The position numbers and the translations under genes are program-made. Of a stretch of 39,464 nucleotides of DNA, positions 1 to 39,464 are shown in pieces. How positions within the stretch are numbered: the stretch's first letter is position 1; every line of letters begins with the position of its first letter. Origin of the DNA: a virus (Duplodnaviria > Caudoviricetes); IMG/VR virus record IMGVR_UViG_3300005254_000010, positions 1 to 39,464 of that record. One strand, written 5' to 3'. The notes under the pieces were generated by a model. The model did not search any database. It worked only from the letters and a program-made list of their open reading frames with translations, and was not told where the DNA came from.

Positions 1-112
1 GGATTGCTATGGCCTGTGGCTTGATTCAATCAGAGAAGGTTTTTCTTTCCCGGAATACATGAGGCCGTATGATCCTTACAAGATGACAGTCTACCCTGTC
101 GGCACCATGGTC

Positions 113-117
113 AACAA
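113..117 (+). repeat. Left copy of 5-bp target-site duplication AACAA
   Basis: Identical to 39345-39349 and immediately precedes the TG terminus; 5-bp duplications are typical of Mu transposition. Confidence 0.9.
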
Positions 118-303
118 TGTAGGGGGTCATAAGGTATGAGACCAGGAACGAAGGGGGTTTTTGGTTTAAATGGTTGGGGGACGGTTGGTGAAGATTATGA
201 AATAGTCCCAAAAAATTAAACTTGGGCTAAAGCCGACTATACATGTACCAGGTGTGGAGCCAAATTTCCAATTTTGGGGAAAATTAACGCAAGGTTTGGG
301 ACC
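118..303 (+). repeat. Left end (attL) with putative transposase-binding sites
   Basis: TGTAGGGGGTCATAAGGTATGAGACC (118-143) aligns with the reverse complement of the right end, TGTAGCGTGACGCAAGGTTTGGAACC. AATTAACGCAAGGTTTGGGACC (282-303) matches the right-end repeats, and a degenerate copy CCAGGTGTGGAGCC lies at 248-261. Confidence 0.85.
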
Positions 304-323
304 GTATTCTGGTTCAAATTAAC

Positions 324-833
324 TTAATTTTTATTTTTTTTAGCCGGCCTAATATTCTCCCTCAACCGTCTGCTCTCTATTATACTATCCATTCGCTCCT
401 CCTGTAACTTCATTAAGCTTCCAGGAAGTCGTAAAGACAGGATAAAAGCTATTGAAGCGAAAAAAAGGTAGATACGCTCAAACCAAATAACTGTATTCAC
501 CAAGGTGGCAGGAATCAGCATTGTTACAAAAATAAAACCGAGGGTCATAAGGTATAACAGGAAGAGCCACTTGTGACGTACAAGTCTGTTATGTGCAGTT
601 TGCCGATATTTTTCAGCAATTCGCCAAGAACCAGGGGACAAAATGAGTGGGTCACCAATGATAGCGATAATTGCAACAAGAAAACCAGCAAGTATCGAAA
701 AGACTGTAACAATTACTCCAAGAGCATTGTCATTTCCATGAATTAACGGTTGACCACAATATGATGTAAATGTACCAAAAAGAAAGATGGTAATACCAAA
801 AATTACTTTTTTAATATCTAATTGGTTTTTCAC
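324..833 (-). CDS. Hypothetical integral membrane protein (about 4 TM segments), cargo
   Basis: Hydrophobic segments VIFGITIFLFG, VIVTVFSILAGFLVAIIAII, WLFLLYLMTLGFIFVTMLI and IYLFFASIAFILSL. Probable GTG start at 833 overlaps the upstream TGA (GTGA), so the ORF-track start at 902 is likely too long. Confidence 0.75.
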   Translation of the reverse strand: MKNQLDIKKVIFGITIFLFGTFTSYCGQPLIHGNDNALGVIVTVFSILAGFLVAIIAIIGDPLILSPGSWRIAEKYRQTAHNRLVRHKWLFLLYLMTLGFIFVTMLIPATLVNTVIWFERIYLFFASIAFILSLRLPGSLMKLQEERMDSIIESRRLRENIRPAKKNKN

Positions 834-1783
834 TGCGCTAGCATTCCAAGGTCGTGAAGCTCGTTCATATAATTTTCTAACTTTTTCCACGCATCGGAAC
901 AATTTACTGATTTACCCATTATTTTAATTGATTTCTTTGTATTCAATACTACCTCACTTGGTTTTAGCTGTTTTCCGGTACCAGTAACAATAACAAAACC
1001 TTCATCCTCTTCTTCAACAAGTTTTTCTGCTGTTTTTTCTATTCTCTTTCTTCCTATTTCGCCACCTTTTTTTCTACTGTCAAACCTAATCTCCAGTAAA
1101 ACCTGAAGGTTCTCCCTGTCATGATATTCACGTAATTCACTATTAGAGTCTTCTGAAAAAATATCTAAAATTTCATCACGAATTCTCCCTACTAGCTTGT
1201 CTTTAATTGTTCTTTGACCGGGATGTCTTGCAAGGTAATCGACAGAAGCATCATAAAGAGATGCACCCAATTTCAATCTCTGTACACCTTCGTCGCGCAA
1301 AAGCCTGGTTTTGTCAACATTTGCAACTTTTTCAATGCTAAAAGCACCCCATGGATCTTCATAGCCTATTTTGTTTAAACAATGCTCAAAGTATGTCTGA
1401 AGGACCGATTCATGTGCGCCATTTGAGCAATAAACCAAATGGTTATCGCGTAGTAATATCATTACATCGCCTTCCATAAAATCATATAATCTGGGCGGGT
1501 TTGCTGTACCTACATCAGTTTCGTCTATTTCTGATGGTTTTGGCACTATAGATGTTGGTTGATCTGGGATGGAATAAGAAATATGAAGAAATAATCCTAC
1601 ATTTCTTTTTTCCTTTATGCGAAGGCCTTGAATTTCACCCCGACCATAAGGGAATGTACGATCTTTAGTTTTTGACATGAGTCTATGTGCATTTTCTACT
1701 AATTTTTGAAGTGTTTCGCTATTTGCATCGTCTATCCAGGCAATACGTCTATAATGAAGTGTTCTTGTCTTTGTCTCTGGCAT
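830..1783 (-). CDS. Hypothetical 317-aa soluble protein, cargo, coupled to the membrane protein gene
   Basis: Long ORF in AT-rich DNA with an AAGGAG RBS before the ATG; no family recognised with certainty. Confidence 0.8.
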   Translation of the reverse strand: MPETKTRTLHYRRIAWIDDANSETLQKLVENAHRLMSKTKDRTFPYGRGEIQGLRIKEKRNVGLFLHISYSIPDQPTSIVPKPSEIDETDVGTANPPRLYDFMEGDVMILLRDNHLVYCSNGAHESVLQTYFEHCLNKIGYEDPWGAFSIEKVANVDKTRLLRDEGVQRLKLGASLYDASVDYLARHPGQRTIKDKLVGRIRDEILDIFSEDSNSELREYHDRENLQVLLEIRFDSRKKGGEIGRKRIEKTAEKLVEEEDEGFVIVTGTGKQLKPSEVVLNTKKSIKIMGKSVNCSDAWKKLENYMNELHDLGMLAQ

Positions 1784-1869
1784 TTCTATCTCCTTATAGG
1801 ATTCACTTCATAGGCCTGTTAATGAGAACTGCACGGCGCCACAGCAACACGAATTAATTAAGGAAGAAA

Positions 1870-1983
1870 TCAGTCAGGTGTGGAACGATAATGTTCTCGC
1901 ACCTTAACAGTTTTTCCCTTAACTTTCTTCGTGTGTGCAGGTACATGCACCTTTTTGAGCTTACGGTCTTTTGTTTTGGCCAT
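1870..1983 (-). CDS. Small basic 37-aa protein MAKTKDRKLKKVHVPAHTKKVKGKTVKVREHYRSTPD
   Basis: Read manually (below the ORF-track cutoff); strong AAGGAG RBS upstream of the ATG; same strand as neighbours. Confidence 0.65.
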   Translation of the reverse strand: MAKTKDRKLKKVHVPAHTKKVKGKTVKVREHYRSTPD

Positions 1984-2130
1984 AATATGCTCCTTTGTTA
2001 ATGTTTCCCTGGTCTGGCCAGGTACCACCAGAGACGACATTGCCTCCGTGCCCTTGAACAGAGGTTGTCGCCAGGAGCACTCGAAAAGTGCTGTGGGCCA
2101 TGCAATGTAACATCCAAGAAACGCTTCATA

Positions 2131-2355
2131 TTATTTTTTGTAGAAGTTCCATTGGGTTAGGTCGGAGGGGGTGGGGGTGGGGGAGTAGGTGTCCCAGAGG
2201 AGGTGGCCGGTGGTGCGGGAAGAGACGTCTTCGGCGGCCTGGTTCGGGGTGTTGTAGTTGCCCAGGACCTCTTCGTTAATGCCCAGGGTGAAACGGAATT
2301 TATTGTTGGGCTTGATCCAGAATGTCCCTACTTCGGTTTTATACGTCCAGAGCAT
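2131..2355 (-). CDS. Hypothetical 74-aa protein downstream of the repressor
   Basis: ATG with a GGAGG RBS; co-oriented with the repressor. Confidence 0.7.
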   Translation of the reverse strand: MLWTYKTEVGTFWIKPNNKFRFTLGINEEVLGNYNTPNQAAEDVSSRTTGHLLWDTYSPTPTPSDLTQWNFYKK

Positions 2356-2397
2356 TTCTTCCCTCCCCCTCGGGAAAGATGTTTGAAGTTTGGATGT

Positions 2398-3120
2398 TCA
2401 GTCGGTTTTTACGAGGGTGCGGGCGAACCAGACGATCTGGCCGAGGACGTGGATGTCTTTGCGGTCGGCTTCGTAGGGTTCGTACTCCTCCTTGTTGTCG
2501 GAGATTACGAGGATGCGGTCGGCCGGGCGGAGGGCCAGGCGCTTGACCATGACGGTGTTGTCCATGCGCAGGGCGTAAATCTTGCCGTCGTAGACGTGGC
2601 GGCGGGCGGTATCGAGCATGACCACGTCGTTTTCGATGATGGTGGGCGCCATGGAATTGCCGGTCACATGGACCAGGACGGCGTTCCTGGCGCTGCTGAC
2701 CGTCCGGGAAAGCCAGTCTTTCCGAAAAGCGTAGTGTTCCTGCATGTCTTCCGACAACACAAACGCACCGTTACCGGCCGATAGCTGGACCTCCGCCATT
2801 GGCACATAGTCGAATTCTTCCGGATCTGGGGCAGCATGTTTTGGGATATAAACAAAGCCGCGATCTTTGGTAGTCTCCTCGCCTTTGTCCTTGATATACA
2901 TTGGACCGACACCGGAGAGCAGCCAATCAAGAGAAACCCCTGTTTTTTTTGATATCAATAGGAGATGCTGCGCTTTTGGCGGTATTCCTTCGTTCCACAT
3001 TCTGTTAAAAACACCTGGCGTCAAGCCGATGTTGCTCGCCCAGGGAAAGGGTTTTTCATCGCCGATTAACAATTTCAATCTATCGGCAAACCCTTCATTG
3101 TTAATTTCGTAGTTTGACAC
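2398..3120 (-). CDS. CI/LexA-like phage repressor (HTH + peptidase S24)
   Basis: N-terminal HTH ending GVSLDWLLSGVGP; cleavage-site motif LSAGNG; catalytic Ser in GNSMAP and Lys in VKRL; divergent from the early operon. Confidence 0.92.
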   Translation of the reverse strand: MSNYEINNEGFADRLKLLIGDEKPFPWASNIGLTPGVFNRMWNEGIPPKAQHLLLISKKTGVSLDWLLSGVGPMYIKDKGEETTKDRGFVYIPKHAAPDPEEFDYVPMAEVQLSAGNGAFVLSEDMQEHYAFRKDWLSRTVSSARNAVLVHVTGNSMAPTIIENDVVMLDTARRHVYDGKIYALRMDNTVMVKRLALRPADRILVISDNKEEYEPYEADRKDIHVLGQIVWFARTLVKTD

Positions 3121-3330
3121 AGGAACTCCGAAATAACTCCGAAATTAATTTTTTCGCCCGCCAACAAAGAGTATATTTAATATTTTCGGGCAAATAGAAA
3201 ACCAAACACGGGAAACTTATCGCCCCTGAACTACGAAATTAAAAATTATCCCTTGATAATTATAAAAACGTAGTTTAAAAATGTAGTAAAAGTTGTGAAA
3301 AGTTACACAATTCTAATTTCAAACTACACC
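3101..3330. promoter_or_regulatory. Divergent immunity/early control region with repeated operator-like motif AACT(A/C)CGAAATTAA
   Basis: Motif at 3101-3114 (reverse), 3124-3136 (partial), 3135-3148 and 3229-3242 in an AT-rich region between the repressor and the early genes. Confidence 0.7.
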
Positions 3331-3389
3331 AAGGAATTAAGCCGGTCAACGTCCGGAGAAAAAAAAAGAATGGATGGAGGAGCGGGGGT

Positions 3390-3626
3390 ATGGCGGACAG
3401 TGGAAGAATAGTGATCAGGCGTGTCACTAAACGCGGCGTATTCATCAATGGTCGTCGCTATCTGGTTAAGGGCCTCAAGGATATAATCACAGATCAACTT
3501 GCCATGTCAGCGTGCATGGATCGGTATGAAGGGTGTCTTGTCCATGTTTTCATTCCAAGTGGCACCCAACCTGGCTCCCTGCACGGCCGTATAGGGAAAG
3601 AGTATATCCATCTATACGCCCATTAA
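3390..3626 (+). CDS. Hypothetical 78-aa protein resembling part of the MuA C-terminal domain
   Basis: RRVTKRGVFINGRRY resembles RRITKKGVQIDRRHY in this phage's transposase; purine-rich RBS. Confidence 0.55.
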   Translation: MADSGRIVIRRVTKRGVFINGRRYLVKGLKDIITDQLAMSACMDRYEGCLVHVFIPSGTQPGSLHGRIGKEYIHLYAH

Positions 3627-3628
3627 AA

Positions 3629-4045
3629 ATGAAACAGCTTTCCATTTTTGAGCAGCCGACCATGAACGTCCTGCGGGACATCAAGGCCAGCATGGCTGCG
3701 GCCGCCGACCAGTGCGGCAAATCCAGGGAGCAGGTCTGCGACGCGATGAACGCCCTGGCGGAGCGCTACGGCGTCCGGCTGACCAAGGGCAACGGGTCCC
3801 GGCTGTCCCTGGCCACCCTGGAGAAGTGGCTCAACCAGGAGGACAAGGAGCACATCCCCTCCATCAAGGCGCTGCCCATATTCTGCGCCGTGGTCGGCAG
3901 CATCGAGCCGCTGCGAGCCATGGTCGAGCCGCTGGGCTGGCAGATCATCGGCGACCAGGACGCCAAGCTGCTGGCCTGGGCCAAGCAGTACCACCGGGCC
4001 AGGGATGCACGGAAACGCATGAAACGGATAGAGGCCGAGTTATGA
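3629..4045 (+). CDS. Early hypothetical/regulatory protein (possibly phage CII-like)
   Basis: Likely start ATG 3629 (MKQLSIF), 2 nt after the previous stop; GC-rich coding pattern. Family is a tentative resemblance only. Confidence 0.7.
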   Translation: MKQLSIFEQPTMNVLRDIKASMAAAADQCGKSREQVCDAMNALAERYGVRLTKGNGSRLSLATLEKWLNQEDKEHIPSIKALPIFCAVVGSIEPLRAMVEPLGWQIIGDQDAKLLAWAKQYHRARDARKRMKRIEAEL

Positions 4046-4254
4046 GAAACACCGCAGAGATCCGCAGCTGGATGTTCCGCCATGGCATCAAGCTGGTTGA
4101 CATTCAGAGGGATCTGGTCATGAAAAGCGCCACCCAGGTGAGCGAAACCATCAACGGCAGCAGGAATGACCGCCGGGTATTGACCTGGCTGAAGGATAAA
4201 GGCTGCCCGGTCCAATATCTTGACATCCCTTCTGATACGCAGGAGGCGGCATGA
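4042..4254 (+). CDS. Ner/Cro-like HTH regulator
   Basis: MRNTAEIRSWMFRHGIKLVDIQRDL...QVSETING has an HTH pattern; ATGA overlaps at both ends; immediately upstream of the transposase. Confidence 0.75.
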   Translation: MRNTAEIRSWMFRHGIKLVDIQRDLVMKSATQVSETINGSRNDRRVLTWLKDKGCPVQYLDIPSDTQEAA

Positions 4255-6449
4255 TTCGGGACTGGTACAGCGCCAAGGAACTGGCCGGACTGCCTGGGAT
4301 GCCCGGAACGGAAAGGGCCATTCAGTACAGGGGCAAAATGAAAAACTGGCGCAACCGGCCCCGCAACGGCCGGGGCGGCGGGCGGGAATATCATGTATCC
4401 AGCCTGCCGGAGGAAACCCGCCTCCACCTGGCCGCCCTGGCGATTAGCGAGGGCAAGGGGCTGGCCGGCAAGATCGGATCTACCCTGGCCCGCAGGGAGG
4501 CCGAGGAAAAGGAGAAGGCGCGGATCGCCGGCGAGAAGCAGCTGGCGATGTACGCCGCACTCCCCAGGGAGCAGCGCGAGATTGCCGACGCCAGGTTGAC
4601 GGTGCTCAAGGCCAGGGACGTGTATATCAAGACCGCCGGGTTTGCCAGCGTCAAGAAGGGGACCCGGAGCTACTGCGAGCGGCTCAACCGGGGCGACATC
4701 GCCCTGCCTGACGAGATCCGCTCCATCGTCAAGGTCGTCTCCCCTTCCACCCTGTTCCGCTGGCAACGGCTCTACAACGAGAGCGGCCCGGCGGCCCTGG
4801 CCAACCACTATCATAACCCCAGGCGGGGGACCACAACCCTGACCGGGCAGCACCAGGATTTCGCCATATCCATGCTGGTGACGCACCCGCACTGCACGGT
4901 CCAGACCATCAGCGACGGCATGCAGGCCCGCTTTAACGGGCAGACCCCGCATATCGCGGCGATCCGCCGCTTCGTGAACCGCTGGAAGATCGAGCACAAG
5001 AGCCTGTACCTGTACATGCGCAACCCGGATGAATGGAAGTCCACGCACATGTTCGCCTTCGGCCAGGCCGACGAACAGGTGGAGCGGCTCAACCAGCTCT
5101 GGGAGTTCGATTCAACGCCCACAGACGTGATGCTGGTTGATGGCCGGCATGCCCTTATCGGCGTCATCGACGTGTACACCAGGCGCTTTAAGCTGCTGGT
5201 CGCCAAGACCAGCAGGAGCACGGCGGTGGCCGGGCTGGTGCGGCGGTCGATTCTGGACTGGGGCGTGCCCGAGGCGGCCAAGACCGACAACGGTGCGGAC
5301 TACGTTTCCCGGCACCTAGTGGGCGTGTTCGAGGCCCTCAAGATCGAGCAGGTCCTCTGCCCGCCGTTCACGCCGGAGGCCAAGCCGCACATCGAGCGGG
5401 CCTTCCGGACATTTTCGCACGGGATCGTGGAGCTGCTGCCCGGATATGTCGGGCACAGCGTGGCCGACCGCAAGGCCATCGAGGCCCGGCGCAGCTTTGC
5501 CGACCGGCTCATGGACAGGGACAGCGAACCGGTGGAGGTCAACATGACCGCCGAGCAATTCCAGGTGCTGTGCGACCGCTGGTGCGAAGCCATCTATCAT
5601 CAAAATCCGCACCACGGCCTGGACGGGAAAACGCCGGCCGAGGTGGCGCGGGCCTGGCAGGGCACGGAGCGGCGGATCACCGACCAGCGGGCGCTGGACG
5701 TGCTGCTGGCCGAGGCGCCCCAAGGCGACGGGCTGCGGCGGATCACCAAGAAGGGCGTTCAGATCGACCGGCGGCACTACATCGCCGACACTTTGGCCGG
5801 GCTGGAAGGCCAGACAGTGCGGGTCAAGCTGGACCCGACGGATTTCGGCACCGTTTACCTGTTCAGAGAGGATGGCAAATTTTTGTGCACGGCGGTCGAT
5901 CCCTTGCGGCTCGGGCATGACCGGGCGGAGATCGCGGCCCGGTCCAAGGCGCTGCAGAAGCAGATCGTCCAGGCCGGCAGCCGGGAGCTGCGCAAGCTGG
6001 CCAAGACCACGGCGGTGGCCACAATCCATCACGAAATCCTGGAGCATCGGGAGGCCAGGATAGCCAACATCATCGACATGCCGAAACCGGCCGAGGAGTA
6101 CACCACGCCGGCGCTGGAAGAAGCGGCCAGAGTTGTGGAGGCCATCGAGGCCGACCGGCGCGCGGACCGGGAAATGGACGAAATAGCCCTGGACAGCGCC
6201 GCCCTGACGGCGCCGGCCGGAGAGGTCAAGCTGGAGCGGCCGAAAGAGAAGGTGGTGCTGATCTACACCGATTCGGACAAGTACGGACAGATCAGGGATT
6301 CGGCAAGGAAGCTGGGCTACATCACCAGGGCCAACGCCGAGTGGCTGGGCGAGTATTACCAGAGCCGCGGCGGCCGGATGTACATGCAGCTGGAGGGCGA
6401 CCTGCGGCGCAAATACCGCATCCTGGCCGACGAGCAGGCAGAGCAATAA
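4251..6449 (+). CDS. MuA-like DDE transposase
   Basis: N-terminal Mu DNA-binding domain (WYSAKELAGLPGMP...GGGREYHVSSLP); catalytic motifs WEFDST, KTDNGADY and KPHIERAF; 732 aa. Confidence 0.95.
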   Translation: MIRDWYSAKELAGLPGMPGTERAIQYRGKMKNWRNRPRNGRGGGREYHVSSLPEETRLHLAALAISEGKGLAGKIGSTLARREAEEKEKARIAGEKQLAMYAALPREQREIADARLTVLKARDVYIKTAGFASVKKGTRSYCERLNRGDIALPDEIRSIVKVVSPSTLFRWQRLYNESGPAALANHYHNPRRGTTTLTGQHQDFAISMLVTHPHCTVQTISDGMQARFNGQTPHIAAIRRFVNRWKIEHKSLYLYMRNPDEWKSTHMFAFGQADEQVERLNQLWEFDSTPTDVMLVDGRHALIGVIDVYTRRFKLLVAKTSRSTAVAGLVRRSILDWGVPEAAKTDNGADYVSRHLVGVFEALKIEQVLCPPFTPEAKPHIERAFRTFSHGIVELLPGYVGHSVADRKAIEARRSFADRLMDRDSEPVEVNMTAEQFQVLCDRWCEAIYHQNPHHGLDGKTPAEVARAWQGTERRITDQRALDVLLAEAPQGDGLRRITKKGVQIDRRHYIADTLAGLEGQTVRVKLDPTDFGTVYLFREDGKFLCTAVDPLRLGHDRAEIAARSKALQKQIVQAGSRELRKLAKTTAVATIHHEILEHREARIANIIDMPKPAEEYTTPALEEAARVVEAIEADRRADREMDEIALDSAALTAPAGEVKLERPKEKVVLIYTDSDKYGQIRDSARKLGYITRANAEWLGEYYQSRGGRMYMQLEGDLRRKYRILADEQAEQ

Positions 6450-6454
6450 AAGGC

Positions 6455-6482
6455 GAGGCCCGGCGCTGGAACGCCGGGCCTC
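6455..6482. terminator. Perfect 11-bp hairpin between the A and B genes (terminator or RNA stability element)
   Basis: GAGGCCCGGCG-ctggaa-CGCCGGGCCTC flanked by A-runs; no U-tract on the + strand. Confidence 0.45.
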
Positions 6483-6518
6483 AAAAAAACCTTAATCCAA
6501 CAGAGGAGAATATACCGC

Positions 6519-7214
6519 ATGAAGAAGGAGTTTGCAATCACGCGCAATGTCCAGCAGTTCCTGGCCGGCATGGAGGTGGTCGAGACCCCGGTGAAAGGCC
6601 GGATCGGCATGGCCCTGGTGTTCGGCGAGCCGGGCACGGGCAAGACCGAGACGGCCCAGAAATACGCGGCGGACAACGACTGCCCCTATATCCGGGCCAC
6701 GGACATCATGTCCCGCCGGGCGCTCTTATCGCGCATTGTCGCTGAACTGGGCGAGCAGCCGGCGTTCAAGGCGGACGACCTGTTCAACCAGGCGGTGGAC
6801 ATGCTGATCGATCAGCCCCGGACCCTGATCGTCGATGAGGTGGACTACCTGTGCCGGGGCGGCATGGTGGAGGTCTTGCGGGATCTCAACGACATCACCA
6901 ATGCGCCGGTGGTCATGGTCGGCATGCACCAGCTTGATCAGAAACTGAAACGGTTCCGGCACCTGTACGACCGGTTTTCGGTGGTGGTGCGGTTCCGGGC
7001 CTTTGACATGGATGATATCGCCTCCATCGCGGAGCAGATCTGCGAGGCGAAGATATCCCCGGACGGGATCAAGTTCATTCATGAGCGGGGGCACGGCAAG
7101 TTCCGGCGGACGATGATCTGGTTCAGCCGGGCCGAGCAGCTTGCCAGGCGCAACAGCCTGGACCTGGTCACAGCGGAGCACCTGGCCACGGTGCGCAATG
7201 GAGGCCGGTCATGA
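6519..7214 (+). CDS. MuB-like AAA+ transposition ATPase
   Basis: Walker A GEPGTGKT, Walker B LIVDEVD, VVMVGM; follows the transposase. Confidence 0.92.
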   Translation: MKKEFAITRNVQQFLAGMEVVETPVKGRIGMALVFGEPGTGKTETAQKYAADNDCPYIRATDIMSRRALLSRIVAELGEQPAFKADDLFNQAVDMLIDQPRTLIVDEVDYLCRGGMVEVLRDLNDITNAPVVMVGMHQLDQKLKRFRHLYDRFSVVVRFRAFDMDDIASIAEQICEAKISPDGIKFIHERGHGKFRRTMIWFSRAEQLARRNSLDLVTAEHLATVRNGGRS

Positions 7215-7705
7215 CGCTGCTGGGATCGGTGATCGATTGCCTGCGGGAGCGGGGCGGAAAGCCGGTCACCCTCGGCGAGATGATCGCCTGCGCTGAACAC
7301 GACCGGCGGCAGGTGCTGCGGGTCATGGATAAGCTGGCCAGGGAGGGCTATCTGAAGGAAATCGCCGACAATCCGGAGCCGCTGCGCAGCGGCGAGTACG
7401 GGCCGCCGCGGCGTAATCCGACATGGCGGGTGGTCGGCGATCTGGACAAAAGACCGACGCCCAACCGGCCTAAAAAACAATCCCAGCGGAGCAAAATCTG
7501 GAAACTGATACGGGCCAAGCATCGCTTCACCAAAAGCGACCTGGTCATCCCCTCGGGCGCGACCCCAGGGACAGTGGACCGGTATGTGCGGAAGCTTGAA
7601 AAGCATGGCTATGTCCGGCGGACCGGCAAGGATGGGCGATCGACAACCTATATGCTGGTCAATCTCAAACAGATAGACCCGCCCGCCGGGCTGTTCGGAG
7701 GTTGA
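7211..7705 (+). CDS. Putative tandem winged-helix DNA-binding protein
   Basis: Two wHTH-like segments (VMDKLAREGYL; YVRKLEKHGYV); ATGA overlap with MuB. Confidence 0.7.
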   Translation: MTLLGSVIDCLRERGGKPVTLGEMIACAEHDRRQVLRVMDKLAREGYLKEIADNPEPLRSGEYGPPRRNPTWRVVGDLDKRPTPNRPKKQSQRSKIWKLIRAKHRFTKSDLVIPSGATPGTVDRYVRKLEKHGYVRRTGKDGRSTTYMLVNLKQIDPPAGLFGG

Positions 7706-7707
7706 CC

Positions 7708-8034
7708 ATGAGCGAGATATGGCTGGAGATCCTCAGACGGCAGACGGCCAACAAATCAACAGCGGCGGTGGCCAGGGAGCTGGGTGTGTCGCCGACCACC
7801 ATATCCCTGGTGCTGTCGGGCAAGTACGGGGCATCGACGGACAGGATCGAGCGGCGGGTGATGCGGATCTACGGCGCCGGCGACGGCATCGACTGCCCGG
7901 TGCTGGGGCGGATCACTCCGCTGCGCTGTGTCGAGACCTGGGAGCGGGCCGGGCGGATCGGCAGCCGGGCCGGGAACCCAAGGACAATCAGGCTGTATAA
8001 AGCCTGCCTTAAATGCGACTTACGGACCAATTAA
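7708..8034 (+). CDS. HTH protein with Cys-rich C-terminus
   Basis: AAVARELGVSPTTISLVLSGKY is an HTH; CPVLG...CLKC; GGAGG RBS before ATG 7708. Confidence 0.8.
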   Translation: MSEIWLEILRRQTANKSTAAVARELGVSPTTISLVLSGKYGASTDRIERRVMRIYGAGDGIDCPVLGRITPLRCVETWERAGRIGSRAGNPRTIRLYKACLKCDLRTN

Positions 8035-8051
8035 AAACGAAGGAGACGGCT

Positions 8052-8423
8052 ATGAATACCACACTGGAAATGATTGCCCGGGACCTGTCCGATCTGCAGG
8101 AAAGCGTGTCCCAGGGGCTGCTGACAGATCAACTGTTGATGGAGAAGATCAACAGAATCCGGAAATTCGCGTTCGATGAGGGGGCGAGGATGGTTCCGCG
8201 GTTCGCTGAGGATGAGATTCTCGACGGGTACTTTGCGGACGCGGTTGAGCAGGCCCGGCGGTTTGTCGAGCTGGCCAGGGAGGCGCTGGAAAACGAAAGT
8301 ATTCCCCCGCTGACCATGCTGCAGCTTGTGTACGCGGCGGATCTGTTTTCGACCAAAGTGTACAGGTGGTTCCATCTGCGGAATCTGCGGGCGGTGCAGG
8401 AATTGAACAGGAGGGCGAACTGA
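8052..8423 (+). CDS. Hypothetical early protein
   Basis: AGGAG RBS before ATG 8052; stop overlaps the next start. Confidence 0.7.
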   Translation: MNTTLEMIARDLSDLQESVSQGLLTDQLLMEKINRIRKFAFDEGARMVPRFAEDEILDGYFADAVEQARRFVELAREALENESIPPLTMLQLVYAADLFSTKVYRWFHLRNLRAVQELNRRAN

Positions 8424-9037
8424 TGACCAAAATAGCCATACCGGAGGGATACCGGCAGAACGCGGCCGGACACCTGGTGCCGGTCGAGTCGATCAAGGAA
8501 GAGGACCTGCTCAGGGATGAATTTGTCCGCTCGGTCATAGAGGAGGCGAAAAAGTTGTCCGCCGTGGTAACGGCATTTAAAGACCGCCTGGGCGATGAGA
8601 TGCAGGCGTTCCTTGATATGTCGGCCGAGCAGTACGGAGCAAAGTTGGGCGGGGCACGTGGGAATGTGACGCTGACCTCGTTTGACGGCAGGTACCAGAT
8701 TCTGCGGGCCGTGTCCGATCAGCTTGATTTTGACGAGCGGCTGCAGGTGGCGAAATCCCTGATCGACGACTGCCTGCGGGAGTGGACAAAAGACAGCCGG
8801 GCGGAGATCCGGGCGCTGATCGACAGCGCCTTTCAAGTCGATAAGAAAGGCAGAATCAACAGCAAGAGGATTCTGGCTCTGCGCAACCTCAAGATCGAAG
8901 ACGCGACGTGGAAAAAGGCCATGGAGGCCATTGCCGACGCGATCAAGGTGACCGGCTCGCGGGTGTACTACCGCATGTACGAGCGGGACGAACGGGGCGA
9001 GTACCGGCAGGTCCAGATGGATTTTTCGGGGGTATGA
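8423..9037 (+). CDS. DUF3164 family protein of Mu-like phages
   Basis: IPEGYRQNAAGHLVP, GNVTLTSFDG, FDERLQVAKSLID and AFQVDKKG motifs. Confidence 0.88.
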   Translation: MTKIAIPEGYRQNAAGHLVPVESIKEEDLLRDEFVRSVIEEAKKLSAVVTAFKDRLGDEMQAFLDMSAEQYGAKLGGARGNVTLTSFDGRYQILRAVSDQLDFDERLQVAKSLIDDCLREWTKDSRAEIRALIDSAFQVDKKGRINSKRILALRNLKIEDATWKKAMEAIADAIKVTGSRVYYRMYERDERGEYRQVQMDFSGV

Positions 9038-9161
9038 AGCGAAATCCCGCCGCCGGCGGGATCGTCCGGGCGTGGTGGCCCGGGCCTGATGAGCAGCCAT
9101 ACCAGAAGACAGAAGACAGATGACAGACAAGTGCCACCATTTCGAGCGGAGGAGATGACCG

Positions 9162-9362
9162 ATGGAATGGACCAAGAAGCGGGCGCGGCAGTACACCAGG
9201 CTGCGGATCGAGACGGCAAAGGAATCGCTCACCAAAGCGGCTGGGTACTGGGGCGATCTCGATTACAGCGTGATCGACGCGATCGACCAGGCCATCGGAG
9301 CCCTGGATGAGATCGGCCAGGCGATGGACGACGCGGTGGCCCCTGAAGAGGACCGGGACTGA
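9162..9362 (+). CDS. Hypothetical protein
   Basis: GGAG RBS; coupled to the next ORF. Confidence 0.6.
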   Translation: MEWTKKRARQYTRLRIETAKESLTKAAGYWGDLDYSVIDAIDQAIGALDEIGQAMDDAVAPEEDRD

Positions 9363-9598
9363 TGAGCGTTGACGCGACCATTATATTCCTGATCGGGTTT
9401 ATTGCCGGGGTTTTCGCCGGCCTGGCGCTGGCGATGGAGAAGTGGATTCGGATGGACAGAGCGCCTCGGATCAAGGTGCCCCCGGGAACAGGCGGGCTGT
9501 TGATCACCTCCTACAGGCATATCGATGTCGTTGACTGCAACACTGGCGACGGAGGGAACCATGATAAAGAAGACGCGGACGGTGCTGATCACCGGTGA
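9362..9598 (+). CDS. Small hypothetical membrane protein
   Basis: N-terminal hydrophobic helix; TGATG overlap with the previous gene. Confidence 0.5.
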   Translation: MSVDATIIFLIGFIAGVFAGLALAMEKWIRMDRAPRIKVPPGTGGLLITSYRHIDVVDCNTGDGGNHDKEDADGADHR

Positions 9599-9743
9599 AT
9601 GCGGGAAGTGCGGGAAGTTTGACGTGGTGCGGAAACGCAAGCCGGTCCGGTCGGACGGCTGCCCGGAGCGCGACCTGCCGAACAATGTGGTTTGCCCGAC
9701 CTGCCGCTGCTGGGCGGAGATCATCAAAGTAAAGGATCGGTGA
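9561..9743 (+). CDS. Small zinc-ribbon protein
   Basis: CGKC and CPTC pairs; GGAGG RBS before ATG 9561. Confidence 0.65.
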   Translation: MIKKTRTVLITGECGKCGKFDVVRKRKPVRSDGCPERDLPNNVVCPTCRCWAEIIKVKDR

Positions 9744-9744
9744 C

Positions 9745-10017
9745 ATGATGCGCATAGGGTTGATATTTCTGGGGATGCTGGTGCTGATTTTCGCATGGCT
9801 CGACACACTCTGGCTCAAGGAGAGAGAGGCCGCGAACGAGACCGGCTATGCCATCCCCGACGATCGGCAGCGGCGGGTGCAGGTGGTGCGGGCCGGGGTG
9901 CTGCTGGATGATGTGGCGGCCGGGGGCCGGCGCGGCGTGTATGTGATCACCGACCGGGACACCGGGGTGGAATACATCGGCATCAGCGGCATCGGGATCG
10001 CGGAGGTGAGGCGGTGA
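9745..10017 (+). CDS. Small membrane-anchored hypothetical protein
   Basis: N-terminal TM segment; C-terminal VYVITDRDTGVEYI motif. Confidence 0.65.
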   Translation: MMRIGLIFLGMLVLIFAWLDTLWLKEREAANETGYAIPDDRQRRVQVVRAGVLLDDVAAGGRRGVYVITDRDTGVEYIGISGIGIAEVRR

Positions 10018-10538
10018 AAGGCATGTGCCAGACATGCGGGGCCACGGCGCCGTTGGAGTGGTTTTTGAATGAGCCGGTGGCCCGGCAAGTGCTGGTTGCG
10101 GCGTTGGCCCTGCCGGTTGCTGTGCAAAGCCAACTGCTGGGATACCTGGCGCTTTTCAGGCCGGCGGGGGGATCGATGCAGCCGCGCAAGGCATTGCGCC
10201 TGGTCAATGAGATAGCCGCCCTGGTGGCGCAGGGGCACGTGCAGATCAAGGGCAGCCCGGCCCGGCCGTGCCCGCCCAGGCTGTGGGCGCAGGCCATGGA
10301 ACAGATGAGTGAGCGCCGGGACAGCCTGCGGCTGCCGCTGGGCAGCCATCAGTACATGATCAAGATCGCCTGGGGACTGGCCGACGCCGAGGATGCGAAA
10401 AACGAGGCAGTGCGGCGTGAACTGGAGGCATCCGGCAATTTCCGGAGTACGGCTGAACACTCACAGGGAGCGGATGAAGGATTACTGCCCATCGAGCGGG
10501 CGATGATGACCAGAAGCCAGAGGACGGTGGAGGAGTAG
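10014..10538 (+). CDS. Mu-like phage hypothetical protein with N-terminal CxxC
   Basis: CQTCGA and LGYLALFRP; GTGA overlap. Confidence 0.75.
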   Translation: MKGMCQTCGATAPLEWFLNEPVARQVLVAALALPVAVQSQLLGYLALFRPAGGSMQPRKALRLVNEIAALVAQGHVQIKGSPARPCPPRLWAQAMEQMSERRDSLRLPLGSHQYMIKIAWGLADAEDAKNEAVRRELEASGNFRSTAEHSQGADEGLLPIERAMMTRSQRTVEE

Positions 10539-10540
10539 CC

Positions 10541-10975
10541 ATGCCGAGCAAGAAGAACCTGGCGAAGATCCATATTGCCAAGAAGGAGCTGGGCCTGACC
10601 GAGGAGGTTTACCGGGACGTGTTGCGGGGGATCACGGGCAAGAACACGGCGGCCAAGTTGAATGACAACCAGGCGGAAAGGGTGCTGCGGCATTTCATCC
10701 GCTTGGGCTGGAAGCCGAAATATCAGCCTGAACTGCCCGGCCTTACCATTCCCAGGGACCCGCAGTCACAGAAGATACGGGCTTTATGGATTACTTTGCA
10801 CAAGGCCGGGGTGGTGCGGAACGGATCGGAAGGGGCGCTGCTGGCATTCGTGCGGCGGGTGGCAATGCGTGACCGGCTGGAATGGTGCAGCGTGCAGGAC
10901 AAAAGCGCGGTGATCGAGGCGCTCAAGGACTGGGCGAGAAGGGAGGGCGTCAGCGTTGGGCATCAGGGTAATTGA
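10541..10975 (+). CDS. gemA: GemA / Mu gp16 (DUF1018) family protein
   Basis: LAKIHIAKKELGL..YRDVL, KIRALW and VIEALKDW motifs; directly before mor as in Mu. Confidence 0.9.
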   Translation: MPSKKNLAKIHIAKKELGLTEEVYRDVLRGITGKNTAAKLNDNQAERVLRHFIRLGWKPKYQPELPGLTIPRDPQSQKIRALWITLHKAGVVRNGSEGALLAFVRRVAMRDRLEWCSVQDKSAVIEALKDWARREGVSVGHQGN

Positions 10976-11300
10976 CATACCTGACGAGTATCAGCCGGCC
11001 ATTGAGGAGCTGCCCGGCGATTTGCAGCGGATCGCCGAACACATAGAGCAGCACAGGCCAGGACGGGGGGTTGAAATCACCCTGATCCTGGCCCAGATTT
11101 TCAGGGGCCAGAATCTTTACATCAGGAACATCGATTATCTGCTCCGGCAGATCCGTGACGATGCGATCCGGGCTGAGTATGACCGGGGCGGGATCACTGG
11201 GCGGGAACTGGCGACCAGGTGGGGGTTGTCGCAGCGGATGGTGGAGAAGATATTGGCGAGTGCTGGGAAGGATGATGGGGGGCAGTTGAATTTGTTTTGA
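10956..11300 (+). CDS. mor: Mor/C family transcription activator
   Basis: FRGQNLYI...RDDAIRAEY...RELATRWGLSQRMVEKIL is the Mor HTH pattern; follows gemA. Confidence 0.85.
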   Translation: MGIRVIDIPDEYQPAIEELPGDLQRIAEHIEQHRPGRGVEITLILAQIFRGQNLYIRNIDYLLRQIRDDAIRAEYDRGGITGRELATRWGLSQRMVEKILASAGKDDGGQLNLF

Positions 11301-11464
11301 AGTATAAAACGTTGGAGGAATAGGTCTATAGATATCCTTATATGCCTCCATTTAACGTAAACATTCTTCGGTTTGTCCGCAGAGTGTTTTGGTTGGAATA
11401 TCCAGTCGTTAAGCAAAAAAAACATAATTTCATAAACGTCGCTGTCCCCCCCCTCTAAATAATA

Positions 11465-12763
11465 TTAGTTCGCAGTTAGGACAATTGCGCTTTCACGGAG
11501 TTGCAGCGAATTTTTATTTTCCTCCTGAATAGTTCTGAGATGCTGACCTGAACTGCGAAGTTTGCGAATGACACCGATTTCCTTGAGTCGCCAACCTACT
11601 TTACTAGCAATGTCAGCAATGATAAGATCAACAGGTATTTCGACCCCAGCATAAGCTGAGGTCGAAACAACAACCCATAGGTGAGCTTTTGCATGGGCGT
11701 GCTGTTTGAGGCGAGTAAGAACGTTCTTCATGTCTTCAAAATACGCTTGAACCATTGTGGGGATACGTCGATCCCATAGCACTTTTTTCCGTTCACGAAG
11801 AGCGGTGATACTGTTGAAGTATAGAGGTCCAAAATCGTCCTCCGTGGGAGGCAACCAGGAAGCTTGAACGTGGGAGCGAATTGTACGGAGTCGCACAGCG
11901 CGCAATTCGTTCGTGTCCCTGACGAATTTCCCCAAAAACATTTCGGGGCGGTAAATGTCCGAGTAATCGAAAGAATTTAGATATGGAGGTGATGTGATAC
12001 AAAGTTTGAACTTCGGGATTCCTCCCGAAGAGAGCTGTTGTCGGCAATCACCGTGGTGAACCCGGTATGTTGACGCTTTGAGCGGTGCTTCCTTGATGTC
12101 CTCCGTCATTTGCGCGACGCGGGATTCAAAACTATCAAGGAACTCTTCTCGACCAAAATTCTCATCTTCCCAATCCTTACGGTAACGGAGGCACTTCCCA
12201 TCTTGTGTAGCATTGCAACAATCCATGGCTGCACCAACAAGAGCAAGCCGCAAGAGGTTACGAGTTGGCATCGGGATGCTCTCCGTATTACACCAGCCGC
12301 CTTCGAAAGATCGAACAATCTCAGTATTGAATAGCCACTTTTTCTTCCCCTCTGATGCAGTGAATGTGGAGCTTTTCTCCAGAGCAGACTTTCGCCCACG
12401 CTCAATTGCCAGCAAGACACCTGGAAAATGCTTTTTAAGGGAAAGATGACCGCTCGGCGAGAGTTTCGTGCGCGACACGAATGCAAGAAAGGGATTCACC
12501 TCGCATCCCACCGTAATAAAGCCTTTGGCTGCCGCAGCTACGAGAGAGGTACCACTTCCGCAGAAGGGATCGAGAACGACATCATCTGGTTTGCAATGTG
12601 CCGCTTCCATGGCCTGCTCAACAAGTCCGGGAGAGAAGGCCTCTTTCACGAAATACCAGCGATGACGTGGCATTCTTGGAAGATCTGTTGCCGTTGACCA
12701 ATTCTGACCCTGGATATGAAAGTTCAAATTGAGTGGTGAATTTGGTTCCATAGGCAAAATCAT
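11465..12763 (-). CDS. DNA amino-methyltransferase (SPPY type, probably N4-cytosine), cargo
   Basis: SAM-binding motif I VLDPFCGSGTS near the N-terminus and catalytic motif IV ITSPPY later; ATGA overlap with the upstream gene. Confidence 0.9.
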   Translation of the reverse strand: MILPMEPNSPLNLNFHIQGQNWSTATDLPRMPRHRWYFVKEAFSPGLVEQAMEAAHCKPDDVVLDPFCGSGTSLVAAAAKGFITVGCEVNPFLAFVSRTKLSPSGHLSLKKHFPGVLLAIERGRKSALEKSSTFTASEGKKKWLFNTEIVRSFEGGWCNTESIPMPTRNLLRLALVGAAMDCCNATQDGKCLRYRKDWEDENFGREEFLDSFESRVAQMTEDIKEAPLKASTYRVHHGDCRQQLSSGGIPKFKLCITSPPYLNSFDYSDIYRPEMFLGKFVRDTNELRAVRLRTIRSHVQASWLPPTEDDFGPLYFNSITALRERKKVLWDRRIPTMVQAYFEDMKNVLTRLKQHAHAKAHLWVVVSTSAYAGVEIPVDLIIADIASKVGWRLKEIGVIRKLRSSGQHLRTIQEENKNSLQLRESAIVLTAN

Positions 12764-13857
12764 CTCTCATCTGGAAGTTGGTTATGAAGGTAATACCGTA
12801 AGTATCTGACATCTCCGTCAATGCATTGTGTCTTTACGCCTGGGAGGTCAGCATTTGTTTCACGCATGTCGTATAGAATCAGCGCGGCGGACTTAGCGCC
12901 ATCAGCGATCTTATATCGTTTCACCTGACGGGCACCTCGCAGCGCCCATTTCTCGTTTGTCTCCGCGGACACGGGGCTTGGCGCCATGGCCGCTTTCTTC
13001 TGTTCCCGCGTTTTTGCAGCTTCAAGCCTCTTTTTCCTTCTGTTCGGGTCAGGATAACGGTATTGACGCAGGACTTTGAGTTCCGAGACGACAATACACG
13101 ACTGATCTCGGTAAACAGCGATATCTACACGCCCAGCATTGTTCTGCTCTTCGATTACTATGAGCCATTCTGGTTTGGAATCCGATGTTCTGCATCCCTG
13201 AGCTCTTGCTCGGAGGATGCAGGCTACATGGCTTTGGATGACCATTTCAGTTTCCTTGCATGGGATCCGTTCCTTCGCATTGTACCAAATTGGAGGATAG
13301 CCATTAGGATATTTTAAGCTTTGCACGTAAACATCTTCGAGCATTTCCTCAAATACGTCGATCGTGAATGGCCTTGGAATGTCCTCCCGTAGTAAAAATT
13401 TCCAAGTTATCTTTTCTCCACCGTCTTCAAACACATAGACGGTCTGAGAATCCGTGTCGAACGCCACAAACGGTAAATCCGAAACTCCGTTTTTTTTGAG
13501 CATCCGAATGGTATCGTTGAGATCTTTGCACCCACCGGCAAAGCAGAAAACCCGGTTTAGCGCGTAGTCAGTAATATAAATGTTTCCGCCCAGAAGGGGG
13601 GTCTTATCGTCTTTGAAACAAAAGACCTCATTGCCCCCCTCGGGAACGATGCCCCTTGTGACAATCTCGGGAGCCAAAACAAGGGCACAGTATCCCAGAG
13701 TGATGTCTTGCCGAAATTGCTTGATCCCGCTCCATTCTGCAAGCCAGATTAGAAGCGTTTGGAAGAAGGCTTTGGGCTGGTCGCCACGCACACTGGGTAT
13801 ACGATTGAAGTTATTTCTGGCAATTGCCTTGAGTTCATCGGTATCAATCTGCGTCAT
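12760..13857 (-). CDS. Putative PD-(D/E)xK nuclease effector with unknown N-terminal domain, cargo
   Basis: C-terminal half has ETEMVIQ...EEQNNAGRVDI...VVSELK, fitting an E..D..ExK restriction-endonuclease fold. Confidence 0.65.
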   Translation of the reverse strand: MTQIDTDELKAIARNNFNRIPSVRGDQPKAFFQTLLIWLAEWSGIKQFRQDITLGYCALVLAPEIVTRGIVPEGGNEVFCFKDDKTPLLGGNIYITDYALNRVFCFAGGCKDLNDTIRMLKKNGVSDLPFVAFDTDSQTVYVFEDGGEKITWKFLLREDIPRPFTIDVFEEMLEDVYVQSLKYPNGYPPIWYNAKERIPCKETEMVIQSHVACILRARAQGCRTSDSKPEWLIVIEEQNNAGRVDIAVYRDQSCIVVSELKVLRQYRYPDPNRRKKRLEAAKTREQKKAAMAPSPVSAETNEKWALRGARQVKRYKIADGAKSAALILYDMRETNADLPGVKTQCIDGDVRYLRYYLHNQLPDER

Positions 13858-14483
13858 GCTGCCACCTTGGCCGCTTGAGCCTCAAGGAATCTTAAGTAAA
13901 GGAACATCTCTTCTTTAGGGGAGATTACTATTCCTTTGGGTAGTACAGTTTGAAAGGCACGTGCGGTTTGCACAGAGAGGTTATTGGACGGATCTGAGAA
14001 ATCGATAAACGCACCTTCTGTTTTGCCGGCCTCATCGTAAGTCGAATCATAGAGGGCAGCACTGTCCCATGTGCGACTGCTAATGGAAGCGACCGCAAAA
14101 ATCATTTCAGTAAGGTATTCCTCTATCTGACGACCATAGCGGATTTGTGTACAAGTGTTAATCACATGGCGAGTTGTGCTATTTGTTAAATAGATGGCTT
14201 CCATCCAAACGCCATGCTTATCGGTCAAGTACTCAACGTCCTGAACCTTCAAGACACCGAGGACTGCCAGTCGATCGAGATACCACTGAAGAGTCGGATA
14301 AAATGGTCCCCGTTTATATTTGACGATTGTGGCTGCAGTGGGGGTGGCCTCAAACAACGGAGCAAGACAGTTGGAAAGGTAAATTATTCTGTGAAAAAGC
14401 CTTTTTGGGATGGGCAACAAACCTGCCTTCTGTGCTGCACCCATCAAGAAAACTAACCAAACCTGAGTAGTATAAGCTTGCAT
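13854..14483 (-). CDS. 209-aa hypothetical protein, candidate ABC-three-component middle component (wHTH-like)
   Basis: LFHRIIYLSN...GPFYPTLQWYLDRLAVLGVL resembles a winged helix; lies between the ATPase and the nuclease with 3-nt and ATGA junctions. Confidence 0.6.
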   Translation of the reverse strand: MQAYTTQVWLVFLMGAAQKAGLLPIPKRLFHRIIYLSNCLAPLFEATPTAATIVKYKRGPFYPTLQWYLDRLAVLGVLKVQDVEYLTDKHGVWMEAIYLTNSTTRHVINTCTQIRYGRQIEEYLTEMIFAVASISSRTWDSAALYDSTYDEAGKTEGAFIDFSDPSNNLSVQTARAFQTVLPKGIVISPKEEMFLYLRFLEAQAAKVAA

Positions 14484-14486
14484 TGG

Positions 14487-16499
14487 CTATTTGCGAAACT
14501 CCATAGCTTTTTCAAATGACTCTTCATACTGCCGCCTATATTTACGCATGGCTGCATTCGGAGCTGCTTCGGCGAGGAGGTTAATCACACGTTTGGGGGC
14601 CTCACGTTTACTCTTTAAGTCACCTGGTTCATCCAAACCAAGCAAGGACCTCAGCATATTCTCCCGGTTGAGATTTGTCGTGGCAATGACGACATTTCGA
14701 GCGAGCTTGTCCTTTATGGCAAATTTCCTCAGAAGCCTCCCAGCTTGGTCAACGAAGACCGCATCAAGGCTGGCCTCGGGGGTCTCGATAACCAGCATGG
14801 CCCGCTCGTTTTTTTCCCGGACAGAGTCGAAAAGAGCCATCCTAAACGCAAGGTCGATGAATTCTTTCTGGGATTCTGACACTTGATATTCGTCTTTTCG
14901 TGGAGACCCCGTGGCTTGGGAAAGAGCCGAAGTCATTTCAACAGTGAATTGGGGAAAACTAAGTTGTTCACCCTCCTGGCCAAGGCTCCGCTTAGCCGGT
15001 TCCCAATTCAGCGTACAGCGCTCGGCGAGAAACTCACCTGCGTAGTAGGAGAATCTTTCCGTGAGGCGTTCTTTGAGTTTCTCCATAGTATGGCGTGCCA
15101 TTTCAAGCATCTTCGCATACTCCTGAATTTTAGAATCTCGATCAGCGCGAAGAGAGTCAAGTTCAGCTTGTTTACGATTGATCTCGGAAAGTTGCCTGTC
15201 TCGCTCTTCGTCTGATGGCGGAAGCTTGGCACTGATGGTCTCCACAGCATTCTTCCTCTTCAGATACTCAGAAGAGATGCGGGATCTTTCCTCGTATTGC
15301 TTGGTGACTTCGTTATTGACCAGCGTGAGTTCTTCTTTGAGCACTCGACGCGACTTTTGGAGATCTTCCAAACGAGTTTCGGCTTGCGCGAGACTGAGTT
15401 TACTCTGCGCGCCCATCTTGGCTGGCTTCCGGGACGTCGTGTCGTCTCCACAGAAAGGACAGCGGCCTCTCGCTGCAAGATCCAGGAAGGATTTCGGGTA
15501 TTGAGGATGCGGGTTATCACACACGAGGCAGCCTGTATCCGACGTGATATTGTTGAGAATAAGTTGGATTGTGGCTGGCAAAGAAGGAAACGCCGTGATG
15601 AAAAAAGTTTCCACAAGTGACTGGTACGTTCGTGTGGCTTCCTCGATCTCAAGATGAATTTTTTCGGTCTTTTCAGTGAGTGCAGTTCGCCTGGCCAATA
15701 ATTCCTGCAACTTGATTTGTTGCTCCTCCAGCCGTGATTTGAGGTTATCGGATGTGAGCTGTTCGGCACGCAACGCCTTTTCCAACTGAGAGAGATTTTG
15801 GGTGGCCTCCTTGGCTTTCTCAAGGTGCTTCCGATCTTTATTTAATTGGACCCTACGATTTCGGTAGTCACTATCGATTTGCTTTATTTCATCGGCAAGC
15901 TGAGCGAACTCTCGCGCCTTTTTTGGTCCAAAAAAAAGAATACGGAAAATCTCGAATTGGCCCTCGGGGTTCCAGATCAGGGAGACTTTATCTTCCAGAA
16001 AAAAAGTGAAAGAACGGACAATATAGAAAAAGTCATACTCATCACCAGCCCCAGAAAATCGAACAATAGATTTGCGAAGTGCGCCCTGATCCCCATCAAC
16101 TTGGGATCCGTTCTTCCAAACACCAAGAATCTCAAGATCATGAAGACTTCGTCTGATTCGGATTAAATCCTCGCCGAAATAGAACTCAGCGTCTACGGTG
16201 GCTCCCTTGGCTTCGTCAAGGACTCTCTGGGCAAAAAAGTCAACATGCTTGGATCGCATCTTATGTACCCCGCCAACCGGATTGTAGGGGTCAAACTTTC
16301 TTGGTTCGCGGGTACCAGTGAGGCAACGAAGCATGACATTGAGGAGGGTGGTCTTGCCCAAGCCGTTGATGCCAGCGATTACAGTAATTCCAGGCAGGAA
16401 CGTGTGGTTGATTCCCTTCTTATCGCGGCCTGGGAAGAGTTGGTACTGCTCGATTTTGAGACTCTTCAGTACCGGAAATCGGATCTTGGTAAATGCCAC
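14487..16499 (-). CDS. Rad50/SbcC/SMC-like coiled-coil ABC ATPase, cargo
   Basis: Walker A GINGLGKTT; long coiled coils around central CLVC and CPFC (zinc-hook-like); variant signature VSESQ; Walker B/D-loop LVIETPEASLD; GGAGG RBS before GTG. Confidence 0.88.
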   Translation of the reverse strand: MAFTKIRFPVLKSLKIEQYQLFPGRDKKGINHTFLPGITVIAGINGLGKTTLLNVMLRCLTGTREPRKFDPYNPVGGVHKMRSKHVDFFAQRVLDEAKGATVDAEFYFGEDLIRIRRSLHDLEILGVWKNGSQVDGDQGALRKSIVRFSGAGDEYDFFYIVRSFTFFLEDKVSLIWNPEGQFEIFRILFFGPKKAREFAQLADEIKQIDSDYRNRRVQLNKDRKHLEKAKEATQNLSQLEKALRAEQLTSDNLKSRLEEQQIKLQELLARRTALTEKTEKIHLEIEEATRTYQSLVETFFITAFPSLPATIQLILNNITSDTGCLVCDNPHPQYPKSFLDLAARGRCPFCGDDTTSRKPAKMGAQSKLSLAQAETRLEDLQKSRRVLKEELTLVNNEVTKQYEERSRISSEYLKRKNAVETISAKLPPSDEERDRQLSEINRKQAELDSLRADRDSKIQEYAKMLEMARHTMEKLKERLTERFSYYAGEFLAERCTLNWEPAKRSLGQEGEQLSFPQFTVEMTSALSQATGSPRKDEYQVSESQKEFIDLAFRMALFDSVREKNERAMLVIETPEASLDAVFVDQAGRLLRKFAIKDKLARNVVIATTNLNRENMLRSLLGLDEPGDLKSKREAPKRVINLLAEAAPNAAMRKYRRQYEESFEKAMEFRK

Positions 16500-16760
16500 T
16501 GCACCCTCCGCAAAATATTTGAAACGCAGCTATAGCAAATCTGCGATTCTACGGCAACAAAGTGTAATAATTGGCAACCATAGCGAATTATTTCAACTAC
16601 TTAATTATTATTCAGAGGGGAAAATGGTCGAATCGGCTTGTCGACGATACTCTCCTTCATAGAAAACTCAGCCTCTCCTTCCTTACATCCTTCAGTTTTA
16701 TGTTGGCATCAATAACTTGCTGCTCCGTCCATTTGTCTGGATTTCTCCAGTAATCGACCT

Positions 16761-17234
16761 TCAAGTAGAGATGCTCAGCCATTCCGTCAGTATTAAGCAT
16801 ATCCTTTTCAGCTGTTCCAGATCTTTCTCCGGAATTCTTTCCATCACCTGTTTTATCGCCCTGGTCTGTTGGGGCAGGATTTTCTTGACCAGTCTTTCTC
16901 CCTCCGAGGTCAGTTCGATGTTGTAGCGGCGGCGGTCGTTTTTGTCACGGACCCTTTGTATCAGGAATTTTTTTTCCAGGTTGTCGATGACCGTGGTCAT
17001 GTTGCCAGTGGATTTGACAATATGTTCGCCGATATCCCTCTGGCACAGCGAACCCTGATTGTATAGGATTTCCAGGGTCCGGAACTGACTCTCTGACAAA
17101 TTGTAGCGGGATAAAAAGCGGTACACTTCCCTTGCGGTTATCATAGCACTTTGCTGGAGTGCGTCAAAAACTTCTACCTCCAGGGGGAATTTTTTTGCTG
17201 ATTTCTGCGTGGGCACTTTTTTCTCCTTGATCAA
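16761..17234 (-). CDS. MarR family transcriptional regulator
   Basis: LSESQFRTLEIL, NMTTVIDNLEKK, DKNDRRRYNIELTSEG; start codon uncertain (TTG). Confidence 0.88.
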   Translation of the reverse strand: MIKEKKVPTQKSAKKFPLEVEVFDALQQSAMITAREVYRFLSRYNLSESQFRTLEILYNQGSLCQRDIGEHIVKSTGNMTTVIDNLEKKFLIQRVRDKNDRRRYNIELTSEGERLVKKILPQQTRAIKQVMERIPEKDLEQLKRICLILTEWLSIST

Positions 17235-17474
17235 ATTTGTTACGGTTCAAAATTAATCGACATGACATAATATCGTACACTCTAAAAAAATAAATACCTT
17301 TCTGGTATTTATCTTCTCGCCCGCCCCTTCAGCACTTCCGAACCGTTACGGCTAACAAACACCCTCTGATCTCCCTATAACGTAGGTATTAAGCACCGTG
17401 TGGGTGGTGCCTTCTTTTTCATCTCCTGTTCCCCGGCGGCCCTGCTGTCCGGGGGAACACGTGCAGGGCTGATT

Positions 17475-17867
17475 ATGGACAATCTTCTTGAGCAGGTTAC
17501 CCCTCATTTTTCGCTGAAAGAGCTGCGGTGCCGCTGCTGCGGGCGGATGGGCATCGACCAGGCTTTTCTTGACAGGCTGGAGGACATGCGGGTCGCGTTT
17601 GATCGGCCGATGATCATCGGGTCCGGCTATCGCTGCCCGGACTATAACGCCAGGGTTTCGACAACCGGCCGGACAGGACCACACACCATCGGCGCTGTGG
17701 ATGTGCTGATCAGCGGGGCGGAGGCCCACCGGTTGCTGCACATGGCCCTGATGATCGGTTTCAACGGGATCGGCGTGAAGCAACACGGGCCAATGGCCGG
17801 CCGGTTCATCCACCTGGACAACCTGCCCGGGCACAATCACCCGAGGCCGCGGGTGTGGACGTACTGA
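17475..17867 (+). CDS. Endolysin, peptidase M15 family
   Basis: HFSLKELRCRCCG, SGYRCPDYN, HTIGAVD and FIHLD zinc-peptidase motifs; first late gene. Likely ATG is 17475. Confidence 0.88.
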   Translation: MDNLLEQVTPHFSLKELRCRCCGRMGIDQAFLDRLEDMRVAFDRPMIIGSGYRCPDYNARVSTTGRTGPHTIGAVDVLISGAEAHRLLHMALMIGFNGIGVKQHGPMAGRFIHLDNLPGHNHPRPRVWTY

Positions 17868-17962
17868 GCGGGGGGAAGGCTGTAGGCTGTAGGCTGAAGG
17901 CTGTTAGGGGCGGGGTTGCCTGGCTGCGGGGGCTGCACGCGGTATGGAAGTGGAAACGGAAC

Positions 17963-18172
17963 ATGGATGACATAGACCGAGCCCAGCAGAACCAGCTTGA
18001 CGACATCAACCGGGCGCTGCGCAACAGGACAATAAACACCATGGAGGAAGGGGTCTCCCCGTTGCTCTGCGAAGACTGTGACGGGGAAATTCCGGCGGCA
18101 AGGAGGGCGGCGGCGCCGGGCTGCACCCGGTGCATCCGCTGCCAGGAGAAATTTGAACGGAGGGGGAGATAG
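17963..18172 (+). CDS. TraR/DksA C4-type zinc finger protein
   Basis: MDDIDRAQ...CEDCDGEIPAARRAAAPGCTRCIRCQ. Confidence 0.9.
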   Translation: MDDIDRAQQNQLDDINRALRNRTINTMEEGVSPLLCEDCDGEIPAARRAAAPGCTRCIRCQEKFERRGR

Positions 18173-18511
18173 ATGACGCCGGAGCAGATCGCCACTCTGA
18201 CCGCCATAGCCGGCATCCTGAAATCGATCGGCACCTGGCCGGTGCTGAGCGTGATCGTGCTGCTTCTGTTCGGGCCTTGGCTCGTACTGATCCTGGTCGG
18301 CATCAATCTGAACAAGCGGGTTGAGGCCCAGGCCAAGATGTACGAAAACAACGTCGCCCTGGTCGAGGAGGCATTGACCCTGGCCAAGGGCTACCGGGAC
18401 CACCTGGTCTGGTCGACCCAGATGGTCGACAACGCCAACCATATCGCCACGAACAACCTGTTTTGTCCCTGGGTGCGCAAGAACACAAATCCGAAGGACA
18501 TTGAAAAATGA
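18173..18511 (+). CDS. Membrane protein, possible holin
   Basis: N-terminal hydrophobic stretch, located in the lysis region. Confidence 0.55.
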   Translation: MTPEQIATLTAIAGILKSIGTWPVLSVIVLLLFGPWLVLILVGINLNKRVEAQAKMYENNVALVEEALTLAKGYRDHLVWSTQMVDNANHIATNNLFCPWVRKNTNPKDIEK

Positions 18512-18756
18512 GTGAACGACTACAGATGCAGGGCCGGCTGGCCGAACTCAGGCAGGAAGCGCACCGCCTGCGGATGAAGATCGAGGCGGCGTGCCGGACG
18601 ATTCGGGGCGAGCTGAACACCACCATCAGGGAGGTCGAGGACATCGACATTCCCTTGGCCTCGCAGCAAATGGATGAACTGGTCATGGCCCAGGCCGAGC
18701 TGCTCTCCGTCAACAGCAAGATCGCCAGGCTGGAAAAGGAGCTGGGCCGTGGCTAA
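18508..18756 (+). CDS. Small coiled-coil hypothetical protein
   Basis: Coupled ORF in the position preceding the small terminase in Mu-like phages. Confidence 0.7.
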   Translation: MSERLQMQGRLAELRQEAHRLRMKIEAACRTIRGELNTTIREVEDIDIPLASQQMDELVMAQAELLSVNSKIARLEKELGRG

Positions 18757-19189
18757 GAAGGGAGATCGCGCATACCTGGAGCCCCAGGCGCAGCGGCTCT
18801 ATGCAGAGGGCTACAGCCTGAGCGATATTTCCGCCCGGCTGGATGTGTCGGTGACCAGTCTGGCCAGGTGGAAAGAGGAATCAAAAGTGCCTTCGGCCGA
18901 CCTGGATGAATGGGACCGGGCGCGGCTGCAGAAACGCTCCAACATCCAGCGGCTGCGGGATCTCTTCGAGGATCAGTTGACCCATCTGGAGACGCTGTCC
19001 GCCAGGGAGCGGACGGCGCCGATGATGGACACCCTGGCCAAGATGGGCGCTTTGCTGGAGAGATGGGACAAGATGGAGAAGGCGTCCAGGGTCGCGGATG
19101 AGGTTGAGCAGGTGGTGAAGAAGGCCGGTCTCACCGACGACACGGTCGACCGGATCAGGCGGTCTATTCTGGGGATCAACAACGAATGA
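18749..19189 (+). CDS. Putative terminase small subunit (HTH)
   Basis: Likely GTG start at 18749; HTH SLSDISARLDVSVTSLARWK; C-terminal GLTDDTVDRIRRSILGI; precedes the large terminase. Confidence 0.75.
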   Translation: MAKKGDRAYLEPQAQRLYAEGYSLSDISARLDVSVTSLARWKEESKVPSADLDEWDRARLQKRSNIQRLRDLFEDQLTHLETLSARERTAPMMDTLAKMGALLERWDKMEKASRVADEVEQVVKKAGLTDDTVDRIRRSILGINNE

Positions 19190-20661
19190 TCGGAACGACG
19201 CCATACGCGCTGCTGCTCTACCAGCAGAAATGGGTGGCCGACCGGACGCCGGTCAAGGTGTACGAGAAGTCCCGGCGGGTCGGCATCTCCTGGAGCGAGG
19301 CGGCCGATGATGCCCTGTACGCGGCCAGCGAGTCTGGGGACGATGTCTGGTACATCGGCTACAACAAGGACATGGCCGAGGAGTTCATCGGCGACTGCGC
19401 GTTCTGGGCAAGGCAGTACAACCTGGTTGCCGGCGAGATCCAGGAGGAAGTCTTGGAAGATGAAGGCAAGGACATCCTCACCTTCCGGATCACCTTTGCC
19501 TCCGGCCACCGGATCGTGGCGCTGTCGTCACGGCCCAAGAACCTGCGCGGCAAGCAGGGGCGGATCGTCATTGACGAGGCCGCGTTCCACGACGATCTCC
19601 GGGGCCTGCTCAAGGCGGCCATGGCGCTCTTGATGTGGGGCGGCGAGGTGCGGATCATCTCCACCCATGACGGCGAGGAGAACCCGTTCAACGAGTTGAT
19701 CAACGACATCCGGGCCGGCAAGAGACCGTACAGCCTGCACCGGACCACCTTTGACGATGCCCTGGCGGCGGGGCTGTATAAGCGGATCTGCCTGGTGCGG
19801 GGACTGGAGTGGAGCCCGGAGGCGGAGGCGGCCTGGCGGCAGGAGATGATCGACTCCTACGGTGACGACGCCGACGAGGAACTGTTCTGCATCCCCAGCA
19901 AGGGCGGCGGGACCCCGCTGACCAGGGCGCTGGTCGAAACCTGCCTGGAGGAAGGCATCCCGGTGCTGCGCTACGAGCAGACCGATGAGTTCACCTTGAT
20001 GGACGATGAATACCGGCTGTCCGTGGTCCAGGACTGGATCGACGACAACCTGGTCCCCTTGCTGGAAACCCTGGACAAGGATCGTCTTTCCTACTTCGGC
20101 GAGGACTTCGCCCGGTCCGGCGACCTGACCGTGATGCTGCCGCTGCAGGAGACCCAGGGCGCGACCTTCCGCTGCCCGTTCATCGTGGAGCTGCGCAACA
20201 TGCCGTTTAAGCAGCAGGAGCAGATCTGCTTCTACATACTGGACCGGCTGCCCAGGTTCTGCCACGGCGCCTTCGACGCCCGCGGCAACGGCCAATACCT
20301 GGCCGAGGTGGCGCAGCAGAAATACGGGCCGACCAGGATCAGCCAGGTCATGTTGTCCGACGCCTGGTACCTACAGAACATGCCCAGGTACAAGGCGGCG
20401 TTTGAGGATCGGTCGATCACCCTGCCCATGGATGCCGACCTGATCGAGGACCACCGGGCGCTGAAAAAGGTCAAGGGCGTGATCAAGCTGCCGGAAACAA
20501 GGACGGACGAAAAAGGCTCGAAAAAGAAACGGCACGGCGACACGGCCATTGCCGGGGCGCTGGCTTGGTACGCCACCAGGCAGGAAGGCGGGGGAGAGAT
20601 CGAATACCAGTCCACCGGCAGGCGGCGGGCCTCAATGGCAGTTGACGGGTATCTGCAATGA
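19186..20661 (+). CDS. Terminase large subunit (Mu gp28-like)
   Basis: YQQKW, EKSRRVGIS, IVIDEAAF, IISTH, GEDFARSGD and HGD motifs. Confidence 0.93.
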   Translation: MIGTTPYALLLYQQKWVADRTPVKVYEKSRRVGISWSEAADDALYAASESGDDVWYIGYNKDMAEEFIGDCAFWARQYNLVAGEIQEEVLEDEGKDILTFRITFASGHRIVALSSRPKNLRGKQGRIVIDEAAFHDDLRGLLKAAMALLMWGGEVRIISTHDGEENPFNELINDIRAGKRPYSLHRTTFDDALAAGLYKRICLVRGLEWSPEAEAAWRQEMIDSYGDDADEELFCIPSKGGGTPLTRALVETCLEEGIPVLRYEQTDEFTLMDDEYRLSVVQDWIDDNLVPLLETLDKDRLSYFGEDFARSGDLTVMLPLQETQGATFRCPFIVELRNMPFKQQEQICFYILDRLPRFCHGAFDARGNGQYLAEVAQQKYGPTRISQVMLSDAWYLQNMPRYKAAFEDRSITLPMDADLIEDHRALKKVKGVIKLPETRTDEKGSKKKRHGDTAIAGALAWYATRQEGGGEIEYQSTGRRRASMAVDGYLQ

Positions 20662-22139
20662 ACGAACAGGAAACCAGCAAAAAACCGGTTACCGACGAGA
20701 TCGCGGTTGCCACCAAGGATATCGATATATTCCAGGGCTACCTGGGAAGGCTGGAGAACCCGGACCCGACCATCCTGAGCGAGGGCAAAGGCAAGGGGCT
20801 CAAGCTGTACGACGAGGTGGACCGGGACGCCCATGCCGGCAGTGTATTGCAGACCCGCTACCTGGCGGTGGCCGGGTTGGAGTGGGAGGTGATCCCGGCG
20901 GATGACAGCGCAAAGGCCCAGGCAATCGCCGATTTTGTCCGCGAGGCGGTGGACGGGTGCAACTTTACCCAGGCCATCCAGGAGTTGATGCAGGCGGTGC
21001 TGTACGGCTTTTTCGTCGCCGAGGTGTTGTGGACGGTGCGGTCTGGCGCATGGGTGCCGCAGAAGCTGATCGCCAAACACCCGCGACGGTTTGTCTTCAC
21101 CCCCGAGCGGGAGCTGCGGCTGCTGACGCCGGGCAACATGGTTGCCGGGGAGCCGGTGCCGGAGCGCAAGTTCATTACGTTCACCTATGGCTCCAGCGAC
21201 AACCCTTACGGCAAGGGACTGGGACAGAAGCTGTGGTGGCCGGTGTGGTTCAAGAAAAACGGCATCAAGTTCTGGCTGATCTTCCTGGACAAGTGGGGTT
21301 CGCCGACGGCGGTGGGCAAGTATCCCGCCGGAGCGACCAAGGAACAGAAGGACATGCTGCTGGAGGCCATCGAGGCCATCCGCCAGGAGACCGGGGTCAC
21401 GATCCCGGAGTCCATGGTCATTGACCTGCTGGAGGCGTCCAGGTCCGGCAACATTACCCATGAATCGCTCTGCGAGTACATGGACCGGCAGATCTCCAAG
21501 GCGGTCCTGGGGCAGACCCTGACCACCGAGGTGGGGGGCGAAGGGAGTTACGCGGCATCGCAGACCCATGACGAGGTCCGCAACGAGATCCGCAACGCGG
21601 ATTCCGACTTGCTGGCTGAATGCCTGAACAGCAGCCTGGTGCGCTGGCTGGTGGACCTGAACTTTGCCGGTTCAGGGCTGTATCCGTGGCTGAACCTGCG
21701 CACCGAGGAGAAGGCCGATCTCAAGGCCCGGGCCGAGACGGACCGGATTGTGGTCAGGGAAATGGGGCTGCCGGTGGCGGTGGACTACTTCTACGACACC
21801 TACGGCTATCCCAAACCGGACAAGGGCGCGGAGCTGATCCAGCCGCCCCAGGGAGCGGCGCCACTGTTCAGCGAAGGGGAGCGCGGCAGGTTCACGCCTC
21901 AACAGCAGGCTCTGGAGGGGCTGGCGGACGCGGCCCTGGCCGGGGTGGACCTGGGCAGCAATGAAGAGAAGATTCTGGCGGCGGTGCGGGCGGCCTCCTC
22001 GTTTGACGAGGCCATGGAGAAGGTGCTGGCCCTGTTCCCGGACCTGGACATGGAGGGGCTGCGGGACATGACCGAGCGGGCCATTTTCAACGCGGAGATG
22101 TACGGCCGGAGGACGGCGATCGATGACCGTGACGCTTGA
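20658..22139 (+). CDS. Portal protein (Mu gp29 / DUF935)
   Basis: NPYGKGL, FLDKWGSP and ISKAVLGQTLT motifs; follows the terminase. Confidence 0.93.
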   Translation: MNEQETSKKPVTDEIAVATKDIDIFQGYLGRLENPDPTILSEGKGKGLKLYDEVDRDAHAGSVLQTRYLAVAGLEWEVIPADDSAKAQAIADFVREAVDGCNFTQAIQELMQAVLYGFFVAEVLWTVRSGAWVPQKLIAKHPRRFVFTPERELRLLTPGNMVAGEPVPERKFITFTYGSSDNPYGKGLGQKLWWPVWFKKNGIKFWLIFLDKWGSPTAVGKYPAGATKEQKDMLLEAIEAIRQETGVTIPESMVIDLLEASRSGNITHESLCEYMDRQISKAVLGQTLTTEVGGEGSYAASQTHDEVRNEIRNADSDLLAECLNSSLVRWLVDLNFAGSGLYPWLNLRTEEKADLKARAETDRIVVREMGLPVAVDYFYDTYGYPKPDKGAELIQPPQGAAPLFSEGERGRFTPQQQALEGLADAALAGVDLGSNEEKILAAVRAASSFDEAMEKVLALFPDLDMEGLRDMTERAIFNAEMYGRRTAIDDRDA

Positions 22140-22938
22140 GCCCTTGCCCATGGTGGAGGCGCAACGGTTCTGGAAGGACAAGGTCCAGATGGCGCCATCG
22201 GCATTCCGCAAGCTGGCCGACGAGGCCAAGGTCAAGGCGTTCGCCGTTTCCGGCATCGCCAAGGGCGACGAGCTGAAAACGGTGTTCACGGCGATGGAGC
22301 GGGCCATCGATGACGGCATCAGCTTTGATCAGTTCAAACGGGAATGCGGCGATATCTTCGAGCGGCGCGGCTGGACGGGCAAGCGGGCCTGGCGGGTGGA
22401 CAACATCTTCCGAACCAACATCCAGACCGCCTACAACGTCGGGCGCTACAAGCAGTTGACGGAGGACCGGGACGTTTTGCCCTACTGGATGTACAGCGCC
22501 ATCAACGACTCCAGAACCCGGCCGACGCACCTGGCCATGAACGGCAGAGTGTGGCCGGCGGATCATCCGGTGTGGAACACCTGGTATCCGCCGAACGGCT
22601 ATCGCTGCCGCTGCTCGGTGATCGCCCTGACCGAGCGCCAGGTGAAAAACAGGGGGCTGAAAGTACAGGACAAGGACATCACCCACCGGCTGATCGAGCC
22701 GGTTGATCCGGAGACCGGCAACAAAATGCCGGCCCGGCAGATGCTGCCTGACCCCGGCTTTGCCACCAACCCGGGCAAGGATTACTGGGGCGACCTGGGC
22801 GGCGTCATGGCCGAGCGGCTGGCCGCCTACCCGGCCCAGTTGGCAACGGCGGTGCTCAAGGAGCTGAGCCGCCAGAAAGAGCTGAAGGAGCTGCTCGAAA
22901 AACAACGCCGGAACCAGGGCGGAGATGAGCAGAAATGA
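22123..22938 (+). CDS. Mu gpF-like head morphogenesis protein
   Basis: IFRTNIQTAY, DSRTRPTH and PPNGYRCRC. Confidence 0.93.
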   Translation: MTVTLEPLPMVEAQRFWKDKVQMAPSAFRKLADEAKVKAFAVSGIAKGDELKTVFTAMERAIDDGISFDQFKRECGDIFERRGWTGKRAWRVDNIFRTNIQTAYNVGRYKQLTEDRDVLPYWMYSAINDSRTRPTHLAMNGRVWPADHPVWNTWYPPNGYRCRCSVIALTERQVKNRGLKVQDKDITHRLIEPVDPETGNKMPARQMLPDPGFATNPGKDYWGDLGGVMAERLAAYPAQLATAVLKELSRQKELKELLEKQRRNQGGDEQK

Positions 22939-23051
22939 AAAAGGCCAAAATCGGCCCAAATTTGCAAAAACGAGAGAGTGCGCCCCGACCCACGGGCGAG
23001 GCCGGTTGCTCTCGATACAGAAAAATTTAAACGGGGTTTAAACGGGGTTCT

Positions 23052-23567
23052 GTGGTGGAGGGCATAACTTTAAAAATCGATCGCGGGCAGGTCAACAAAA
23101 TGCTGGGAGAACTCACTGACCGGATGACCAACTCCTCGCCGGCCATGCGCAAGATCGGAGCCATCGGCCGGGAGTCGGTACGGACCAACTTTGCCCGGCG
23201 CGGCCGGCCGGTTCCCTGGAAGGGGCTGAAGCTGCGCCGGGGGCAGCCCCTGCGCGACACCAACCGGCTGATGAATTCCATCACCAGCCAGCCGGGCAAG
23301 GACAGCGTTCGCATCGGCACCAACGTGGTGTACGCGGCGGTGCATCACTTTGGGGCGAAGAAGCACAGCTTCGGTACCTTCACCGTCCAGGTGCGGCCGC
23401 ATACCCGTGCCACCAGGAGCGGCGGCGAGGCATCGGTCCGGGGGCATGTCAGGAAGGTGAAGCTGCCCTGGGGGGACATCCCGGCCCGGCCGTTCATGGT
23501 GCTGCAGGATGAGGACTGGCACGAGATCCGGGAGATCCTGGCGAAACATATCATCGGAGGAAACTGA
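23052..23567 (+). CDS. Mu gpG-like virion morphogenesis protein
   Basis: LRDTNRLMNSI, GTNVVYAAVHHFG and IPARPFM. Confidence 0.9.
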   Translation: MVEGITLKIDRGQVNKMLGELTDRMTNSSPAMRKIGAIGRESVRTNFARRGRPVPWKGLKLRRGQPLRDTNRLMNSITSQPGKDSVRIGTNVVYAAVHHFGAKKHSFGTFTVQVRPHTRATRSGGEASVRGHVRKVKLPWGDIPARPFMVLQDEDWHEIREILAKHIIGGN

Positions 23568-23569
23568 CA

Positions 23570-24673
23570 ATGGCTGAGTTCAAGGGCTTTGAGGACTGGA
23601 TAGAGATTTTCCAGGGCGGCAGGCAGGTCGATGCGACCGGCCGGGAACATGACGGCGACGCCATGATTGACAAGGCGGTGGCAACATTCGACGCCGGCCA
23701 CCATGAGCCGCCGATTGTCGTGGGGCACCCGAAGGACAACTCGCCGGCGTTCGGCTGGATCAAGGAGCTGAAAAGCGAGGCGGTCGGCGGAGTGAAACGG
23801 CTGTTCGCCCGGGCCGAGCAGGTGGTGCCGGAGTTCGAGGAGCTGGTGAAGGCCGGCCGGTTTAAGAAGCGATCGGCAGCCTTCTATCCGGACGGCCGGC
23901 TGCGGCACGTCGGGTTCCTGGGGGCGGTGCCGCCGGCAGTCAAGGGACTGGCCGATCTCAAGTTCGAGGAGGAGGGGGAGCCTGTCAGCTTCGAGTTCTA
24001 CGACCACAACCTGGGGCGGATCGGCAGGATGTTCGCCCGGCTGCGGGAATGGCTCATCGAAAAGGACGGGATTGAAGTTGCGGACCGGATCATCCCGGAC
24101 TGGGACGTGGACGATATGAAACAGGAAGCAAACCGCCCGGAGGATGGGACCTCGGCGGTCTATAACGAGGAAAACAAGAAGACGGAGGTCGAAATGCTTG
24201 AAGAAAAACAATTCTCAGAGGCGGACGTCAAGGCCAGAGAGGAGGCTGCCGCCGCCAAGGCGAAGGAAGACGCCAGGAAGGAAGTCGAGCGGGAATTTGC
24301 CGAGAAGGAGCGTAAGCGCGGCATCGACGAGTTCATTGCCCGCAACTTCCCCAAGGATGGTCCGGGCAAGCTGCCGCCGGCCCTGCTCGATGCCGGGGTC
24401 CGGGGGTTCATGGAGCAGCTCGACGGCGGTGAGCAGGTCGAGTTCGCCGAGGGGAAAAAGGAAACGCCCCTGACCTGGTTCATGAACTTCCTGGAGGGGC
24501 TGGACAAATCCGGCCTGTTCCAGGAGGTGGCGACCAGGGACAAGGACAAGCTGCCGGACAATGACGATGCCGAGGGCATCGCCCGCCGGGCGAGGGAGTT
24601 CCAGGAAAGCGAGGCCAAAGCCGGCCGGACCGTGTCGGTCAGCCAGGCCGTGGCCCACGTCACCGGTAAATAA
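23570..24673 (+). CDS. Prohead protease/scaffold (Mu gpI-like position)
   Basis: PIVVGHP, LRHVGFLGAVPPAVKGL; charged helical C-terminal scaffold part. Confidence 0.85.
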   Translation: MAEFKGFEDWIEIFQGGRQVDATGREHDGDAMIDKAVATFDAGHHEPPIVVGHPKDNSPAFGWIKELKSEAVGGVKRLFARAEQVVPEFEELVKAGRFKKRSAAFYPDGRLRHVGFLGAVPPAVKGLADLKFEEEGEPVSFEFYDHNLGRIGRMFARLREWLIEKDGIEVADRIIPDWDVDDMKQEANRPEDGTSAVYNEENKKTEVEMLEEKQFSEADVKAREEAAAAKAKEDARKEVEREFAEKERKRGIDEFIARNFPKDGPGKLPPALLDAGVRGFMEQLDGGEQVEFAEGKKETPLTWFMNFLEGLDKSGLFQEVATRDKDKLPDNDDAEGIARRAREFQESEAKAGRTVSVSQAVAHVTGK

Positions 24674-24708
24674 CGGAGATCCGCAAGGGTTAACAGGAGG
24701 AATACATC

Positions 24709-25089
24709 ATGCCGAAGACGATATTGACGGAAAATTTCGAGGCCGGGGCGGCCATCAGCCCTTACCGCATTGTCAAGCCGGGCGCCGCCGACGGCGAAGT
24801 CATCCAGGCCGCGGCGGTCGGGGACGCCCTATTCGGGGTCAGCGATTCCCTGGGCGCGGATGCGGACGGGGATCGGGTGGACATCATCACCATGGGGGTG
24901 GCCGAGGTGGAACTCGGCGGCACCGTCACCAGGGGCGGGCTGATTACCAGCGACGCCAACGGCAAGGGGGTGGCTGCCGCGCCGGCCGTCGGGGTCAACA
25001 ACCGGGTGATCGGCGTCGCGCGGGTCTCCGGGGTGGCCGGCGACATCATCGACGTGCAGCTCTGCCCCGGCCAGATCCAGGGCGCATAG
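24709..25089 (+). CDS. Capsid cement/decoration protein (DUF2190-like)
   Basis: Small Gly/Ala/Val-rich protein between protease and capsid genes; AGGAGG RBS. Confidence 0.8.
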   Translation: MPKTILTENFEAGAAISPYRIVKPGAADGEVIQAAAVGDALFGVSDSLGADADGDRVDIITMGVAEVELGGTVTRGGLITSDANGKGVAAAPAVGVNNRVIGVARVSGVAGDIIDVQLCPGQIQGA

Positions 25090-25159
25090 CCTGAAGAGCT
25101 GAAGAGGACACTACCGGCAACGCCAAACGAACTGACAACTCAACTGAGGAGTAGAGACA

Positions 25160-26092
25160 ATGCCTACGCATGCACCGTTTCCCATTCAACCGGAACTGAC
25201 GGCGATCGCCATCGCCTACCGCAACACCCGGCTCATCGCCGACGAGGTCCTGCCCCGCGTGCCCGTGGGCAAGCAGGAATTCAAGTACTTGAAACACACC
25301 CTGGCCGAGGGGTTCACCGTGCCGGATACCAGGGTCGGCCGCAAATCGAGGCCCAACGAGGTGGAATTCAGCGCCACGGAAGAGACCAGCTCGACAGAGG
25401 ACTTCGGCCTGGATGATCCGATCCCCCAGGTCGACCTGGACAATGCTCCGCCCAACTACGATCCGCGGGGCCGCGCGGTTGAGGGCATCATGAACCTGGT
25501 CGAGCTGGACCGCGAAGTCCGGGTCGCGGGCATGGTGTTCGACGCCAACCAGTACGGGGCCGCGAACAAGATTACCCTGTCCGGCACCAGCCAGTTCTCG
25601 GATTTTGCTAATTCCGATCCTCTGGAGGTCATCATGACCGGCCTGGACGCGCTGGTCATGCGGCCGACCATTATGGTCATCGGCCGGCCGGCCTTCTCCG
25701 TGCTGTGCCGCCATCCGAAGATCGTAAAGGCCGTGAACGGCAACTCAGGAGACTCCGGGATCGTCCAGCGCCGGGCTATTGCCGAGTTGTTCGAGTTGGA
25801 GGATGTCCTGGTCGGTGAGGCATGGGTCAACACGGCCCGCAAAGGGCAGGCAGTCACCATGGCCAGGACCTGGGGCAAGCACATCGCTCTGCTCCGGCGC
25901 GACAAGACCGCCCATACACGCAGCGGCGCCACCTTCGGTCTGACCGCTCAGTTCGGCGGCCGGATCGCCGGGTCGACTCCGGATAAGGACATCGGCCTGC
26001 GCGGCGGCGAGCGGGTGCGGGCCGGCGAGTCGGTCAAGGAGCTGATTACGGCCGCCGACCTGGGCTACATGATCGTCGACGCGGTGGCGTAG
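25160..26092 (+). CDS. Major capsid protein
   Basis: 310 aa, expected position, LTAIAIAYRN..IADEVLPRVPV N-terminus. Confidence 0.85.
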   Translation: MPTHAPFPIQPELTAIAIAYRNTRLIADEVLPRVPVGKQEFKYLKHTLAEGFTVPDTRVGRKSRPNEVEFSATEETSSTEDFGLDDPIPQVDLDNAPPNYDPRGRAVEGIMNLVELDREVRVAGMVFDANQYGAANKITLSGTSQFSDFANSDPLEVIMTGLDALVMRPTIMVIGRPAFSVLCRHPKIVKAVNGNSGDSGIVQRRAIAELFELEDVLVGEAWVNTARKGQAVTMARTWGKHIALLRRDKTAHTRSGATFGLTAQFGGRIAGSTPDKDIGLRGGERVRAGESVKELITAADLGYMIVDAVA

Positions 26093-26150
26093 TCAGGGAA
26101 CAGGAGACAAATAGGGGGCGGAATCCACCCCCTGAAGCAAGGAGGACAAC

Positions 26151-26423
26151 ATGCCGAGATATACGGTACACAGTCCGCTGCTACATGACGGCACCCGCTA
26201 CGATGCCGGGGCAACGGTGGCAATGACGGAGGCGCAGGCCAAGAGTCTGCTGGAAAGAGGCACCCTGACGCCGGCGGCGGAGAGCAGCCCGGTGGAGGCG
26301 ATGACCGTGCCCGAGCTGACCGAGGCCCTGGAGAAACTCGGGGTCGAAATACCAAAGGGTGCGAAAAAGGCCGACCTGGTTGCGCTCTATGAAGCGGCGG
26401 TCAAGGCCGGGGATGAGGAATGA
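26151..26423 (+). CDS. Small head-associated protein with HeH/LEM-like C-terminus
   Basis: MTVPELTEALEKLGVEIPKGAKKADLVAL. Confidence 0.75.
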   Translation: MPRYTVHSPLLHDGTRYDAGATVAMTEAQAKSLLERGTLTPAAESSPVEAMTVPELTEALEKLGVEIPKGAKKADLVALYEAAVKAGDEE

Positions 26424-26842
26424 GTTACTGCACCATTGACGATATCCGCAAGCAGGTGCGGGAGGCGGAATTGATCGGCCTCACCGACGAGGAGGACACC
26501 GGGGCGGTGGTCGAATCGGTCGTGACCGGGGCCATCGAGGCGGCCGGGGTGGAGATTGACGGCTATTTGGGGGGCAGGTACGCCCTGCCCCTGGCCACGG
26601 TGCCGGCGATCCTCACCAAGCTGGCGGCGGACATCGCGGTGTACAACCTCTATGCCCTGGGCGACGGGCCGCCGGAAAGCCGCAAGGAGCGCTATGACAA
26701 CGCCGTCCGCTTTCTGCGTTCGGTGGCCGAGGGCAAGATATCGCTCGGGGCGAACGATCCGGCCGGCACCGGTGCGGCGGACAAGCCGGCGGTCTCCGCC
26801 GGGGAGGCGGTCTTTACCCAGGACAGTTTAAAGGGGTTTTAA
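26420..26842 (+). CDS. Head-tail adaptor, Mu gp36 / DUF1320 family
   Basis: MSYCT, IDGYLGGRYALPL and RYDNAVRFLRSVAEGKISLG. Confidence 0.9.
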   Translation: MSYCTIDDIRKQVREAELIGLTDEEDTGAVVESVVTGAIEAAGVEIDGYLGGRYALPLATVPAILTKLAADIAVYNLYALGDGPPESRKERYDNAVRFLRSVAEGKISLGANDPAGTGAADKPAVSAGEAVFTQDSLKGF

Positions 26843-26848
26843 CGGCCG

Positions 26849-27283
26849 ATGAAAGCGCTGCTCACCGCCATCAAAGCAAAGCTGCAGGGCAGCCTGGAGT
26901 ATGTCCGGGACCTGGACGTGTACGTCACCGAGGACCTGGGGATGATCCGGGCCTCGGGCGGCTACCCGGCGGTGGGCGTCAAGGACGGCGGCACCGCTTA
27001 CACGGTGGAGACCGGCGACCAGCGGGCCGAGGTTTTGACCGTGCAGCTCGGCTGCTATGTCAAGCTGCACAAGCCGGAGGCGGCCATCATGGGCGATGAG
27101 TCGGCCGGGGAGCCGGGCCTGCTGGACATGGCGGCGGACATCATTACCGCCCTGGACGATACCTTCTCCGGGCTGGTTGACCTGGCCGAGCCGGTGAGCG
27201 TCGGCGAATCGGCGGTCATGTTCGACGAGCGCCGCACCCTGCAGACCCTGACGGTGACCATGCGCTTCTACCGATGGAGGTAA
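26849..27283 (+). CDS. Putative tail completion/terminator protein
   Basis: Size and position between adaptor and tail tube genes. Confidence 0.6.
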   Translation: MKALLTAIKAKLQGSLEYVRDLDVYVTEDLGMIRASGGYPAVGVKDGGTAYTVETGDQRAEVLTVQLGCYVKLHKPEAAIMGDESAGEPGLLDMAADIITALDDTFSGLVDLAEPVSVGESAVMFDERRTLQTLTVTMRFYRWR

Positions 27284-27288
27284 CCTTT

Positions 27289-27459
27289 ATGAAAGTCTAT
27301 TTCCCGGGGCCGGAGCCCGAGACCTTCCACCCGAAACTGCGCCTGCTGGTGCGGGACAGGGTGTTCGAGCTGCCGGACGATCAGGCAAAAATCTACATTG
27401 CCGGCGGCCTGCTGCGCAAGGCTGCGACGCCAAAGGCCCAACCGAAAAGCAAGGAGTAA
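27289..27459 (+). CDS. Small hypothetical tail-region protein
   Basis: GGAGG RBS before ATG 27289; fills the gap before the tail tube gene. Confidence 0.6.
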   Translation: MKVYFPGPEPETFHPKLRLLVRDRVFELPDDQAKIYIAGGLLRKAATPKAQPKSKE

Positions 27460-27462
27460 AAT

Positions 27463-28509
27463 ATGGCGAACGAAATCACCGGCCGCGAACTGATCGTCGG
27501 CCTGAAAAAGGCTACCACCTGGCATACCCCGGTCGCCTGCGGCGCCGGTGACGGCCTGCTGGTTCTGTCGGACGGCATCAAGGCCACCGTGCCCATGGAG
27601 CTGGACGATTCCGCCGGCCAGGAATGGATTTCCCAGGCGGACCCGGGGTTCAAGGATATCAAGGTCACCCCGGAAGCCTACATGCGATACGAAGGGTTCG
27701 AGACAGCCCTGGCCCTGATCATGGGCATTGCCGGAGCACCAGTGCAGCAGGAGGCAACCGCCGCCTACCTGCATACCCTGCGGCTGGCCAGCAACATCTT
27801 CGGAAAATTCGCCACCCTGGCTGCCCTGAAGCTTACCAACAAGGTCTGGGAGCTGCCGAGTATCAAGCTGCACGGGTTCAAGATTACCTCCGAGATGAAC
27901 AAGCCCGCCAAGATCTTGTTTGAAGGGATTGCCGATATCCTGGACCGGGGCTCGGCGGTCAATACCACGGTAACCATTGCCTCGGTGACGATTCCGGATG
28001 CGGTCAATCGGCTGTTCATGGACAAGAACACGGTGGTGCGGGTGAACGATCAAAGCGGGGCGGCCCTGGACGACACCATGAAGATCTATCCCAGCTCCAT
28101 CGAGTTCAGCTTCAGCCGGCCCATGGATTCAGAACCTGTGGCAGGGCAGGACGGGGTGGACGAACCCATGGACAACGGCTTTCCGACAGCGATGCTGACC
28201 ATGAAGTTCCCCAGGTACAACGCCGCCAATGATGCTTTCTTCACTGACTGGGACAACTTCACCTCCAAGAAGATGGACATCACCTTCACCGGCAAGGCCA
28301 TCGAGGGGGCCTATAACTACCAGCATAAGTTGATTATGCCGCACCTGAAGGTCGACAACCCCGAGGCCCCGGTCTCCGGACCCGGCAAGATCCCATTCTC
28401 CCTGACCTTCCAGGTGCTGGCGGCAAGCTCCGCCCCCACCGGCATGGCCTATGCCGACCCATTCTGGCTGGAGATCATCAACAAGCGGACCACCGACCCG
28501 CTGGCGTAG
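27463..28509 (+). CDS. Major tail (tube) protein, non-contractile type
   Basis: 348 aa; precedes chaperone and tape measure genes; no separate sheath gene seen. Confidence 0.75.
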   Translation: MANEITGRELIVGLKKATTWHTPVACGAGDGLLVLSDGIKATVPMELDDSAGQEWISQADPGFKDIKVTPEAYMRYEGFETALALIMGIAGAPVQQEATAAYLHTLRLASNIFGKFATLAALKLTNKVWELPSIKLHGFKITSEMNKPAKILFEGIADILDRGSAVNTTVTIASVTIPDAVNRLFMDKNTVVRVNDQSGAALDDTMKIYPSSIEFSFSRPMDSEPVAGQDGVDEPMDNGFPTAMLTMKFPRYNAANDAFFTDWDNFTSKKMDITFTGKAIEGAYNYQHKLIMPHLKVDNPEAPVSGPGKIPFSLTFQVLAASSAPTGMAYADPFWLEIINKRTTDPLA

Positions 28510-28548
28510 CCAGGGGACAGGAAACGGGAGACAGGAGACAAGAGACAG

Positions 28549-29327
28549 ATGGAACAGCCTGCAATGCATCTTGCCGACCTGATCGACACCCGGCTGGAGC
28601 AGCCGCCGGTGTGGATCGCCTACCCCGGTTCGCAGACCTTCCAGGTGCTGGTCCGGCCCCTGGGCAATCGGCGGGACGAATTTATCGAGAAGGCGCAGAA
28701 GATTGACTGGGACACGGCGCACATGGCCCGGCGGGTGGTGGTCGACCAGGAGCAGTACCTCAAATTGTTCTGCGCCTGGGTGATCGTCGACTGGCAAGGG
28801 CTGACCGTCGCGGATCTGCGGCGGCTGGTGCTGCTGGCCGAGCCGAAAAAATGGCGTTCCCTCCAGGGGGAGATCGGCTGCGACGAGGCGGCCAGGCTGC
28901 TGTTGATGCAGCATTCGCCGGCCTTCAGTGCCTGGATCAACCGGGTGTGCGTGGATGTGGAGCGGTTCAACGCCGAGCGCGAGGAGGACGCAAAAAAAAA
29001 GTTCTCGACGCGGTCCGGTTCTGGCTCGACTACCCGGCCGTCAACTGCCGGCAGTGCGGCGAGAACCAGCGAACCGACGGCATCGAGCCGGACTGCGGAG
29101 CCTGCCCGGTCCGAAGTTGGGACCGGCAGACCATGCAGATCCTGGCGATCTATGATCTGGCCTGTCCCTGGGGCGATCTGGAACGGGACTGGCTGGAGGA
29201 TGCGCTGGCCGACCTTGATATCCCGGTTCACCAGCGGCCCAGGTACCGGCGGCTGGTGCTGGCCGTCCACCGCCAGGTAAAGGAGCATCATGCCGACGCC
29301 CTCAAGCAACAGCAGGGTCGGAATTGA
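28549..29327 (+). CDS. Tail assembly chaperone with probable -1 frameshift extension (0-frame product ends at 29280)
   Basis: Slippery A AAA AAG at 28995-29001; the -1 frame continues VLDAVRFWLDYPAVNCRQC to the stop at 29327. Confidence 0.75.
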
Positions 29328-31035
29328 AATCTACGTCGACGACCAGGGCACCCTGCGGGTCCGCGAGTTCAAGGACGGTTTCAACCGGGAGCTGGACCAG
29401 GTCGAGGAGAAGAGCCGGGGCGTAACCGAGCGGATCAGGTCCGGCTGGGCCTCGGTCAAGGGGGCCTGGTTTGAGATCATTGCCGCGGCGGCGGCCCTGA
29501 AGGGAGCATGGGACGCGGCCGGCATGGCAGCCAAGGCCCGGCAGGAACAGGCCGCCTTCGAAAACCTGGCCCAGAGCTACGGCACCAATGCCAAGACCAT
29601 CATCGCCGCGCTCAAAGAGGCGTCCGGCGAGACCATCGCCACCATGGACCTGATCCGGGCCTCGGGCACGGCGATGATGATGGGCATCGACCCGGATACC
29701 GTGGTTTCCCTGATGGAGGTGGCCCGGGCCACGGCCAAGATGACCGGCCAGGATGTGTCCAAGGCGTTTGACGATATTGCCCTGGCGGTCGGCCGGCAGT
29801 CGAGGATGATCCTGGATAACCTGGGGATCATCGTTGATGTGGAAAAAGCCAACGAGGATTATGCCGCCTCCCTGGGCAAGACTGCCGAGCAGCTCACCGA
29901 TGCCGATCGCAAGCAGGCATTCCTGAACGCCACCCTGGCGGGCGGCCGGGACCTGATGGCCAGGTTGGGCGACCAGGCGGACACCGAAGCGGACCGGATG
30001 CAGCGGTTCTCGGCCACCATCGCCAACCTGCGGGTGCTGATCGGCGACGGCCTGATCCGGGCCTTTCAGGGGCTATTGGTGGTGATGTACACGGTCGAGG
30101 CCGGGTTGATGACCATTGTCCAGGGCGCATCGCGGGCCGGGCAGTTTATCGCCGAGATCACCGACAAGCTGCACCTGACCACCAACGCGGCTGACCAGTG
30201 GAAGTATGCGGCCGAGGGGGCGCGGGACGCCGGCATTGATTTCGCCGAGAAGGCGGCTCAGAACTTCAAGGACATGGTCGCCAGCCAGGAGGCGGCCGTT
30301 CAGGCGCAGGCCAGGTACCGTCAGGAGATCGACGCCACCAGGGCGGCGGTGGACGCCCAGGCCGAGGCGGAACAGAAACTGTCCGACCAGCAGAAGCAGA
30401 TCGCCATCGAGGCCAAAAAAGGAGCCAACCAACAGGCGCAGGCCGCCGACGAGATGTACCGGGAGATCGGCCAGGGGGCGGACCAGTATTTCCAGAAGGA
30501 ATCGAGCAAGCTGGTGGAAAAGGCGGCCAAGTGGCAGCAGGCCGGGGGCGATGTCCTGGCCGTGGAAGAATGGCTGTACGATGAGCTGAGCAAGTTAAGC
30601 GAAGAAGCATGGGGAAAGGGCGAGGAGATGGCCGGGGTGTACATTGACAACATGCAGGCCCAGACCGCGACCCTGGTTGATTCCTTCAACGCCGCGCAGC
30701 AGTCAATGACCGAGCAGCTGGAGGCGGTGGGCGTCAAGGCCGGGGAGCTGGACGGCACGCAGATCGGCCTGGTCGCGACCTTTGACGGGACGGCGGTCAT
30801 GCAGGGCCTGGACCAGTTGATCGCGCGGTTCAACGCCCTGCAGGAGACGGCGGCCGGGGCCGCGGCCGGCGAATCCACACCGGCGGCCGGCGGAGGCGGA
30901 AACGATCTCGTTGCCGGAGGCGGCGGGGGCGACACCTACTCGACCAGCACCATCATCAATGTCAATCAGCAGGTGAGCCGCTCGGACGTGGTGGCCATTG
31001 CTGAGGAGACAAAACGGCGGCAAGGGAGGGTCTGA
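29290..31035 (+). CDS. Tape measure protein (581 aa)
   Basis: Ala/Gln-rich helical protein with the GRQSRMILDNLGI motif; follows the chaperone. Confidence 0.85.
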   Translation: MPTPSSNSRVGIEIYVDDQGTLRVREFKDGFNRELDQVEEKSRGVTERIRSGWASVKGAWFEIIAAAAALKGAWDAAGMAAKARQEQAAFENLAQSYGTNAKTIIAALKEASGETIATMDLIRASGTAMMMGIDPDTVVSLMEVARATAKMTGQDVSKAFDDIALAVGRQSRMILDNLGIIVDVEKANEDYAASLGKTAEQLTDADRKQAFLNATLAGGRDLMARLGDQADTEADRMQRFSATIANLRVLIGDGLIRAFQGLLVVMYTVEAGLMTIVQGASRAGQFIAEITDKLHLTTNAADQWKYAAEGARDAGIDFAEKAAQNFKDMVASQEAAVQAQARYRQEIDATRAAVDAQAEAEQKLSDQQKQIAIEAKKGANQQAQAADEMYREIGQGADQYFQKESSKLVEKAAKWQQAGGDVLAVEEWLYDELSKLSEEAWGKGEEMAGVYIDNMQAQTATLVDSFNAAQQSMTEQLEAVGVKAGELDGTQIGLVATFDGTAVMQGLDQLIARFNALQETAAGAAAGESTPAAGGGGNDLVAGGGGGDTYSTSTIINVNQQVSRSDVVAIAEETKRRQGRV

Positions 31036-31400
31036 TGGCGGCGCCGAAGTTTGTGCTGGGCGGCAACCAGCTGCAGTTTTCCCGGGGCATCCGCTTTCCG
31101 GTCTCCAAGCCGCACGAGAAGCTGCAGGTCACGGACCGGACCGCCGGCGGCTCGCTGCAGATCGAGGAGCTGGGCATTGATGTCAAGACCCGGCGGCTGA
31201 TCTTCCGTAATCTGCCTCAGGCAGACTATGACGCCCTGTGCGCCTGGTACGACACCATGGCCGACGGGGCGCTGAACAGTTTCACCTACTATGACGAGGA
31301 CGGGGTTTCGATGACCGTGCGCATGCTGACCAATCCGCTGGACTTTCAGGAGACCGCCCACCAGCGGTTTGCCGGGGAGCTGCTGCTGGAGGTGCTCTGA
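31035..31400 (+). CDS. Putative distal tail protein
   Basis: 121 aa directly after the tape measure gene; TGATG coupling. Confidence 0.6.
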   Translation: MAAPKFVLGGNQLQFSRGIRFPVSKPHEKLQVTDRTAGGSLQIEELGIDVKTRRLIFRNLPQADYDALCAWYDTMADGALNSFTYYDEDGVSMTVRMLTNPLDFQETAHQRFAGELLLEVL

Positions 31401-34400
31401 TGCGCTCGGACCTGACCACCGCCTTCACCCTGGCCAAGAATGCTGCCAGCCGCAAGCCCCGGCAGCTTATGGTCTTTCAGTTTCCGGTCGCCGGCAATGT
31501 GTATGTCTCCGACCAGGAGATCTCCCTGGGCGGGGTAACCTATCTTCCCCTGGTCGAGAGTTGGGGGACGCTGGAGGACGCGGCCGGGGCGGAGGATGAA
31601 TTCTCCAGCGAGGTCCGGCAGATGGCGGTTACCCTGTGGAACGGGGGCAGCCAGCCGTTTTCCCTGTATTTCCTGCAGGAGGACCCGGAGAACGTCGAGG
31701 TGCTGCTGTACCAATGGTTCGACGGGCTGGCCGATGCCGACAAGCTGCTGCTGGACCGATTCGTGGTCCAGGACCCGATCCGCTTTGACGAGCGCTCCCG
31801 GCTGCTGACCCTGGACCTGGTGTCGGTCAACATGCGCTATACGGGCCGCTGCGGAGTCACAATCACCACTAACCTGTGGCCCGACGCCCTGCCTGAGCAT
31901 GTCGGCCGGGCCATTCCGCTCGTCTTCGGTTCCGCCGGCGAGTGCCCGACGCTGTGTCTGAAGACGCCGCCCTGGGCGACCCTCAAGGGATCGATCGCCA
32001 AGAACTCCACCACCATCGAGTGCAACGAGTCCCTGGCCCGGTTTCCGGCCTCCGGAATACTGCAGATCGAAGATGAGAAGATTCAGTACAGCTCGCGCTC
32101 GGATACGATTTTCTACGTCAGTGCCCGGGGGTACGGGGGCACGGTGAAGGAGAGCCATCCGGACAACTGCGAGGTGTTTCGCTACATCACCGATCACACC
32201 TATACGGTCGGGCAGTCGCCGATAACGTCCATCACCGATGTCAAGGTAGCCGGGCACCCGGCGCCGGCCGGGACCTATTCGATCAACCTCGGCGACTATG
32301 GCAATATCATCTTCAACCAGAAGCCCTATTCGTACCAGTATGCGGCCACGGCGGTGAGCCAGGATCTGTATCCGTTCGTGGTGCAGGCGGACAACACCGC
32401 CTATCAGCCGCACTGGGCCTTTGATGAGAACAAGACATCCTCCAGCGCCATGATCACCGAGGCGTATCCGACCCTGTCGCTAAGGGCCGCTGCCGACATA
32501 GGCCCTGACCCGGGGCTGGTGGTCACCGCCTTCCTGGTCGTGCACCACTGGGAAACCAACAGGTATTTCAACGATTACGCCGAGGTGTGGATTGACGGGA
32601 TCGGCGTGGTCGGCAGGCTGGCGCGGCCGTCGGCTGATGACGTGTTGGACCTGGAGGCCCAGGTTGGCATCGACCATCCGCATGCCAATGTCGATCCGAC
32701 GGTTGGACTTTACGACCCGGCGCACCCGCACTTGACCCAGGCAACTGTCGGCAAATCCATGAACGGTGATCCGTCGAATTATTCGTTGTGGGCGAGAGCT
32801 AAATCATATTCTACGGTTCCTGTTACCACCCCGTTTGATCATGTTAAATATATATATTTCAATAATCTGGAAAACAATTCTGTCGACTCAACGTTTTCCA
32901 TTCAACTTGATGCCGTAGCCACCGGAGGTGGTGGCTCTGGGCACATAACGTTTATCGAGATAACGACGAGCGCCGGCAGATACATGTTGCTGGATAAATT
33001 CCCGTGGATGTCGGGACTCTCCTATACGTCGTCAAGTTATAACAGGACAATAACGCTTTCCGCGGGCACGTGGAACAACGCAACCAGTTTCTGGGTAAAG
33101 ATCCGGACAGTTTTGTATGTGGTGTGTTCGTCGGTAAATTCCGAGGAAAAACTGGAAGTATTTTATTCCCTGCCGCTCCTCCAATACTCCGCCAAGGTGG
33201 GCACCGTCAACCCCAGTCTCACGAACGCCGCCACGCAGAAAACCGCGTCTGGATACGTCATTTCCAACAACAACGACACCCGCTCCATCGAGTTCCTCAC
33301 CCAGAACACGCCCTCGCGGACCATCATCGACCGATTCGATATCAGTGATTTCATTTCACCGAGCTGGTCATGGTTCGCCAATCGGAAGATCCAGATCCGC
33401 TACAAGAACGTCCATTCCGAGTCGGTCAAGATACTCATCCCCTGGGTGACGTTCGAGGTCGAGTACCGGAAGCGGGAAAAAGTCTACAGTGACGAGGTCA
33501 CGGCCACGGTTACCGGAGACACGGGCAACCGGCCGGATAAGGTGATCCGGACCCTGCTCGCCAAGGGCGGGCTGCCCGACGCAATGATCGACTGGCCAAC
33601 TCATAACGCCGCCAATGCCTGGTATGCCGCCAACAGTTACGGCATCGACGGGGTGATCGACGGGGACCTGAGCGTGCAGGAGGCGATCAAAAAGGTCTGC
33701 CGCCAGAGCCGGTCGCGGCTGTTCTGGAGCGCCGGCAAGGCCAAGCTGGCCATCCGTCGGACCTCCAGCGAGCAGGCCGTGGTCAAGGAGCTGGGGCCGG
33801 CCAATTACCAGTTGCGGTCCATTTCTGCCACACGCCAGAGCGTGCAGGACCTGGTCAATTATATCGACCTCTTTTACAAGATCGATCGCCTGGACGGCGA
33901 CTTGCAATACCAGTCCGCCGTGATCCGGCAGGACCAGCAGTCCATCGCGGCGCATGGGAGGCGAGAGCGTCCAGACGATTTTCTGTTCGACCTGGTGCGC
34001 TCCGATGCCATGGCTGCCTCCCTGGCCGAATATTATGTCGCGGTCGGGGCCTGGCCGGCCACGTTTTATGAGTTCAACGCCTACCTGGAGCAGCTGGAGT
34101 TGGAAAAGGAGGATGTCATCTCCCTGACCAGCGGCGGGTTCCACAAGATGCGCGGCATGCCGGTTATCCTGCGGTCGGTCAACCGGGTGTTCGGATCGGG
34201 CAAGGCGAAAACGATCAACCACCTGCGGCTGGTGGGCAAGTGTCTGCACTACATCCTGCTGGAGCACACCATTGACGACACGGTTCTGATTTTTGATAGC
34301 TTGGACGTCAATATCGGCAAATCCGGCGACCTGTCGGAAAACGTGCTGTGCAGCGACGAGCTGTCCGTTGCGAGTGGTGCGGGCCTGGCGGATGAGCAGT

Positions 34401-34774
34401 TGGTCGAGGATGAGCTGGAGATAGTCTGGCACATGGCGCCGCTGTTGGAAGATGCCGTAGCCCTCGAAGATTCGGTCGGCATGGCCTGGGACTGCAAACT
34501 GGAGGACACGGTCAATATCCTGGACCAGTTGGACGCCAAGTTTGCCGTCGGCTTCGGCTCCGGTCAGTTCGGACTGGTTCCGTTCGGCTCTGTTTTGGAC
34601 TGGTATCAATCGGCAATCGACGAGGCGTATATATCGGACGAATATCATGCCCACATGGGCATAGGGCTGCCGGAGGACACGGTCCTGTTGGGCGACGTGC
34701 TGGCGGCGAGCACCGGGTTTGGGTCTCCGGGGACGATTGCGGACGGGTTCGGCAACATACCATTCGGGCAATAG
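31400..34774 (+). CDS. Large tail tip / baseplate hub protein
   Basis: 1124 aa; GRAIPLVFG and ILQIEDEKIQY...RGYGGT motifs; tail position. Confidence 0.75.
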   Translation: MRSDLTTAFTLAKNAASRKPRQLMVFQFPVAGNVYVSDQEISLGGVTYLPLVESWGTLEDAAGAEDEFSSEVRQMAVTLWNGGSQPFSLYFLQEDPENVEVLLYQWFDGLADADKLLLDRFVVQDPIRFDERSRLLTLDLVSVNMRYTGRCGVTITTNLWPDALPEHVGRAIPLVFGSAGECPTLCLKTPPWATLKGSIAKNSTTIECNESLARFPASGILQIEDEKIQYSSRSDTIFYVSARGYGGTVKESHPDNCEVFRYITDHTYTVGQSPITSITDVKVAGHPAPAGTYSINLGDYGNIIFNQKPYSYQYAATAVSQDLYPFVVQADNTAYQPHWAFDENKTSSSAMITEAYPTLSLRAAADIGPDPGLVVTAFLVVHHWETNRYFNDYAEVWIDGIGVVGRLARPSADDVLDLEAQVGIDHPHANVDPTVGLYDPAHPHLTQATVGKSMNGDPSNYSLWARAKSYSTVPVTTPFDHVKYIYFNNLENNSVDSTFSIQLDAVATGGGGSGHITFIEITTSAGRYMLLDKFPWMSGLSYTSSSYNRTITLSAGTWNNATSFWVKIRTVLYVVCSSVNSEEKLEVFYSLPLLQYSAKVGTVNPSLTNAATQKTASGYVISNNNDTRSIEFLTQNTPSRTIIDRFDISDFISPSWSWFANRKIQIRYKNVHSESVKILIPWVTFEVEYRKREKVYSDEVTATVTGDTGNRPDKVIRTLLAKGGLPDAMIDWPTHNAANAWYAANSYGIDGVIDGDLSVQEAIKKVCRQSRSRLFWSAGKAKLAIRRTSSEQAVVKELGPANYQLRSISATRQSVQDLVNYIDLFYKIDRLDGDLQYQSAVIRQDQQSIAAHGRRERPDDFLFDLVRSDAMAASLAEYYVAVGAWPATFYEFNAYLEQLELEKEDVISLTSGGFHKMRGMPVILRSVNRVFGSGKAKTINHLRLVGKCLHYILLEHTIDDTVLIFDSLDVNIGKSGDLSENVLCSDELSVASGAGLADEQLVEDELEIVWHMAPLLEDAVALEDSVGMAWDCKLEDTVNILDQLDAKFAVGFGSGQFGLVPFGSVLDWYQSAIDEAYISDEYHAHMGIGLPEDTVLLGDVLAASTGFGSPGTIADGFGNIPFGQ

Positions 34775-34783
34775 GGGGCGCAC

Positions 34784-35353
34784 ATGCAGGACAATGTACA
34801 AATTTCGGACGGAATACACTGTACCGTCAGGGACAAGGACGGCACTATCAAAGATGAATCATGGCATGCTGACATGACGGCAAAAACGGAGGAGCACATG
34901 CAGGACGGAGTGAAAATTTCGGGGAAAGTCCATTTTCTCATCAGGGACAGGCACGGCAGGGTCAAAGAGGACTACTGGCACGACAACCTGGTTGTGACGA
35001 CGGGCCGCAATCATGTGGCTGATCAGATGTCCGACGCGGGCGAGGCGGCCATGTCACACATGGCAGTCGGCACCGGCACGAATGCCGTGCTGGCCTCGGA
35101 CACGGCCCTGCAGACGGAACTGTCCCGCAAGGCACTGACCAATAAAACACAGGGGACCGGCGACCCTGGCGCCAGGCAGGTGACCTACATTGCCGACTGG
35201 CCTGCGGGTGAGGGTACCGGGGCGATCACCGAGGCTGGTATTTTCAACTCATCCTCTGCCGGGACCATGCTGAGCCGGGCAGTGTTCCCGGTCAAAAACA
35301 AGGGCGCGTCGGACTCATTGACCATGACCTGGGTCATCACATTTTCCGCGTAG
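34784..35353 (+). CDS. Tail fibre-associated structural protein (alternative start 34898)
   Basis: NLVVTTGR, MAVGTG, DTALQTE and ITEAGIFN motifs; duplicated N-terminus. Confidence 0.75.
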   Translation: MQDNVQISDGIHCTVRDKDGTIKDESWHADMTAKTEEHMQDGVKISGKVHFLIRDRHGRVKEDYWHDNLVVTTGRNHVADQMSDAGEAAMSHMAVGTGTNAVLASDTALQTELSRKALTNKTQGTGDPGARQVTYIADWPAGEGTGAITEAGIFNSSSAGTMLSRAVFPVKNKGASDSLTMTWVITFSA

Positions 35354-35362
35354 GGTAGCACC

Positions 35363-36808
35363 ATGGCAAATACATACACTGGAAGGCTTAAGAAGCGCAT
35401 GCCGGCCGCCGGCGACTTCAACTGGAACGATGAGTGGTACGACAACGAGAAGATTGACGATTTTCTGGCCGGTGGTCTTTTGTCCCGCAGTCGGATCATA
35501 ATCGGAGGCGCGGTTTCCGACGGCGGCGGACTGAATGCCGACCATGCCCTGTTCGTTTGCGTCCTGGCCGGAGTGAGGTACGAGATAGCGGCCGGATCGG
35601 TGGTGCTGGCTGCATCCTCCCTCAACTATGTCTACGTTGATCAGTCCGGGGCGGTCGACGCCAACCCTAACCCACCGACAGGCGATTACATTCCCTTGGC
35701 CGTTGTGGATACGGACGAAACGGGCATCGTCCAGGATGGCGAGGTGCCAAGGATCGGGGATCTGCGACCCATGGCCAATGATGCCGTGCCCGCCATGGAC
35801 AACATTTTTATCAATGGGGACATGCGCATCGACCAGGAGAACGAGGGCGCGGCGGTGAGTGTCTCCACGACCACCAAGTATTTTCTCGACATGTTCCTCT
35901 GCCAGGGGGCCAACCACGGGGCGGTGGTCAACGCCCAGCAGGTGGCGGGGTTCGGCGGGTTCGGCAAGGCTGCGCAGTTGACGGTTACCACCGCCGACAC
36001 ACTGGCAAGCAACGAGTACGGCCACGGCATCAAAACCATGATCGAGGACAAAAACTGCCAGGTGGTTGCAGATAGGTATCTGGCCTTTTCCTTCAATTTC
36101 ATGGCGAAGCTGGCCGGCACGTATTCCGTGGCCCTGGTCAGCGGCGACGGGAGCAACTCGTATGTCACCACCTTTGCCTATAACACGGCGGATGCGGTGC
36201 AGGTCGTGCCCATGATGGTCCCTCTGCCGGCCAGCAAGGTGGTTGCCGGAGGTACCGGCGCGGGCCTGGTGATGTACATCGGCGTGGCCGCGATTGGCGC
36301 CAAGGCCACGGACACCCTGGACCAGTGGCAGGCCGGGGAGTTTTTCTCCGCATCCGGGGCCACGGACTGGGAGACGACGGTCGGCAACTACATTGCCATG
36401 ACCGGCCTGTACGGGGGCGCGGATCTGATCCCGGCGGAGTTCCCGTTCCGGCAGCGAACGACGGAATTAGCGCTTTGTTATAGGTACTTCCAAAAAAGCT
36501 ATAATAGTGGAATCGCGCCAGGAGGGATTTCATTTGCAGGACTTATCTATAGACGGATTTCCACTAATGCCCAAATACTGGACGCTGGATCTGATTTTCC
36601 GGTAACACTCAGGGGGCAACCGACGATAACAGTATATAGCCCAAATAATGGCAATCCCGGATATGTCAGATGCGAAAACACGGCAACAGATATTGCGGTT
36701 CAGGCTGTTTCCGCTGGAACCAAAAGGATAGCGTATATTTATCTTGCAACAGGAGTATCTCCGTCAGATAGATTTATGGCGCATTATACGGCTGATGCCA
36801 GGATGTGA
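35363..36808 (+). CDS. Tail fibre / receptor-binding protein
   Basis: NIFINGDMRIDQ and ELALCYRYF motifs as seen in phage tail proteins; divergent C-terminus. Confidence 0.75.
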   Translation: MANTYTGRLKKRMPAAGDFNWNDEWYDNEKIDDFLAGGLLSRSRIIIGGAVSDGGGLNADHALFVCVLAGVRYEIAAGSVVLAASSLNYVYVDQSGAVDANPNPPTGDYIPLAVVDTDETGIVQDGEVPRIGDLRPMANDAVPAMDNIFINGDMRIDQENEGAAVSVSTTTKYFLDMFLCQGANHGAVVNAQQVAGFGGFGKAAQLTVTTADTLASNEYGHGIKTMIEDKNCQVVADRYLAFSFNFMAKLAGTYSVALVSGDGSNSYVTTFAYNTADAVQVVPMMVPLPASKVVAGGTGAGLVMYIGVAAIGAKATDTLDQWQAGEFFSASGATDWETTVGNYIAMTGLYGGADLIPAEFPFRQRTTELALCYRYFQKSYNSGIAPGGISFAGLIYRRISTNAQILDAGSDFPVTLRGQPTITVYSPNNGNPGYVRCENTATDIAVQAVSAGTKRIAYIYLATGVSPSDRFMAHYTADARM

Positions 36809-36819
36809 GAGGTGGGACT

Positions 36820-37353
36820 ATGTATAAACAGGTTGAAAATGGAGTGATACGCACCAGTGACAATGCATTCATCCCGGAGGATGACCGTAATCGGGATTGG
36901 CGTGAGTATCTGGCCTGGGTCGGAAAAGGAAACGCACCTGCTCCACGGTTTACAGATCTGGAACTGCTGGACCGCGCAAGAGATGCCAAACGGCAGGAGG
37001 TTTTGACAGAATTCGACCGGGACAGCCGGGAGCCGATCGCGGCGGCCGGGACCCTCTTCCCCGGCGGCGAGGAAGCGATGATGGAGCTGGACCGGGAGAT
37101 CCGGTTCGCCCGGCTGCTGGATAAAGAGGAGTGCGGGGTGGCGGACGTGGACGGGATCGAGCGGGTTTTACCGCTGGCAGAGGCGGAAGAGCTGCTGAAA
37201 ACCATGGTCGCCGGCTGGAAGTCGATGGTCAAGGCGAAGCGCGCGCGGCTGTTCGATCTGAAACGGGCCGGGACCCTGGAGGAGGTCGAGGATATCCCGG
37301 GGCGGGGGTTCAAGGACATTATATCAGGAAGAACAGAGGAGGGACGGAAATGA
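36820..37353 (+). CDS. Putative tail fibre assembly protein
   Basis: FIPEDDRNRDWREYLAW N-terminus; follows the fibre gene; GAGG RBS before ATG 36820. Confidence 0.7.
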   Translation: MYKQVENGVIRTSDNAFIPEDDRNRDWREYLAWVGKGNAPAPRFTDLELLDRARDAKRQEVLTEFDRDSREPIAAAGTLFPGGEEAMMELDREIRFARLLDKEECGVADVDGIERVLPLAEAEELLKTMVAGWKSMVKAKRARLFDLKRAGTLEEVEDIPGRGFKDIISGRTEEGRK

Positions 37354-37943
37354 GAAGATTGATTTTGCTGGTGCTCGGGGCTGTCTTGTTCGGGGTCGTT
37401 GTCGGCTGTGCTCCGAAGGGGGAGAAGGTGACGACCTATCCTGACGGCAGAGTGGTCGAGGAGGATGTGAACGTCGGCAAGTATTCAATCTATGGCCAGG
37501 CGGTGGCCGGCCTGGTGGACAAGATCGAACAGAGCCGGCGGGATTCGATCCAGGCCCTGGAAAGGATGGCCCAACCGCGGGCGGGAGAGAGCGCTGATCT
37601 CGCCGCGTACAAGCAGGGGCAGTCAAGCGCGATGATCTTTGTCCTGTCCAGCGCGGACCCGCATGAGTCCATTGCGGCTCTGTACTATGGCCGGGATGAA
37701 TATGATGTCCAGGACAAGGCCATCACGGTGGGCGGCGAGACGGTCAAGTTCGGCCTGGGCGTTGGAGCGCTTTGGAAAACGATGGATACCGCCCTGGAGC
37801 GGGCCGGGGACGTGACCATAGGCGACGGCTCGACCTACAACCCGGTTGAACTGCACGGTACCGGGGAAGGCAACATCGTCACCCTCGACCAGTCAACGGC
37901 GGAAATTTTCGAGCCGGCCCTGGTCCCTGGAGCAGTTGAATAA
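37350..37943 (+). CDS. Predicted lipoprotein
   Basis: MRRLILLVLGAVLFGVVVG-C signal peptide with lipobox; ATGA overlap at 37350. Confidence 0.75.
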   Translation: MRRLILLVLGAVLFGVVVGCAPKGEKVTTYPDGRVVEEDVNVGKYSIYGQAVAGLVDKIEQSRRDSIQALERMAQPRAGESADLAAYKQGQSSAMIFVLSSADPHESIAALYYGRDEYDVQDKAITVGGETVKFGLGVGALWKTMDTALERAGDVTIGDGSTYNPVELHGTGEGNIVTLDQSTAEIFEPALVPGAVE

Positions 37944-37949
37944 GGGAAG

Positions 37950-38348
37950 ATGACCAAGGCCCTGCTCTTTGCCCCTGCCGAATACTGGCAGCTATCGCCG
38001 GCAGCCAAGGCCGAGATCTGCAACGGCTGCGGCGCCCGCAAGGGGTTCAAGGTCCCGGACACCATGTGGGGCCTGTCCATTGGCGAGGCATGTAATATCC
38101 ATGATTACATGTACCACGTGGGCAGGACCGAGCAGGACCGGGAGGAGGCGGACAGGGCCTTCCTCAACAACCTGATCCGGATAATCGAGGCGGATTCCAT
38201 CAACTTCGCCCCGCTCAAGGCGCTCCGCCGCTACCGGGCCATGAGCTATTACAGCGCGGTCAGGGACTTCGGCGGTCCGGCCTTCTGGGACGACAAGAAC
38301 AAGCCGGAGGAGATGCGGGTGCCGGAGATGCTGGTCGCAACACATTAG
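37950..38348 (+). CDS. Phospholipase A2-like / DUF1353-like protein
   Basis: CNGCG...ACNIHDYMY...ADRAFLNN His-Asp motif pattern. Confidence 0.65.
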   Translation: MTKALLFAPAEYWQLSPAAKAEICNGCGARKGFKVPDTMWGLSIGEACNIHDYMYHVGRTEQDREEADRAFLNNLIRIIEADSINFAPLKALRRYRAMSYYSAVRDFGGPAFWDDKNKPEEMRVPEMLVATH

Positions 38349-38508
38349 GACGGGACTGGGGAATGCGTCAACACTCCCCGAACCAGTCAACCGTGAAGCC
38401 ACACGGAAGATGATCCACAGGTTCTCCTGTTATAGCCCCGATGCTGCGCCGTGGAACAGCGCATCGGTCTTATACCAGGGAGCCGGTCAGAGCGCAAGGA
38501 GGTTGCGT

Positions 38509-39270
38509 GTGGCTTCACTTTTTCCCTATTTCGGCGGCAAATCCAAGCTGGCAAAGGTCATTATCGGCAGGATGCCGGTTCATTCCTGTTATGTCGAGGT
38601 GTTTGCCGGCGCCGCGAATGTACTGTTTGCCAAGGACCCATCGCCAACCGAGATCCTGAACGATCTGGACCGGGATTTAATCACGGTTTACCGGGTCGTT
38701 AAGCATCACCCGGAGGAACTGCATAAGCAGTTCAAATACTGCCTGGTGGCCAGAGATGAGTTTTCGCGGCAGATGATGGTCAATCCGGATACCCTCACCG
38801 ATGTCCAGCGGGCCGCCCGGTATCTGTACCTGCAGAAAAGCTGCTTCGGCGGCAAGGTACGGGGCAGGACGTTCGGCACCCAGACCGTCGGCACGCCAAG
38901 GTTGAATTTTCTCACCCTGGAGCAGGCCCTCCAGGACGCCTGGATCAGGCTGGCCCAGGTCACCATTGAGTGCCTGGATTTCCGGGTTCTGATTCCCCGC
39001 TATGACCGGGAGCACACCCTCTTCTTTCTTGACCCGCCGTATTGGCACATCCCTGGCTACAAGCATGACTTCGAGGAGCAGGATTTCAGCGACCTGGCCG
39101 ATGTACTTGCCGGCATCAAGGGGCGTTTTCTGATGACCCTCAACGATACCCCGGAGATACGGGAGCTGTTTGGCCGGTTTACTATCGAGGAGGTGAATCT
39201 GACCTACTCGATGAGCCGCAAGGAAGGCAGCAGATCAAAGCAGAGGACGGAGCTTTTAATTGGCAATTAA
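38509..39270 (+). CDS. D12-class DNA adenine methyltransferase (Dam-like)
   Basis: FPYFGGK, YVEVFAG, EILND and FLDPPY; AAGGAGG RBS before GTG 38509; occupies the mom position of Mu. Confidence 0.92.
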   Translation: MASLFPYFGGKSKLAKVIIGRMPVHSCYVEVFAGAANVLFAKDPSPTEILNDLDRDLITVYRVVKHHPEELHKQFKYCLVARDEFSRQMMVNPDTLTDVQRAARYLYLQKSCFGGKVRGRTFGTQTVGTPRLNFLTLEQALQDAWIRLAQVTIECLDFRVLIPRYDREHTLFFLDPPYWHIPGYKHDFEEQDFSDLADVLAGIKGRFLMTLNDTPEIRELFGRFTIEEVNLTYSMSRKEGSRSKQRTELLIGN

Positions 39271-39292
39271 AACGGCCCAAAAAACGCTGCAA

Positions 39293-39344
39293 AATTGGTT
39301 TCATACCTTGCGTTAATTGGTTCCAAACCTTGCGTCACGCTACA
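39293..39344 (-). repeat. Right end (attR) with two tandem 21-bp transposase-binding-like repeats
   Basis: AATTGGTTTCATACCTTGCGT (39293-39313) and AATTGGTTCCAAACCTTGCGT (39315-39335), then a terminal CA at 39343-39344. Confidence 0.9.
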
Positions 39345-39349
39345 AACAA
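39345..39349 (+). repeat. Right copy of target-site duplication AACAA
   Basis: Matches 113-117. Confidence 0.9.
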
Positions 39350-39464
39350 TGTCAAGAATGAGGGGGAAGGGTGTATCAGGAAGGTTGATTGATGAGAGTC
39401 AAGATCGGGATGGATTCCAAAGATTTTAAAGTTCACCAAGAGGTTGCACGAGAGGTTGCATAAA

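Follow-up and report, generated by a model that had tools for sequence, protein, structure and literature searches.

A conserved four-gene cassette in a Mu-like phage: a probable ATP-gated defence of the restriction-modification type, as yet unnamed

The window, i.e. the whole stretch of DNA analysed here, is a 39,464-base virus record of a Mu-like phage in which MuA, MuB, GemA, Mor, a Peptidase_M15 endolysin and the Mu portal are present. Between mor and the endolysin lies a cargo slot with four minus-strand genes (Table 1), with a 3-nt gap between the ATPase and winged-helix (wHTH) genes and ATGA overlaps at the wHTH/nuclease and nuclease/methylase junctions. The GC content of the cassette is 0.46-0.51, while the backbone of the phage is mostly at 0.60-0.66. 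An earlier prediction from this DNA (the original prediction) had described the same four genes, their junctions, their lower GC and their place between mor and a lysis gene, all of which were recovered. A marR gene, absent from that prediction, separates the cassette from the endolysin; it was rejected as a system member, being found among 121 loci solely in the window's own loci (L001 and L060). In run X2, possibly the source sample, a single 5,410-base contig spans 11529-16938 with zero differences, and in run X3 positions 11273-12327, 12333-14381 and 16011-16938 are covered, also with zero differences. Contig depth in runs X2-X4 is lower over the cassette than over the backbone (in X2 ~8 vs 39-290, with peaks at 16020-16420 and marR), which at most suggests that the cassette is missing from related phages, as depth gives no copy number. 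The cassette is cargo of a Mu-like phage and, as its homologues show, a conserved module.

Table 1. Genes of the cassette and the borders of its cargo slot in the window.
Feature	Position	Strand	Details
mor, left border of cargo slot	10956..11300	+	Pfam Mor
Alpha-order DNA amino-methyltransferase	11465..12763	-	432 aa
Two-domain nuclease	12760..13857	-	365 aa
Winged-helix middle protein	13854..14483	-	209 aa
Rad50/SbcC-like coiled-coil ABC ATPase	14487..16499	-	670 aa, GTG start
marR-family regulator, upstream of cassette, same strand	16761..17234	-	Pfam MarR
Endolysin, right border of cargo slot	17400..17867	+	Pfam Peptidase_M15_3

The ATPase has a Walker A motif (G43-T51), a signature motif (S541-E-S-Q) and a variant Walker B (E572-T-P-E) with the D-loop SLD, and N609 occupies the usual position of the ABC ATPase switch His. 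Two CxxC pairs (C324/C327 and C347/C350) accompany a coiled coil, and both are invariant among the 86 homologues across which motif conservation was assessed. Walker B begins E-T in 83 of 86 main-family ATPases and D-T in a divergent subfamily (L301, L305, L321); that of short-type Lamassu is given as hhhhD[Q/S/T/E] in the accessible text of one report (PMC12663957). Pfam matches to SMC_N/AAA_23 fall under the cut-off, and the PADLOC model LmuB scores 58.5 bits over residues 12-594. LmuB was the top PADLOC model in 32 of the 39 homologues scanned, with family scores of 25-74 bits vs 454 for a true LmuB (L053), and the same model also has matches at E<=0.001 in 14/14 control genomes. Head-only ATPase profiles matched LmuB-like proteins weakly (best E 0.001). 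The Walker A motif, CxxC pairs and coiled coil bear out the SMC-like ABC ATPase of the original prediction. Viral contigs scanned with the single ATPase protein gave no match, and with the ATPase profile gave 2 loci.

The middle component of the original prediction was recovered and, by its confident AF2 model (pLDDT 96.2), is a putative winged-helix protein whose predicted fold resembles LmuC, Panacea domains and the C-terminal part of DarG. In VIA comparisons, the model matched 7yk3_D (Z 10.7, 150 aa, rmsd 4.0), LmuC 9ny5_C (Z 6.7, 121 aa) and 9hqx_d (Z 6.6, 120 aa); DarG is the best fold match, and the LmuC values of Z 6.6-6.7 lie within the range of generic wHTH matches. The protein belongs to no Pfam or PADLOC family, including the Pfam MC families; the LmuC model matches 2 of 98 family members (E ~0.002), and a middle-protein profile had no match among PDB sequences. 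Foldseek searches with the wHTH and nuclease models gave no match at E<=0.001. From the weak LmuB scores and the LmuC-like fold, the ATPase and wHTH protein appear to be distant LmuB/LmuC-like relatives of Lamassu.

The nuclease carries a C-terminal PD-(D/E)xK domain (~161-360 in the AF2 model, pLDDT 93.1) with E204, D245, E259, K261, G308-x2-Q311-x3-Y315 and D330, of which the Q and Y positions form a QxxxY-like motif. These residues are conserved at at least 90% among 66 homologues, 33 of which match PDDEXK_9 at E<=0.05, in agreement with the nuclease class originally proposed. VIA gave Z 10.2 to the CdiA-CT nuclease and 7.7 to BamHI; fold matches also include OkrAI and BstYI, and the best for the nuclease domain include the non-specific CdiA-CT, Can2 and NucC. 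The N-terminal domain (~22-158) has a weakly DAC/DisA-like fold, an uncertain assignment, as the Z of 5.3-6.3 to five DAC-family chains in VIA is under the tool's caution level. No match was found to REase_II models, and a search of 7,992 candidates for longer, fused forms found none, which is weak evidence. The nuclease is the fastest-diverging gene, with a mean pairwise identity of 21% vs 44% for the methylase (56 loci).

The methylase has the alpha motif order, in which FxGxG precedes SPPY, and matches N6_N4_Mtase in Pfam and MTase_II (PDLC03224, 166 bits) in PADLOC. Motifs I and IV are intact, neither G69/G71 nor S258-P-P-Y261 varying across 68 sequences, and the earlier call of an SPPY DNA methyltransferase stands. 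SPPY is described as an m4C motif in the accessible parts of two papers (PMC8885841, PMC10855626), and the product is predicted to be N4-cytosine methylation. In the methylase tree, the window enzyme belongs to a clade, here named W, separate from the clade of most loci; the lineage of the window phage has swapped in a methylase of another clade. Carriers of W-clade methylases are split in the ATPase tree (single clade rejected, p-AU 1e-72, 20 rows), L075 and L079 are 68% identical in the ATPase and 61% in the nuclease vs 30% in the methylase, and further methylase clades are carried by L021/L114, L031 and L121. These comparisons indicate that the methylase has been replaced by a related one repeatedly and almost never lost. 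Its distant relatives adjoin type II restriction enzymes of the XcyI family (L317) and BsaWI family (L313) or ones matching REase_II models (L212, L214), and L304 carries a W-clade methylase without the ATPase.

The cassette genes are kept together across many bacterial phyla. Of 120 ATPase loci, 5 duplicates and 32 that were too short were dropped, leaving 83 informative loci; the ATPase-wHTH-nuclease order, ATPase first as predicted, is found in 81, and a related SPPY methylase is adjacent in 79 of these 81 ordered triads. In an unselected sample of 401 genomes from one family, 6 have the ATPase; the main-clade methylase (threshold >550 bits) is confined to these 6 as well and lies 1.7-2.1 kb from the ATPase. 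Two of the 6 were loci already known. The ATPase and methylase are co-conserved in both directions, and ATPase homologues keep the neighbourhood, which the original prediction had proposed to check; given these counts the co-occurrence of the four genes is no chance event. The predicted coupling of the methylase into the operon holds in the window but not in general: a coupled four-gene operon is present in 5 of 79 loci, the window's own contig included, while the methylase is convergent (encoded on the other strand and pointing towards the nuclease) in 69 of the 79 methylase-bearing loci and comes first in 4 loci. One intact triad (L106) has no methylase within the locus, and five loci (L005, L006, L042, L116, L122) each combine two triads with a single methylase, the triads duplicating as a unit. 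Pairwise identities of the four genes covary (Spearman 0.49-0.66, uncorrected for kinship). In five sphingomonad loci the methylase is kept, a KAP NTPase is inserted and the nuclease homologue has no equivalents of E204/D245/E259/K261.

PADLOC, Pfam and NCBIfam name no system for the cassette, in line with the original prediction, and to the defence annotators of today it would look like no more than an orphan methylase with a weak LmuB match. Its architecture was not found described in the literature searched, although the text or supplements of Krishnan et al. 2020 (PMC7544218) may list the neighbourhood. CxC-ABC ATPase/DndE systems (PbeABCD) likewise combine a zinc-hook coiled-coil ABC ATPase, a small DNA-binding partner and a nuclease, and some have C5 or N4 cytosine methylases, for which self/non-self marking has been proposed (PMC10853773), much as the cassette has its nearby methylase of predicted m4C chemistry. 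However, their partner is a ribbon-helix-helix DndE, where the cassette has a confidently modelled wHTH, their nuclease is an HKD-SF2 helicase fusion rather than a 365-aa PD-(D/E)xK protein without a helicase, and PbeC models in PADLOC score at most 36 bits for the window protein. Type I, III and ISP restriction-modification (R-M) and MADS share methylation, an ATP-dependent step ahead of cutting and a QxxxY-like nuclease motif, but their motor is an SF2 helicase and that of the cassette an SMC-like ABC ATPase, without an HsdS-like subunit; the mad3 model of PADLOC matches the cassette weakly.

On balance, we lean towards an ATP-gated R-M-type defence: the methylase would label self DNA, and where that label is missing the ATPase-wHTH complex would license the nuclease. 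The SPPY enzyme would methylate cytosine at N4 within a short recognition site of the host and prophage, and the ATPase dimer with the wHTH protein would form a Lamassu-like scanning clamp that keeps the nuclease inactive. The clamp, probably through the wHTH protein and not the nuclease, would read methylation of the site. If incoming phage or plasmid DNA lacks the methylation, an ATP-driven change would free or activate the PD-(D/E)xK domain, leading to cutting. The phage would likely benefit through a lysogen protected against competing elements. Co-conservation of the genes, replacement of the methylase, the type II enzymes beside its distant relatives and the likeness to Lamassu favour this reading. 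Against it speak that no recognition site stands out, that one intact triad has no methylase (L106) and one W-clade methylase no ATPase (L304), and that the LmuC match is no better than generic wHTH matches. The reading of methylation by the clamp is without direct precedent, because solved Lamassu complexes sense DNA ends, with no methylation step described in the accessible texts. Fast nuclease divergence, the sphingomonad loci and the loci with two triads and one methylase suggest reading at the sensor; the sphingomonad loci equally fit a methylase with a role other than anti-nuclease protection. The wider idea, that an SMC/Rad50-like clamp, rather than a helicase or nuclease, reads m4C self-marks from a plug-in methylase and gates exchangeable effectors (nuclease or KAP NTPase), is put forward tentatively. 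Known SMC-like immune complexes, such as Lamassu and Wadjet, rely on the shape or the ends of DNA to distinguish self from non-self. If the proposal is true, SMC-like clamps can also use an epigenetic mark, and R-M would gain an ATP-dependent type whose motor is not a helicase, a link to Lamassu-type sensors. The question is directly testable with the 5-kb cassette, intact and co-transcribed in the window phage, and natural variants (swapped methylase, dead nuclease with KAP NTPase, doubled triads) would aid such testing.

It is rather unlikely that the cassette instead acts by Lamassu-like abortive infection, with the clamp sensing DNA ends or replication structures and freeing a non-specific nuclease that would kill the cell, and the methylase only dampening self-triggering or forming a separate layer. 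Like the cassette, short Lamassu (ABC-3C/DdmABC; LmuA-LmuC-LmuB) has a PD-(D/E)xK effector, a small partner with a wHTH fold and a Rad50-like ABC ATPase, ~600-700 aa long, in which a zinc hook is combined with a variant Walker B; short-Lamassu length and two CxxC in an LmuB-like ATPase favour this explanation in light of the available text (PMC12663957), as do the LmuC-like wHTH, the non-specific nucleases among the best fold matches and what looks like an exchange of the effector for a PifA-like KAP NTPase. Site avoidance was not detected either: measured against synonymous-codon shuffles, palindrome depletion in system genes of 69 main-clade loci was similar to that in flanking control genes, and 5 W-clade loci, the window operon and the phage backbone gave no system-specific depletion. 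Against it, the methylase is nearly always present in cassette loci, unlike in Lamassu, and replaced instead of lost, whereas 'methyl' is absent from those parts of the Lamassu literature that were text-searched. Lamassu runs effector-LmuC-LmuB, the reverse of all 81 triads, and its effector has an N-terminal enzyme domain and a helical C-terminal docking domain, while the modelled cassette effector has its nuclease domain C-terminal, behind an alpha/beta domain and without the helical LmuA C-terminal domain. In PADLOC, the cassette scores 58 bits with LmuB and its other two proteins have no match, vs 454/154/304 bits for the true Lamassu in L053.

A modification-dependent trap is improbable. 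Here, the methylase would mark DNA such as that of a newly replicated invader and the ATPase-nuclease would attack marked DNA, as proposed for Ambrosia, whose methylation gave phage no protection according to the accessible text (10.1101/2025.09.30.679545). The convergent methylase would permit separate control, but co-transcription in the window phage and 4 other loci, together with the methylase-first loci, fits constitutive self-marking, and enzymes related to the methylase work in classical type II systems. Those systems with alpha-class m4C methylases (XcyI-/BsaWI-family neighbours; M.DraR1) share the methylase family, its motif order and a single separate nuclease gene with the cassette, and an ordinary type II pair riding with an unrelated ATPase-wHTH pair would also account for the convergent gene arrangement and the fold matches to BamHI, OkrAI and BstYI. 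To our knowledge, however, type II systems require neither an ATPase nor a wHTH partner, and the near-obligate linkage to both argues against a stand-alone, ATP-independent type II nuclease; with the tightly packed triad order fixed, triads duplicating as a unit and all four genes covarying, this explanation is very improbable. Least probable is a role outside defence, in addiction or DNA maintenance, by which the cassette would stabilise its carrier element. The likeness of the wHTH to antitoxin domains (DarG C-terminal, Panacea) would favour this, but the patchy distribution (6/401 genomes), low-GC cargo slot and nuclease-methylase content, all typical of defence loci, speak against it, although addiction and defence roles can coexist.

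The four minus-strand genes were found where the original prediction placed them, with junctions consisting of a 3-nt gap followed by two ATGA overlaps; their coordinates are collected below with those of other features discussed here.

Features of the cassette, its phage and two related loci
Feature	Position	Strand	Product
Rad50/SMC-like ATPase ORF	16499-14487	-	670 aa
Winged-helix (wHTH) protein ORF	14483-13854	-	209 aa
PD-(D/E)xK nuclease ORF	13857-12760	-	365 aa
SPPY methylase ORF	12763-11465	-	432 aa
marR-family gene	16761-17234	-	
Sigma-70-like site inside marR	17167-17140		
Two sigma-70-like sites upstream of ATPase	16631-16567		
Second cargo pair	324-1783	-	317 aa and 192 aa
D12-class Dam-like adenine methylase	38410-39270	+	
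Sphingomonad variant, example	L025:9690-13428		
Lamassu-bearing locus	L053:6992-12448		

A profile of the ATPase recovered at least 120 loci (58 genome, 60 metagenome and 2 viral), which are a sample, since the genome and metagenome scans each took the best 80 matches. Hosts among the matches listed span Pseudomonadota, Acidobacteriota, Verrucomicrobiota, Actinomycetota, Chloroflexota, Thermodesulfobacteriota and Campylobacterota. Five duplicates were set aside, as were 32 loci of insufficient length, and among the matches listed 81 of the remaining 83 keep the ATPase-wHTH-nuclease triad with the ATPase first; in the two exceptions, L017 and L053, the ATPase is broken or truncated. Among these same matches a methylase accompanies 79 of the 81 triads; the two without are a triad cut off by the end of its contig and L106, a locus that carries two divergent ATPases and no methylase. 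The predicted linkage of the methylase thus held, but its same-strand downstream position did not generalise, recurring in only 5 of the 79 listed, the window's own contig included; the others are convergent (64), convergent across one intervening gene (5), upstream on the same strand (4) or divergent (1). In an unselected test, ATPase and methylase profiles were each run on 401 genomes of one family, with only 2-4 candidates scored per genome. The ATPase was found in six and the methylase in seven, with six methylases of >550 bits lying 1.7-2.1 kb from the six ATPases (two of these co-occurrences being loci known beforehand) and the seventh, at 191 bits, in a genome without an ATPase match. 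The wHTH gene was undetected in one of the six ATPase-bearing genomes (L301). The four-gene family is wider than counted, because a divergent second subfamily (L121, L301, L303, L305 and L321), with a D-T-P-E Walker B in three loci, went largely undetected when the pattern scans were first run.

The ATPase carries a Walker A motif, an SESQ signature and two CxxC motifs that are invariant across 86 homologues; its Walker B is of a variant form, reading E-T-P-E in 83 of these homologues. LmuB, the Lamassu ATPase, is its best model in the PADLOC defence library (58.5 bits) and also ranks first in 32 of the 39 homologues that were scanned. In L053 a true Lamassu reaches 454 bits for LmuB, 154 for LmuC and 304 for LmuA, and by this comparison the window ATPase appears to be a distant relative. 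The locus is a defence island: a truncated family ATPase faces that Lamassu operon, which is complete and canonical, and genes resembling type I R-M lie close by. The 209-aa protein has no match in Pfam, NCBIfam or PADLOC and is predicted to be a winged helix (model pLDDT 96.2), closest to the C-terminal domain of DarG (Z 10.7 over 150 residues, rmsd 4.0) and matching LmuC, the small wHTH-fold partner in Lamassu, at Z 6.6-6.7 across ~120 residues. The C-terminal domain of the 365-aa protein adopts a PD-(D/E)xK fold in its model (Z 10.2 to a CdiA nuclease, 7.7 to BamHI), and E204, D245, E259, K261, Q311, Y315 and D330 are kept in at least 90% of 66 homologues. For its N-terminal domain (residues ~22-158) the alignments to five DAC/DisA-family chains are weak (Z 5.3-6.3), and a DGA/RHR-type motif is not conserved there.

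By gene order and by effector architecture, the cassette does not belong to Lamassu. For the pairing of a zinc-hook ABC ATPase and cytosine methylases the nearest described precedent is the CxC-ABC/DndE (Pbe) family; its partner is a ribbon-helix-helix protein and its nuclease HKD-SF2, so the cassette is not a member (PMC10853773). ABC-ATPase-anchored R-M-like systems of the OLD family are mentioned in an excerpt of PMC12839542, citing Krishnan et al. 2020. Our literature search, which did not extend to Krishnan et al. 2020, found no description of the cassette architecture, and it is rather unlikely that the four-gene system has already been listed bioinformatically.

The methylase is exchangeable yet retained. 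In it FxGxG precedes SPPY, the usual m4C motif according to the sections seen of PMC8885841 and PMC10855626. The window methylase belongs to a clade (W) only ~30% identical to the main clade carried by most loci, and the nearest ATPase relatives among the matches listed (44-48% identity) carry main-clade convergent methylases. Grouping the W-methylase carriers as one clade in the ATPase tree was rejected (p-AU 1e-72, 20 rows), and between L075 and L079 the ATPases are 68% and the nucleases 61% identical, the methylases only 30%. Searching two phyla (401 + 381 genomes) with a W-clade profile yielded 25 matches, and 20 of them were retrieved. Three of these 20 are true W-clade methylases: in L303 and L305 the methylase follows a divergent-subfamily ATPase (24% identical to that of the window in L303) in the gene order of the window phage, and L304 has no ATPase. 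Two more are main-clade, both with the system, which accompanies 1 of the 15 more distant methylases (L321). Distant relatives adjoin type II-like restriction genes (XcyI-family, BsaWI-family, HNH, McrBC-like and REase_II models), and the family was therefore drawn from R-M methylases. In L308, L315, L314 and L318, a 570-600-aa protein (HerA-like in L314, with a weak HerA model in L308) and a ~390-aa protein precede a distant relative of the methylase; this is another, uncharacterised, methylase-linked module.

Several variants bear on mechanism. Five sphingomonad loci (L022, L025, L032, L034 and L041) keep the SPPY methylase with a nuclease homologue that lacks catalytic residues and has conserved C/H residues at its C-terminus. 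All five contain an inserted ~510-aa gene, a PifA-like KAP NTPase in the two copies scanned against libraries, with Walker A in all four checked. Five other loci (L005, L006, L042, L116 and L122) have two triads and one methylase, in tandem ahead of it or, in L122, flanking it; L094 has a doubled triad that stops at a contig edge. Across 56 loci, mean identity is lowest for the nuclease (21%) and highest for the methylase (44%). Together, the dead-nuclease loci, doubled triads and this divergence fit best with an ATPase-wHTH sensor that would read the methyl mark, the effector being a passenger.

The most likely mechanism, which we favour with moderate confidence, is that the methylase would place m4C as a self mark and that a Lamassu-like ATPase2-wHTH clamp would hold the nuclease and license it on DNA without that mark. 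The putative clamp is likened to the LmuB2-LmuC core of Lamassu (PMC12663957, 10.1101/2025.03.14.643221). Counting against self-marking and licensing are the lack of recognition-site avoidance, none of which was found, and the existence of L106 without a methylase and L304 without an ATPase. The foremost alternative, an unlikely one, is abortive infection of the Lamassu type, with DNA ends as the trigger and the methylase as a damper. Modification-dependent attack on DNA, as proposed for Ambrosia in the portion seen of 10.1101/2025.09.30.679545, is improbable; a plain type II nuclease-methylase pair is more doubtful still, and addiction rather than defence is the least probable.

Within the phage, the cassette has the predicted lower GC (0.46-0.51; most of the backbone is at 0.60-0.66) and is flanked, as anticipated, by mor and a Peptidase_M15 endolysin, from which a marR gene separates it. 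It is accessory cargo of the Mu-like phage: the four genes and marR are absent from all 80 viral loci matched via the window phage's gemA, and in the eight with a detectable endolysin homologue, 507-4,213 bases separate that gene from gemA or mor, against ~6,100 in the window. The cassette was recovered with zero differences in public assemblies, one of which (sequencing run X2) is possibly from the source sample. The marR-family gene sits in the cargo slot; the sigma-70-like sites in and near it are weak evidence, because 10 were found against 6.0 expected. In related Mu-like phages (L123-L202) this slot between gemA/mor and the lysis genes varies widely in length and is occupied by unrelated large ORFs, for example one of 1106 aa in L132 and one of 825 aa in L151; it is possibly a cargo hotspot worth mining. 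To the left of the repressor lies the second cargo pair, also of low GC (0.37-0.39). Its genes overlap, the shorter product is a predicted membrane protein, and neither has a family in Pfam, NCBIfam or PADLOC. The D12-class methylase is encoded at the right end of the phage, a position matching that of mom in Mu.
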